A DNA stretch of 60,298 nucleotides from Chthoniobacteraceae bacterium (GCA_031409335.1 JANNWY010000179.1:1-60298), one strand, 5' to 3'; positions 1 through 60,298 are shown, counted from the stretch's first letter. A program made the numbers and translations. The notes: a model not told the origin generated them from the sequence alone.

Positions 1-140
1 GATCGCCTCCGGCGTGTGCCCGTGCTCCGCTATCAGTTCATCCAGCGCTTTGTTCGTTTTCTCTTCTTCTTTGCTTTTTGCTTTTCTCACTCGTTTGTGT
101 CCTCTCTTTTGCCGGGTCACACAAACTTTCTGATAGGTCC
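1..140 (-). mobile_element. Left end of a probable IS256-family insertion sequence, running off the window edge
   Basis: Minus strand starts GGACCTATCAGAAAGTTTGTGTGA (IS256-like terminal IR), then RBS GAGAGGA and GTG at 90 opening MRKAKSKEEEKTNKALDELIAEHGHTPEAI..., which resembles IS256 transposase N-termini. Confidence 0.65.
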
Positions 141-536
141 GCGAGTTTGACCGAATCGTGAGCCCTTTTTACTCAACCATCCGCATGTCCGACACAAACA
201 TGCGCATGTCCACGCTGCCAATGAATCGGATCGCCTCAATCGTGCGCATATTCAGCGCCCGCTTGCGGACTACTGGCACCGTCCTCCCTGCATTTCCGGT
301 TGATCACGACGAAATGGAACTCCATTACTTGTAGCGTAAAAAGTTGCACGCCGGATGTTTAGGAATTTTCAACTGGGGCGCCGCCACCGATTTTCTTGGA
401 ATTCCACACCATCCACCAAGCCATTCCGGCCCAGCTTTAGTTCCGCCTTGATGACGCCAACCGCCGTATCGGCGATGCTTTCCGATAAAAGAGAACGAAT
501 TTCAAGAAGCGACCCCTTTCCACAGAGTCCGGGGTT

Positions 537-629
537 GGTCCGTGCATATGTGCATAATCCACATTCACTCGCGTCACCGAATTGCTACTATCGCCCATAC
601 CTCAGTTTTCCTGCACACATGCACGGACC
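537..629. mobile_element. ~93 bp MITE-like element A, copy 1
   Basis: Terminal inverted repeats GGTCCGTGCAT...ATGCACGGACC; close second copy at 38182-38280. Confidence 0.7.
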
Positions 630-716
630 CCTCCCGCGCCCCGGTCCCATCACCGCTTCTCGGTTGAATCTTATTCCCGCGTGCGGCACAACCAACTGCA
701 CCGCTGCCACCTCACT

Positions 717-3266
717 ATGCGCCCCGTATTTCTCCTCCCACTGCTCACCGTCCTGCCGCTGATCCACGCCGCCGAATCGCCAAAGCCCGAAACTCCCGGG
801 ATGCGGGCTGATGGCTCGGTGCTGCTGCCAAATCAATGGGCGCTGCGGCCTGCCGGAAAGCAGGTGCGGGCGGGGGATTTTCCGGTGAATATCGCGATGC
901 ATCCTTCGGGTGGCTGGATGGCGGTATTGCACGCGGGATACGGGCCGCATGAAGTGGCGGTGCTGGACACGAAGACCGGGGCGACGATCTCGCGCGTGGA
1001 GATCGATGAGACGTTTTATGGGCTGGCTTTTGCCGATGGCGGGCGACGATTGCTGGCTTCGGGGAGCGGTGCGGAGGTGCTGTATTCGTTTGCGTTTTCC
1101 GATGGTTTCTTGAGCGAGAAAAAGATGATCGCACTGCGCGATCCGAAGCAGCGCGGGATTCCATCGGGCATCGCGACCGCGGCGGATGGCACGTCGTACG
1201 TGTGCAATCTGTGGGCGCACACCGTGTCGCGAGTCCGGCGCGGGGAAGCGGAGCCGGTGATCGATGAGGTGAAACTCACTGCGTCCGCGGGGCAGTCCGT
1301 GCCGCTGCCCGCTGACACGAGCACGGACGATCCGAGCATCACCAAACGCGACCGCGCGCTGCTGGATGCGACGGGTGCGACGGAGCCATTTCCGTATGCC
1401 TGCGTGCTCGATGAAAAGAGCGGACGCTTATACGTGTCGTTGTGGAATCAGTCGGCGGTCGCGGTCATCGACACGGCGACTTTTGCGGTGATCGGGCGCT
1501 GGGCGACGGAGGAACATCCGAACGAAATGGTGCTCACGAAAAATGGCGCGCGGCTCTTTGTCGCCAATGCCAATCGCAACACCGTGACGGTGCTCGACAC
1601 CGCGACCGGACGCGCCGCGGAGACGCTGCTCGCGGAGCTTCAGCCGGGTGCGCCGACGGGCAATACGCCAAACTCTTTGGCGCTCTCGCCGGATGAAAAA
1701 CGGCTGTTTGTCGCGAATGCGAATATCAACACGCTGGCGGTTTTCGATGTGGCGGAGGCTGGCAAATCGCGTTCGGAAGGATTCATCCCGACGGGCTGGT
1801 ATCCGACCTCGGTTCGAGTTTCGCTGGATGGGCGGAAACTGTTTGTGGCAAACGGAAAGGGTGGAATCTCGAGCGCCAATCGGAATGGGCTGGATCCCAG
1901 TGTGAAGACCCCCGAAACACTCTCCGAGTATATCGGCGGGCTGCTTCAAGGCACGGTGTCGGTGATCGAATTGCCAGAGCCGGAGAAATTCGACGCGCAG
2001 ATGGCGGCGTGGTCGGCGGAGGCATTTGCGTGCGTCCCCAAAGTCGCGCCCGACACGCGCGTACCATCGCCCATTCCCGCAAAGCTGGGTGAGGCATCGC
2101 CGATCAAATACGTGATCTATATGGTGAAGGAGAATCGCACTTACGACCAGGTGCTCGGCGATATGAAGGAGGGAAATGGCGACCCATCGCTGTGCATTTT
2201 CGGCGAGGCGATCACGCCAAATCATCACGCGCTGGCGCGCGAGTTTGTGCTGCTCGACAACTTTTATGTGGAAGGCGAAGTCTCCGCCGATGGTCACGAA
2301 TGGACGATGGGCGCCTATGCCACGGACTTCGTGGAAAAATCCTGGCCGCTTGGTTACGGCCATGACCGGCGCAAGAAATTCCCGTATCCGGCGGAGGGAA
2401 ATTTCGCGCTCGCGACACCGGCGGGCGGCTACTTGTGGGATCGCGCGAAGGAGGCGGGTGTGACCTATCGCAGCTACGGCGAATGGGTCGCGAATGGGAA
2501 AGCCGGGCAGCCCGGCACCGCGAAAGCGAAGGCGCTGATCGGCCACATCGACCCGCTCTACCGCAGCTTTGACATGGCGTATCCCGATGTGAAACGCGCC
2601 GAGCGATTCATCGCGGAGCTGCTGCGGTTCGAGCAGGAGGGTGAAATGCCACAGTTGCAAATCGTGCGTCTGCCGAATGATCACACCAGCGGCACGAGCC
2701 CCGGAAAACCGACGCCGATCGCGCACATGGGCGACAACGATCTGGCGTTCGGGCGGATCGTGGAGGCAGTGAGCAAGTCGAAATTCTGGCCGCAAACCGC
2801 GATCTTCTGCGTGGAAGACGACGCGCAAAATGGCCCCGATCACGTCGATGCCCATCGCACGATCGCATACGTGGTGAGCCCATACGCAAAGCGCGGCGCG
2901 CGCGATAGCACGCTGTATTCGACCTCGTCGATGCTGCGCACGATGGAGCTGATCCTCGGGTTGAAACCGATGAGCCAGTTCGACGCCGCGGCGATGCCGA
3001 TGTTCACGAGCTTTCAAATGGAGCCCGATCTCAAGCCGTATGTGGCGAAGGAAGTGACGGTGAATCTGGAAGAGAAAAACGCGAAGACTGCGTGGGGCGC
3101 GGAGAAATCGAAGAAGATGAATTTTGCGAAAGAGGACGCGGCGGATGATTTGCAACTGAACGAAGTCATCTGGCGCTCGATCCGCGGCGCGAATAGTCCG
3201 ATGCCCGCGCCAGTGCGGGCGGCGTTCGTCTTTACAAAGGAAGAAGAGGACGAAGACCGCGAGTAG
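717..3266 (+). CDS. Secreted YncE/YVTN beta-propeller + phosphoesterase (alkaline phosphatase superfamily) protein
   Basis: Signal peptide MRPVFLLPLLTVL; repeated propeller motifs (LYVSLW, LFVANAN); KENRTYDQVLGD, SADGHEW and EDDAQNGPDHVDAHR motifs; ATG 717 preferred over ORF start 582. Confidence 0.85.
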   Translation: MRPVFLLPLLTVLPLIHAAESPKPETPGMRADGSVLLPNQWALRPAGKQVRAGDFPVNIAMHPSGGWMAVLHAGYGPHEVAVLDTKTGATISRVEIDETFYGLAFADGGRRLLASGSGAEVLYSFAFSDGFLSEKKMIALRDPKQRGIPSGIATAADGTSYVCNLWAHTVSRVRRGEAEPVIDEVKLTASAGQSVPLPADTSTDDPSITKRDRALLDATGATEPFPYACVLDEKSGRLYVSLWNQSAVAVIDTATFAVIGRWATEEHPNEMVLTKNGARLFVANANRNTVTVLDTATGRAAETLLAELQPGAPTGNTPNSLALSPDEKRLFVANANINTLAVFDVAEAGKSRSEGFIPTGWYPTSVRVSLDGRKLFVANGKGGISSANRNGLDPSVKTPETLSEYIGGLLQGTVSVIELPEPEKFDAQMAAWSAEAFACVPKVAPDTRVPSPIPAKLGEASPIKYVIYMVKENRTYDQVLGDMKEGNGDPSLCIFGEAITPNHHALAREFVLLDNFYVEGEVSADGHEWTMGAYATDFVEKSWPLGYGHDRRKKFPYPAEGNFALATPAGGYLWDRAKEAGVTYRSYGEWVANGKAGQPGTAKAKALIGHIDPLYRSFDMAYPDVKRAERFIAELLRFEQEGEMPQLQIVRLPNDHTSGTSPGKPTPIAHMGDNDLAFGRIVEAVSKSKFWPQTAIFCVEDDAQNGPDHVDAHRTIAYVVSPYAKRGARDSTLYSTSSMLRTMELILGLKPMSQFDAAAMPMFTSFQMEPDLKPYVAKEVTVNLEEKNAKTAWGAEKSKKMNFAKEDAADDLQLNEVIWRSIRGANSPMPAPVRAAFVFTKEEEDEDRE

Positions 3267-3353
3267 GCGGCGCGGGAATAACTCTGATGCGAACAGATGC
3301 GACGGAATCGCCATCGCGAACGCGCGGGAACGCATCCCCAATCCATCGGATCG

Positions 3354-5621
3354 CTAGCCGCTGCCAACCCGCCAGCGACCGTCCGGCAAACCCCGGATCG
3401 CCACTGCGCAGGACTTGTAGGAAGGCTGGCGCGAGTAGGGATCGAACTCGGGATTGGTGAGTTGATTCGTCACTGCGTAGTGCATCGGCACGAAGACGTG
3501 CCCCGCCTGCACGGTCGTCGTCAGGAACGCGGTCGCGCGAATTTCCCCGCGCCGCGAACGAATCGCCACCATCGAATGCTCCACCACAGCCAGCCGCGTG
3601 GCATCGAGCGGATTCATCTCCACATACACCTCGGCGGGATAAAGCCGCCGCAACACATCCGACTTTCCCGTGCGCGTCTGCGTGTGCCATTGCGAAGACG
3701 TGCCGCGCCCCGTGAGCAGCACGAATGGAAACTCCGCGTCCACGTTTTCCGCCGCAGCGCGAGGCGCCTCGAAAAGAAATCGCGCCCGTCCATCCGGCGT
3801 AAAAAATTTCCCATCTTCAAACAGCCGCCGCTCGGCTTCCGGCCTTTCGATATTCGATGTTCGATGTTCGAAGTTCGATGTTCCCTCCCTTTCCGCCCAC
3901 GGCCACTGCACCCCGCCGCATTCATCAATCATCCGATAGTCCACGATGCCCGTGATGTCGCACGGCTGCCTGCGCGACAGCTCCTTCAAAATCTGAAACA
4001 CCGCCTCCGGCGAAGTCCACCGCGAAAACATCTCCCCGCAGCCCCAATACTGCGCGATGAGCTTGCAGATATTGAAATCCGAAAGCGCCTGCCCTGGCGC
4101 ACGCGCGACCTTTTTCACGAGCCCGAAGCGCCGCTCCGAATTGATCAGCGTCCCTTCCTTTTCACCCCATCCCGCCGCGGGCAGCACCAAGTCCGCGATC
4201 TGCGCCGTCTCAGTCGTGGCATACATATCCTGCACGACGAGGAAATCGAGCTTGCCTGCGAAGTCCTCGAACGCCTTGCGATGGATCCACGAGTGCGCGC
4301 CGTTCGTCGCCACGACCCACAGCCCTTTGATTTTCCCACTCGTGATCCCGTCCACGATTTGATCGTAGGCGAGTGAGTTCCGCTGCGGGATGCGCGCCGG
4401 GTCGATGCCGAGAATTCCCGCGACTTTCTCCCGATCCTCCGCTTTCAAAAAGTCCCGCCCGCCGAGCAAATTTGACGTGTTGGAAAAAAGCCGCGAACCC
4501 ATCGCATTGCACTGCCCCGTGATCGAATTCGCGCCGGTCCCGGGCCGCCCGATGTTCCCCGTCATCAGCGCGAGATTGATGATCGCCTGCGCCGTGCGCG
4601 TGGCCTCGTGGCCTTGATTCACACCCATCGTCCACCAAAATGACACGCGCTTTCCGCGATTGATCGTGTCGGCGATATGCCAGATTTCCTCCGCGCTCAA
4701 CCCCGTCTCCGCGCACACGCGCTCCGTCGTGAACTGCACGACGAACGCGGAAAATTCATCCCATCCCGTCGTATTTGTCGCAATGAACTCGCGATCCACC
4801 CATCCGCTCGCGATCAGGATATTCGCCAGCCCATACAGCAGCGTGAGATCGCTCTTCGGCGTTATCGCGTAGTGCTGCGTCGCCGCCATTGCCGTCTCGG
4901 TTTTGCGTGGATCGACGACGATGATTTCAGGCCGGTGCCGGTTCCGCATCACCCGCTGCCACATGATCGGATGGGCGATGCAGAGATTCGATCCGACGAG
5001 CACGATGACATCGCTTTCCTCAAAATCCGCATAGGTGTAAGGCGGCGCGTCGAAGCCGAAAGAATGTTTGTAAGCCACCGCCGCCGTCGCCATGCACTGC
5101 CGCGTATTGCCATCGCCATGCACGAGGCCCATGCCAAATTTTCCGAGCGCGCCGAGGAAGGCGAGTTCCTCGACCGTGATCTGCCCGGTGCCCAGCCACG
5201 CCACGGATTCCGGCCCGTGCTTGGCGATGATCTCCTTGAAGCGCTCGCAAAAAACCACGAGCGCGCGATCCCAATCGACCGCTTCGAGTTGCCCTTCCGC
5301 GTTCCGCAAAAGCGGAGTCGTCGCGCGATCGTCCGCGGCCAGCGGTGTCAGCGCCTCCCAACCTTTCGGGCAGGCCATGCCGAGGTTCACCGGGTAGTCG
5401 GTATCTCCGCTAAGGTTGATCCCCTGCCCGTCCTTGAGATGCACCTTCAGCCCGCAGCCCGTCGAGCAGTAGCCGCAAACCATCGTCGTCGTGTCGTCCG
5501 GTGCCAGTCGCGAAGGCACTTTTCCGAGTCCAAACATTCCCGGTTGCTGCACAAGGTCCTGGGTCAGCGGTCCATCCCACGCGCGCAACATTTCCTCCGC
5601 TTTGGTGATGAGTGTTTTCAT
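3354..5621 (-). CDS. nasA: Assimilatory-type nitrate reductase catalytic subunit (Mo-bisPGD, 4Fe-4S)
   Basis: CGYCSTGC...CPKG Fe-S motif, NTRQCMAT active-site Cys, GQCNAMG, C-terminal [15 protein letters not shown] molybdopterin-binding domain; no Tat signal; nitrate-transport context. Confidence 0.9.
3846..3883. repeat. Heptamer tandem repeat (TTCGATG)x~5.4 inside nasA
   Basis: ttcgata ttcgatg ttcgatg ttcgaag ttcgatg ttc; translated as [14 protein letters not shown]. Confidence 0.9.
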
Positions 5622-5626
5622 AGGTC

Positions 5627-7225
5627 TCAGCGTGCGAATGGACCCGGCATCCGTGGTGCGATGACCGCGGTGAAAAAGACAGTGCGCTCGATCAACTGTG
5701 AAATGAACGTGAAGAGGAACGAGGCAATCGCGAACAAAGTCATGGTCGCGCCAGCGGTGCCGATGGCGAAAAGGCCCGTCGCGGTCGCGGCGGTGAACAG
5801 AACGACGCGGGCGAAAACGAGTGGGCGCAGCAGTTGCCAGATGGTGAGCGCGGAGCCGTGCGTCGGGTCGTTTTTCTCGGAGAGCGCGTGCTCGAGTTGC
5901 AAAAGCTCCCAGCCGAAAAGCGCCGTGCGAATGATAGTCGCCGCGATCGCGAAAGCACGGGCGGCTTCACCAAACGAAAACCACGCGAGCAGTGCGCCCG
6001 CGCCCGCTGAGCCAAGTAGCAGCGTGGTCCCGAAGAACTTAGTGAACGTCAAATCTCCGCGCCAGAACGCGCGCCTCGTATCGACGTAGATCATCGCCGA
6101 GCAGGCAACGCCGACGAACGCGAGCAGCGTCGTGAGATGCGCGAGCGGAGTCGCTAAGATGGCCAGCGGTGGCCAAAGGCTGCTCGCGACAAACCCCGCC
6201 GCCGCTCCCGCAAATCCACCGAATGCGAAAATCTCGCGGCTCATCCATGAAGTGCGCAGCCCGAGAAACGCGCGCCATGCACCGAGCGGCCGACCGAGAT
6301 GCAGCACGCTCACGGCGAGCCCGAGTTGCAGAACGACGAAACCCACAATCGCGAGTGGAGCTTTTACCGACGCAAAATGCTGGGGGCTCACAACCGCGAT
6401 GACCGATGCCGACGCAAAGATTCCGGCAGCGATTTGTGAGAGCACGAGCATTCCGATGAGCGGCCAGTGCGCGTGTTCGAGGCGCACTGCCGTGGCATCG
6501 CCCGCGCGCGCATTCGCGGGCATCGACTTGCGCGTGGCGTAGCTCGTCGTCGGCTTTGTGTAGTGCGAATCGAACACGCCCGGAAGCAGCCTTTCGCCGG
6601 GCGTGGCGTGTTTCGTCACCTCGGATTTTGAAACGACACGAATCGTGATCGCTCCATTCGGACAAGCCTGCACGCACGCCGGAGCTTCATTCGCTGCGAG
6701 CCGCGATTGGCACATGTCGCACTTCCGCACGATGCCACGTTTCCTGGAATACTTCGGCACATCGTAAGGGCACTTCAGCACGCAATACTGGCAGCCAATG
6801 CATTGATCATCGAGATGCCGCACGATGCCAGTCTCGGCGTCCTTTTCATAAGCCCGCACCGGGCACCCTTCGAGACATGCCGGCTCGACGCAGTGATGGC
6901 ACGCAGTCGTGACCGTCTGCTGAAAAGGCTCCTCAATCGTGCCGCCATGCAGCAGCCCGATGTCACGCCACGTTTCATCGTCATCGAGCCCGTTCAGCGA
7001 ATGGCACGCGCTGACGCAAGCCTTGCAACCCGTGCAGGCATCCAGGTCCACGCCAAAGGCATACTGCTCGCCGGGCCGTGGCTTATCGAGCGGGATGAGT
7101 TCGCGGTAATATCGCGCCTGCGCTGGCACGCCGCCGTTTTCATGCTGCCGCGCAAAACGCGCGACTGCCGTGAGCGATTGTTGCTCCGCCAGCAGTTCGT
7201 CGATGAGCGTGCGCTCACTCGTCAT
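5627..7225 (-). CDS. Fused 4Fe-4S dicluster (DmsB-like) + DmsC/YnfH-family membrane anchor
   Basis: Four Cys clusters ([45 protein letters not shown]), then ~8 TM helices with HLGRP and SWMSRE DmsC motifs. Confidence 0.88.
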
Positions 7226-8933
7226 TGGAAAACATCGCCTGGAGCGCGTTGAGATCGTATCGCTTGGTGAATTCCTGAAAACCCTCCCCGGCGCTGCGAT
7301 GCCGCAGATACGCGCGGAGCATTTTTTCCAGCGTCAGCTTCAAATCGCCAAACGCCACGCCCGTAAAAACCTGCCGACCCACAGCCTGCTTTGCGCCAAA
7401 ACCACCGCCAACAAAAACGTGATAACCCTCGACGCTTTCACCCGCGACCTTCGTCTTGGTCCCGAGCAAGCCAATGTCTCCCATGTAATGCTGCGCGCAG
7501 GAGTTTGGGCAGCCAGTAAGGTGGACATTCACAGGTCGGTCGAGTTGCACGCGCTTGTCGAGGTAGTCCATCAGTTCGAGCGCGTGCTCCTTTGTGCAGG
7601 ATTGCGCGAATTTGCAGTAGCTGTTTCCCGTGCAAGCGATGAACCCGCTGCGCAAATTCGATTGCTCGGTCGTAAAGCCCGCTTTGCGCGCGGCCTTTTT
7701 CACAGTCTCCACGAAGGCATTGGGGACGTTCGGAATGATGAGATTCTGCCAGACGGTAAGCCTTACTTCACCAGAACCGTATAAGTCCGCAATCTCCGCG
7801 ACCCGGATCATTTGCTTTGGCGTCATCTGTCCGACCGGGATCGTGAGCCCGACATAGTTCAGTGCCTTTTGTTTTTGCGGATACACACCGACGTGGCTGT
7901 GGGCAATGTCCTGGCTGGGATAGCTCATCGACGCGGGATCGAGCGGAACGCGATCCAGTTTGTAACCGAGCACCTTCTCGGTTTCGTCGAGGTATTGTTC
8001 GAGCGTCCACTTTTCCAACAGATGCTTTAGCCGCGCCTTCTTCCGGTCGCCACGATTGCCATTGGCAATGAAGACGCGCACGAGCGCGGAAACCACTTTG
8101 TTCAACGCCGACGGCTTCACCAGCACGCCAAGATCGCGCGCAAAAGCCTTGTGTCCCGTGGCTCCACCAAGCGCGATGCGGAAGAAAACCTCATCCCCGA
8201 CTTTCACTGCCTTGCACCCGATGTCGTTGGTATCCTCGACCGTGCCGATCAGTCCGCCGCCATCATAGGCGATGTTGAACTTGCGCGGCAGATCGTAAAA
8301 CGCGCGGTCATTCAAAATGATCTGCGCCATCTCATGACACAGAGGCATCGTGTCGATGAGTTCGAGGGGGTCGAAGCCCGCCGTCGGATTCGCGGTAAGG
8401 TTGCGAATGTTATCCGCGCCCGCGCCGCGTGTATGCAGCCCGACGGACTGGATGCGGCGCAACACCTCCGGCGTATCCTTTGGCTGGATCAACCGGATCT
8501 GCAAGTTCGCCCGCGTGGTCACTTGCACATAGCCCGTCGTGAGTTCCTTCGCGACATTTGCGATCTCGCGGAGTTGGAACGTGCGGAGTTGGCCACCAGG
8601 AATCCGCAGCCGCGCCATGAATGCCTCCTTGTTTGGCGTGAGGAAAAAGAGGCCGTTCCATTTGAAGCGAAAGACCTCTTCCTTGTCCGGCGCACGGTTC
8701 ACGGAGGCGAGATCCAGCAGCAGCGGATAGGCATCAAGCGGATGCAATTCGCGCTTCACGCGCTCCTCAAAAATCAAATCGTCGAGCGACACGACCTTCT
8801 CCGGCTGCGGCATCTTTTCCACATCGCCAAAGCGCAACCCACGCGCTTCGAGCCCGGCGAAGAATCCGGTGAGGTAGTTGGTCTGTTCCGGCGCAAGCGG
8901 AGCGCCGTTGATCGTGTCGATCGGAAGGCTCAT
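7215..8933 (-). CDS. nirA: Siroheme nitrite reductase, NirA family
   Basis: FMARLRIPGG, TTRANLQIR, LPRKFNIA, CTGNSYC and TGCPNSC siroheme/4Fe-4S motifs; start 8933 or 8951. Confidence 0.9.
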   Translation of the reverse strand: MSLPIDTINGAPLAPEQTNYLTGFFAGLEARGLRFGDVEKMPQPEKVVSLDDLIFEERVKRELHPLDAYPLLLDLASVNRAPDKEEVFRFKWNGLFFLTPNKEAFMARLRIPGGQLRTFQLREIANVAKELTTGYVQVTTRANLQIRLIQPKDTPEVLRRIQSVGLHTRGAGADNIRNLTANPTAGFDPLELIDTMPLCHEMAQIILNDRAFYDLPRKFNIAYDGGGLIGTVEDTNDIGCKAVKVGDEVFFRIALGGATGHKAFARDLGVLVKPSALNKVVSALVRVFIANGNRGDRKKARLKHLLEKWTLEQYLDETEKVLGYKLDRVPLDPASMSYPSQDIAHSHVGVYPQKQKALNYVGLTIPVGQMTPKQMIRVAEIADLYGSGEVRLTVWQNLIIPNVPNAFVETVKKAARKAGFTTEQSNLRSGFIACTGNSYCKFAQSCTKEHALELMDYLDKRVQLDRPVNVHLTGCPNSCAQHYMGDIGLLGTKTKVAGESVEGYHVFVGGGFGAKQAVGRQVFTGVAFGDLKLTLEKMLRAYLRHRSAGEGFQEFTKRYDLNALQAMFSNDE

Positions 8934-8940
8934 CAAGGGT

Positions 8941-10710
8941 TTAGTAAACATCGCGTTGGTAGCGTTTGTCGGTTCTCAGCTTCTTCACGTAATCCACAGC
9001 GGCCTCCGCATTCATCCCCCCTGCGGTTTCGATGACTTGATGCAGCGCTGCGTCCACGTCCTTCGCCATCCGGCTCGCGTCGCCGCAGACGTAAAAATGC
9101 GCACCTGCTTGCAGCCATGAAAATAGCTCCGCGCCCGCTTCGATCATCCGCTGCTGCACATAGACTTTCTCCGCTTGATCACGTGAAAAGGCGAGATCGA
9201 GCCGAGTAAGATGGCCACTGGCCAACCATGCTTCAAGCTGCTCACGGTAGAGAAAATCGCTCGCGCGCTTTTGATCGCCAAAAATGAGCCAGTTTTTTCC
9301 GGGCGCGTCCGTGGCATGGCGTTCTTCGAGGAATGCGCGAAAGGGCGCGATGCCGGTCCCAGGACCGACCATAATGATTGGAAGGCTGGTATCATTCGGG
9401 AGTTTGAAGCCATGCGATGGCTGCACGAAGACCGGCACCGGCGTATCGCTCGCACGATCGGCGAGGAAGGTGGAGCACACCCCTTTGCGGACGCGTCCGT
9501 GGCTATCGTGCCGCACCGCGCCGACGGTGACATGCACTTCACCGGGATGCGCCTTTGGACTGGATGAAATGGAGTAAAGTCGCGGCTGCATCTTCTTCAG
9601 CAGCGCGGTGAACTCGGAGGCGCTGAATCTCACGGCGAGGCCGGAAACCACGTCGATCACCTCGCGGCCCCACAGCCATTTCTTCAAATCGTCGCGCCGC
9701 GCCGGATCGAGCAGGGAAGCGAGTTCCCCGCCAGCGGCACCGCGTTCAGCGGCAGCTTTCAGCAGATCGGTGGATGGACGCGTGATGTCGAAATCCTGCG
9801 CAAGCGCGAGGCGGAGCGATGTTTCGGCACCATCGGGAGTCTTAATGGCTTCTTCGCCATCACAGCCGAGCGCGGCGAGCACATCGGAAACGAGCGAGTC
9901 GCAATTCGTGGGAAAAATTCCGAGCGCATCGCCGGCTTCGTATTCGAGGCCCGGGCCTTCCAGCGCAAACTCGAAGTGCCGCACTTCCTTGCCGGAACCT
10001 TCCCCGGTTAGTTTTAGATTCGTTAGCAGTCGGGCCGGGAAGGGATTCTTGCGCGAGTAGCCCTCACCCACTTCCAACTGCACCACAGCGGGCGCGCCGT
10101 GATTTCCATTCCCGCCATTCGCGAGGGCCGCGAAGACACTCTCTGTCCAAGCATTCGCATATGACTCGTAGTCCACGTCGCAATCCGCCCGTGCGTGGAC
10201 GCGTTGCGCACCGAGCGATTCAAGCCGCGAGTCGCACTTTTTCCCGAACTCACAAAACCCCGGATAGTTCGTGTCGCCGAGTGCGAGCACCGAGTAGCGC
10301 GTTCCTTCCAAACGCGGCGCGGTGTCGCTGCTGAGCCAGTTCCAGAATCCCTGCGCGTTGTCCGGCGGATCGCCATCGCCATAGGTGCTGGTGATGACGA
10401 TTACGCGCTCCTCCTTTGTAAGATCGACTGTTTCATACTTATCCATGGGCACCAAACGTGGAGCGAAGCCGCGTGCCTCACTCGCCTTTGCTGCCCTCTT
10501 CGCGACGCCCTCCGCCGTTCCAGTCTGGCTGCCATAGAGCACGAGCAGCGGATGCTTAGGCGCGACCGGCACGCCGCTCAGTCCTGCCGCTGCATTCGCA
10601 GCGCTCTGACCGTCCGCATTAGAGAAAAGGCCTGCGAGATAGCCGTTTAGCCAAAGCCGTTGTTCCTCTGTAAAAGGAGCGTTTTCCGGAACGAATGGGA
10701 CTGGGTTCAT
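8941..10710 (-). CDS. CysJ-like diflavin (FMN/FAD/NADPH) reductase, sulfite reductase flavoprotein family
   Basis: GSQTGTAE, TSTYGDGDPP, RLYSISS, GPGTGIAPF, YVCGDA, C-terminal RYQRDVY. Confidence 0.9.
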   Translation of the reverse strand: MNPVPFVPENAPFTEEQRLWLNGYLAGLFSNADGQSAANAAAGLSGVPVAPKHPLLVLYGSQTGTAEGVAKRAAKASEARGFAPRLVPMDKYETVDLTKEERVIVITSTYGDGDPPDNAQGFWNWLSSDTAPRLEGTRYSVLALGDTNYPGFCEFGKKCDSRLESLGAQRVHARADCDVDYESYANAWTESVFAALANGGNGNHGAPAVVQLEVGEGYSRKNPFPARLLTNLKLTGEGSGKEVRHFEFALEGPGLEYEAGDALGIFPTNCDSLVSDVLAALGCDGEEAIKTPDGAETSLRLALAQDFDITRPSTDLLKAAAERGAAGGELASLLDPARRDDLKKWLWGREVIDVVSGLAVRFSASEFTALLKKMQPRLYSISSSPKAHPGEVHVTVGAVRHDSHGRVRKGVCSTFLADRASDTPVPVFVQPSHGFKLPNDTSLPIIMVGPGTGIAPFRAFLEERHATDAPGKNWLIFGDQKRASDFLYREQLEAWLASGHLTRLDLAFSRDQAEKVYVQQRMIEAGAELFSWLQAGAHFYVCGDASRMAKDVDAALHQVIETAGGMNAEAAVDYVKKLRTDKRYQRDVY

Positions 10711-10727
10711 CGGTGGACAGCGGTTGC

Positions 10728-10764
10728 TCGTCTCCCGTCGCGCCACGCGACGCGACGGGGACGA
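10728..10764. other. GC-rich intercistronic stem-loop inside the nitrate operon
   Basis: TCGTCTCCCGTCGCG / CGCGACGGGGACGA inverted repeat with no U-tract; possible mRNA stability or processing element. Confidence 0.5.
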
Positions 10765-10782
10765 ACCAACCAATAGAGCTAG

Positions 10783-12237
10783 TTAGAAGATGATGGTAGC
10801 CTGCACGTAACCAAAGTCGGCGTCGTCCTGAGCGCCGGTGTCGCCCAGATAGCTGCCAGCGAAGAAGTGGCTGTAGCCAGCATCTACGGTCAGATATTTG
10901 TTCACTGACCAGGTCACAAGCACGTCAATTTCCGAGCCGGCATAGTTATCCGCGCTACGGGCCGCTGGACTGAGCGGGCGTACGGTGGCTACGCCATTTG
11001 CGCGATACCACGAGTCATCGGTGGTCGCGAGCCAGAAGGCATGAAAGTCCGCGCGAATGGTCACCGGCTTCATGGGCTGGAAGCGGGTGGTCAGTTCGAG
11101 GTTGTGGATGTTCTGCCATGAGAAGACATCCATCTGTCCGTAGAACTTGTGGTTTGTGGGGAAAAGATTTTGGAACGTCTCAATGTCGCCATCGGTCGGA
11201 TCGCCATCGCCCGAGCCATAGCTATAGCCGAGGCCAAGGCGCGGACGCCAGGCGGTGTCAAAAGTGTAGCCAAGGCCCGCGTGGACAGCCCACGCAGTCA
11301 AATCCAAACCACGCACCTCGCCAGTTTGGAAGACACCTTCAAACTCGTAGTCGAGTCCGACCGGCTTGTTCTTCATCGGCAGCGCGGACTTGCCATCAGA
11401 GACGGGCGCGTCGGGTGCGAAGGCGCCGGGGTTCGATTTGATCCGCACGCCAAGTGTCGCGAAGTCCGTATCGCCCGCGATGAGCTTAGTATTCTCGTGC
11501 AGGTAGAGCGCGTAGAGGTCGATGGACTGTGGACCGAGCGCGACGGTGTTGAAATACAGACCGCTGAAAATCTGCTCGCGCTCTGTTTCGTTGCCGTTGA
11601 AAAAGTCCGATTGATTGTAGCTGCCGCGCTCCGGCACCACGACGGTCGAGACGAAGGCATCAAGCCACCAGGTCTTTTCCTCCCAGCGGAATTTCACCGC
11701 GTCGAATGTGCGGCCAATGTTGTTCCAGTCGAACGCACCGATCACGCGCTCATCGCCGTAGCTTAGGATTTGCCGGCCAGCCTTCAGCGTGAGCGGAAAT
11801 TCCTTCGGGTTGCCGATCTCGATGTAGCCTTGGCGCAAGTCGAAGGCATCGTCGCCTTCCGCGCCGAGCAGTCCGGGAAAGTCCGGGCGATCGGAATTGA
11901 TCTCCCGCGAGTCCTGCGCCTGCGCGTAGAGTCTGAACCACGGCGATGGCTTAATCATCAGCCCAAGGCGCGCGCGCTGGAGAAACCAGTTGTCATCGGT
12001 GAAGACGTTGACGCTGTCATTGAAGTCGAAGTTGTTGTTGCGGATTTCCCAGCGGACACGCTCCTGGAAGTCGAACACGACCTTTCCATCCAGGAAGGAA
12101 AGCGGATTTGCGTCCGGCATTTTTACGGGCATCCTTTTGCCGTCAGTAGTCCCGTCGCCTGCAAGGGTGTTTAAGGAACTGCCGATCAGGAGCGCTGTCG
12201 CAAGCAGCGCTCCGCGTTTTTTGGTGGATTGGATCAT
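10783..12237 (-). CDS. Alginate export (AlgE-like) outer-membrane beta-barrel porin
   Basis: Signal peptide, GRQILSYGDERVIG..W.N.GRTFDA, TFQNLFPTNHKFYG.MD motifs, terminal Phe; start inferred at MIQSTKK. Confidence 0.82.
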   Translation of the reverse strand: MIQSTKKRGALLATALLIGSSLNTLAGDGTTDGKRMPVKMPDANPLSFLDGKVVFDFQERVRWEIRNNNFDFNDSVNVFTDDNWFLQRARLGLMIKPSPWFRLYAQAQDSREINSDRPDFPGLLGAEGDDAFDLRQGYIEIGNPKEFPLTLKAGRQILSYGDERVIGAFDWNNIGRTFDAVKFRWEEKTWWLDAFVSTVVVPERGSYNQSDFFNGNETEREQIFSGLYFNTVALGPQSIDLYALYLHENTKLIAGDTDFATLGVRIKSNPGAFAPDAPVSDGKSALPMKNKPVGLDYEFEGVFQTGEVRGLDLTAWAVHAGLGYTFDTAWRPRLGLGYSYGSGDGDPTDGDIETFQNLFPTNHKFYGQMDVFSWQNIHNLELTTRFQPMKPVTIRADFHAFWLATTDDSWYRANGVATVRPLSPAARSADNYAGSEIDVLVTWSVNKYLTVDAGYSHFFAGSYLGDTGAQDDADFGYVQATIIF

Positions 12238-12311
12238 TGGTGTCTTGGTGGTGCGGCAATGCTCCGCCGCGGATTTCGCTGATCGGGTGGACATGAGCGG
12301 GAGCATCCGGT

Positions 12312-13166
12312 TCATGCGATTGTGGCTGCCTCCGCGTCCGGCACGGTGGCTGTCGCGGGTGAGTGGGAAGCGGGCGCGTGCTTGTGTGCTTTGACTTCGA
12401 GAAAGTGGATGAGCCGAGCGCGGAGTTTGTAGTAGTCGGGGTGCTCCATCACCGCTTTGCGATCGCGCGGTCGCGGAAAGCTCACTTCGATCACTTCACC
12501 GATTCCGGCTTCGGGGCCATCGGTCATGCAAATGACGCGGTCGCTCAAAAACAGCGCCTCATCCACGTCATGCGTTACCATCATCGCGGTGATTTTTTCG
12601 CGCCGCCAAAGCTGGATCAGCACCTCCTGCAACTCATAGCGCGTAAGCGAGTCGAGCATTCCGAACGGCTCATCGAGCAGCAGCATCTTCGGCGCGAGCG
12701 CAAAGGCCCGCGCGATGCCGACGCGCTGGCGCATCCCTTGCGAAAGCTCCTTCGGCGTCTTGTCCATCGCATCCGCCAAGCCGACGAGCGACAGATAATA
12801 CTCCGCAATCTGCTCTCGCTCGACTTTCTCCGCGGTGAAAAAAACCTGGTTCACGCCCAGCATCACATTTTCCTTCGCGCTCATCCACGGCAGCAGCGAG
12901 GGCGATTGGAAAACGACGCCGCGATCGGGGCCGGGACCGGTGAGTTCCTTACCTGCGAGAATGATCGCGCCGCGCGTTATAGTGCTCAGTCCGGCGACCA
13001 TCATCAAGATCGTGGACTTACCGCAACCCGAGTGGCCGATCACTGTCACGAATTCGCCTTTGCGCAATTTGAAATCGACATCCTTCACGATGACCGCCTC
13101 GCCCTCTGGCGATGGGTAGCTTTTCGTGAGCTTCGATAACTCCAGGTAGGCATTGTCAAAATTCAT
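12312..13166 (-). CDS. nrtD: Nitrate ABC transporter ATP-binding subunit (NrtD-like)
   Basis: [27 protein letters not shown]. Confidence 0.88.
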
Positions 13167-14080
13167 ACGCGGACCTCCACAGTTTCGCGCCTCTCCTCAC
13201 TGCGCCGGCGCGGTCGGCGTTTTTGTCCAAAGGGATTCCGCGGCGCATCGAGGTCTTCAGGAATGAGGTCTGGCAGCACAAGTTTCATGCTCGTGGCCGT
13301 GCGATCCCTGCGCCGCGCTTTGAGCAGGTAATCGACGACCTCGCAGCGCGTCTGTTTGAAGTCATAGTTGGTATTGATCTGCGCGCGCAGCCGCGGGCGC
13401 GGGATGGTGATCGGGATGGAAGGCCCAAGCGTCGCGCGCGGCCCGGAAGTCAGCGGGATCACGCGATCGGCCAGCAGGATGGCTTCGTCGGGATCATTGG
13501 TGATGAGGATCACCGTTTTCTTTTCCTCCTGGCAGATGCGGTTGATTTCATCCTGCAAATTCGCGCGTGTCAGCGCATCGAGCGCGCTCAGTGGCTCATC
13601 AAGGAGCAAAATTTCAGGCTGCATCGCCAGTGCCCGCGCGACGGAGACGCGCTGCCTCATGCCACCGGATAGCTCGCTCGGCACCTTTTGCATCGCAGGC
13701 GTGAGATTCACCATTGCGATGTATTTCTCGATGTGTGCCCGGCGCGCTTGCGCGGTCCATTCCGGGAACACCTGATCGACGGCCAGCGCGACGTTTTCAA
13801 ACACCGTGAGCCACGGCAGCAGGCTGTAGTTTTGAAAAACGATCCCGCGATCCGGCCCTGGGCCGGTCACCTTTTCCCCGTTCAACAGCACCGTACCTTC
13901 GTCTGGGAATTGCAGACCGAGAATGAGCGACATCAGCGTCGTTTTTCCCGCACCGGAGTAGCCAATGATCGCGACGAATTCGCCTTGTTCGACTTCCAAG
14001 TGAAGATCGGTGAGCACTTCAGTGCGCCCCTTGGCCGGGCCGAAGCCTTTGCTGACGGCTTTGATTTCAAGTAGCGGCAT
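13163..14080 (-). CDS. nrtC: Nitrate ABC transporter ATP-binding subunit (NrtC-like)
   Basis: [23 protein letters not shown]; start at MPLLEIK. Confidence 0.85.
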
Positions 14081-14085
14081 AGTGT

Positions 14086-14970
14086 TCAGGCGGACTTGAA
14101 GCGGCTCTCCACCGCGCTCATCATCCGATCCAGCACGAAGCCCACGATGCCGATCGTCAGGATCGACAGGATGATATGGGCGTAGCTCAGCGCGTTGTAT
14201 TGCTGCCAGAGGAAGCCTCCGACGCCCGGTTTTCCGGTGAGCATTTCCGCGGCGACGATGACCAACCACGCAATCCCCAGCGACAGGCGGAAGCCGGTGA
14301 ACATGTAAGGCAGCGTCGCGGGCAGCAGCACTTTGAAGAGTGTCTTCGTCTTCGAGAGCTTTAGCACTTTTGCCACGTTCAGATAGTCGGTCGGAATCGC
14401 TCGCACACCGACGGCGGTGTTCAGCACGGTGGGCCACATCGAACAGATGGCGATGGTGAAAATCGCCGCGAGATCGGACGCGGTGTAGGTCAGCGTCGTC
14501 CCCGGAAAGGTGACTTTTGCGCCGAGGAAAAGCACCATGCCGAGCGGTAGCCAGGCGAGTGGCGAGACGGGCCGCAGGACTTGGAAGATGGGATCGAACA
14601 TCTTCGAGAAGGTCTTCGAGAGACCCAGGAAAAAGCCGATGGGTGTGCCGACGATGAGTGCGATGAGATAGCCCTGCACGACGAGTTTTAGCGACAGCCA
14701 GGTAAAGCGCAGGATGCCTTGATCCAGCTCACCGCGTTTCGCGAATGGCTGCGTGATGTAGAGCTTGCTCTTATCCCACGTCTCGACGGGGGAAGGCAGA
14801 TCGGCGGAAACTCCGGTGCGCTGCACTTTCACGATCTTATCGCCGAAATCATCGACGTATTCCTTCCGCGTCTCCTTCCCGGCGATCAAAGCCCACAGCA
14901 GGATGCAGACAAGGACGCCAATGGCGGGCAGCAGCAGCCAGTCGATTCGTTTGAGCGGTGTTTCATTCAT
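14086..14970 (-). CDS. nrtB: Nitrate ABC transporter permease
   Basis: LRPVSPLAWLP, WPTVLNTAVGV, WLVIVAAEML motifs. Confidence 0.9.
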   Translation of the reverse strand: MNETPLKRIDWLLLPAIGVLVCILLWALIAGKETRKEYVDDFGDKIVKVQRTGVSADLPSPVETWDKSKLYITQPFAKRGELDQGILRFTWLSLKLVVQGYLIALIVGTPIGFFLGLSKTFSKMFDPIFQVLRPVSPLAWLPLGMVLFLGAKVTFPGTTLTYTASDLAAIFTIAICSMWPTVLNTAVGVRAIPTDYLNVAKVLKLSKTKTLFKVLLPATLPYMFTGFRLSLGIAWLVIVAAEMLTGKPGVGGFLWQQYNALSYAHIILSILTIGIVGFVLDRMMSAVESRFKSA

Positions 14971-14985
14971 GGTGCGCGGTTGCGA

Positions 14986-16278
14986 TTAGTTGCGGATGCT
15001 GGTGATCGGAAATCCGGCGGCGTAAGTCTCGGGTGAGGCTGGATCAAAGGTGCAGCCATCGAAGAGAACCTCGGGCGAAAAGTCCGTGCCGCCGTGCGCC
15101 ACGCCGAGTTCCGCCATCGCGGCCTCGTAGAAATCGGGGCGCATCACGCGCGTGGCCACGCCGAGGTAGTCGGGCGCGACCGGCAGCATCGTCCAGCGGC
15201 GGAACTGGGAGAGCCACCACAGCGCATATTTGGCCTGTGGGTAGTTCGCGTTCCGATTGCTGAAAGTAAGTCCCCGCAAGTCTTCGCGTTTGCGCCCGTT
15301 GCCGTAGTCCACGCTTTTCCCCAGCCGCGCGCGGAGCAGCTCGGCGGGCGCGCCGATGAACTCAGGCCGCGCGAGCAATTCGGCAAGCGCGTCGTGATTC
15401 GCCGGATCGTCGCACCACACGCTGGCCTCGTGCAGCGCCTTGAGCACGGCCTTTACCGCGCATGGGTGCGCCTCGGCAAACTCCTCGGTAAAAGCGACCA
15501 CTTTCTCGGGATGATCCGGCCAGATTTCCTCGGTGCAGATCGCAGTAAAGCCGAGTCCGTCCGCGATGGCGCGCGCGTTCCATGGCTCGCCGACGCAGAA
15601 GCCATCCATGCGTCCGGTGCGCATGTTTGCGACCATCTGCGGCGGCGGCACGGTAATGAGCGCCACGTCGTGATCGGGATGCATTGCGCCTGCGCCGAGC
15701 CAGTAGCGCAGCCACATCGCATGGGTTCCGGGCTGGAGCGTGATGCCGAAAACGAGCGGGCGTCCCGCGTCGCGCGACTCGATCGCGAGCGGGCGCAGCG
15801 CCTTCGGATCGGCGGCGAATTTTCCGCGATGCTTCGTGCCAAGCGTGATGGCCTGGCCGTTGCGGCTGAGGATCCACGGGATGATGAGCGGCTTTTGCTC
15901 GGTGCCGAGCTTGCCGACTGCCGCGCCGATTGGCATTCCGAACAGCATGTGTGCCCCGTGCAGCGCGCCTTTGTTCAAGGCATCGCGCAGAGCCGTCCAA
16001 CTCGCGAGTTTCGTGATGTTCGCCTCAATGCCTTGCCTCGCGAAGAAGCCGCGCGCCTGGGCGACAACGATCGGCGCGCAATCGACCAGCGGCAGAATGC
16101 CGAAGGTGAGCTGCGTGATTTCCGGCGCGCCTTCCGCCGCCGAGCCGCGCGGACGGTCGCGCGGCCCGAGCGTGGCGAGATCGAGGCCCGTGGTGCGATC
16201 ACCCGCGTCCACATGGAGAGCGCGGCCATTGGAGGCAGCACTGCAGGTGGATTTCTGATCAAAATCGAGTGAGTCCAT
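14986..16278 (-). CDS. CmpA/NrtA-family nitrate-binding protein with no evident signal peptide
   Basis: PLVDCAPIVVA, VPPPQMVANM, GFCVGEPWN, W.DHPEK; hydrophilic N-terminus. Confidence 0.85.
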   Translation of the reverse strand: MDSLDFDQKSTCSAASNGRALHVDAGDRTTGLDLATLGPRDRPRGSAAEGAPEITQLTFGILPLVDCAPIVVAQARGFFARQGIEANITKLASWTALRDALNKGALHGAHMLFGMPIGAAVGKLGTEQKPLIIPWILSRNGQAITLGTKHRGKFAADPKALRPLAIESRDAGRPLVFGITLQPGTHAMWLRYWLGAGAMHPDHDVALITVPPPQMVANMRTGRMDGFCVGEPWNARAIADGLGFTAICTEEIWPDHPEKVVAFTEEFAEAHPCAVKAVLKALHEASVWCDDPANHDALAELLARPEFIGAPAELLRARLGKSVDYGNGRKREDLRGLTFSNRNANYPQAKYALWWLSQFRRWTMLPVAPDYLGVATRVMRPDFYEAAMAELGVAHGGTDFSPEVLFDGCTFDPASPETYAAGFPITSIRN

Positions 16279-16330
16279 TTGGTTTAACAACCCATGGAGA
16301 AATCGAGGGCAATGTTTTCGAGCCGCCGCA

Positions 16331-16416
16331 GGCTTTGGACTACTGCGGTTCCTCTGCAGCTCTGGTGAGCGCGCGGCATCTCGAGAGCTGTGAAGGAATC
16401 AAAGCAGTCCAGAGCC
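16331..16416. repeat. Degenerate REP-like long inverted repeat between the two nrtA genes
   Basis: GGCTTTGGACT...TTCCTCTGCAGCTCT / AGAGCTGTGAAGGAA...AGTCCAGAGCC. Confidence 0.6.
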
Positions 16417-16456
16417 TTCGGCGTTATACGGACATGCTTCATACTCGGTCGGTGCG

Positions 16457-17716
16457 TCAACCCTTCGCGCTGTGGATTGGGAAGCTTTTGGCGTAGGCTT
16501 CCAGGTTGCCTTTTGGATCGAACTTCACGCCGTCGAAAAGCGTCTCCGGCGCGTCGTCGAGCGCACCTTTCGTGTAACCGATTTCCTTCATCGCCTCGGC
16601 GTAAAGGTCGGGCCGCATCACTTCCTTTGCGATGCCTTCGTAGTCCGGCGCACCTTCCACGAGACCCCAGCGGCGGAACTGTGTGAGCCACCATTTCGCG
16701 TACTTCGGCTGCGGATAGTTGCAATTCCGGTCGCTGAAAATCATGTAGTTCGGATCGCGCAGCTTCCGCCCGTCACCGTAGAGATACTTACCCTGCAAGC
16801 GACCGAGGATCACGTCTTCGGGGCAATTGATGTAAGTCGCCGACGCCACGATCTTCGCCTGCTCGGGACGGTTATCCATCACGTCGAGCCACACGCTGGC
16901 CTCGTGCAGCGCCTTGAGCACAGCCTTCACCGTCTTCGGATTCTTCTCCGCAAACTCCGCGGTGAACGCGCAGACTTTTTCGGGGTGATCTTTCCAAATG
17001 CCCTGCGTGTTGATGCTGGTGTAACCGATGTCATCGGCGATGACGCGCGCGTTCCAAGGTTCGCCCACGCAGAAGCCGTCCATCTTCCCGGCCTTCATGT
17101 TCGCGACCATCTGCGGCGGCGGCACGGTGATGAGCGACACATCGGTGTCGGGATTGATGCCGCCCGCGCCGAGGTAGTAGCGCGTCCACATCGCGTGCGT
17201 GCCGGGCGGGAAAGTCATCGCGAAAGTCAGCGGCGTGCCAGCCTTGTTTGCCTCATCCACAAAAGGTTTCAGCGCCTTCGGATCGTCGGTCACCTTGCCT
17301 TTGAATTTGTTCGAGAGGGAAATCGACTGCCCGTTTCGATTGAGCAGCCACGGGACGATCATTGGCTTTTTCGGCGCACCCATGAGACCCATCGTGCTCG
17401 CGATTGGCATACCGAGCAGCATGTGGGTGGCTTGGTTGTCGCCATTGGTCAGCGAGTCGCGGATGGCGGCCCAGTTCGCGCCTTTGTTCACGGTCGAGTT
17501 GATCCCGTACTTTCTGAACAGCCCCTTTTCGTGCGCGATGACGATGGGCGAGCAGTCGGTCAGCGCGATGATGCCGAATTTCACATCCGCTGTCTCAGGC
17601 CCATCGCCTGCGGCGAAGCCGCCGGCCCAGCCCTTCGGCAATCCGGCGAACAGTGCGGCGAGGCCCGCGCTCTTCGCGGTGGTGGTGAGGAAGTGGCGGC
17701 GGTTGAATTTTTTCAT
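16457..17716 (-). CDS. nrtA: Periplasmic nitrate-binding protein NrtA, Tat-exported
   Basis: NRRHFL twin-arginine signal; ALTDCSP, FPPGTHAMW, GEPWN, HPEK motifs. Confidence 0.9.
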   Translation of the reverse strand: MKKFNRRHFLTTTAKSAGLAALFAGLPKGWAGGFAAGDGPETADVKFGIIALTDCSPIVIAHEKGLFRKYGINSTVNKGANWAAIRDSLTNGDNQATHMLLGMPIASTMGLMGAPKKPMIVPWLLNRNGQSISLSNKFKGKVTDDPKALKPFVDEANKAGTPLTFAMTFPPGTHAMWTRYYLGAGGINPDTDVSLITVPPPQMVANMKAGKMDGFCVGEPWNARVIADDIGYTSINTQGIWKDHPEKVCAFTAEFAEKNPKTVKAVLKALHEASVWLDVMDNRPEQAKIVASATYINCPEDVILGRLQGKYLYGDGRKLRDPNYMIFSDRNCNYPQPKYAKWWLTQFRRWGLVEGAPDYEGIAKEVMRPDLYAEAMKEIGYTKGALDDAPETLFDGVKFDPKGNLEAYAKSFPIHSAKG

Positions 17717-17815
17717 GGTGTGCTGTGTTGGGCCAGGCGGCGGTAAGTTTTTATGTCGAGCGCGATGCAGGCGGCGCGCGGCGATGTAGTTGGTTTCCCG
17801 ATGCGCGCCGCCTTT

Positions 17816-17831
17816 AGCGTCCGTCGTGCCA
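17816..17831 (-). promoter_or_regulatory. Sigma54 (-24/-12) promoter of the nitrate operon
   Basis: Minus strand TGGCACGACGGACGCT = GG-N10-GC, about 100 bp upstream of nrtA. Confidence 0.6.
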
Positions 17832-17846
17832 GAGTGCCCAAAGAGG

Positions 17847-17896
17847 CATCAGAAACAGATTTCGACTTTCTGATGGCATGGATGAAAACGATTCAT
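17847..17896. promoter_or_regulatory. Palindromic operator(s): CATCAGAAA-N11-TTTCTGATG and LysR-type ATGAAAACGATTCAT (T-N11-A)
   Basis: Perfect 9-bp inverted repeat 17847-17875; dyad T-N11-A at 17882-17896 next to the LysR remnant start. Confidence 0.55.
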
Positions 17897-17898
17897 GC

Positions 17899-18108
17899 AT
17901 GTCGCAACCGCTGGTCAGCAGACAACTTCGCGCCTTCACCGTCCTCGCGCGGACGGGCATTTTCACGCGTACCGAATCGGCGATCAGTTCGGCCAGGAAG
18001 ACCCGCGAAGTCGAAATCGGCTGCCGCCTTTTAGACAGGGTGGGCAAATCGGTGTTGCTTGCGCGGCCCGATAGAATTCTCGCCGAAATGAACCCGGCGG
18101 ACGGTTGA
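17899..18108 (+). pseudogene. Decayed LysR-family regulator (HTH remnant only)
   Basis: MSQPLVSRQLRAFTVLARTGIFTRT-ESAIS...EIGCRLLDRVGKSVLL matches a LysR HTH with an internal deletion and no effector domain. Confidence 0.75.
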
Positions 18109-18349
18109 AGATCCACGACGCTTGCATGAACGCCGAGAGAGCGGGTCCGCTACTCATGGTGGAATATCCGGCGCTGCTGATGCAAATCGCCGAGGGAAAA
18201 TGCGACTGGAACTTGAAATGCGGACACTGCTCCGGGGGGGAGCCGGATTTGACTGGCAGGAAGATCAATCGATCAAGGTCGGACGCGGCTTCATTGGGGC
18301 TGGCATTGCCAGTTGACCGCGGGGATGCGCGCCATACCGTTTCAGTCAA

Positions 18350-18979
18350 TTGCGAAAACTTGCCCCCATCGTTGCCGTATTTCTTTGCATTTCGTTCGGC
18401 GTTTTCAACCTCGCGCGACGACGGCAACAGTCGTCGCCTGAAGTCCCCGCGCCCGGGCTCGATGCCGAACCCGCGCCGGTTTCGCGCATCGTCGAGCCCG
18501 CCCTGCCACTGCCCCGATCCCCCGATTTTCACCGCGCGCCGGCAGCAGCCGCCCCCGTTTTGACCCTGCCCGAACCCACCGGGCGCGCGCACGTTTTCCG
18601 GCTGCAACTGGACCGGGGAAATTGCACGCTGGAAAAGATGGAGGAAGTCCGCGGCGTGTTCAGACGGGAGCGGACGCCGTTGTGGCAGGCTGGAATGCTC
18701 TACTGCCGCCTGGTCGCGAGCGATGGCCGCGTGGTGGGCGAGCGCACGATCCCTGCGCCTGACCATGTGTGCTTCGTGCTCGATCCGAACGTTTCAACCG
18801 AGGCTCCCGTGGTGGCAAGGCTGACGCCCGACGCTCCGGTGCTTTTCCAAGTCCGCTTTGATGGGATCGCGGAAGCAGTGCGCCTCGATGTGCATCGCAT
18901 TTCGACCGACACGCGCCCCGCGGATTCCGCTACCCCGATCGGGCCGCTGCTCGGGTCCATCGCCATTCCCGGGAAATGA
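18350..18979 (+). CDS. Hypothetical membrane-anchored or secreted protein, coupled to the M64 peptidase
   Basis: TTG start, hydrophobic N-terminus, ATGA overlap with the next gene. Confidence 0.6.
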   Translation: MRKLAPIVAVFLCISFGVFNLARRRQQSSPEVPAPGLDAEPAPVSRIVEPALPLPRSPDFHRAPAAAAPVLTLPEPTGRAHVFRLQLDRGNCTLEKMEEVRGVFRRERTPLWQAGMLYCRLVASDGRVVGERTIPAPDHVCFVLDPNVSTEAPVVARLTPDAPVLFQVRFDGIAEAVRLDVHRISTDTRPADSATPIGPLLGSIAIPGK

Positions 18980-20490
18980 ACGCGCGCCTGCTGCTGCTAA
19001 CCCTCCTCGTGGCAGCCCAGTCCGCGCGGGCGCAAGCGACCCTGCACACCGTCGAGAGCAATGGGCCGCGCGACAAACGCATCAACATCGTCTTCCTCTC
19101 CGAAGCCTATTCGGCGGCGGACCTGCCCAACTTTGCCAGCCATGTGGACACTGCGGTGACTTATCTATTTTCCCGCGAACCCTGGAGCCAGTACCGTTCG
19201 TTCTGCAATGTCTTCCGCATCGAAATCGCGTCCAACCAATCCGGCGCGGACAACGGCATCGCGGGAGGCAGCCGGGACACCTACTTCCATTCCGGCTTCA
19301 ACACGGCATCCATTCCGCAACTACTCACAATCGGAGGCGCGGGGCCATCGCGGGCGTTCACCCTGCTGAATCAGCACGTGCCGGAATACGACATCCCGGT
19401 GGTGATCGTGAACGATACGAAGTACGGAGGCTCCGGCGGCTCGATCGCGGTCGCATCCGTCCACTCGCTCAGTGCGCGCGTGGTGGAGCACGAGATCGGC
19501 CATTCGTTTGCCGGGCTGGCGGACGAATACGACCAGGATTACGCCGGCTTTTTCCCGTCGGAGAAACCGAACACCACCGCCCAGACTGTTCGGAGCCTGA
19601 TCCGATGGAACGCGTGGATCGATGCCACCACGCCGGTCGCCACGCCAGAAGAGCCCGAGTATGACAGCATTCTGGGGCTCTTCGAGGGTTCGATGTATCG
19701 GACGGAGGACTGGTATCGCCCCCATAACAACTCCCTCATGCGCAGTCTCAACCGTCCGGTCGGAAACGTGAATCGCGAGCAGTTCCTGCTTTCCATCTAT
19801 TCCCGGATCGATCCGGTGGATTCGTGGACACCCATCGGCCCGCTCGTCGAGGTGGGCGACTTTCAGCGGCTGGTCTTTGGCCTTGCCTCCAAGCAATCCA
19901 CAACGGCTTCCGTGCAGACCCAATGGTATGTCGATGAACAGTTGGTTCCCGGCGCGACGGGGACGACCTTCGAGATCGTTTCCGATGCCTTGGGAAATGG
20001 CTCCCACTCCGTCCGCGCGCAGACTGCCGATGGCACTCCCTTTGTCCGCAACGATCCATCGCAACTCCTGCGGCAAAATGTAAGCTGGAGCGTGACTCTG
20101 ACCAATCAGCTTCCCGCGACTCTCGCGGCATGGCGCGCGGCATTTGGAAGCGACACCGCGAACCCAGCCCGGGATGGCTACGTGAACCTGGCCAAGTATG
20201 CGCTAGGAACCGATCCCGCGCATCCCATCGCGATGTCCCGGCAACCCTTTGCCAGCTTCACCCCCGGCTCCGGCACAGATCGCTATCTCACCCTTAGTGT
20301 CCCGCGCCGCACCCGGCGGAGTGATGTCGGGAGCAGAGTAGAGATTTCAGATGACCTGGCGACTTGGACTTCAGGTCCGGGCCATACCGTCACGCTGGAA
20401 GATCGCGATGACCTGCTGGTGGTTCGCGACGCGAATCCGATTGGCATTGGGCCAAATCGCTCCATGCGCCTGCGCGTTCAGGCTCCGTAA
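18976..20490 (+). CDS. M64-family (IgA peptidase-like) zinc metallopeptidase with a Verrucomicrobia-type C-terminal domain
   Basis: NGPRDKRINIVFLSEAY, YGGSGG, HEIGHSFAGLADEY, YRP...SLMR. Confidence 0.85.
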   Translation: MNARLLLLTLLVAAQSARAQATLHTVESNGPRDKRINIVFLSEAYSAADLPNFASHVDTAVTYLFSREPWSQYRSFCNVFRIEIASNQSGADNGIAGGSRDTYFHSGFNTASIPQLLTIGGAGPSRAFTLLNQHVPEYDIPVVIVNDTKYGGSGGSIAVASVHSLSARVVEHEIGHSFAGLADEYDQDYAGFFPSEKPNTTAQTVRSLIRWNAWIDATTPVATPEEPEYDSILGLFEGSMYRTEDWYRPHNNSLMRSLNRPVGNVNREQFLLSIYSRIDPVDSWTPIGPLVEVGDFQRLVFGLASKQSTTASVQTQWYVDEQLVPGATGTTFEIVSDALGNGSHSVRAQTADGTPFVRNDPSQLLRQNVSWSVTLTNQLPATLAAWRAAFGSDTANPARDGYVNLAKYALGTDPAHPIAMSRQPFASFTPGSGTDRYLTLSVPRRTRRSDVGSRVEISDDLATWTSGPGHTVTLEDRDDLLVVRDANPIGIGPNRSMRLRVQAP

Positions 20491-20492
20491 AA

Positions 20493-22193
20493 TCACGCCA
20501 GCGCGTAGCGCATGGTATCCTCGACATCGCCCGCTTCCGGCCCCGCGTCGGCGATCTGCGGGGCGCTGGCATTCTTAAAGTCGATCCCGGCTAAGCCTGT
20601 GTAGTGGCCAAAGATATCCGTGTTCTGGACGATGCCGCGGAAATGCTCCGCACCCGGACCGATGGCGACCAGTGAAACGTAATCGGCGGTATGGGTGTTA
20701 CCGGTCCAGCCGACTCCCGTGCGATTGGCGATGATTTGGCCGAGTTGGGTCACCACGGAATTCATCTGGTCGTAAAGCGCGGGATATTCTCCCGCCAGCA
20801 CCTTGGTGAAAAGCACCGCGCGACGTTCCGACATCCGGTAGCCTGTGGCTTCCGCGATGATGTCGATCACAGCCTTTGGCTCGACGCGGAAGGCACTCGC
20901 GGGCTTCACCGCCGCCGTGAACTTGGTCTTATCGTCTTCCTTCTCATCCTTCTCATCCTTCCCATCCTTCTCATCGTCGTCCTCCTTCTCATTCTCCGGC
21001 TTGTGGTCTGGATCGATCTTCTCCATCGGGTCCGCCACATCGACCTTGTCTTCCGGATCGGTCGGATACGGCGGCACCTTCATTTTGGTTCCCGCTCGCT
21101 CGAGGCGTTTCAACAGCCGCGGGAAGGAAATCTTGATGTCAGCGAGTGTCGCAAACTTCTGCGAACTGGTGCGGTAGCCACCGCCCATTCCGTTGAGTCC
21201 GAGATTGGAATTGCCGTGATCCGTCGTCATGACGATGAGGGTGTCGGGATGCTTGCGTTGAAATTCGAGGCAAACCTCGATCGCTTCATCGAGCGCGATC
21301 TGATCGAGAATCGCGGCTGCGGCATCCGAGTTGTGAGCCGCATGATCAATGCGGGAGCCTTCGACTTGAAGGATAAAGCGATCGTTCCGCTCCAAGCGGG
21401 CAAGGGCCGCTTGGGTGAGTTCCGCGATTGTCGGCGTGGCCGCGATGAGCTTCGGATCGGCGCGCCGGTCGATGGTGTATGGCAAATGGCCGTCCCCAAA
21501 AGTGCCGAGCAGCTTCGTGTCCAGCGGCGCATTCCGCAGCTCGGTGGCAGTCCTGATCACGGTGTATCCCGCTTTCGCAAAATCGGTCCGCAGATCGCGC
21601 TTGTCCTTTCGCTTGTTTGGCGAAAAAAACTTGCTCCCGCCGCCAAGCAGCACATCGACTTTTCGATCGAGATACTGCGCCGCGATGCCATCCGAATTGC
21701 CGCGCGACTTGATCGCGATGGCAAAGCCGGCGGGCGTGGCGTGGGTGATTTCCGCAGTGGTGACGAGCCCCGTGGCCCAGCCTTTGTCGGCGAGGAGCGA
21801 ATAGATCGGCGTGAGCAGTTTGCCATCGGGCAGAATGTTGAGTGCGCCATTCACCACACGCGATCCGCTGCCCCACGCGGATGCGGCGGCCGAACTGTCG
21901 GTGACCAGCGAGTTCAGCGAACGCATATTCATCAGCGCCTGATGCGCGGACGGGTTGGCCAGCAATTGCGTCCACGCGAGCGGGCGCTTGCGGGTGAGTT
22001 CGGAAAAAATATTCGCGCAGGTCAGCGTCCCCATGCTCATGCCATCGCTCACGATGTGGATGATTCGATTTGGCTTCTGGCCGGGAGTGTGGATGAGCTG
22101 CTCGGCGGAACGCGCGATGTGCGGCGCGGCAAAGGTGCCAGTGGCCGCGGCAGCGAGCCCGGAGCGGGAAAGAAAGGAACGGCGGGAGATCAT
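20493..22193 (-). CDS. Alkaline phosphatase (PhoA family), Tat-exported
   Basis: SRRSFL signal; SDGM, VTDSSAAAS, HATPA, VEGSRIDHAAH, TTDHGN, HTADYV. Confidence 0.9.
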   Translation of the reverse strand: MISRRSFLSRSGLAAAATGTFAAPHIARSAEQLIHTPGQKPNRIIHIVSDGMSMGTLTCANIFSELTRKRPLAWTQLLANPSAHQALMNMRSLNSLVTDSSAAASAWGSGSRVVNGALNILPDGKLLTPIYSLLADKGWATGLVTTAEITHATPAGFAIAIKSRGNSDGIAAQYLDRKVDVLLGGGSKFFSPNKRKDKRDLRTDFAKAGYTVIRTATELRNAPLDTKLLGTFGDGHLPYTIDRRADPKLIAATPTIAELTQAALARLERNDRFILQVEGSRIDHAAHNSDAAAAILDQIALDEAIEVCLEFQRKHPDTLIVMTTDHGNSNLGLNGMGGGYRTSSQKFATLADIKISFPRLLKRLERAGTKMKVPPYPTDPEDKVDVADPMEKIDPDHKPENEKEDDDEKDGKDEKDEKEDDKTKFTAAVKPASAFRVEPKAVIDIIAEATGYRMSERRAVLFTKVLAGEYPALYDQMNSVVTQLGQIIANRTGVGWTGNTHTADYVSLVAIGPGAEHFRGIVQNTDIFGHYTGLAGIDFKNASAPQIADAGPEAGDVEDTMRYALA

Positions 22194-22296
22194 AAATTAG
22201 GGCGTGGTGTTAATCCTCGACCGCCCGAGATGCAAGTTGCCGCCAATCAACCGCGTTGACAGCGCACCGCCCGCCGCCACAGTCCCGCGCGTTTCC

Positions 22297-22671
22297 ATGC
22301 CTGACTTCATCCGCGTCGAACAACTCGAACTCCATGCGCAAATCGGCGTGCCGGAAGATGAGCGCGCGACACCGCAACGCCTCGCCTTGAACCTCACCAT
22401 CGAGCCGGCCAATTCCTTTCGGGAACTCGACGATCGCATCGAAAACACCGTCGATTATTTCGTGGTCGCGCGGACGGTGCAGGGGCTTGCCGCCACGCGA
22501 CCGCGCCGTTTGCTGGAAACGCTCGCGGAGGAAATCGCGCAGGAGGTGCTCGCGAAATTTCCGGTGCGCGCCGTCGAGGTGGAACTGCGCAAGTTCATCC
22601 TGCCGGACACCGCGTTCGTCGCCGTGCGATTGCGCCGCGAACGCGAGTCCTCGCGCGACATTGCCGATTGA
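22297..22671 (+). CDS. folB: Dihydroneopterin aldolase
   Basis: IGVPEDERATPQRL, TVDY, LLETLAEEIA, LRK motifs. Confidence 0.9.
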   Translation: MPDFIRVEQLELHAQIGVPEDERATPQRLALNLTIEPANSFRELDDRIENTVDYFVVARTVQGLAATRPRRLLETLAEEIAQEVLAKFPVRAVEVELRKFILPDTAFVAVRLRRERESSRDIAD

Positions 22672-22710
22672 ACGTCCCGAACGGTCGGATGTCTGAAATG
22701 CCGACCGACC

Positions 22711-23061
22711 ATGTCAACGACTCACTACCTGATGGCAATCATCCTGCCGATGCTGCTTGGCCTTTGGGCGCAGTGGCGCGTGACGAACGCCTTTGGAAAA
22801 TTTTCGCCAATCCGCGCGACATCCAATATCTCCGGCGCTGATTCCGCGCGTCGGGTGCTCACCGGCGCGCAATTTCAGGATGTCGGGGTCGTCGAAATCG
22901 ACGCCATGCCCGGCGATCACCACGACCCGTCGCACCCGCGACTATGCCTCTCCAGCGCGGTGTATCACGAGCCGCCGATCGCGGCGCTCGGGATCGCCGC
23001 GCATGAGGCTGGCCACGCGATCCAAGACTACCTCCGCATGATGTCGCGCGATCGCAACTGA
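22711..23061 (+). pseudogene. YugP-like zinc metallopeptidase with a large internal deletion
   Basis: DHHDP..RLCLS, AAHEAGHAIQ followed almost at once by the C-terminus; 116 aa, roughly half the usual length. Confidence 0.7.
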
Positions 23062-23211
23062 TCCGACCCACCCTTTTTCCACCAACCCAACCACCCAGTG
23101 AAACCTCCCGAATTCCTCACAGGCAGACTTGCCGCAGGCAGCATCGCGCTGCCATCGCCGGTCGAAACCGCTTTCTCAATCACCGCCCGCCCTGTTACGA
23201 AGCCGCGGACG

Positions 23212-23796
23212 ATGCAGCAAGACGAGAGCCGCCAGCAAGATGATGAATTGATCGCCCGCGCCCAAACAGGCGAAGCATCGGCGTTCGACGTTCTCATCGT
23301 CAAATACAGCCAGCGGCTCTACGGCCTCGTCTATAACATGACGTCGAACCACGAGGATACGAACGACTTGATGCAGGACATCTGGGCGAAGGCGTATCGC
23401 TCGATCCCCGGTTTCCGCGGGAAATCATCGTTCTACACATGGATTCATTCCATCGGTGTGAACATGACGATCAACTTCCTGAAAAAGCGCAGCCGCCGCT
23501 ACCACCTGTCGCTCGACGACTTGGACTCGAACCTTCAGAACGACAAGGAATTCATCGAACTCACCGCGAGCAGCACGCCAGTGCGCGAGGCCGATCTCGG
23601 CGAGCTTCAGAAAAGATTGAACGAGGCAATGCAGAAGCTGTCGGAGGACCACCGCGCCGCCGTGACGATGTTTGACATTCAAGGCATGCCACACGCAGAA
23701 ATCGCAAAGATCCTCGGAATCTCCGAGGGAACCGTCCGCTCGCGCCTCTTCTACGCCCACCGGCAACTGCAAAATTTTCTGTCCGAATTTCATTAA
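23212..23796 (+). CDS. ECF RNA polymerase sigma factor (RpoE-like)
   Basis: DLMQDIWAKAY, FRGKSSFYTW, EIAKILGISEGTVRSRLFYA. Confidence 0.9.
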   Translation: MQQDESRQQDDELIARAQTGEASAFDVLIVKYSQRLYGLVYNMTSNHEDTNDLMQDIWAKAYRSIPGFRGKSSFYTWIHSIGVNMTINFLKKRSRRYHLSLDDLDSNLQNDKEFIELTASSTPVREADLGELQKRLNEAMQKLSEDHRAAVTMFDIQGMPHAEIAKILGISEGTVRSRLFYAHRQLQNFLSEFH

Positions 23797-23811
23797 AACG
23801 CCACGCCCTGC

Positions 23812-24291
23812 ATGACTGAAGAACAACTCACCGCCCTGCTCCGCATCAAACGTTTCGAGCAACCACCGCCGCAGTATTTCGACCGGCTCCTCGAAAGTGT
23901 TCATCGTCGGCAGCGCGAAGAATTGTTGCAGCGGCCGCTCTGGCGGATCGCCGTCGAGCGGGTCCAGACTTTCTTCAGCGAACACAGCATGGGCGGTGTT
24001 TCTTACGCGGGTGCGATGGCTGCCGCGCTCGTCGTCGGCGCGGGTGCGATCGCGATGATGACGCCGGTTGAAACGGAAAACTCCACGATCGCCGTCGCTC
24101 CCACGCCGAAGCAGGCGAAGCCCGGAAGTGTCCTCACGCTTCAGTCCCGCCTGGCTTCCACTCCGGCCCTCCCCGTCACGTTTGATTCTCAGCTTTCTCA
24201 ACCAACCCATTCGCAGTCCGGCAAATTCCGCCGTTACATCATCGACGCCCGTCCGGCGAGCTATGATCCGCAGGGTTCGGTCCAGTTTTAA
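23812..24291 (+). CDS. Putative single-pass anti-sigma factor
   Basis: Directly follows the ECF gene; LLRIKRFEQPPPQYF N-domain and one TM segment. Confidence 0.65.
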   Translation: MTEEQLTALLRIKRFEQPPPQYFDRLLESVHRRQREELLQRPLWRIAVERVQTFFSEHSMGGVSYAGAMAAALVVGAGAIAMMTPVETENSTIAVAPTPKQAKPGSVLTLQSRLASTPALPVTFDSQLSQPTHSQSGKFRRYIIDARPASYDPQGSVQF

Positions 24292-24298
24292 CCGGCGG

Positions 24299-25381
24299 AT
24301 GCGCCGCGCATTGAATCGGCCCGCGCACCGCCTTGCGCTGGGCTTGGGTTGCGCATTACTAGCCGCGCCGGTGCTGATCGCGCAGGAGGGCGCTGTTGCG
24401 GTGCCGTCCGTCGCCGAAGCGATCTCCCAAGAAGTCCGCGCCGTCTTTGAGAAATGCCGGAAGGCGGTCGTGAAAATCGAAGCGACGGACAATCACGGCG
24501 CGCTGTCTGGAACCGGATTTTTCATCGACCCAAACGGAACCGTCCTCACCTCCTACACCGTCGGCGGCGAATCGCGTGACATCCTGGTTTCCTGCAACGG
24601 AAAACGCCTGCCCGCGCGCAGGCTCGTGTGCGATCCGCGCAGTGGGATTGCCATTTTGAAAGTCGATGCCGAGACCCCTTTTGTGACGCTTGGGAAATCG
24701 CGCGAACTCGGAATTGCATCCCCGGTCGTCGCCGTCGGCTTCCCGATGGATCTGCCGGTTTCGCCGAGTTTTGGCACCATCGCCGGCTTCGACATCAAAT
24801 ATGGCGGGCGTTACTTCGCCACCATGCACATCCGCGCAAATGTGCCCGTGCAGCGTGGCCAGGGCGGCGCGCCGCTGCTCAATTTGCAAGGAGAAGTCGT
24901 CGGGATTTTGATCAGCAGTCTCGACGCGGGCAGCGCCGCATTCGCGCTGCCGATCGAGGCCGCTGACAAAGTGCGAAAGGATTTCATCCGCTTTGGCGAA
25001 GTCCGTCCGGGGTGGCTCGGAGTCGGTGTGCATCCCGCCATCGCCGCAGTCTCCGGCGCCACCGCGCGGATCGATCAGGTTTTTGCCGATGCCCCGGGAA
25101 TCAAGGCCGGGCTTGCAAAGGACGACATCATCCTCGAAGTCGGTGACCGGAAAATCCGCTCCACCGACGACGTGCGCGACGCTTCTTTTTTCACCACCGC
25201 CGACGATGAACTCACCGTGAAAGTCTGGCGCAACGGAGCCGAACTCGCGCTCACCGTCACGCCCGCGGATCATCCGACCAGCGCCCATGCATCCGTCCGC
25301 GAAATGCCGCGCCTCCAAGCCATCCCGACTTCCACCGAGCGCGTACTGCCAACGCCCGCGCCTTTCAGCGACGGACGTTAG
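24299..25381 (+). CDS. HtrA/DegP-like S1C protease-fold + PDZ protein with substituted catalytic triad
   Basis: SGTGFFID, VVAVGFP, GEVVGI, GWLGV PDZ motif; triad positions read TSYT, DPRSG and GQGG. Confidence 0.85.
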   Translation: MRRALNRPAHRLALGLGCALLAAPVLIAQEGAVAVPSVAEAISQEVRAVFEKCRKAVVKIEATDNHGALSGTGFFIDPNGTVLTSYTVGGESRDILVSCNGKRLPARRLVCDPRSGIAILKVDAETPFVTLGKSRELGIASPVVAVGFPMDLPVSPSFGTIAGFDIKYGGRYFATMHIRANVPVQRGQGGAPLLNLQGEVVGILISSLDAGSAAFALPIEAADKVRKDFIRFGEVRPGWLGVGVHPAIAAVSGATARIDQVFADAPGIKAGLAKDDIILEVGDRKIRSTDDVRDASFFTTADDELTVKVWRNGAELALTVTPADHPTSAHASVREMPRLQAIPTSTERVLPTPAPFSDGR

Positions 25382-25395
25382 CAGAGCACCCGCGC

Positions 25396-26025
25396 TCACT
25401 CGTCGCGCATCAGCACGAGTCGCGCATCATATTCGCCGAACAGCCGCAGCGAAAGCGTTCCCGAATCTTCATCGTTTTTCGTGCCTGAAACTTCGATCGG
25501 AAACTCCTGTTTCGACGGCACCCGTTTGTTGATCGGCACGCGAATCAGCGGCTCCTTGTCCTTCGCGTAAACCACCAATTCGAGTTCACCGGAAGCCGAT
25601 TTCGTCGCACCGAGGAAATACAAACCCACCTCGCGCTCCTTCTCGCCATCGCCCACCGTGATGTGGCGGATTTTGTCCGCCGCAGTCGGCTTTCCATCCT
25701 TTGCCACGCCGAGCTTCAAAGTCCAGAGCTGGCCCAGCGGTGTGATCGCCGAGTTCGCCGCCGCGAGCAGCTCGACAGTCAATTTGCGATCCGGCAGCAC
25801 GAGCAATCCCCTGCCCTCCGTCTTGATTCCCTGCGGCTTTTCCAAATCGGAATCGACCTCGAACGGCGCATCCGAAATACGTCCCGCGGCCTCCGTCAGT
25901 TTGCGCGCCGCCTTCCGCGCCTCCTCGATCTCGATCGACTCCTGCGCATGCAGCGCCGGCGAAAATGCAATGAGGGCCGCGAGGCCGATGAAGGTTTTTG
26001 TGAGGGTGAATGATGTGGTGTTCAT
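25396..26025 (-). CDS. Hypothetical secreted protein
   Basis: Signal peptide (FIGLAALIAFSPALHAQ); last gene of the ECF locus. Confidence 0.7.
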   Translation of the reverse strand: MNTTSFTLTKTFIGLAALIAFSPALHAQESIEIEEARKAARKLTEAAGRISDAPFEVDSDLEKPQGIKTEGRGLLVLPDRKLTVELLAAANSAITPLGQLWTLKLGVAKDGKPTAADKIRHITVGDGEKEREVGLYFLGATKSASGELELVVYAKDKEPLIRVPINKRVPSKQEFPIEVSGTKNDEDSGTLSLRLFGEYDARLVLMRDE

Positions 26026-26032
26026 GCCGCTG

Positions 26033-26060
26033 ATGACGACACCGCGTCGCGCGCGGTTAC
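26033..26060 (-). promoter_or_regulatory. ECF-type promoter GTAACC-N16-CGTCAT, probably leaderless
   Basis: -10 element ends 7 nt before ATG 26025; same motif precedes the ECF gene. Confidence 0.6.
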
Positions 26061-26455
26061 GGTTTTTTGCGCGGTTCGACATACAGCATCTCCAGCGGTG
26101 CCGCCTTCCGCTCGCTGCGCAGTTTCAAAAGTTCCGCCGCCTGCTCTGGCGTCAGTTCCTTTTCAATCTGCGCCACCATCCGTTCCAGGATCGCATTCGT
26201 CTTCACCATCGTCTCGTCACGCGTCGCCACGAGATCGACGACGTTCGCATCCATCACCGCCTGCACTTTTCCCAACTGCGCGGGCGTGAGCTTCAAGCGA
26301 CCTTCCAACACCCGCATCGCCGTCACATTCCACGCCTCCGGATTGCTGCGCCGGCGCGCTTTTTCCTTCGCGATCCGATAGCCCACGATGCCCCCACCGT
26401 ATCCGCTCAGCAACGCGATCATCACGAGCGCCATGATGATTTTCCAATACTTCAT
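26057..26455 (-). CDS. Membrane-anchored Spy/CpxP-like helical protein
   Basis: TM helix, then two LTPxQ motifs (LKLTPAQ, ELTPEQ). Confidence 0.65.
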   Translation of the reverse strand: MKYWKIIMALVMIALLSGYGGGIVGYRIAKEKARRRSNPEAWNVTAMRVLEGRLKLTPAQLGKVQAVMDANVVDLVATRDETMVKTNAILERMVAQIEKELTPEQAAELLKLRSERKAAPLEMLYVEPRKKP

Positions 26456-26733
26456 CACAGCGCCCAAAAAAGTTCGTCCACCGTGCTCTCGATCTCAGGG
26501 CGAAAACCATCGGCGTCATTGAGAGTCAGCGCATTCAGCGAAGCGACCACCGCCACCACGATCGCCAGTCCCGTGCAAAAACGCAGCGCCAGCCGCTGCC
26601 ACACCGTCGCCAGCGAAGGCTGCGCGCGCCACTTCGCCACCACGCGCGTCGCGAAGCCATACGGCGCCGTGTCGGCTGCGATCGGTTCGACCGCATCGGC
26701 GGCGATTTTCCATCTGCGTTCAAATTCATTCAT
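26455..26733 (-). CDS. Putative anti-sigma factor
   Basis: APYGFATRVVA motif plus TM helix; overlaps the ECF stop. Confidence 0.7.
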   Translation of the reverse strand: MNEFERRWKIAADAVEPIAADTAPYGFATRVVAKWRAQPSLATVWQRLALRFCTGLAIVVAVVASLNALTLNDADGFRPEIESTVDELFWAL

Positions 26734-27323
26734 AGCTCGGAGTCCTTGTACATTTGCAGTGCATGTTTGCGCAGCTTCTGTCGCGCGCGAAAGGCTCGCA
26801 CCTTCACCGCCGACTGCCCCCAGCCCGTCACCGCGCTGATCTCCGCCACCGGCCTTTCCTCCAAGTCGAGCAGCGTCAGCACCAGCCGGTCATCCGGCGC
26901 GAGAAAACTCAGGAGCCGCTCCACCGCCTCGCGCCCGCCCATCGTATCCACCGGCGTCGGTGCGGGCACTTCACCCACGAAAAACTCCACCCACTCGCGC
27001 TCCCCATCGCCCAAATCCGCCCAGCGCCACTCTGGCCGGCGCATCTCCGCGCGCAGCGCATCCAGGCAAGTGGTCACCGCCACGCGCGAAACCCAATGCT
27101 CGAACGGCACTCCATCGCGCCCTTCGTACTGCTCCAGCCGCGTGAACATTTTCATAAAAACCTCCTGCGCCAAATCCTCCTCCGCCACCCGCCGCGGCCG
27201 ATGCGCGCGCACGAGCTTGATGACGAGCGGATACAAATGCTCGACGAGTTCACGCGCCGCATCATCGTCGCCCTCGCGGACGCGCGCGAGACACGCAGGC
27301 ATCGCGAAAGTTTCATGCGGCAT
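26730..27323 (-). CDS. ECF RNA polymerase sigma factor
   Basis: EDLAQEVF, FEHWVSRVAVTTCLD, VKVRAFRARQKL. Confidence 0.9.
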   Translation of the reverse strand: MPHETFAMPACLARVREGDDDAARELVEHLYPLVIKLVRAHRPRRVAEEDLAQEVFMKMFTRLEQYEGRDGVPFEHWVSRVAVTTCLDALRAEMRRPEWRWADLGDGEREWVEFFVGEVPAPTPVDTMGGREAVERLLSFLAPDDRLVLTLLDLEERPVAEISAVTGWGQSAVKVRAFRARQKLRKHALQMYKDSEL

Positions 27324-27343
27324 GAAGACATTGCATCGCTTTG

Positions 27344-27371
27344 ATAACGCCGCGCGCAAGTCGGCGGTTAC
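27344..27371 (-). promoter_or_regulatory. ECF-type autoregulatory promoter GTAACC-N16-CGTTAT
   Basis: Bipartite AAC/CGT motif directly upstream of the ECF gene. Confidence 0.6.
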
Positions 27372-27391
27372 GCGTTTTTACTCGCAGCCTT

Positions 27392-29788
27392 TCACGGCTC
27401 CATGGCCGGGACGGATTGCCGGTAGTGCAGGTTCAGGCTGACTGGTCCGGGTGGGGCGAGGTCTTTGGTGAGGTGGGTTTGCGGGTGGGATTTCAGGATG
27501 CGTCCGTAGTCGCCGAAGCGCGTCAGGTCGGGCGCGGTTTTTTGCGCGGTGAGGCCGCTGGCGATGACTTGCGTTTCAAATCCGCCGGGCAAGGCGACGA
27601 CCCATTCGAGCGTGCCGACGGTTTGGAAAACCTCCGGCAGCGGCAGCTCGACCGCGCCGATGAAACCGAGCGGGACGGGCGGATAGACGAGCCGCACGGA
27701 AACGCGATACGCGGCCTGGCCGACCTCGCGCGCGGGGAGGCGGAGCCGGCAAAGTTGCTCCTCGATCGCGGGCGCGGTGGCTTCGACGCCGTTGATCGAG
27801 ACGGAGATGAAACGCGCTTTTGGCGGAAGGCGCAGGCGGAGTTCTTCGGTTTGAAACGCCGGGATTTCGAACTCGGCGAAGTGGGTGCAACTGCTGTCGG
27901 AATTGATGACGGTCAGGTGCTGCGCGCGGGTGATGCCGATGCCGTAAAATTCTTTGCTAGCCTCGGGCGTGGGCGCCGCGCCTTCCTGCTCGCGCCATTC
28001 CACGGTCAGCAGTTCTTCACCGGCCACACCGATTTCATAGATGGTCTGTTTTTCGCGCGTGGTCTTTGTCCACAGCGAACCGGTCACGTTGTCGAGATCG
28101 GCGCGCATGGATTCGATCCGCACATTTCCCGATGGCCCGATGAGCATCGGAAACTGCGCGCGCTTCCGGCCTTCGTGAGTTTCGATCGCGACGCGATAGG
28201 AAAATTGCAGCGTGCCGGAGCCGGGACGCAGCGCCAGCAGCGCGAGTGCGTTTTTCAACAAGCCGAATCGTGCAAGGTCGGGTGTCGTCGATTCGATCTT
28301 TCGCGCCTGAAGATGCAGCGCTTGGGAAAACAATGGGACGAGCGCCTCGCCGTCGCGCAACACTTGGAACGGCACTTTCACGTCCACGCAAAAGAACGCG
28401 GGCTCGTGGACGATCTGATATTCCGCCGGATCGAATGACAGCGCGGGCTGCGTGGGAATGCGCTCGGCGTCGGGTGATTTCGTGACGAGCTGGCCGGGGA
28501 CGATCACCTGGACATCGGCGGCGGCGACGGGCCATGCGATGGCAAGCAACGCGACTGCGACCGCGACGACTTTTCGTTTCAGCGCCTGGTTTTGCAGATT
28601 GATGAGGACGCCGAATGTCACCACGCCCAGGCAGAGCAGCACCATGCCGCGGTTCCATCCGGCGAATGCGGCGAGCGTGGGAAAAACCTGGTAAAGCAGG
28701 AGGAAGACGGCGGCACCGAACAGGCCGGCTTTGGTGCCGAGCAGCAGGCGCGCGTAGTTCACCAGCAGCGCGCCGGGAACGATCTCCGCGATGATGAGCG
28801 CGACGGTGAACGAGAAGCGCGAGCTGAGATAAACCACGAGCGGAAAGTAGAGCGCGTAGCCTGCGGCGATCGTGATCAATTGCAACGCGGTGAGTGGCTG
28901 GCGCGCGAGGATGATGGCGGAGACGGCGAGCAGAAAGAGCAGGCAAATGATGGGACCGATCTCGAGCAATTGCAGCAGCGATCCATAAAGGCTGCGGCTC
29001 TCGACGATGCTCGCGGCGAACGAATCCGGCGCGAGAAAATCCTTTCGCTCCCACACCACGCTCTCGCCGGAATCGGGCAGCGCACCGTCGCCGCTTTCAA
29101 AATGGATCGAAGCGAGATCGCGCCGGTTGAAGGCGACGCGAAGATGTTTCACCGGCTCGGAGTTTTGCCCGGCGATGCGATACGCGACGCCTTTGAGCGA
29201 AGCGGCCTGATAGGAAATTTCGATATTCACCGACCCACGCGCCGGGAGCGTACCGCTCCAAAACCACGCGTCCTTCGCATTCTCCTGAGTCCCCGCCACG
29301 GACGCTTGCAACTTGAGTCCGCCAGCGAGCAAGCCGGTGCCGGACTGATCCTGCGATCGCGGATGCGGGCATTTGAAGAGCACGAAAATCGGCTCGTCGA
29401 ATACATTGGTCAGCACATGCCGCGCGCGGAATTCCCCCGACATGTCGATGACCGTGCGCAAGCCGCGGTAGTCCCGGCGCCCCCGCATTTCAAAAGTGAT
29501 TTCCGACGACTCCGGTTGCGCGGGTTTGATCACCGCCACGTCGTCGCTCAGCTTCCGAATCACCACGCGCGGCGATTCCTGGATCAGCTCGGTCTTCGAC
29601 GAACGCATTGGCTGCCCGACAAATTCCGGGCGCTCCCGCATGAGCATGTGCAGGCCGAGGAAACCGAGGGCGATCGTGATCCAGCTCATCAATCCCGCGC
29701 CGATCAATCCGCCAAGCGAAGGCGGCGCGGCGACGGGTGGTTTGATGGGAGTGGCAATGCCGCCGCGCGGGGATTCTTGGGAAGTCAT
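27392..29788 (-). CDS. Large membrane protein with CreD-like N-terminal half and a C-terminal extracytoplasmic region
   Basis: N-terminal TM, periplasmic beta region, 6-TM block resembling CreD, then an internal signal-like stretch and a soluble domain. Confidence 0.6.
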   Translation of the reverse strand: MTSQESPRGGIATPIKPPVAAPPSLGGLIGAGLMSWITIALGFLGLHMLMRERPEFVGQPMRSSKTELIQESPRVVIRKLSDDVAVIKPAQPESSEITFEMRGRRDYRGLRTVIDMSGEFRARHVLTNVFDEPIFVLFKCPHPRSQDQSGTGLLAGGLKLQASVAGTQENAKDAWFWSGTLPARGSVNIEISYQAASLKGVAYRIAGQNSEPVKHLRVAFNRRDLASIHFESGDGALPDSGESVVWERKDFLAPDSFAASIVESRSLYGSLLQLLEIGPIICLLFLLAVSAIILARQPLTALQLITIAAGYALYFPLVVYLSSRFSFTVALIIAEIVPGALLVNYARLLLGTKAGLFGAAVFLLLYQVFPTLAAFAGWNRGMVLLCLGVVTFGVLINLQNQALKRKVVAVAVALLAIAWPVAAADVQVIVPGQLVTKSPDAERIPTQPALSFDPAEYQIVHEPAFFCVDVKVPFQVLRDGEALVPLFSQALHLQARKIESTTPDLARFGLLKNALALLALRPGSGTLQFSYRVAIETHEGRKRAQFPMLIGPSGNVRIESMRADLDNVTGSLWTKTTREKQTIYEIGVAGEELLTVEWREQEGAAPTPEASKEFYGIGITRAQHLTVINSDSSCTHFAEFEIPAFQTEELRLRLPPKARFISVSINGVEATAPAIEEQLCRLRLPAREVGQAAYRVSVRLVYPPVPLGFIGAVELPLPEVFQTVGTLEWVVALPGGFETQVIASGLTAQKTAPDLTRFGDYGRILKSHPQTHLTKDLAPPGPVSLNLHYRQSVPAMEP

Positions 29789-29903
29789 GGTGTCTGGAGG
29801 TTTGGGAGCGACCCGCGGTTTTCTCTACATCCATCCGGCGCAATCGAAAAGGAGGGGAATTCCCGCGGTGACAACGCGGCGCTCCACTTTTAGCGTCGCG
29901 CGC

Positions 29904-30251
29904 ATGGATTCCAACATCGCCGCCGGTCTCGCGAAAGCGGGCGTCGCTTCCGCCGAGCGGCATCTTTTCATCTGCATCGGGCCGGATTGCTGTGGCTCGG
30001 CGCAGGGCGAGCGGGTGTGGGAATTCGTGAAGCGCCGCGTGCGCGAAAGCGGGCTGCGGGCGATGCGGACGAAGGCGGGATGTTTTCGGATTTGCAGCGG
30101 CGGACCGTGGCTCGTGGTGTATCCCGAGGGCGTCTGGTACGGAGCGGTGGATGAGGCGCGGTTTGAGCGGATCCTCGGCGAACATTTGCTTGGCGGCGCG
30201 CCGGTCGCGGAGTGGGTCGTCGAGCGGAATTCGCTACGCTGCCGCGAGTGA
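29904..30251 (+). CDS. Thioredoxin-like [2Fe-2S] ferredoxin
   Basis: HLFIC...CC, TKAGCFRICSGGPWLVVYPEGVWY. Confidence 0.85.
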   Translation: MDSNIAAGLAKAGVASAERHLFICIGPDCCGSAQGERVWEFVKRRVRESGLRAMRTKAGCFRICSGGPWLVVYPEGVWYGAVDEARFERILGEHLLGGAPVAEWVVERNSLRCRE

Positions 30252-31013
30252 GGAAATGGTGGTGCGCAGGGCGTGGATGCGCCGCGCGAGTTCCGCACGC
30301 GGGAGGTAGGTGGTGCGGACGGACCACCACAGCCGCGCGAGGCCGCGCGGGAGGACGAAGCGTTTTTCGAACAGCGCGATGATGTCGTCGCGTCCGTAGG
30401 CGCTGAGGAATGCGGTCGCGCAGGGCACCCAGCGATCGGCGGCGATGCGGCCCATGAGATCCTGGAGGAAAACGAGGAGGTCATCCGCGTGGCGCTGGTC
30501 GGCGGGCAACGCGCTGTGGTGCCGCACCTCGAAGTCGATCAAACGCGCGCGGCCGTCGTCCGCGTTGAAGATGAAATTTCCCGAATGCGGATCGCCGTGG
30601 GACCACGCGGCTCCGAACGCATCGCAGTGCCACTCGTGCGCGAGACGCAAATCGCGGCCCGCCGCGGCAAGCATTTCCTCGGAAAGCGTCGCGGCGTCGA
30701 GGTGGTGGGAAAGGCTGCGGCCGGGCAACTCGTCGGCAGCCACGGCGTCGTCGCCGCAGCGGAATGCGCGATGCGTTTCCCCGTGAAAATGGCGGAAGCA
30801 GTCCACCTCCCAAGCCTGCCAGGCCGCGCCGCTCAGAGTCGCGACGGGGTTTCCGACGAGATCGAAAAAGCGGTTTGCGAGCGCCGCGACCGGACGCGCG
30901 ATGGGGCGGCGGCGCTTGATCCAGACCGCGCGCCCATCCCGCATTTCGCGGGTGACGGCGTTGATTTTGATGCGATCGACGATCGCACCAGCGGCTGTGA
31001 GCAAACGACTCAT
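30234..31013 (-). CDS. Phosphotransferase/kinase-like protein
   Basis: WIKRR, HGDPHSGN and LIDFE kinase-like motifs. Confidence 0.65.
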   Translation of the reverse strand: MSRLLTAAGAIVDRIKINAVTREMRDGRAVWIKRRRPIARPVAALANRFFDLVGNPVATLSGAAWQAWEVDCFRHFHGETHRAFRCGDDAVAADELPGRSLSHHLDAATLSEEMLAAAGRDLRLAHEWHCDAFGAAWSHGDPHSGNFIFNADDGRARLIDFEVRHHSALPADQRHADDLLVFLQDLMGRIAADRWVPCATAFLSAYGRDDIIALFEKRFVLPRGLARLWWSVRTTYLPRAELARRIHALRTTISSLAAA

Positions 31014-31154
31014 TCCGGCACACGATATGCATTGACGGCAGGCGCGGGAAGCCGCGATCCACTTTCAAATCCAACGCTATCGGGAAATGCCACAAATACG
31101 CGATCGACTATTGCCATAGTGCCGCCCCCGGCTACCCTCTCGCCCGAGTCCTCC

Positions 31155-32024
31155 ATGCGCCACCGTTTTCTCCCGTTGCTCCTATCGGCCGCCAGCCTCG
31201 GAGTTTTCGTCGCTACAGGTCGCGGCGCGACGACATCGTCGGGGCCGGAAAATGCGTTCAGAACCGGGGCGGCGTTGCGCTTTTCACCGGAGGTCGAAGA
31301 GGAGTCGCAGGCGCTCCGTCAGTCGCTTTTCAAAAACCCGTCGCTCGGGGTGATCGAGCCGCGATCCCGTCCGCAAACGCTGCCCGCCCGCCCACGCACT
31401 CCCGCCGCTCCGCAGCCATCGCGCCCGCCAGCGCGCTCTCCGGTGATCGCGCCGCCGCCGCAGCCGCGCGAGATCTCGCTGGCGATCCGGGAGCTCACGC
31501 TTCAGCCGGCGGTTTCCACGCCATATGACCGTTACAGCGGCACGGTGCGTACGGTCATAGCGCGGGTGAATCGTGAACCGCCGAGCATGACGCGGGTGCG
31601 CGCGCTGATGGATGAGGCGCACGACTTTCGCTATCGGATGGCCCATCCTTACCTGGCGGCGCTGCCGGAGAACACGGCGGCGGCGCGGGCGGGCGATTGC
31701 AAGGCAAAGGCGCTCTGGCTTTACGACCAGCTCGGCGATTCGTCGGCGTTTTACGTGATCGGGAAAACGTTCAAGGGCGCTAAGTCGAACCATGCGTGGC
31801 TCTACTGGCGCTGCGATTCGCGGTGGTGGATTCTCGACCCGACCAATCGCTCGACGCCCATCCCGGCAGACAGCATTCCCAACAATCGCTACGAGCCATG
31901 GTATTCGTTTGGAAAAGGCGGTGCCTATCGCCATCGCGTGTCGTGGATCGGACTGGTGAACTCCGCGCCCGGCGCGCCTGCGGTGAGCGCACCCGGCAGC
32001 AGGGCGCGCGTGGCGCGGAAGTAA
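31155..32024 (+). CDS. Exported transglutaminase-like cysteine protease (BTLCP/LapG-like) with Pro-rich linker
   Basis: AGDCKAKA, NHAWL and WILDPT give a Cys-His-Asp triad; signal peptide. Confidence 0.65.
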   Translation: MRHRFLPLLLSAASLGVFVATGRGATTSSGPENAFRTGAALRFSPEVEEESQALRQSLFKNPSLGVIEPRSRPQTLPARPRTPAAPQPSRPPARSPVIAPPPQPREISLAIRELTLQPAVSTPYDRYSGTVRTVIARVNREPPSMTRVRALMDEAHDFRYRMAHPYLAALPENTAAARAGDCKAKALWLYDQLGDSSAFYVIGKTFKGAKSNHAWLYWRCDSRWWILDPTNRSTPIPADSIPNNRYEPWYSFGKGGAYRHRVSWIGLVNSAPGAPAVSAPGSRARVARK

Positions 32025-32144
32025 TTTACGGGACGGTTTGGGAAGCGGAAGTGTCGCGCGAAACAGCGCGAACGCATCAAACTCGGAGCTGTCATTTCGA
32101 TGCGATCGCCCTGCTGGGTGAAACGCTTTCTGTTTTCCCAATCG

Positions 32145-34508
32145 CTACGCGGTCGCCTGCGCCGTCCGCTTCACTTCCGCGCGGAGGCTGCTGCCGCCTT
32201 TGCGACCGCTCCACCACAGCACCACCGGCGCGGCAATGAAGATCGACGAGTAGGTGCCGACGAGCACGCCAACGAGGATCGCGAATGCGAAATCATTCAG
32301 CACCGGGCCACCGAAAATGTAGAGGCCGATCGTGGTGAGCAAGGTAACGCCGCCGGTGAGCAATGTCCGGCTGAGCATTTCGTTGATGCTCAGGTTCATG
32401 ATTTCGAGGATGCTCCCGCGTCGTCCGTTGTGGATGCCTTCGCGGATGCGGTCGAAAACGACGATCGTGTCATTCACCGAATAACCCGCGATCGTGAGCA
32501 CCGCGCCGACGATGATGAGCGAAAGCTCGCGGCCAAACAGCGCGAACGCGCCGATCGTGATGATGACATCGTGCAGCAGCGCGACGAGCGCGCCAAGCGC
32601 GAAGCTGAATTCAAACTGGATGGTGACGTAGATCAGGATGCCGATCATGCCGAGCACGAGCGCAATCACGGAATTCCTCAGCAACTCCGAGCCGATCACG
32701 CTGCCGACACGCTCCAATTGATCCTGCTCGTAAGCCGCCTGCGGGAATTTCATCTGAATTTGTTTTATCACTTTGTCTGCGGTTCCCTCCGGGCTGCGGA
32801 CGGTGAGGTATTCGCGCTCGGTCGATTTTTCGATCTGCACCACGGACTCGCCGATATTGAGTTCGTCGATCGCCGCGCGCACTTCCGCGAGTTCCGGCTT
32901 TGGCCCGCTCGCGACCATCACCAGACGATCACCACCCTTGAAATCGACGCCGAGGAATCGGTCGCCACGGAAGACCATCACTCCGATGCAAGCTGCCATG
33001 ATGACGATCGAGGCGGTGATCGCGATCCTGCGTTTGCCGAGAAAGTCGAAGTTCGTCGCGCTGATGAGGCTCGACATTTTCACCTTCTTCAAAACGCCGG
33101 TGGTGAGCGCCCAATCGAAGAGATTGCGCGTGACGATCAGCGCGCTGAAGAGCGAGGCAACGATGCCCATCGTCAGCGTCACCGCGAATCCTTTCACCGG
33201 CCCGGTCGCTTTCCAAAAGAGGATCACCGCAGTGATGAGCGTGGTGACGTTGGAATCGAAGATCGCCGTGAACGCCTTGTCGAAACCGGCGGCGACGGCG
33301 GCTTTCACGGGTTTTCCCTCGGCGATTTCCTCGCGGATGCGCTCGTAGATGAGCACGTTCGCATCAATCGCCATGCCGAGCGTGAGGATGAGGCCCGCGA
33401 TGCCGGGCAGGGTGAGCACGGTGCCGAACATGCCCATCGCGCCGAACAGCACGATGACGTTCACGAACAGCGCGAGATTCGCTAGCACGCCGGAGAAGCG
33501 GTAATACGCGAGCACACAGAAAATGGTGAGCACGATGCCAAGCATCCCGGAATTCACACCGCTCTTGATCGCGTCCGCGCCGAGCGTGGCGCTCGCGCTG
33601 CGCTCCGCTTCGACCTTCACCGGGGTAGCCAGTGGGTTTTCCAAAACGCTGGCGAGATTGCGCGCCTCCTGTTCGCTGAAGCGGCCGGTGATCTGCGCAT
33701 TTCCCTCCCACATCGCCTGCCGGATCTCCGGCGCTGAAACGACGACGCCGTCGAGCATGATCGCCAACTGATCGCCAACATGTGCCGCTGTCGTTTCCCC
33801 CCAGAGCTTGGTGCCGACGCTGTTGAATTTCAGGCTGACGCCCCAGCCATCCGTGTCAAAAAATGCAAACGCGGATTCCACGCCGCTGCCCGGCACGTCC
33901 ACCTTCTTCTTCACCAGCAACTGGCGGTCGAATTTCTTACCTTCGCGCTCGTCCTCGTAATTCTCCACGCGATACGCGGGATCGGGCGCCATCTCCCCTG
34001 CGATGATCTGCGCGCTGTTGCGATGCACGAGGCGGAAGTCGAGTTTCGCGACCTTTTGCAACTGCTGCCGCGTCTCGGCCAGCTTCTCCGCACTGAGCCC
34101 GGGAATCTGCACCAGAATCCGATCCGTGCCGGACGGCGTGATGATCGGTTCGCTGGTGCCCATCTTGTCCACGCGCTTGCGGATGACCTCGACCGCCTGA
34201 TCCACCATCGTCGAGGTGATCTCCTTCTTCTTCCCGCTTTCATCCACTTCGGCGACGAGGCTGATGAGAAAGGAGGTGCCGCCTTTCAAATCCAAACCGA
34301 GCGGGATCTTGCCGGGCTGCACGATCTCACCCGCCGCGTTCTTCACATCAAACGGCGGATACGCCGAGTGGATCGCCAGCGCGAGGACGCACAGCGTGAT
34401 GATCGTGCCGAGGATACGCTTCACGCGCTCGCTTTCCGTCGCGAAATACCAGCCGAAGAGGGCCAGCAGCAACATGCCGGCGCCGAAGATGAGCATATTC
34501 GGATTCAT
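32145..34508 (-). CDS. secDF: Protein translocase subunit SecDF (fused)
   Basis: LGLDLKGG, GMAIDANVLIYERIREE, GVDFKGG, GYSVNDTIVVFDRIRE. Confidence 0.95.
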   Translation of the reverse strand: MNPNMLIFGAGMLLLALFGWYFATESERVKRILGTIITLCVLALAIHSAYPPFDVKNAAGEIVQPGKIPLGLDLKGGTSFLISLVAEVDESGKKKEITSTMVDQAVEVIRKRVDKMGTSEPIITPSGTDRILVQIPGLSAEKLAETRQQLQKVAKLDFRLVHRNSAQIIAGEMAPDPAYRVENYEDEREGKKFDRQLLVKKKVDVPGSGVESAFAFFDTDGWGVSLKFNSVGTKLWGETTAAHVGDQLAIMLDGVVVSAPEIRQAMWEGNAQITGRFSEQEARNLASVLENPLATPVKVEAERSASATLGADAIKSGVNSGMLGIVLTIFCVLAYYRFSGVLANLALFVNVIVLFGAMGMFGTVLTLPGIAGLILTLGMAIDANVLIYERIREEIAEGKPVKAAVAAGFDKAFTAIFDSNVTTLITAVILFWKATGPVKGFAVTLTMGIVASLFSALIVTRNLFDWALTTGVLKKVKMSSLISATNFDFLGKRRIAITASIVIMAACIGVMVFRGDRFLGVDFKGGDRLVMVASGPKPELAEVRAAIDELNIGESVVQIEKSTEREYLTVRSPEGTADKVIKQIQMKFPQAAYEQDQLERVGSVIGSELLRNSVIALVLGMIGILIYVTIQFEFSFALGALVALLHDVIITIGAFALFGRELSLIIVGAVLTIAGYSVNDTIVVFDRIREGIHNGRRGSILEIMNLSINEMLSRTLLTGGVTLLTTIGLYIFGGPVLNDFAFAILVGVLVGTYSSIFIAAPVVLWWSGRKGGSSLRAEVKRTAQATA

Positions 34509-34518
34509 TGAAAAAAGA

Positions 34519-34887
34519 TCAGGATTTCACCACGGTCGCCAGCGGCTCCGCTTTGCTGTTGTCTGCGTTCACCACGGTCGCGACCGCCGACTTGTCGATC
34601 TCGATTTTCACGTTGTCGGCGATCTTCAGGATCAACGTCGAGCCGTCCTTCACATTCGCCACCGTGCCGTAAATGCCGCCCGTCGTGACGACGCGATCAC
34701 CGGTCTTCAGCGCGGAAACCCGCGCCAGCAGCTCCTTCTGCTTCTTCGCCTGCGGGCGGATGCTCATGAAGTAGATCAGCGCGAACGCGAACGCCATCCA
34801 CACCATCATATTCATCCCCTGCATCCCCGTGTCGGCGGGCTTCGGCGCGGGGGTTTGGGCGAGGATCAAAAAAATCGCTGAATTCAT
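34519..34887 (-). CDS. yajC: Preprotein translocase subunit YajC
   Basis: YFMSIRPQAKKQK, LKTGDRVVTTGGIYGTV. Confidence 0.93.
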   Translation of the reverse strand: MNSAIFLILAQTPAPKPADTGMQGMNMMVWMAFAFALIYFMSIRPQAKKQKELLARVSALKTGDRVVTTGGIYGTVANVKDGSTLILKIADNVKIEIDKSAVATVVNADNSKAEPLATVVKS

Positions 34888-35063
34888 GCGTAAAAAATCC
34901 GTTCTCCAGACGGAGGGTTGAGCCGCCGGGAAAAAGGGACGGAAGGTTATGCGTCGCCCTTGGTTTGTCCACGGAATTCTCCGGGGTGAAAATTGGCGGC
35001 CACCGCGGTTTCGCGCGGCATAGATTGCGACCCCGGCAGCGCCGCCGCCGCCCGCGGCAGGAC

Positions 35064-36626
35064 TCAGGCCGCCTCGGTTTCCGCAGCCGCCCCGTCGTGC
35101 AGCACGCGGCTCACGGCTTCCAGGAGCTGCCGCGAAAAGTAGGGCTTCGGCAGATAGTTCACGCCTTCCCGCAGATCGCTCCCGGAGTCGAAAAGCTCCA
35201 CGTTGTAGCCGCTGCTGAAAAGGATTCTGCCGCCGGGCCGGTCCACCTTGAAGCATTCCGCGACATCCGTCCCGGAAAGTCCCCCGGGCATCACCATGTC
35301 CGTGAGCAGCAGATCGATTTCACCGGCGAATCCGCGCCACGCCGTGATCGCCTGATGGCCATCCGCGGCATCGAGAATGTGGTAGCCGGCTTCCTGCAGG
35401 ACTTCCCGCGCCAGGCTGCGGATATCCTCGTCGTCATCGACGAGCAGCACCACCGGCGCGGAGTCCGCGGACGCGGCTTTCTTCGCTTCGCCGGTGGCGG
35501 CCGCATCCCCCTTTTCCACCACCTGCATCCGGCTGAAGGCGAGCAGTTGCCGCGTGAGCTCCGCGGCGCGCTGATCCGCTTGGCGCACTTCTTTCTGGAG
35601 CTGTCCGATCCGGCTGTCGTGCGTCGATTTCACCACCTGAAGTCTGGTGTGCTCCTCGATCGCAGCGACCAGACCTTTCACCTCCTCGACATTGTCCGAC
35701 TCGCGAAAGCCATCCTTCACGATCGCGACCAAATGCCGCCCGGCGGCCCGGTCAAACGGCTCGATCCAGAGCAGCCCTTCCCGCAGCGCGCCATCCATCG
35801 GCGCGAGCTGGCAGTCGCGCTGCCGCACCGCGCGCCCGTGCGCGAGTTCGCCCATCGCGTCGAGCCGCGCCCTCGTGTCGATGCACAAGCCCGCCTCCCA
35901 CACCGAACTGCCAATCACGTTTTCGCGCGTGCGCCCGGTCGCCGCGAGGTAGGCGCGATTCACTTCCAGACAGCGGTGATCGTGCAAGCCGATGATCGCG
36001 ATCGGCAGCGGGCACGCGCCAAAAGTTTCGAAAAGTCGCTCGCCGGATTCCTCGAGCGCCTGCCTCGCAAATTCGCGCCGGGCAGTTTCCACAGCGAGCG
36101 ATTCACCATGCTTCCGCAAATCCTCGACGCGCTCCGTCACGAGTCCGGCGATTTCCTCCGGCAAATTTGGCAGCGCGCGCGTCGCCAGCGACTGCGCGAG
36201 CAGCAGCACCTGCCCGCTGTCGAATGGCTTCCGCAAAACACCGATGCGCCCCGCATTTCCCAGCGTCCGGACGAGTTGATCCACCGAGCCATCGGAGCAG
36301 ACCGTGGCAATAACGATCGCGATCCGCGGATCCATTTCCAAAATGCGCGCAATCGTCTCCGCCCCTTCCCACGCGGGCGGCGTGCGCACATTCACGATCG
36401 CGATCGCATACGGCTGCCCGCCGGCGAGCGCCTGCGCGACTTTCTCCACTCCCTCCTGAGCGCGAAATGCCGAGTCAATTTGAAAACCCGGCAGCGCGGC
36501 CACCGCGAGATCCAGAGTCGCCGGTATCACCGCGCAGAAAATCCTGCGAAGGTCTTCATGAATCGCCGGATCGTCGTGGATCACGAGAATGCGGTTTTGA
36601 CTGGCCGAGGTGTTTGCGGAGTTCAT
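35064..36626 (-). CDS. REC(degenerate)-PAS-partial DHp-REC protein derived from a hybrid histidine kinase, lacking H-box and HATPase
   Basis: RAAELTRQLLAFSR is retained, with no AHDFNN and no N/G1/G2 boxes; C-terminal REC intact (LVDDD, LLLTDMVMPG, KPY). Confidence 0.75.
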   Translation of the reverse strand: MNSANTSASQNRILVIHDDPAIHEDLRRIFCAVIPATLDLAVAALPGFQIDSAFRAQEGVEKVAQALAGGQPYAIAIVNVRTPPAWEGAETIARILEMDPRIAIVIATVCSDGSVDQLVRTLGNAGRIGVLRKPFDSGQVLLLAQSLATRALPNLPEEIAGLVTERVEDLRKHGESLAVETARREFARQALEESGERLFETFGACPLPIAIIGLHDHRCLEVNRAYLAATGRTRENVIGSSVWEAGLCIDTRARLDAMGELAHGRAVRQRDCQLAPMDGALREGLLWIEPFDRAAGRHLVAIVKDGFRESDNVEEVKGLVAAIEEHTRLQVVKSTHDSRIGQLQKEVRQADQRAAELTRQLLAFSRMQVVEKGDAAATGEAKKAASADSAPVVLLVDDDEDIRSLAREVLQEAGYHILDAADGHQAITAWRGFAGEIDLLLTDMVMPGGLSGTDVAECFKVDRPGGRILFSSGYNVELFDSGSDLREGVNYLPKPYFSRQLLEAVSRVLHDGAAAETEAA

Positions 36627-36993
36627 TGGAAAAGCGGTCGAAAAGTTTTGGCACCCAGCCCGGTGTGATCGTCCAAGGGGCAGGATTCCATTTTGAAAAG
36701 CACGCCGGATGCCTCGCGGGAGCCCACGTTGCAATTCCACCCGCAATCCCAATCCCCTTCACGATTCCCGATTCATCCATCAATCTGCCGCCATACCCGT
36801 CATCCTGCTCAAGCTGATCCACCCCGCCCGCGTCGGACCGCTCGCGCGCGCCACGAATTTCGCGTGAACAGGTTCAGCTCTTTTCCGTCCTCCCCGTTCC
36901 CTTTCGCAGTGACAGCACGGCGGCGAGAAAGAGCGGTTCACCCAGGAAAAGTGCAAAAATAGTCTCCCGACCCCAATGGCGCTCGCGAGCGAG

Positions 36994-37290
36994 GCCGAAC
37001 GTCCCAAGTGATGGCAACCTCACTGGAAGCCTGTTGAAAATGTCCCGGACTCCCATTCCAGATTCCTGCTCGTGCTCCTGCCCTTGATCTTGCTCCTCCG
37101 CATCACAGAGTAACCGACCCTCGAATCGGAATCACGATCAGGAGCAGGAGCAAGATCAGGAGCCCACTCCGGGGTTTTTCAACAGGATGCTAGCGGGGGC
37201 GACCGTTGAACGCGGGGTTGCGATTGTAGCTCCGGGAAACATCGCCGACAGAGCGGCTAGTGATGGTTACCCAGCCGCGCCTTGTTCGGC
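36994..37290 (-). other. attC-like recombination site (~130 bp when restored) interrupted by MITE B
   Basis: Minus strand GCCGAAC just after the gene stop ... GTTCGGC; arms GGTAACCATCACTAG / CTAGTGAGGTTGCC pair once the insert is removed. Confidence 0.7.
37027..37189. mobile_element. ~163 bp MITE-like element B, copy 1
   Basis: TIRs AAGCCTGTTGAAAA / TTTTCAACAGGATG, flanked by CTGG/CTAG (probable CTAG duplication); internal hexamer-repeat hairpin (CTCCTG/CAGGAG). Confidence 0.75.
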
Positions 37291-37298
37291 TTGTGTGG

Positions 37299-38039
37299 CT
37301 ATCTCCATGTGTATTTGATGGGATTGGCTGCTCCTCGCTTGCGGAACTTATCTGGGACTCGCTTGTTCACGTATGAAGCCTGAATGGCCACCGGTGCCTC
37401 TCGACCAACAAAGCCAAGCCGTCCGGGCATATCGGTGCGCCCCGGAAAATTCTCTGCGGTGGCATCAAGCCAATCGCTAGCAATAAAAGCTCCTACGATC
37501 AATCCTTGCAAAGTGGCCAAAATAACTTCCGCCTCCATTGCCTTGATCTTGCTAATCTTCCATGCAAATCGCGTGGCTTCGTAGAGGGAGGACTCTGACG
37601 CGCTTCGGTTGACGCTAATCAATAGAGCCCGATGGCGAAAGACCGCAGGCTTTGCGGAATATCTCCGAACAATCTCCTTAGCGTACATCGTTCCAAAGTC
37701 GGAACTACCAGCGCCTCCGGCAATGTTGGTCAAACCCGGATACGCGTCAATCAGCGCGGCCTCCACCTCAAATGCCATTTTCTCGTCCATCCCGTGCCGA
37801 TGTATCACATGGGCCACCTCAAAGCCAGTGAGGCGAATCTCCCTGATGCGTTTAACCTTGTTGCCAATATCGTCGCCTTCAAAATTCTGCTCGGCGTGAA
37901 TATGTGAAAACACACGGTTGCCTTGGCCCTTGCCGATGTAAAACGTCTCACCATTCCGTGGATCGATTAGCCTATAGACGTAGGTCTTGAGCCGCTGAAT
38001 GACGTGCGAAGGGAAAAGGCCGGTTTCGGATTGGTTCAT
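37299..38039 (-). CDS. LEM-3-like GIY-YIG nuclease, in a gene cassette
   Basis: YVYRLIDPRNGETFYIGKG.GNR, AFEVEAALID, LTN; visibly more AT-rich than its flanks. Confidence 0.85.
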   Translation of the reverse strand: MNQSETGLFPSHVIQRLKTYVYRLIDPRNGETFYIGKGQGNRVFSHIHAEQNFEGDDIGNKVKRIREIRLTGFEVAHVIHRHGMDEKMAFEVEAALIDAYPGLTNIAGGAGSSDFGTMYAKEIVRRYSAKPAVFRHRALLISVNRSASESSLYEATRFAWKISKIKAMEAEVILATLQGLIVGAFIASDWLDATAENFPGRTDMPGRLGFVGREAPVAIQASYVNKRVPDKFRKRGAANPIKYTWR

Positions 38040-38059
38040 TTAGTTCTGCTCCTATTTCT

Positions 38060-38181
38060 GCTGAACGTCTAAGCGATGAGAACCCTACTACCGGGAGCCA
38101 GCGTTGGACGCAGGGTTGAGGTTGAAATTGTGAGAGGAAATGGTCGGAAGTATATTCGTGCGGGCCGCGGCGGAGAGTTGA
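38060..38181 (-). other. Upstream attC-like site (right part only) ending in core GTTCAGC
   Basis: Minus strand ...CAACCTCAACCCTGCGTCCAACGCTGGCTCCCGG...CATCGCTTAGACGTTCAGC resembles the downstream site; followed by AGGAG and ATG 38039. Confidence 0.65.
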
Positions 38182-38280
38182 GGGTCCGTGCATATGTGTA
38201 ACAGCCACATTCGCTCGCTTCACCGAATTGCTACTATCGGCTAACCCTTAGTTTTCCCGCAAACATGCACGGCATGACCC
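38182..38280. mobile_element. MITE-like element A, copy 2
   Basis: Colinear with 537-629 (GGTCCGTGCATATGTG...CACCGAATTGCTACTATCG...ACATGCACGG). Confidence 0.7.
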
Positions 38281-38309
38281 TAAGACTGAACCTAATGGCA
38301 CTCGCTCCC

Positions 38310-39560
38310 TTACTTTTTTTCGAGCCCTTTCGAGGGTTGGATACCGGAGGCATTCGACGGCATCGGCGTCGGGCCTGGAATGGGTGTTGGCGGGGCTGCG
38401 ATCGGCGGCGGGGCCTGGATGCGGTGCCGGGCCAAGTGCAGGGCACCCGCCGTCAGCGCGGCGGCGAAGATCACGAGCGCGACTTGCCTGGCCCATGGCG
38501 AAGGTTCGCGCACTGCTTCCGGCAACACGATCCGGACAGGTGTCGGCGGCAGCGGAGTTTCCGCTGGAAGCAGTGTGTGCAGGACCTTCATGCTTTCGGT
38601 GCCGCGGCCATCGAGCGGAGGAAAAGACCGGCGCGTGACGGTTGGCAAAATCGCCGGCGCATGGCGTTCACCCTTTAACGCGGCGACGACTGCGGCACCG
38701 CTCGACGGTCTCGCGGCGGGATCCTTGTCGAGGCAAGCGGCAACAAGAGATTCCCAGTTTTCGGGGATGGCTGACTTGCCAGTAACGCCCAGGTCGCGGC
38801 GGCGCTCGGCCATCGTCGGCGGGCGCTCCTGCATTACTTGCGGGAGAACGTTGCCGCGAAAGAAAGGCGGCTTGCCGGTAAGTAAATCGAAGAGCGTCGC
38901 TCCGAGCGAATAGAGATCGTCGAGCGCCGTCGGGCGCTCGCCCATCGCCTGCTGCGGGCTCATGTAAGGCGGCGTGCCGGAGATTTGCGCCTGCACTGAG
39001 ATGCGGTTGAGGGAATCGCTGAGGCTGGCGGCGATGCCGAAGTCCGCGACCTTTAGCCGACCGGCTGCGGTGAGGATGAGATTGGCCGGTTTGAGATCCC
39101 GGTGCGCGATTTTTGCGTCGTGGTGCGCATAGTCGAGCACGGCGCAGAGTTGTTCGATCCACGGAAGAATTTGTGCCGTGTGGAAACATCCGTCCGGCTC
39201 CCGGGCCTTGAGTTCGGATAGCGCGTGGCCTTCCACGTATTCCATGGCGATCGCCGCCCGGACGCCATCGGATTCGAAGCTATGCACGCGGACGATGCCG
39301 GGATGGGCGAGCGCCATTCCACGGAGCACTTCTTTTTTCAAATCGAGAAGCGCCTCGGCATTACCAACGATTGACTCAGGCACGAGCTTCAAGGCGAGCG
39401 GTACGTCGAGCACTTCATCGTGCGCGAGAAAAACCACGCCCATGCCACCGCGTCCGATTTCCCGCTGGATGCGGTAGCGACCGAACAAGCGGATCGGTTC
39501 ATTGCCTTGCGCGACCGTCGCTTCGGCGTCGGAGGGATCGGGAAGTGATGACACGCTCAT
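38310..39560 (-). CDS. Hanks-type Ser/Thr protein kinase with TM helix, possibly C-terminally truncated
   Basis: IGRGGMG, ALK, HRDLKPAN, DFG, GTPPYMSP, DLYSLG. Confidence 0.9.
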   Translation of the reverse strand: MSVSSLPDPSDAEATVAQGNEPIRLFGRYRIQREIGRGGMGVVFLAHDEVLDVPLALKLVPESIVGNAEALLDLKKEVLRGMALAHPGIVRVHSFESDGVRAAIAMEYVEGHALSELKAREPDGCFHTAQILPWIEQLCAVLDYAHHDAKIAHRDLKPANLILTAAGRLKVADFGIAASLSDSLNRISVQAQISGTPPYMSPQQAMGERPTALDDLYSLGATLFDLLTGKPPFFRGNVLPQVMQERPPTMAERRRDLGVTGKSAIPENWESLVAACLDKDPAARPSSGAAVVAALKGERHAPAILPTVTRRSFPPLDGRGTESMKVLHTLLPAETPLPPTPVRIVLPEAVREPSPWARQVALVIFAAALTAGALHLARHRIQAPPPIAAPPTPIPGPTPMPSNASGIQPSKGLEKK

Positions 39561-39615
39561 AATTACACGGAACGGCCTGCGCGCCCGTCGAGCGCAAAAG
39601 GCGAAATCCGGAATA

Positions 39616-39739
39616 GGATTCCTGCTCTTGATCTTGATCTTGCTCCTCCGTTTCAAAAAGTAACCAACCGTTGAATTGGGATCAAGATCAGGAGCAAGAG
39701 CAGGAGCAGGAGCCCGCACCGAGGTTTTTCAACAGCCTG
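39616..39739. mobile_element. MITE-like element B, copy 2 (left TIR missing)
   Basis: Colinear with ~37070-37189; ends TTTTTCAACAGCCTG. Confidence 0.7.
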
Positions 39740-39892
39740 CCAGGCATCCCGGAAATCTTCTGCGGACTCGGTCGCGAACTCCACCATCCGCTTCCCATCT
39801 GCCCCGCAATGATGTTCACCTTTGCCCACCTCGCCACACCTGCCTAATTCGCGCGTGCCATCGGCGGTTGTTGAGCTAATACACCAACCATC

Positions 39893-40840
39893 ATGAATCA
39901 TTTTCCGCTCCTTTTGGCCGTCGCGTTTCCACTCTCCGTCTTTGCCGCGGATGAAAGCAAAGTTTTCACAGATCCCGATGCCGCCGGGCCGGATTTCGCG
40001 GTGCAGGGCGAATATGAAGGCGAAGAATCCGGCGCGCAGGTGATCGCGCTCGGCGGTGGAAAATTCCACGTCGTCGGCTGGGAAAATGGGCTGCCGGGCG
40101 TGTCGGAGGATGCGACGAAGCGCGTGGAGATCGACGGGAAGCGGGTGGGGACGAAGGTGATCTTCGAAGGCGATGGCTGGAAAGCGACGATCGAGGATGG
40201 CAAACTCACGGGCACGAGCGACGAGGGCGGAGAGTTCGCGCTGAAGCGCGTCGAGCGCACGAGCCCGACGATGGGCGCGAAGCCGCCGGAGGGCGCGGTC
40301 GTGCTTTTCGACGGGACGAATGCGGATGCGTGGGAGGGCGGGAAGATGGATGAGCGCAAGCTGCTTTTCTGCGGAACGAAATCGAAGCAGAGCTTTGGCG
40401 ATGGCACGCTGCACATTGAATTCCGCACGCCGTTCATGCCGGCCGCGCGCGGGCAGGGTCGCGGGAATAGCGGCGTGTATGTGCAGGATCGCTACGAGTG
40501 CCAGGTGCTGGATTCCTTTGGCTTGAAGGGCGAGAACAACGAGGCGGGCGGCATCTACACCGTGTCGCGCCCGACCCTCAACATGTGCTTTCCACCCCTC
40601 GCCTGGCAGACTTACGACATTGATTTCACGAGCGCCAAATTCGACGCGGACGGTAAAAAGACGAAGAACGCCGTGATGACTGTGAAACTCAATGGCGTGA
40701 TCGTGCAGGATAAAGTGGAAGTGCCGCGCACGACGACCGCCGCCGGTCGCGGCGAAGGCGTGGAGCCCGGCCCGATCCAACTGCAACACCACGGCAACCC
40801 GGTTTTTTACCGGAATATCTGGGTGCTGGAGAAAAAGTAG
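39893..40840 (+). CDS. DUF1080 (3-keto-disaccharide hydrolase-like) secreted protein
   Basis: PPEGAVVLFDG, LHIEF, GNSGVY, WQTYDI, GPIQLQHHG. Confidence 0.85.
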   Translation: MNHFPLLLAVAFPLSVFAADESKVFTDPDAAGPDFAVQGEYEGEESGAQVIALGGGKFHVVGWENGLPGVSEDATKRVEIDGKRVGTKVIFEGDGWKATIEDGKLTGTSDEGGEFALKRVERTSPTMGAKPPEGAVVLFDGTNADAWEGGKMDERKLLFCGTKSKQSFGDGTLHIEFRTPFMPAARGQGRGNSGVYVQDRYECQVLDSFGLKGENNEAGGIYTVSRPTLNMCFPPLAWQTYDIDFTSAKFDADGKKTKNAVMTVKLNGVIVQDKVEVPRTTTAAGRGEGVEPGPIQLQHHGNPVFYRNIWVLEKK

Positions 40841-40913
40841 GCGGGGTTTTCAACCTCGCTTGGTCGAGTGGAGCGAGGTGGACCTGCTGCGCGCGGTAAA
40901 AAACCGCGCCTAC
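40837..40913. repeat. GTAG-type REP doublet (REPIN-like)
   Basis: GTAGGCGGGGTTTTCAACCTCGC ... GCGCGGTAAAAAACCGCGCCTAC in inverted orientation. Confidence 0.7.
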
Positions 40914-41056
40914 TTTGCAACACCACGGCAACTCGGTTTTTTATCGAAACATCTGGGGTTTCGGGAACACCGGGCACTTTCATCCTTTGGCGTCTGAAGT
41001 TTGGCACTAAGCGTTTGAAGTTTAGGACGCCGCAGGCACTGCCGCTGCGCGGGGCT

Positions 41057-41101
41057 CAACGTCCAACGTCCAACGTCCAACTTTCAACTTCCAACTTTCA
41101 A
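41057..41101. repeat. Heptamer tandem repeat (CAACGTC/CAACTTT)x~6.4
   Basis: caacgtc caacgtc caacgtc caacttt caacttc caacttt caa. Confidence 0.9.
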
Positions 41102-41209
41102 AGACTGGCTCCCGCGAATCTGCACCACTCTGAATCACACCCTCGCTGCCACCTTACAAAGATTTTCCATCGACGCCGACTCTCCACTTTTACTAATCAT
41201 CCCCACTCC

Positions 41210-43600
41210 ATGAAACACTGCGCCCGCCTCTTCATCCTCGCCGCTTTTTTCACCGCTCCCCAGCTTGCCGCGCTCGCGCAAAAACAGCCTGCCAGCCTGC
41301 CGTGGGACGCGATGGATCTCGGGCCTTTCCACACCGCCACTTTCAAAATCGCGCAGCAGGACAATCAAGTCACCGCCAAGGGAATCGCGATCAAGGTCGG
41401 CACCGCGGACTCGCCGGCGACGATTTTGTTCGATCCCGAATTGCTGCGTGTGAGCGCGGCGTGGACGGGTGGCTTCATCGAAATCCCGCGCGGTCGCGGC
41501 GGCTTGGACAGCACGACGAAGCCCGCGGGTGAGCTGGCTTTTGGGACGGGCTACGCGCCCGGCTGGGTCGTTGGCGCGACGGTCGATGATCCGCGCGATC
41601 GCCATCTGGGACGGTTGCCGGACAATGTCGCCAAGTATCGCGGGCTCTTTCAAAACGGCGCGGAGATCGTACTGAACTATTCGGTGGGAAAAGCGATGGT
41701 GATGGAGTTGCCGGCGACGGATTTCCGCGGCGGCAAGCGCGTCTTCACGCGCACGTTCAACGCGGGCCCATTCGAGCAGGAAAGCACGATGCTGCTGGCC
41801 GACTTGCCGAATGGAAAAGGCAGCGTGGATGCGGACGGCGTGGCCGTGGTGGAAAGCGGCGGGAAGGTGACGGCGGTCGCAGTGATCGGTTTGCCGAAAA
41901 CCGCGAAGCTCGACGTGGCGGCGAATGGTCGCGTGACGCTCAAAGTCCCGGCCATCGCGGATGCGATTTTTCAGATCGCGATCTGGAACGGTCCAAAGGC
42001 GGACCTTCCCAAAAGCGCCGATCTGCTCAAGCCCAGCCGCGAGCTGCCGGACCCGCTCACGCAGGCGCTGCCCGGACCTGCGATCTGGGGCGACGCGCTG
42101 GAAACCAAAGGCAAACTCGGCACCGGCGACGAAGCCTACGTGCTCGATGAAATCACCCTGCCCGACCCGAATCCCTACAACTCATGGCTGCGCCCCGGCG
42201 GGCACGATTTTTTCCCGAACGGCGACGCAGCGGTCGTGAACGTGAGCGGCGATGTGTGGATCGTGAGCGGGCTGGATGAAAAGCTCGAGAGCGTGAAATG
42301 GAAACGTTTCGCGACCGGGCTCTTCCAGCCGCTGGGATGCAAGGTCGTCGATGGACTCGTGCATGTGCTCGGGCGCGATCAGATCACGCGGCTGCGCGAC
42401 GTGGATAAAAACGGAGAGGCGGATCACTACGAGAACTTCAACAACGACTGCATGGTGACGGAAAACTACCACGAATTCGCGCTCGATTTGCAGACCGATG
42501 CCGCGGGCCGTTTCTACTATGCCAAAGGCTCGCCGTGGACGCCGACGAACACGACCCCGCATCAGGGCACGCTCCTCCGCGTGTCGGCGGACGGCTCGAA
42601 GCTGGAGAAAATCTGCGACGGCCTGCGCGCGCCAAACGGACTCGGAATGGGGCCAAAAGATTTCCTGACCTGCAGCGACAATCAAGGCCACTGGATGCCT
42701 GCGAACCGGCTGAACGTCGTCAAACAAGGCGGCTTCTACGGCATGACTCCCGCCGCGCATCGCGTGCTCCATTTCAAAGCGGCGGACGGCACCGAGTTCG
42801 ACGCGAACCCAAGCAGCGCCGAGGATCGCGCGAAGTTTAAGACGGAATTCTGGGGTGATGCGAAAGCGCCAATGCCGATGGCGGGTCACGACTTGCCGCT
42901 GGTCTGGATGCCGCAGGCCGTGGACAATTCGCCCGGTGGCGAAGTGTGGGTGAGCGGTGGAAAATGGGGTCCGTGGGAAGGCCGCATGTTGCACATGAGC
43001 TATGGCCGCTGCCGCCTCTACGGTGTCGCGATGGAGACCGTGGATGGCGTGATGCAGGGCGCGGTGATCAAGTTCCCGTTCAAGTTTGCGAGCGGCATCA
43101 TGCGTGCGCGATTCAGCCCGAAGGACGGACAGTTTTACGGAACGGGCCTCAACGTGTGGCAGAGCGACGCGTCGAAATTTGGCTGCTTCACTCGTATTCG
43201 CTACACGGGCAAACCCGTGGCGATGGTGCGCGATTTGCACGCGCTGAAGGAAGGCGTGCAGCTCAAATTCACCGCGCCCCTCGATGAAAAAAGCGCGACC
43301 GATCCGCAGAACTTCAGCGTCGAGCGCTGGAACTACAAATGGACCGGCGCGTATGGCTCCCCGAATGTCTCCGTCGCCGATCCCACCAAACAAGGCGGCA
43401 ACCTCGCCGACCTCATGGTCATCGACAAAATCACCCTCTCGCCTGACAAGCAGACGCTCACCCTCGCCCTCCCCGAGATGGGTCCCGTGATGCAGATGAA
43501 AATCCGCTTCAAAATCCAGTCCGCCGACGGCAAGCCAGTCGATCAGGAAATCCACAACACGATCCACCGCATTCCCGGGGCGAAGATCGGCGCGTTGTAA
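41210..43600 (+). CDS. Secreted DUF6797-like + beta-propeller (sorbosone dehydrogenase-like) protein
   Basis: WDAMDLGPF, FDPELLR, GLFQPLG, GLRAPNG, SDNQGHW; no CxxCH. Confidence 0.7.
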   Translation: MKHCARLFILAAFFTAPQLAALAQKQPASLPWDAMDLGPFHTATFKIAQQDNQVTAKGIAIKVGTADSPATILFDPELLRVSAAWTGGFIEIPRGRGGLDSTTKPAGELAFGTGYAPGWVVGATVDDPRDRHLGRLPDNVAKYRGLFQNGAEIVLNYSVGKAMVMELPATDFRGGKRVFTRTFNAGPFEQESTMLLADLPNGKGSVDADGVAVVESGGKVTAVAVIGLPKTAKLDVAANGRVTLKVPAIADAIFQIAIWNGPKADLPKSADLLKPSRELPDPLTQALPGPAIWGDALETKGKLGTGDEAYVLDEITLPDPNPYNSWLRPGGHDFFPNGDAAVVNVSGDVWIVSGLDEKLESVKWKRFATGLFQPLGCKVVDGLVHVLGRDQITRLRDVDKNGEADHYENFNNDCMVTENYHEFALDLQTDAAGRFYYAKGSPWTPTNTTPHQGTLLRVSADGSKLEKICDGLRAPNGLGMGPKDFLTCSDNQGHWMPANRLNVVKQGGFYGMTPAAHRVLHFKAADGTEFDANPSSAEDRAKFKTEFWGDAKAPMPMAGHDLPLVWMPQAVDNSPGGEVWVSGGKWGPWEGRMLHMSYGRCRLYGVAMETVDGVMQGAVIKFPFKFASGIMRARFSPKDGQFYGTGLNVWQSDASKFGCFTRIRYTGKPVAMVRDLHALKEGVQLKFTAPLDEKSATDPQNFSVERWNYKWTGAYGSPNVSVADPTKQGGNLADLMVIDKITLSPDKQTLTLALPEMGPVMQMKIRFKIQSADGKPVDQEIHNTIHRIPGAKIGAL

Positions 43601-43739
43601 AAAGCGGGGCAGCTTCCCTCTCGTCCTCCTACTCCTTCTCGATGGCCAATCTCGCGTTGCACCTCACAGGAGACGCGCGTAGCGCTATTCTCCTTGGAAT
43701 TTGGCCCTTGGCCGCTGGGATTTCCCGCCATCCGGCGGG

Positions 43740-44003
43740 CTACATCTCCTTCTCGATCCGCTCGCTGAGCCACTGCTTGATCATGCTCTGGTAATTCAGA
43801 TATCGCGACCGGGCGATGCGTTTGATGCGGGCGAGCATGCGCGGGTCGAAGCGCAGCGTGATCGTCGTCGATTCGCGGTTGTCCGCTTTCAGGATCGACG
43901 CGCTCATCAGCCGCGAATCGAGGCGCGCGTCTGCCCAAAATTCGGCTTCGTCTTCCTCGGACTCGAAATGCGGCAGTTCCTTCCAGGCGGTGATCACTTT
44001 CAT
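43740..44003 (-). CDS. BrnA/CopG-like antitoxin
   Basis: LPHFESEEDEAEFW, ITLRF, LNYQSMIKQWL. Confidence 0.8.
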   Translation of the reverse strand: MKVITAWKELPHFESEEDEAEFWADARLDSRLMSASILKADNRESTTITLRFDPRMLARIKRIARSRYLNYQSMIKQWLSERIEKEM

Positions 44004-44013
44004 ATTCGACTTC

Positions 44014-44289
44014 TCAGTTCACGGAATTCTTCCGATCATAAAACGCGGCTTCCTCGGTCGTCACATCGCGCGAAAAGATCGCCCGGTAGCGTTTCCCATC
44101 CGTCCAGAAAACCGTAAAAATGCCGCGCTCATTCACGCTCTTGCCGAGATTGAAATAGCGCGCCTTCTCCTCGTCCTCCGCGCCGTCGGGCATCAGCCGG
44201 ATCGAGAATGGATCCTCGAAGGATTCCTCGATTTCCTTTGGCGTTACTTTTTGCAGGTCAAACGGCGCGTCGAGCCAGTCAAAGTCCAT
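44014..44289 (-). CDS. BrnT-like toxin
   Basis: MDFDW, EESFEDP, ARYFNLG, R.IFSR....E...Y; toxin-first order. Confidence 0.75.
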   Translation of the reverse strand: MDFDWLDAPFDLQKVTPKEIEESFEDPFSIRLMPDGAEDEEKARYFNLGKSVNERGIFTVFWTDGKRYRAIFSRDVTTEEAAFYDRKNSVN

Positions 44290-44319
44290 TGCGGATTGCG
44301 GATTGCGGATTGCGGATTG
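44288..44319. repeat. Heptamer tandem repeat (ATTGCGG)x~4.6 abutting the brnT start codon
   Basis: attgcgg x4 + attg. Confidence 0.9.
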
Positions 44320-44328
44320 GGCGGCGGT

Positions 44329-44709
44329 TCATTTCGAGCGTTGGATAAGTTCGATCTCGTATCCTTCCGGCGCATCGACAAACGCGATCACACTTCCCGT
44401 GCTCGTCGGCGTCGGTCCATCGGAAAGCGGATAACCTTGCGCCGCCGCGTGTTTTGCAAAGGCATCCATGTCCTCCACTTCAAACGCCAGATGCGTGATG
44501 TCCGCGCCCACGTTCACTGGCCCGCTCGCATCGTATTTGCAAATCTCGATCTCCTCCTCGCTGCCGGGCGCTTTGAAAAAAACCAGTTCCGAGCCACGCG
44601 GCGATTTGTGGCGGCGGATTTCTTCGAGACCGAGCACGTCTTTGTAGAAAGACGCGCTCTTCTCCAAATCGGAGACGCGGTAACGGGTGTGCAGCAGCTT
44701 TTTTACCAT
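44329..44709 (-). CDS. gloA: Glyoxalase I / VOC-family protein (lactoylglutathione lyase-like)
   Basis: LLHTRYRVSDLEKS..FY, HLAFEV, FVDAPEGYEIELI. Confidence 0.75.
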   Translation of the reverse strand: MVKKLLHTRYRVSDLEKSASFYKDVLGLEEIRRHKSPRGSELVFFKAPGSEEEIEICKYDASGPVNVGADITHLAFEVEDMDAFAKHAAAQGYPLSDGPTPTSTGSVIAFVDAPEGYEIELIQRSK

Positions 44710-44786
44710 CGGGAATTTAGGTTTTCAGTTTGCGGATTGGAGCTTTAACGTCCCGCCCCTCATCTGGCTACCGCTTTCCATGCACT

Positions 44787-44817
44787 ATCCGCAATCCGCA
44801 ATCCTCAATCCGCAATT
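44787..44817. repeat. Heptamer tandem repeat (ATCCGCA)x~4 just upstream of xylB
   Basis: atccgca atccgca atcctca atccgca att. Confidence 0.9.
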
Positions 44818-44820
44818 CCC

Positions 44821-46320
44821 ATGATCGCCCTCGGCATCGACAGCGGCACGCAAAGCACAAAAACCATCGCCCTCGACATCGCGACCGGCGAACTGCTCGC
44901 CTCCGCAGCGCAGAGCTACGGCCTCATCGCGGGCCTGCCGCCCGGCCATTTGGAGCAGGATCCGCAGGAGTGGATCGACGCGGTGAACAAGACCGTCGCC
45001 GAGGTGATCGCCGCGCTCGGAAAAAGGAAGGATGACGTAAAGGCAATCGGCGTCAGCGGGCAGCAGCACGGCTTTGTGCCGCTGGATAAAAAGGGCAAGG
45101 TCATCCGCCCGGCGAAGCTCTGGTGCGACACCTCGACCGCGGCGCAGTGCCAGCAATTTGAGGATGAATTTGGCGGAGCCGCCGAACTCATCAAGCTTGC
45201 CGGAAACACGATCCTGCCTGGCTACACCGCGCCGAAAATCTTGTGGCTGAAACAGAATGAGCCGAAAAATTACAATGCGCTCGAAACGATCCTGCTGCCG
45301 CACGACTACATCAATTTCCACCTCACCGGTGAGCGCGGCATGGAGTACGGCGACGCCTCCGGCACCGGCCTCATGGACGTGCGCACGAAGACCTGGTGCG
45401 AGCCGCTGATCGACTTCATCGACCCCGAACTCGCCGGCGCGCTGCCGCCGCTCTCGAGTTCGCGCCGCGCCTTTGGCCTGCTCCGCGAAAACCTCCGCGC
45501 CGAGTGGGGCCTCTCGAACGAAGTCGTCGTCAGCGCCGGCGGTGGCGACAACATGATGGGCGCGATCGGCACCGGGAATGTGCAGGTCGGCGTGGTCACC
45601 GTCAGCCTCGGCACGTCCGGCACCGTGTACGCCTTTGCCGACAAACCGGTGATCGACCCGGAAGGCGAAATCGCCGCCTTTTGCGACAGCACCGATCGCT
45701 GGCTCCCGCTCGCCTGCACGATGAATGTGACCGTCGCCACCGAGCAGGTGCGCAAGATGTACGGCTGGACGCACACCGCGCTCGAAAAGAACATCGCGAG
45801 CGTGCCCGCCGGAGCTGGTGGCCTGCTTTTTCTCCCGTACCTGAATGGCGAGCGCACCCCAAATCTCCCGCTCGGCACTGGCGCATTGCACGGCCTCACC
45901 TGCGAAAACATGACCGCGCCGCACATCGCCCGCTCCGTCATGGAAGGCGCGACACTCGGCCTCGCCTACGGCCTCGCGCGCTTCCGCGAACTCGGCATCG
46001 CGCCGACGGAAATCCGCCTCACCGGCGGTGGCAGCAAGAGCGCCGTGTGGCGGCAGATGTGCGCGGACATTTTCGGCGTCCCCACCGTTTGCCTCAAATC
46101 CGCGGAAGGAGCCGCGCTCGGTGCGGCAATTCAAGGCGGCTTCGCGCAACAGATCGCCACCGGCCAGTCCGTCACCCTGCGGGAAACCTGCACACGCCTC
46201 GTCGTGCTCGATGAAGCGACCCGCGCCGAACCCACCGCGGCCCACGCGGAGACTTACACGGAAGCGCTCTCGCGCCAGGGCGACCTCACGCGGCGACTGC
46301 ACGCGGCGGGTTATTTGTAA
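44821..46320 (+). CDS. xylB: Xylulokinase
   Basis: GIDSGTQSTK, SGQQHG, LWCD, GGGDNMMGAIG, SLGTSG, GERTP, TGGGSKS. Confidence 0.92.
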   Translation: MIALGIDSGTQSTKTIALDIATGELLASAAQSYGLIAGLPPGHLEQDPQEWIDAVNKTVAEVIAALGKRKDDVKAIGVSGQQHGFVPLDKKGKVIRPAKLWCDTSTAAQCQQFEDEFGGAAELIKLAGNTILPGYTAPKILWLKQNEPKNYNALETILLPHDYINFHLTGERGMEYGDASGTGLMDVRTKTWCEPLIDFIDPELAGALPPLSSSRRAFGLLRENLRAEWGLSNEVVVSAGGGDNMMGAIGTGNVQVGVVTVSLGTSGTVYAFADKPVIDPEGEIAAFCDSTDRWLPLACTMNVTVATEQVRKMYGWTHTALEKNIASVPAGAGGLLFLPYLNGERTPNLPLGTGALHGLTCENMTAPHIARSVMEGATLGLAYGLARFRELGIAPTEIRLTGGGSKSAVWRQMCADIFGVPTVCLKSAEGAALGAAIQGGFAQQIATGQSVTLRETCTRLVVLDEATRAEPTAAHAETYTEALSRQGDLTRRLHAAGYL

Positions 46321-46403
46321 AAACGAGTCATCGCCGTTTCCACGAGAGAAACCTTTGAATTGCGATGGTCCTTCCGCCGTCAGTCAAACCAATCAGCACA
46401 CCC

Positions 46404-48062
46404 ATGAACTCACATCACTCCTCCCTCGAACGTCTGGAAGCTCGCATCGCCCCGGCTGGATTCCTCATTGTTCGCACTAGCTCGACGATCTATGGGCACG
46501 CTTCCGCAGCGGTAGCCGCGTCCTCGCTTTTCACGTTTTCCCCCGACAGCAAGTCTGCGACCTACACCGATGGCGATGGCGACTTGATCTCGTTGACGGT
46601 CAGCAAAGGCCGGTTGCGGATTGAAAACTTCGATTTTACGCCGATCGCCGGGACCAGCCGGGTCGATGTTCATTTGCTCGATCTCACCGCTTTGGGATTG
46701 GGTGCAAAGTTTCAGGGAGCCAGTATCGACTTCCGGGTCGTGAATCCGGCGGGAGACAGTTTTGGCGATTTGCGTGGCATCAAAGCCAACGGCATCGACC
46801 TCGGTCGCGTCATCATTCGGGACGGCGATCTCGGCCAGATCGATGCCGGCGACGCGAATCTCGCGACACCGGCCATCGCACTCATCCAGGCAAATCAGAT
46901 GGGCTTTTACGGAATCGCGGGGCAGCCCGCGGGACAGGACACCATCAGCAGAATCCGCGGCTCGGTGGGCGCGATCGACGTCTTGCTCTATCGGGATGCG
47001 TTTATCGACGTTCGCGGCGGCGGAATCGGCGCGATTACACTCAACGACATTTCCGACCTCGATTCCCAAATCAACAATGGCTCCATCCGCGCGACGGGCG
47101 CGATCGGCACGGTCCTCATCCGCGGGAACATCGAAGGAGCAGCGGGCGACTACTCGGGCGTCATCTGGAGCCGCACACGAATTGGCTCCATCACCGTTTT
47201 TGGCGACATCAAAGGCGGCGGCGGCTTCGACAGCGGCGCGATCTTTGCCGGCAGCCCCGACAGCGCCACTGCACCCTTTGCGGGCACGATTGGCCCCGTG
47301 ATTGTTTACGGCTCGATCCTCGGCGGGGCCGGGGAACACTCCGGCACTCTCTCAGCCGAGTCCGGCGTCCGCAATGTGACGATCGCAGGAGACATCACTG
47401 GCGGTCCCGGCGCTGGCAGCGGCTCGCTCGTCTCCGGCCTTGGCTTCGCCAACATCAGCATCCGCGGCAACCTCACCAGCGGTACCGCGGCGGAATCCGG
47501 CAGCATCATCGCGCTCGCGGGCGACGCACCGAACATCGTCATCGGCGGAAAAATCATCGCCGGAAACTCGGCCGGCTCGGGCATCCTCATCGACGGAGCG
47601 ATCGGCACGCTCAACTTCCAAAGCGCCCCGGATGCCAATGGCAACTCCACGGAAATCCGCGCACTGCGAGGCATCGGTGCCATCAATGTCTTTGGCGATA
47701 TGTTTGACGTTTTCGTCAGTGCAGGCAGCACCGGTGCCGGCGTTCCCCGCAATGCCAACGCCAGCATCGGCTCCGTCCTCATCGGTGGAAACTTCATCGG
47801 TGGCGGACTGATCGCCGGTGGTGCTGCCGGTCTGGACGCGATCCTCTTCACCGCCGACGACATCCTCTACCGCCCCGATCCCGCCCCCGCCATCCTCTCA
47901 CGAATCGGCACCGTCCTCGTCGGCGGAACGCTGGACGCATTCGCGATCGAGGCCGAGCAACTCGGCATCATCATCGTCGGCACCTCCCCCGTCCCGCTCC
48001 AGCCAGGAGCGCGCAACGACAACTTTCTGCAAGGCACCACGGTGATCAAAGAGATCGCCTAA
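46404..48062 (+). CDS. Extracellular LEPR-XLL-motif protein with Gly-rich beta-helix-like repeats
   Basis: LERLEARIAPA N-terminal motif, YTDGDGD, repeated IG.V.I.G.I.GG.G..SG.I units. Confidence 0.7.
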   Translation: MNSHHSSLERLEARIAPAGFLIVRTSSTIYGHASAAVAASSLFTFSPDSKSATYTDGDGDLISLTVSKGRLRIENFDFTPIAGTSRVDVHLLDLTALGLGAKFQGASIDFRVVNPAGDSFGDLRGIKANGIDLGRVIIRDGDLGQIDAGDANLATPAIALIQANQMGFYGIAGQPAGQDTISRIRGSVGAIDVLLYRDAFIDVRGGGIGAITLNDISDLDSQINNGSIRATGAIGTVLIRGNIEGAAGDYSGVIWSRTRIGSITVFGDIKGGGGFDSGAIFAGSPDSATAPFAGTIGPVIVYGSILGGAGEHSGTLSAESGVRNVTIAGDITGGPGAGSGSLVSGLGFANISIRGNLTSGTAAESGSIIALAGDAPNIVIGGKIIAGNSAGSGILIDGAIGTLNFQSAPDANGNSTEIRALRGIGAINVFGDMFDVFVSAGSTGAGVPRNANASIGSVLIGGNFIGGGLIAGGAAGLDAILFTADDILYRPDPAPAILSRIGTVLVGGTLDAFAIEAEQLGIIIVGTSPVPLQPGARNDNFLQGTTVIKEIA

Positions 48063-48121
48063 AATTGCCCCGCGCCATTCCTTCGGCCACGACGCACCCA
48101 TTGCGGAAGCGGGCCGGCACG

Positions 48122-48216
48122 CTCGGCATCGCGCCCACCGAAATTCGCCCCACGGCGGCGGCAGAACTGCGCGGACATTTTCGGCGTCGCCACCGTCTGC
48201 CTGATATCCGCCGAAG
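48122..48216 (+). pseudogene. Degenerate duplicate of the xylB 3' segment (45991-46108)
   Basis: CTCGGCATCGCGCC.AC.GAAAT.CGCC and TGCGCGGACATTTTCGGCGTC.CCACCGT.TGCCT match xylB. Confidence 0.8.
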
Positions 48217-48223
48217 TTTCCCC

Positions 48224-48250
48224 TAAAGCCGCCGCGGATTCCGTCGAATC
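48224..48250 (+). promoter_or_regulatory. Sigma28 (FliA)-like promoter of motA
   Basis: TAAA-N15-GTCGAATC versus consensus TAAA-N15-GCCGATAA. Confidence 0.5.
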
Positions 48251-48274
48251 CCTCAGCAACACGGTTTTACAAAT

Positions 48275-49138
48275 ATGCTTCTCATCATCGGATACATCAT
48301 CGTCATCGGCGCGACCCTCGGAGGGTTCATGATGGCAGGCGGAAGCCCGGTCGTGCTGCTCCACGTCTCGGAATTTGTGAGCATCGGCGGCATCGCCCTC
48401 GGCGTCGTCGTCGTCTCCACGCCGGCTGCGACGCTCGTGCTGCTCATGAAGCAGATCATGGGTGCGCTGAAAGGCACGGCCACGAAAAAGAGCGACTACA
48501 CGGACCTCCTGAAGATGCTCTACGAGATGTTCGTCATGGCCCGGCGGAATGGATTGATCGCGCTGGAGGATCATCTCATGGAACCGGCGAAGAGCACCAT
48601 TTTCTCGAAATATCCGTCGTTCCTCGGCGACCACGGGCGCTCGGAATTCCTGTGCAGCGGGCTGAAGCCGCTCATCGACGGACGCATCAAGCCCGAGCAA
48701 ATCGAAGGGCTGCTGGAGAGTGAAGTGGACGCGAAGGACGAGATCGCGAACGGCCCCATCCATGTGATGCAGCTCATCGGCGATTCGCTCCCCGGCATCG
48801 GCATCATCGCGGCGGTGCTCGGCATCATCAACACCATGGGTGCCATCGCGGATGGCCCCGAGGCCGTCGGTCAAAAGGTGGCCGCAGCGCTCACGGGAAC
48901 GTTCCTGGGCATCCTCGGTGCTTACGGATTCGTCAATCCACTCGCCGCGCGCATCAAACACAACAACACCATCGAACTCCAATACTACAGCGGCATCCTG
49001 AAAGGCGTGAGCAGCTTTGCCAACGGCATGGCTCCGCTGATGGCGGTCGAAATCGCGCGCCGTGCCCTGGATCACTGCGTGCAGCCAAGCGCGGACGAGC
49101 TGGAGAAGATGGTGAAGACACTCGGAAAGGGCGCGTAA
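48275..49138 (+). CDS. motA: Flagellar motor stator protein MotA
   Basis: ARRNGLIALE (R90/E98 equivalents), LPGIGIIAAVLG, AAALTGTFLG, GFVNPLA. Confidence 0.92.
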   Translation: MLLIIGYIIVIGATLGGFMMAGGSPVVLLHVSEFVSIGGIALGVVVVSTPAATLVLLMKQIMGALKGTATKKSDYTDLLKMLYEMFVMARRNGLIALEDHLMEPAKSTIFSKYPSFLGDHGRSEFLCSGLKPLIDGRIKPEQIEGLLESEVDAKDEIANGPIHVMQLIGDSLPGIGIIAAVLGIINTMGAIADGPEAVGQKVAAALTGTFLGILGAYGFVNPLAARIKHNNTIELQYYSGILKGVSSFANGMAPLMAVEIARRALDHCVQPSADELEKMVKTLGKGA

Positions 49139-49141
49139 GAG

Positions 49142-49864
49142 ATGGCCAAGAAAAAAGCCGAGGCGCATCACGGAGGAGCTTGGAAGGTCGCGTATGCGGA
49201 CTTCGTGACGGCGATGATGGCGCTGTTCATGGTGTTGTGGATTTGTTCGCAGGACAAAAAAATCCTGCTCGCCACATCGCAGTACTTCAAACAGCCCTTT
49301 AACGCCGTGAAGGAAAACTCGGTGGGCATCATGCCCGAAAACCACGGCGGATCGGCGGGCAACGACAGCGCTGCGGACAAGACTAGCGCGGCGAATCTCA
49401 CTTTTCTGAACGCGCTGGCGAGTGAGTTGAACCGCATGATCAACATCGAAAACGACGCGGAAAAGCCGATCGACATGGAGGTCACCTCCGACGGATTGAA
49501 GATCACGCTTTATGACCGGGCAAAGCGCGCCATTTTCAAAAAGGGAACGGCGGAGATCACCGAATGGGGAAATCTCGTCCTGCAAAACCTCGCGTGGATC
49601 ATCGAGCGGAATTCACTCAAGGTGTTCATCGACGGACATTCCGCGACGGGCACGACGCCTGAGGGCGCGAGCGGAAACTACGGCCCGTGGGAACTCACGG
49701 CCGACCGCTCAAACGCGGCCCGGCGCTTGCTGGTAAAGTACGCCGTGAATCCGAAAGAAATCGAACGCGTCACCGGCTACGCCGACACGAAACCGCTGCC
49801 AAACGCGCCGCGCGAATCGCCGTCCAACGAACGCATCACCGTCAGCCTCGGCATTCACCGCTAG
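49142..49864 (+). CDS. motB: Flagellar motor stator protein MotB
   Basis: HHGGAWKVAYADFVTAMMALF; OmpA-like C-domain (WELTADRSNAARR). Confidence 0.92.
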   Translation: MAKKKAEAHHGGAWKVAYADFVTAMMALFMVLWICSQDKKILLATSQYFKQPFNAVKENSVGIMPENHGGSAGNDSAADKTSAANLTFLNALASELNRMINIENDAEKPIDMEVTSDGLKITLYDRAKRAIFKKGTAEITEWGNLVLQNLAWIIERNSLKVFIDGHSATGTTPEGASGNYGPWELTADRSNAARRLLVKYAVNPKEIERVTGYADTKPLPNAPRESPSNERITVSLGIHR

Positions 49865-49867
49865 AAA

Positions 49868-50131
49868 ATGCTCCAGGATTTCCTTGCCAGCCGCACTTCG
49901 ATTTCGCCGCCGGATTCCGCGGAAATGCCACCGCGCGTTTCGTCGTTTCAGCCATTCTTCGCCGCCCGCGCCGCCGGACTCACGGGGAAGCCGACCGAGG
50001 CCGAAGCCGACCCGGACATCAAACGCCTCGAAGCGCCCGAGATCGAACTCGTCGAGGAAGCCGGTCAAGTGCGCCGCATCATCGTGACTTGCACGTGCTG
50101 CGAGAAAATCACGATCGACTGCGAATACTGA
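49868..50131 (+). CDS. Small protein with C-terminal Cys cluster (CTCC-x6-C)
   Basis: Starts 3 bp after the motB stop; IIVTCTCCEKITIDCEY. Confidence 0.6.
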   Translation: MLQDFLASRTSISPPDSAEMPPRVSSFQPFFAARAAGLTGKPTEAEADPDIKRLEAPEIELVEEAGQVRRIIVTCTCCEKITIDCEY

Positions 50132-50159
50132 GCGGGCGCTGGTTCGGCGCGGTGATGAG

Positions 50160-51467
50160 TTAGATCAGCTTCGTCCGACCCGGCATCGCGACCGGCGCGG
50201 TTTTGAGCTTCATATCCCAACTCAGCGGCTCAGTCGGACGCGTGTCTTCCTGCGCCTCGGTCGCCTCTTCCCAGCTCACCACCTGGCCCGTGTAAGCAGC
50301 CATCCGGCCCATGATCCCGACCATCGTGGAATGCGCGAGCTGATCGCCCATGTGCATCGGCGTGCCCTTGCGGAGCGAGGCGAAGAATTCGTTGTGCTCG
50401 GTCTGATACATGTCCGCTTTTTCCCCATCGTACTTCCACGAGGTGTCGTCGAGCCCTTGATAGCTCTGGCTGCGGAATGACACGATGCGGCCCGTGCCTT
50501 TTGTGCCGAAAATACGGTCGCCATTGTCGCTCCAAGTGCCCGCCTGCTGGCGGCAGAAAATCGTCCCGAGACGCCCGCCCTCGAATTCGTAACACACCGC
50601 GAAATGGTCATACACATTCCCGTATTTCTCCTCCACGCGCTGTTGCCGGCCGGCGACCGACCAGGCGCGCACCGGGTCCGCATCCTGAAACGCCCACATC
50701 ATTTTATCCACCGTGTGAATCGCCTGCTCGACGAGATGATCCCCGCTGAGCCAAGTGTAATAGAGCCAGTTGCGGAGCTGCCATTCGAGATCGCCCCACT
50801 CCGGCTTGCGATCCTTCTCCCACGGCGACCCGCCCATGTAAGCGCCGTACACCGAACGCACTTCGCCAATCTCGCCGCCGTGAACCCGCTTCATCAATTC
50901 CCGCTCGCCATTCGCGAAGCGGTAGCAAAACCCCGACAGCAGCCCGAGCCCCTTCTTCTTCCCTTCCGCTGCCGCTTCCATGAAACGGCGCACACCCGGC
51001 GCATCCACCGCGCACGGCTTTTCGCAAAAGGCATGTTTGCCTGCCGCGACCACCTTCTTCAAATGCTCCGCCCGAAACGCCGGCGGCGTTGTGAGCAACA
51101 CCACATCGACCTCCGGCATCGCGCAAATTTTGTCGATCGCATCCAGGCCGACGAATTTGTGCTTCGGATCGACCATCACCTTCGAGCCCTGATCGGTTTC
51201 GAGATTTTTGCACGCCGTTTCCAGCCGGTCGGAGAACGCATCACCCATCGCGATGAGTTGCGTGTTCGAGTCCGCATTCAGCGCCTGTCCGGCTGCACCC
51301 GAGCCGCGTCCGCCGCAACCGACGAGCGCGATGTTCAGCTTCTTCCGATCATCCGCTCCGCGGAGAATCGCGGGCGCTTGTCCGAGCAGGATTCCGCCAG
51401 CGGTGGCAGCGGCAGTTTTACCGAGAAAGGCGCGACGGGAGAGTGCGTGTTCGATGGGGTTTTTCAT
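50160..51467 (-). CDS. Tat-exported Gfo/Idh/MocA oxidoreductase
   Basis: SRRAFL, GCGGRG, EKP, EQAIH. Confidence 0.88.
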   Translation of the reverse strand: MKNPIEHALSRRAFLGKTAAATAGGILLGQAPAILRGADDRKKLNIALVGCGGRGSGAAGQALNADSNTQLIAMGDAFSDRLETACKNLETDQGSKVMVDPKHKFVGLDAIDKICAMPEVDVVLLTTPPAFRAEHLKKVVAAGKHAFCEKPCAVDAPGVRRFMEAAAEGKKKGLGLLSGFCYRFANGERELMKRVHGGEIGEVRSVYGAYMGGSPWEKDRKPEWGDLEWQLRNWLYYTWLSGDHLVEQAIHTVDKMMWAFQDADPVRAWSVAGRQQRVEEKYGNVYDHFAVCYEFEGGRLGTIFCRQQAGTWSDNGDRIFGTKGTGRIVSFRSQSYQGLDDTSWKYDGEKADMYQTEHNEFFASLRKGTPMHMGDQLAHSTMVGIMGRMAAYTGQVVSWEEATEAQEDTRPTEPLSWDMKLKTAPVAMPGRTKLI

Positions 51468-51588
51468 GTGGAAGTGAGAGAAGTTAAGTGAGCCCGCTTG
51501 GATGTGTAAAGGCGTCGATTCCATCCGCCGCGCGTGGGATTCTTAGCCATTGAACGCCGGGCCGCTTTCACATCCACTCCCGCCACCC

Positions 51589-52050
51589 ATGAGCGCCGAA
51601 GCCCGACTCCGCGAACTGCAACTCGAACTCCCGCCCGCGCCAAAACCGATGGGCGTTTACAAGCCACTCGTCGCCACTGGCGCGCTCGCCTACGCCTCCG
51701 GCCACGGCCCGCTGCGCGCCGATGGCTCGCTCATCACCGGCCGCGTCGGAGCGGACCTCTCGCTTGAGGAAGGCAAGGCCGCCGCGCGCCAGGTCGGCCT
51801 CGCGATCCTCGCCACGCTGCGCGCAAATCTCGGCAGCCTCGATCGCGTGAAGCGCGTCATCAAAGTGCTCGGCATGGTGAACTCGACCGCCGACTTCGCG
51901 GAGCATCCGAAAGTCATCAACGGATGCAGCGAACTCTTCGCGGAAATCTGGGGCGCGGATGCCGGCGTCGGAGCGCGCAGCGCGGTGGGAATGGGTTCGC
52001 TGCCGGGAAATATCGCAGTGGAAATCGAGGCGATTTTCGAACTCGCGTGA
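51589..52050 (+). CDS. RidA/YjgF-family protein
   Basis: SGHGP, NGCSEL, GARSAVG..SLP.NIAVEIE. Confidence 0.88.
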   Translation: MSAEARLRELQLELPPAPKPMGVYKPLVATGALAYASGHGPLRADGSLITGRVGADLSLEEGKAAARQVGLAILATLRANLGSLDRVKRVIKVLGMVNSTADFAEHPKVINGCSELFAEIWGADAGVGARSAVGMGSLPGNIAVEIEAIFELA

Positions 52051-53138
52051 TGCACGTTATCGCTGGTCGTGAAGATTGGTATTGCGTCGAAAACGAGCGC
52101 GAAATCCCCTCGCCTGCGCTGCTCGTTTATCTCGATCGTCTCGACGGAAATCTCCACGCGATGCTCGAAATCGCGGGTGGCCCGGAGCGGCTGCGGCCGC
52201 ACATTAAGACGCACAAAATGCCCGCGATGATCGAGCGCCAGCTCGCGCTCGGCATCACGAAATTCAAATGCGCGACGCTGAAGGAAGCCGAGATGGCGGC
52301 GAATTCCGGCGCAGCGGATGTGCTCGTCGCGTATCAGCTCGTGGGGCCAAACGTGCGCGCCTTTTGGGAAATCGCGCGCGCGTTTCCCACGACGAAATTT
52401 TCCGCCATCGCGGATGATCCACGGGCCGCGCGCGAGCTTGCGAACGTGGACCATCCCGTCGAGTTGCTCGTCGATCTCGACATCGGCCAGCATCGCACCG
52501 GCATCGCGCCCGATGCGCGCGCGGCGGAACTTTACCGCATCATCGCAAACACGCCGGGCCTCCGCGCGGGCGGGCTTCACGCCTACGACGGACATCTCGA
52601 TGGTCGCGATCCCGCCGAGTGCGACGCCGCCTTCGCACCCGTCGCGAAACTGCGCGCGCAACTCGGCAACGTGCCGCGCGTCGTCGCCGGCGGCTCGCCG
52701 ACTTTCCCGATCCACGCGCGCCGCGGCGATGTCGAGTGCAGCCCCGGCACCTGCGTTTTTTGGGACGCGGGTTACGCGAAAAAATGTCCTGCGCAGCCTT
52801 TCTTTCCCGCCGCGCTCGTCCTCACGCGCGTCGTCAGCCGGGCCGTGAAAAATCAGCTCTGCCTCGACCTCGGCCACAAAGCCGTCGCCAGCGAAATGCC
52901 GCATCCGCGCGTGATTTTCCCGCAGCTCCACGACGCCACCGCGATCACCCACAGCGAGGAACATCTCGTCATCGAAACCGCGCGCGCCAGCGAGTTCCCT
53001 GTCGGCTCGGCGCTCTACGGAATCCCGTGGCACATCTGCCCGACGGTCGCGCTCCACGCGCAGGCTTTCATCGTCGAAAAGGCGCGGGTCGAAACGACGT
53101 GGCCGATCACCGCGCGCTCGCGCATCCTCGATTTATAG
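52050..53138 (+). CDS. Fold-III PLP enzyme, D-threonine aldolase / D-serine dehydratase family
   Basis: LRPHIKTHK, HRTG, YDGH, DLGHKA, SEEH, PWHICPT. Confidence 0.85.
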   Translation: MHVIAGREDWYCVENEREIPSPALLVYLDRLDGNLHAMLEIAGGPERLRPHIKTHKMPAMIERQLALGITKFKCATLKEAEMAANSGAADVLVAYQLVGPNVRAFWEIARAFPTTKFSAIADDPRAARELANVDHPVELLVDLDIGQHRTGIAPDARAAELYRIIANTPGLRAGGLHAYDGHLDGRDPAECDAAFAPVAKLRAQLGNVPRVVAGGSPTFPIHARRGDVECSPGTCVFWDAGYAKKCPAQPFFPAALVLTRVVSRAVKNQLCLDLGHKAVASEMPHPRVIFPQLHDATAITHSEEHLVIETARASEFPVGSALYGIPWHICPTVALHAQAFIVEKARVETTWPITARSRILDL

Positions 53139-53140
53139 AA

Positions 53141-54208
53141 ATGCTGATCTTCGACGCCCATCTCGATCTCGCGATGAATGCCATCGAGTGGAACCGCGAT
53201 CTCACCCTTCCCGTCGAAAAGATCCGCTCCCACGAAGCCCACTTGCGCGATGCGCCCGGACGCGGCACGGGCACCGTTTCGCTCCCCGAAATGCGCCGCG
53301 CCGGCATCGGCGTCTGCGTCGCCACGCAAATCGCCCGCATCGAGCACGACGCCTACAGCCCCGTCCCCGGCTGGAATTCCCCCGCGCAAGCCTGGGCGAT
53401 GACGCAGGCGCAACTCGCGTGGTATCGCGCGATGGAAGAAGCGGGCGAAATGATCCAAATCCGCAACGCGACCGATTTGGAAACGCACCTCGCGCGATGG
53501 CAAAACGATCCGCTCACCACGCCCATCGGCTACCTCCTCAGCCTCGAAGGCGCGGACTCGCTCATCACTCTCGGGCACTTGGAACGCGCATACGCACAAG
53601 GTTTGCGCGCCATCGGCCCAGCGCACTACGGCCCCGGCGTCTATGCCCAGGGCACCAATACGACCGGCGGCTTCAACTCGCGCGGTCGCGACTTGCTGAA
53701 GGAAATCGCTCGCCTCGGCATGATCCTCGATGTCACCCATCTCAGCGACGAATGCTTTTGGGAGGCGCTCGATCTTTTCCCCGGCCCGCTCTGGGCCAGC
53801 CATCACAACTGCCGCGCCCTCGTCCCAAATCAGCGCCAGCTTTCCGACGAACAAATCCGCGCACTCATCGCCCGCGGTGCCGTCATCGGCGCGGCACTCG
53901 ATGCGTGGATGCTCGTCCCCGGCTGGGAGCGCGGGAAGACCACACCGCAATCCTCCGGCGTCGCGCTCGCGCATGTCGCCGATCACATCGACCACTTCTG
54001 CCAGCTCGCCGGCAATGCGCTCCACTGCGGCATCGGCAGCGATCTCGACGGCGCATTCGGCACTGAGCAAACGCCCGGCGATCTCGACACCATCGCCGAT
54101 CTCCCGCGCATCGCCGACTTGCTGGAAACGCGCGGATGTTCGCGCAGCGACATCGAAAACATCACGCACGGAAATTTCCTGCGCGTGCTGCGCGAAGCGT
54201 GGCGTTGA
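53141..54208 (+). CDS. Membrane (renal-type, M19) dipeptidase
   Basis: DAHLD, SLEGAD, DVTH, SHHN, GSDLDG. Confidence 0.88.
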   Translation: MLIFDAHLDLAMNAIEWNRDLTLPVEKIRSHEAHLRDAPGRGTGTVSLPEMRRAGIGVCVATQIARIEHDAYSPVPGWNSPAQAWAMTQAQLAWYRAMEEAGEMIQIRNATDLETHLARWQNDPLTTPIGYLLSLEGADSLITLGHLERAYAQGLRAIGPAHYGPGVYAQGTNTTGGFNSRGRDLLKEIARLGMILDVTHLSDECFWEALDLFPGPLWASHHNCRALVPNQRQLSDEQIRALIARGAVIGAALDAWMLVPGWERGKTTPQSSGVALAHVADHIDHFCQLAGNALHCGIGSDLDGAFGTEQTPGDLDTIADLPRIADLLETRGCSRSDIENITHGNFLRVLREAWR

Positions 54209-54241
54209 CAGCGCGCGCCGTTTGCAGACAGCCTTTCAATC

Positions 54242-55615
54242 ATGCCCAACGAACCCGTCATTCCCACTTCCCGTCGTCACTTCATCAAGACCGCCGCAGT
54301 CGTCTCCGTGCTGGCAGGCGTCAAAATTCCCTTCGTCCACGCCGACAACGACGATGCCACGCAGATCGCCATCGTCGGCTGCGGCGGGCGCGGCACGGGC
54401 GCGGTTTCGAACGCGCTCTCCGTCAGCGGCCCGCAGATGAAACTCGTCGCCGCCGCGGATGTGCGCGCGTCGCAGATCAAGAAGAGCATCGATGCGCTGA
54501 AGACCCAGCATCCCACCGGCGTCGAAGTGCCCGACGACCGCCAGTTTGTCGGCTTCGATGGATATAAAAATGCGATCGACTCGCTGAAGCCGGGCGGTGT
54601 CGCGATCTTCACCACGCCCGTCGCGTTCCGCTGGGTCCACTACAAATACGCGATCGAAAAAGGCATCAACGTTTTCATGGAAAAACCAGTCTGCACCGAC
54701 GGGCCGACCGCGCGGCGGATGTTCGCGCTGAATGAGGAGGCGAAGACAAAAAACCTCAAAGTCGCCGTGGGGCTGATGTGCCGGCACTGCCGGTCGCGCC
54801 GGGAATTGCAGCAGCGCATCCAGGATCGCGAGCTGGGCGAAATCCTCCTGCTCCGCGCGTATCGCGTGCAGCAGCCGGTCGCCTCATTCCGCACGAAGAA
54901 ACGCGACGTCGAAAAAGACCCGAGCGAACTCATCTACCAGCTCAAAAACTTCCACAGCTTCCTGTGGGCGAGCGGCGGCGCGTTCAGCGATTTCAACATT
55001 CACAACATCGACGAAGCGTGCTGGGCCAAGGGCGACTGGCCGGTCGAGGCGAAGGGCAATGGCGGGCGTCATTTCCGCGAGGATTGGATCGACCAAAACT
55101 TCGACGCGTACTCGGTCGAATACACATTCGCGGACGGCACGAAACTCTTCTTTGAGTCGCGCAATATGGACGGGTGCGACAATCAATTCGCGACGTGGGT
55201 GCATGGCACGCAGGGGCTCGGGCGGTTTTCCTCCGCCGGCCATCACCCGTCGAAAGCGGCGATCTTCAAAAGGCAGAGCCCGAAGAGCGAAGACATCCTG
55301 TGGGCGTGCCCGAAAGAGGAGCCAAATCCGTATCAACTCGAGTGGGACGATTTCATCCAGGCGATCCGGGAAAACACGCCCTACAACGAAGTCGATAGCG
55401 GCGTGAAAGCGAGCCTCGTCACTGCGATGGGCCGCCTCTCCGCGCACAGCGGGCAGACGATCACCTACAATGACGCGCTGAACTGGAAGAGCGAGTTCGC
55501 GCCCGACGTGGACAAACTCACGCTCGACGGCCCCGCGCCGATCCTCGCGGATGCGGACGGAAAATATCCGCTCCCGCAGCCGGGCGTGAACAAGAAGAGC
55601 GAGTACAAGGTGTAG
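54242..55615 (+). CDS. Tat-exported Gfo/Idh/MocA oxidoreductase
   Basis: SRRHFI, GCGGRG, MEKP, IHNID. Confidence 0.88.
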   Translation: MPNEPVIPTSRRHFIKTAAVVSVLAGVKIPFVHADNDDATQIAIVGCGGRGTGAVSNALSVSGPQMKLVAAADVRASQIKKSIDALKTQHPTGVEVPDDRQFVGFDGYKNAIDSLKPGGVAIFTTPVAFRWVHYKYAIEKGINVFMEKPVCTDGPTARRMFALNEEAKTKNLKVAVGLMCRHCRSRRELQQRIQDRELGEILLLRAYRVQQPVASFRTKKRDVEKDPSELIYQLKNFHSFLWASGGAFSDFNIHNIDEACWAKGDWPVEAKGNGGRHFREDWIDQNFDAYSVEYTFADGTKLFFESRNMDGCDNQFATWVHGTQGLGRFSSAGHHPSKAAIFKRQSPKSEDILWACPKEEPNPYQLEWDDFIQAIRENTPYNEVDSGVKASLVTAMGRLSAHSGQTITYNDALNWKSEFAPDVDKLTLDGPAPILADADGKYPLPQPGVNKKSEYKV

Positions 55616-55635
55616 CCGCGCGCTGCCAAACTTCG

Positions 55636-56424
55636 CTACCGCGACCGGCGGCGCAGCAGGCAGAGCATGCCGATCCCGCTGATCATTGAGAGCAATGCGG
55701 ACGGCTCGGGTACGGCCACGATTCCGCTGATATGGATGTCATCCACGCCGATCCACTCGTCGTTGCCGACGGCGTTCGCGGTCAAAATGCGAAGCTGCAA
55801 TTGCGCCTGATTGTTGACCGCAGCGGCCAGCATGAAGCTCACCGGCGTCGTCAAAACCGCAAGGCTCGGACCGCTGCTGGCATCTGCCACGAATGCCGCG
55901 GGCAAATTTGTAAAATCCCCGGTCGTGCCGATCCGAAATTGAGCGACCACCGGTTGCGCGGCATTATCCGTACTCCCATCGATGTCGCGCAACGAAAACG
56001 ACACGGTGACGCTCTCCACGCTGGTCAGGTCGAGATACAGCACCAGATTCGGGCTGTCCGCCGCGGCCGATCCCTGGAGCGCGATGACGGGATTCGCGAG
56101 CGCGAATTCACTGACTCCGCCGGTCGTCATCGTATCGGGATTGGCCTGGTTCACGTTCACGTCGATGACGGTGGAGAATGTGTCGGCGACGATCAGTTGC
56201 GGATCGGCGCCGGTCGATTGGGCGGCGTCATCGCCGCGGTAGCCCACGATGCTCAGCACATTCGGTCAGCTATCCGCCACGGTGAGCAGGTTCGGATCGC
56301 TCCAGTCCTGACTGAACGGGCCGGATGAAAGCGGATGGTAAGTCATGTCCGCAAGCGCGGAGCGGGCGGCCAGCAGGGCGAGCACGCTGAAAGCACGGAG
56401 CGGAATGGTAAAATGTTTGTGCAT
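55636..56424 (-). pseudogene. PEP-CTERM protein with a single in-frame TGA at 56266-56268
   Basis: Signal peptide...ADS*PNVLSIVGYRGDD continues in frame to VPEPS-TM-RRRSR. Confidence 0.8.
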
Positions 56425-56536
56425 GAGGTCGAAGTCTTGGCCCGCGCGGTGAGGCGGGCAGGGCGCTCGTCCGTAGCGACTCCCTCGCCACATTCAGTGC
56501 ATTTTTTGGAAATGCCGTGGATCGCCTGCCGGCCGC

Positions 56537-57724
56537 TCACGTCTCCCGCAATCCGCTCGCGATGGATAAACGCGCCGCCCGAATCGCTGGAAAAAGCCCC
56601 CCGATCAAACCCAGCACCGCCGCCCAGACGATCGCCAGCACGAGCAGCCGCGGCGTGACCGCGAAGGCGAACGTGACCTGGCTGAACGTCTGCGCGTTCA
56701 TCGTCGTGGCGGTGTAGCCGTTGAAGACAAAGTAAGCGGCCAGCGCGCCGAACGCACCGCCAGCCAGCGCCAGCGCAAAGGATTCCGCGAGCACGGAAAT
56801 GACGACCGGGATCGAGCCAAAGCCCAGCGCGCGCAGGGTGGCGATCTCGCGGGTGCGCGCGGCCACGGCGTTGTACATCGTATTCAGCGCGGCAAAGAGC
56901 GCGCCGAGCGCCATCAGCGCCGCGATGAAGACGCCGATCTTCGTGATGAAATCCGTCGTGAACGTGGATTGCTCCGCAAAAAAATCCGAGAGCCGCGCGA
57001 CCTTTACCGTGAGCTGCGGATTGGCGGTCAGCGCGTCCTTGAATTCCTGAAACGCCGCCGCGGAATGGAGCCGCGCCGTCACGGATTGGTAGTTGTCGTT
57101 GCGATTGTAGGCGGGCTGGAGCACCGCGGCGTCCGACCAGATTTCCGATTCGGCCACCCCACCGCCCGCCGTGAAAATGCCGACGATCCGCCAGGTATTC
57201 TGGCCCACGCGAATCTCGCGATCGAGATCGAGCCCGCCAAACGCACGAGCCGCTCCCACACCCACGATGATCTCATTTTTCCCCCGCTCGAAACGCCGCC
57301 CCTGCACCATCGCGACATTCCCGCGCACGTCGAAAGCCTGCGCCTCGATGCCGCGCAACGGCACATTCGCGCTCATGCCGGTGGAGCGTTTCGGCAGGTC
57401 GATGATGACGAACAATTCCGCCGACGCGAGCGGCCCCTGCGCATTGCGCGCGATGCCCGGCGCATCGGCGATCATCCGCGTCTCATCACGCGAAAACCCG
57501 CTCGTCATCTCGCTGTCCGCACCGCTCCGCAGCACGATCGCCACATCGGGCGAACCCGAGACCGTGAGCGCGCGGCGAAAGCCCTCCGCAATCGCCAGCA
57601 CGCTCACCAGCACCGCGACCACGCCCGCGATCCCGATGGCTGCCGTCACCGCCGCGCCCTTGCGCTCGGGGATGGTGCGCAGATTAAAAAACGCGACGGA
57701 AAAAATCTGAGAGAGCCAGTTCAT
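56537..57724 (-). CDS. MacB/FtsX-like ABC permease
   Basis: RTREIATLRALGF; periplasmic core followed by 3 TM helices. Confidence 0.85.
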   Translation of the reverse strand: MNWLSQIFSVAFFNLRTIPERKGAAVTAAIGIAGVVAVLVSVLAIAEGFRRALTVSGSPDVAIVLRSGADSEMTSGFSRDETRMIADAPGIARNAQGPLASAELFVIIDLPKRSTGMSANVPLRGIEAQAFDVRGNVAMVQGRRFERGKNEIIVGVGAARAFGGLDLDREIRVGQNTWRIVGIFTAGGGVAESEIWSDAAVLQPAYNRNDNYQSVTARLHSAAAFQEFKDALTANPQLTVKVARLSDFFAEQSTFTTDFITKIGVFIAALMALGALFAALNTMYNAVAARTREIATLRALGFGSIPVVISVLAESFALALAGGAFGALAAYFVFNGYTATTMNAQTFSQVTFAFAVTPRLLVLAIVWAAVLGLIGGLFPAIRAARLSIASGLRET

Positions 57725-57728
57725 AAAA

Positions 57729-58889
57729 TCACGCATTGCGCCGCAGCGCCTCCGCGATGCGCAGCCGCATCGCCTGCATCGCGGGGAAAATGCCCGCGAC
57801 GAGCCCGAGCACGAGGACGAATCCCGCGCCGAGCAAAAGATCACGCCCCGGCACGTAAAAGACCGGCAGAATCGACGCCACCAGGCCACCAAGGAGCAGC
57901 GCCAGCAGCCACGCGAGCCCGAGCCCGAGCAGGCCGCCGACCAGCGCGATGACGCAGGATTCCAGCAGCACAAGAAAGAGCACGCGCTCGTTCGTAAAGC
58001 CAATCGCCTTCAGCACGCCGATCTCCTCCGTCCGCTCGCGCACCGCCTGCCCCATCGCATTTCCCACCACGAGCAGGATCGTGAAAAAGACCGCGCTCAG
58101 CACCGCCATCAGGATCGTGCCGATGTCGCCGACCTGCTGCGCGAAGCCCGCGATCATCGCGGCCTCGGACTCCGCCTTGGTTTCGTTGGGCGAATTCGCA
58201 AACTCGTCATCGATTTTTTTCGCGATCTCCGCGCTCTGGTCCGCATTGCGAATGCGCACGCTGAACCAGCCGATCTCGCCCTTCCCGCGCGGACGCGCCT
58301 CGTCGAAATAGTCGTAGCGAAAAAACATTCCCGAAGTGTCCGTCCCCGTTTTTTGGCCATCGTAGATTCCGACGACTTCAAAATCCCAATGCGACTTCCC
58401 CGCCGGTTCGCCCCAGATCGGCGACGTCAGCGGGATGTGGTCGCCGACTTTGAACTGGAAGCGCTTCGCCAAAGTGCGCCCGATGATCGCGCCATTGCGC
58501 ACCTTCAGCCACGCCTCCTTCTCCCCCGGCGGGACAAGATATTCGGGAAACATCGCAAGAAATTTTTCCGGCTCGACGGGGATGCTCGCGAAGAAATTTT
58601 TCGGCTCCTTGTAGATGCCGCCAAACCACGACTGCCCCGCCACCGCATCGACGCCGGGGATTTGCCCGATGCGCTGCTCGTAGCTCTGCGGGAGCGACTG
58701 AATGATCGAAATCTTATGCCGGACCATCAGCCGGTCCTTCCCCGCCAGCGTCACGCCCGCGGTGAACGCCGCCTTGATTGCGCACAAAAATCCGAACAAC
58801 AAAAACGCCACGAAAATCGACAGCGTCGTCAGCACCGCGCGCAATTTCTTGCGCTTCAGATTGCTCCAGACGAGGCCGAAAAATTTCAT
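57729..58889 (-). CDS. MacB/FtsX-like ABC permease
   Basis: NLKRKKLR, WFGG, RERTEEIGVLKAIGF. Confidence 0.85.
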   Translation of the reverse strand: MKFFGLVWSNLKRKKLRAVLTTLSIFVAFLLFGFLCAIKAAFTAGVTLAGKDRLMVRHKISIIQSLPQSYEQRIGQIPGVDAVAGQSWFGGIYKEPKNFFASIPVEPEKFLAMFPEYLVPPGEKEAWLKVRNGAIIGRTLAKRFQFKVGDHIPLTSPIWGEPAGKSHWDFEVVGIYDGQKTGTDTSGMFFRYDYFDEARPRGKGEIGWFSVRIRNADQSAEIAKKIDDEFANSPNETKAESEAAMIAGFAQQVGDIGTILMAVLSAVFFTILLVVGNAMGQAVRERTEEIGVLKAIGFTNERVLFLVLLESCVIALVGGLLGLGLAWLLALLLGGLVASILPVFYVPGRDLLLGAGFVLVLGLVAGIFPAMQAMRLRIAEALRRNA

Positions 58890-58957
58890 GGGCGGACTCT
58901 GCGGAAATGCGCGGAATGTTGCAACCGAAGCGTTCGCCGGGGGCGAAGTCGCGCGAC

Positions 58958-60298
<1,341 letters not shown>

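Follow-up and report, generated by a model that had tools for sequence, protein, structure and literature searches.

A triad-less HtrA homolog conserved beside an ECF sigma factor and a putative anti-sigma factor in Verrucomicrobiia

Results

A three-gene locus with an HtrA homolog that lacks the catalytic residues

Genomes of the class Verrucomicrobiia carry a real and conserved pseudoprotease variant of the sigma/anti-sigma/HtrA arrangement that is apparently undescribed. Its third gene encodes an HtrA-family protein (hereafter the dead HtrA) in which all three residues of the catalytic triad are replaced. The locus studied here lies in a window of 60,298 nucleotides from a Chthoniobacteraceae bacterium (GCA_031409335.1 JANNWY010000179.1:1-60298). 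A first-pass annotation had placed a sigma/anti-sigma/HtrA trio at positions 23212..25381, and three undamaged open reading frames, all on the same strand (+), were recovered there: a sigma factor, a gene with one transmembrane segment (TM) and the dead HtrA. The features of the locus are:

23193..23200 (+), TGnTA element, likely an extended -10, 19 nt before the sigma ATG
23212..23796 (+), ECF sigma factor, RpoE-like, 194 aa (Pfam Sigma70_r2 and r4_2)
23812..24291 (+), putative anti-sigma factor, 159 aa, ending SVQF (from position and topology)
24232..24288 (+), C-terminal tail of the putative anti-sigma, RYIIDARPASY..SVQF (family consensus PRYVLDxxPVSYE..F-COOH)
24263..25381 (+), triad-less HtrA with signal peptide, chymotrypsin-fold domain and one PDZ domain (alternative start ATG 24299)
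24557..24559 (+), Thr87 at the catalytic His position (TSYT), from alignment to solved HtrA chains
24644..24646 (+), Gly116 at the catalytic Asp position (DPRSG), from the same alignment
24863..24865 (+), Gly189 at the catalytic Ser position (GQGGA), from the same alignment
25004..25267 (+), PDZ domain with carboxylate-binding loop RPGWLGV and pocket helix (D291, A295, F297), from Pfam and conservation

The sigma factor has regions 2 and 4 only and matches TIGR02937 at 112 bits (cut-off 42.9), as expected of an ECF sigma. Its best NCBIfam match is RpoE (TIGR02939) at 144 bits, below the cut-off of 236, and the protein at +1 has no RseA family match, which together place the locus outside RpoE/ECF02. 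A homolog of the sigma at E<=1e-40 is present in 234 of the 251 class genomes surveyed, and its dN/dS values are 0.025-0.074. The TGnTA element occurs within 60 nt upstream of the sigma gene in 77 of 94 near loci and at exactly -19 in 41 (shuffled sequences: mean 12, maximum 20; control window: 2/94). Because this conserved element sits 19 nt before the sigma start, it is likely the extended -10 of a housekeeping promoter, which would give a very short leader and a near-leaderless transcript. A generic promoter scan returned no match. An autoregulatory ECF promoter was considered and rejected, as no bipartite motif was enriched among the 94 upstream regions.

The neighboring genes include, upstream of the sigma, a Zn_peptidase_2 gene (22711-23061, +) of 116 aa that covers Pfam positions 1-102 of 218; it is about 206-231 aa long in 20 related loci and looks truncated here, and a second Zn_peptidase_2 copy lies on contig C279. 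Downstream, a minus-strand cluster (26057-27359, -) converges on the studied operon. It consists of a second ECF sigma (26730-27359, -), a putative anti-sigma of 92 aa and a helical protein of 136 aa showing weak Metal_resist/LTXXQ matches, and is itself followed by an uncharacterized, secreted-looking protein of 208 aa (25396-26022, -).

The third gene matches Trypsin_2 (66 bits) and PDZ_2 (44 bits) in Pfam, a protease fold followed by a PDZ domain as in the HtrA/Deg (S1C) family, but the His-Asp-Ser triad of that family is missing and all NCBIfam HtrA models score far under their cut-offs. The first-pass annotation had described an intact HtrA-like gene with His replaced by Thr, Asp by Gly and Ser by Gly. 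The reading frame is indeed undamaged, with both domains and a signal peptide read from the sequence, and alignment to solved DegP-like/MucD/HtrA1 chains gives T87, G116 and G189 at the triad positions (residues numbered from ATG 24299). Contigs from two other runs of the same study have no differing letter at these three codons. The database names given to the family, 'serine protease Do' or 'S1C serine protease', are wrong as judged by sequence.

The N-terminus of the dead HtrA has a basic n-region and a hydrophobic stretch ending in ..VLIA, with QE after the presumed cleavage point, and reads as a cleavable signal peptide rather than a membrane anchor. A site-1 sensor of the DegS/AlgW kind combines an N-terminal anchor with cleavage of the anti-sigma, and the dead HtrA falls outside this class because it has no triad. 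The AlphaFold model of residues 36-330 (pLDDT 94.6, pTM 0.90) predicts that an intact HtrA fold is kept, with DegP/DegQ as the top Foldseek matches (TM 0.80-0.87). The NCBIfam MamO model scores 36.7 bits against a cut-off of 800, and Pfam gave no match to the MucB_RseB fold.

Loss of the triad is shared by relatives and is not decay

The closest named relatives of the dead HtrA are from Chthoniobacteraceae MAGs (70-81% identity). Among the query and the best 119 homologs listed, position 87 is Thr in 100, Ser in 19 and a gap in one, position 116 is Gly in all 120, and position 189 is Gly in 116, Ser in three and Ala in one. Searches of relatives, class and phylum yielded 128 loci, 112 of them distinct and almost all from Verrucomicrobiia. 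In this set, which was selected for the best matches to the query or to its profile, His at 87 and Asp at 116 never occur, Ser at 189 occurs in eight loci (alone), and the full triad is found in 0/112; seven loci have a His two residues off position 87 without Asp or Ser. When 1.84 billion representatives were searched with a profile (unindexed), the best 150 proteins included 16 intact triads, all of them in 12 multi-domain proteins of 584-2393 aa. Several multi-domain chains (P0197, P0234, P0236, P0239, P0251, P0252 and P0255) combine an intact HtrA module with at least one triad-less module.

Selection on the dead HtrA was estimated against five relatives (NG86), which gave dN/dS of 0.094-0.157 overall, 0.08-0.12 for the protease domain and 0.13-0.26 for the PDZ, from pairs with dS of 0.6-1.7 of which the distant ones are near saturation. 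A quick tree, unrooted and with the rows of family f20 on long branches, separates 45 dead from 29 triad-bearing Verrucomicrobial HtrAs by one branch (SH-aLRT 99). The first-pass annotation had held that retention of H-D-S by close orthologs would mean recent decay and had called for dN/dS estimates: the triad is kept in none of the 120 proteins and none of the 112 loci, and dN/dS of 0.09-0.16 indicates purifying selection. Because the triad is lost throughout these proteins and loci while purifying selection acts, the selected non-proteolytic role that had been proposed appears well supported at the sequence level.

Recent decay or an assembly error in an ordinary rpoE-rseA-mucD-type locus would fit the gene order, which is the same as in loci with active proteases. 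However, the identical triad-site codons in contigs of other runs, the class-wide loss of the triad, dN/dS of about 0.1 and the single branch between dead and active proteins leave this explanation a negligible chance, and we regard it as already refuted. It is also very improbable that the protein is still a hydrolase through a different catalytic set, for example one with H177, S85 or T175. Although H177, T175 and R179 hardly vary among close relatives, over 109 loci H177 is present in only 78 (Tyr in 24) and S85 in 48. A replacement triad is unlikely because none of the columns with Ser, Cys or His is conserved to 75% in the 112- and 109-locus sets.

Distribution and synteny

We surveyed 251 class genomes with a 58-row profile, calling a dead HtrA at >200 bits (the next score was 184), and found it in at least 136. 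This count is a floor because more diverged copies, scoring 70-171 bits, occupy the same locus in family f20 and in one f77 genome. A phylum sample of 201 genomes gave one match outside the class. The sigma lies upstream in 110 of the 112 distinct loci, and a one-TM gene stands between sigma and HtrA in 109. Other degenerate trypsin/PDZ proteins, scoring 54-62 bits against the profile, were seen at L228:1982-3313, L233:2244-3392 and L158:2379-3494; they adjoin or overlap a triad-bearing S1 protease and are possibly another active/dead pair.

The putative anti-sigma ends like an outer-membrane protein

The middle protein has a conserved helical N-terminal part, one TM (about residues 62-83), a variable linker whose periplasmic stretch is predicted to be disordered, and a conserved tail. 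Its structural model (pLDDT 64, pTM 0.23) places helices at 3-14, 22-40, 43-57 and 62-83 with low confidence. The layout of a class I (ASD) one-TM anti-sigma, a +1 gene with a helical N-domain and one TM, recurs in 109 of 112 loci. Searches of Pfam, NCBIfam, PDB and Foldseek gave no match, and the nearest atlas cluster with a family (score 0.89), in which 13% of members have zf-HC2, is a weak lead only. The protein is likely an anti-sigma, a putative identity that rests on synteny and topology because Pfam, NCBIfam and PDB returned no match.

The tail ends in an invariant Phe in 72 aligned tails, which had been chosen for the PRYVLDxxPVSYE..F motif, and the motif Tyr stands at -15 in 45 of the 73 tails that have it. 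Over 109 loci the last residue of the partner protein is Phe in 98, Tyr in 10 and Asn in one, so that 108/109 end in F/Y, compared with 1/110 sigmas, 0/112 HtrAs and 4.5% of the 4083 long reading frames of the genome. This conservation strongly backs an earlier remark that SVQF resembles a PDZ ligand. The aromatic end resembles the native ends of outer-membrane proteins (OMPs): three of the genome's four Omp85 matches end in YQF, FAF and SAF, and all five TonB receptors checked (of seven matches) end in F. YxF ends of OMPs are described as PDZ ligands of DegS and DegP in passages of PMC11642142.

The HtrA start usually falls inside the anti-sigma gene, most commonly at an offset of -23. In the studied locus the start is most likely the in-frame ATG at 24263, which lies within the TAT-GAT codons of the anti-sigma (its Tyr codon) and overlaps its last 29 nt, because the database entry has 372 aa and because 46 of the 49 loci with the [ST][YH][ED] tail motif have an ATG in the HtrA frame. 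In these 49 loci the Tyr codon is TAT in 45, whereas Tyr codons are used about 50:50 in the HtrA body. Since this codon carries the HtrA start, conservation of the SYE motif is partly an effect of the overlap and, to that extent, says nothing about binding. Overlap does not explain the aromatic end, as 21 of 22 loci in which the genes cannot overlap still end in F/Y. The overlap itself suggests translational coupling and roughly 1:1 synthesis of the two proteins.

Two further ideas about the tail and the overlap were dropped. Apparent anti-sigma/HtrA fusions (P0190 and P0273) are singletons with frameshifted middles and were taken as sequencing artefacts, a search for longer proteins giving one match among 3365 candidates. 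The idea that PVS mimics the RseA site at Val148, after which DegS cuts according to passages of PMC8098476, was set aside because the start codon in the overlap accounts for the Tyr-Glu part; inspection by eye also showed PV[SN][FY]-like words in many lineages from which the dead gene is missing.

Conservation points to the PDZ as the working part

Over 109 loci, some of the strongest conservation is found in the loop and the pocket helix of the PDZ (G241 in 109, W239 in 101, D291 in 107, F/Y297 in 109), and the loop carries the HtrA/Deg carboxylate-binding motif as set out in passages of PMC11642142. The old His loop, L1 positions 185-189 except G187, and L2 mostly show an entropy of about 2-3 bits. 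In family f20 only the PDZ still has a Pfam match; that of the protease domain is lost. Because the pocket is conserved, the former active site is variable and f20 keeps the PDZ match only, the PDZ is, from these sequences, likely the working part of the dead HtrA. We did not rely on the idea of a tail trapped in the dead active-site groove, which the fixed -15 spacing of the motif Tyr might suggest, because the columns of the groove vary. Passages of PMC3169616 provide background on the PDZ1 cleft.

Conservation elsewhere in the protein bears on a positive adaptor, in which the dead HtrA would bind the tail and deliver the anti-sigma to an active protease, or in which mixed trimers would pass the PDZ signal to an active subunit. 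HtrAs form trimers with cis and trans activation (passages of PMC11642142), L3 is conserved over 109 loci (F173 in 99, R179 in 104, and also T175), as is the N-terminal helix face, and the tail evidence fits such a role equally well. In one genome only (L032:3-1382, -), the gene immediately downstream of the dead HtrA encodes an active, DegP-like HtrA. Against this, in our alignment the equivalent of DegS Arg178 is a variable column (position 166, 3.5 bits) and the Gln191 position is Arg179; an active HtrA is nearby in just one of the first 128 loci, most of which reach only 1.5-3 kb downstream. We consider the adaptor unlikely.

Natural losses of the dead gene

Orthologous sigma loci were also taken from genomes without a high-scoring dead HtrA, and 165 loci were compared after one duplicate and one locus without a callable anti-sigma were left out. 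The gene was called absent when there was no adjacent copy and no match >200 bits; nine loss genomes were searched whole at loose thresholds and contained triad-bearing HtrAs and, in two of them, an unrelated-looking, low-scoring degenerate protein. The tail is aromatic in 112 of 115 loci with an adjacent dead HtrA vs 20 of 50 without. Two f20/g41 loci keep the dead HtrA with an anti-sigma ending in Met, and one further locus ends in Asn.

Four lineages lack the dead gene; the aromatic tail is lost in two of them (f24, 1/5; a many-family group, 2/26) and kept in the other two (f19, 12/13; f13/g33, 5/6). The sigma tree requires five changes, and four independent contrasts gave about two in the same direction, none opposite and two unchanged, a sign test being not significant (median p 0.5). 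These results indicate that tail and dead gene are linked, but that the tail can persist without the dead gene. The Phe end must have a use that does not need the dead HtrA, because f19 and f13/g33 keep it. The f19 anti-sigmas (L131-L133, L208-L217) are longer, with reading frames of about 270-350 aa and no adjacent dead HtrA, and their ends are conserved and like the last beta-strand of OMPs (..GVSIQF, ..RVSIKF).

The losses are relevant to a reading in which the dead HtrA is only a chaperone, a periplasmic holdase for OMPs or unfolded proteins, while the Phe tail is read by the PDZ of an active HtrA, by the PDZ of RseP or by BAM. Consistent with it are the two lineages in which the Phe end persists although the dead gene is missing, and the OMP-like strands of the f19 tails. 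Protease-dead HtrA variants keep chaperone activity (passages of PMC11642142), the model is closest to the protease+PDZ1 part of DegP/DegQ, and the third gene of rpoE-rseA-mucD belongs to the sigma-E operon (passages of PMC4229105). However, the dead HtrA has a single PDZ only and a poorly conserved substrate groove, the overlap of its start codon with the anti-sigma gene has been maintained, the Phe end disappeared together with it in two lineages, and the genome already has three canonical HtrAs. We find a purely chaperone role rather doubtful.

Discussion

A possible mechanism

The three other HtrA+PDZ proteins of the genome have catalytic His and Ser motifs, and an RseP scores over its cut-off. 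No RseB match was found in the genome, and 22 of 101 class genomes show only partial matches, at model positions of about 70-172. In Proteobacteria, RseB and MucB shield the anti-sigma (passages of PMC8545111 and PMC7400510), and cleavage by DegS and AlgW follows the binding of OMP or MucE tails to the PDZ of these proteases (passages of PMC8545111, PMC7400510 and PMC8098476). By analogy, we see an even chance that the dead HtrA acts as an RseB-like shield, its PDZ holding the anti-sigma tail until unassembled OMP tails displace the shield, whereupon an active HtrA and RseP degrade the anti-sigma.

In an unstressed cell, the PDZ of the dead HtrA would grip the Phe-ended tail, and the bound protein would shield the disordered periplasmic part of the anti-sigma much as RseB and MucB do. 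Unassembled OMPs, which have the same hydrophobic-x-Phe end, would push the tail out of the PDZ pocket by competition. The anti-sigma would next be degraded, first by one of the active HtrAs and then by RseP, and the sigma set free. In this scheme the half of DegS that reads the signal would have been kept and the half that cuts would have been discarded, so that the OMP signal would act by displacement and not by switching on a protease. We infer all of these parts: the binding, the displacement, its direction and the downstream proteases. A shield is our favored reading over adaptor and chaperone, although sequence would not reveal the direction that separates shield from adaptor.

A fuller and more tentative proposal, to which we give somewhat less than an even chance, is that the system is an inverted DegS. 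An ancestral stress-sensing HtrA would have lost its triad once near the base of Verrucomicrobiia and become a PDZ clamp on the OMP-mimicking tail of its own anti-sigma, from which unfolded OMP C-termini compete it off, in more than half of the sampled genomes of the class.

Verrucomicrobiota are an abundant phylum of soil, freshwater and gut, and to our knowledge envelope-stress signalling in them is essentially unstudied. If the clamp mechanism is true, a pseudoenzyme would regulate a regulated-proteolysis cascade, and the OMP C-terminal signal of envelope stress would be read in a new way, by binding instead of cutting. The mechanism is directly and cheaply testable with one soluble protein and a 20-residue peptide, and the lineages that lost the dead gene, with or without the tail, are ready natural controls.

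Comparison with known systems

Our literature search, which covered listings and the starts of abstracts with most subscription papers outside its reach, found no description of a sigma/anti-sigma/dead-HtrA unit; nor did the literature searched contain the displacement mechanism, which in itself appears plausible. The main text of the ECF re-classification (PMC7826278), in the passages covered, mentions no Verrucomicrobia, trypsin, PDZ, HtrA or DegS, and the part of its supplement covered, other tables of which may bear on the point, has no Verrucomicrobial group with an HtrA-like neighbor. Its groups ECF273 and ECF277 are similar to the unit studied here in having an ECF sigma, a one-TM anti-sigma at +1 and a PDZ protein at +2; unlike that unit, the passages on them, compared by description only, mention neither Verrucomicrobia nor a dead protease.

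The order of ECF sigma, anti-sigma and HtrA-family gene is known, with ordinary HtrAs, from rpoE-rseA-mucD of Xanthomonas campestris and Stenotrophomonas maltophilia (passages of PMC4229105) and from the sigE / rseA-htrA locus of M. tuberculosis (passages of PMC10027907). The present locus shares this order with them; its sigma best matches RpoE, and the best PDB matches of its third gene are DegP-like/MucD/HtrA1. It differs from both in that its HtrA is triad-less across the class, has one PDZ and overlaps the anti-sigma gene, and in that its anti-sigma has no known family and an OMP-like aromatic tail. Trypsin-fold pseudoproteases related to HtrA and kept for a non-catalytic role are also described in magnetotactic bacteria, namely MamO and inactive copies of MamE, but MamO has part of the triad left, uses a His pair to bind metal, carries a fused TauE domain and has no sigma link (passages of PMC4794232).

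Closest in the proposed function are the sigma-E/RseA/RseB/DegS/RseP system of E. coli and AlgU/MucA/MucB/AlgW of P. aeruginosa, which likewise have a one-TM anti-sigma (passages of PMC8545111, PMC7400510, PMC8098476 and PMC11642142). The job suggested for the dead HtrA by analogy is that of RseB/MucB, although RseB has a different fold and senses lipid whereas the protein here has the HtrA fold and its genome gave no RseB match. With DegS it shares the protease+single-PDZ architecture and PDZ ligands ending in x-Phe, and RseP is present in the genome, but DegS and AlgW cut the anti-sigma, which the dead HtrA, judged by its residues, should be unable to do. In contrast to both the E. coli and the P. 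aeruginosa systems, here it is the anti-sigma that bears the x-Phe ligand.
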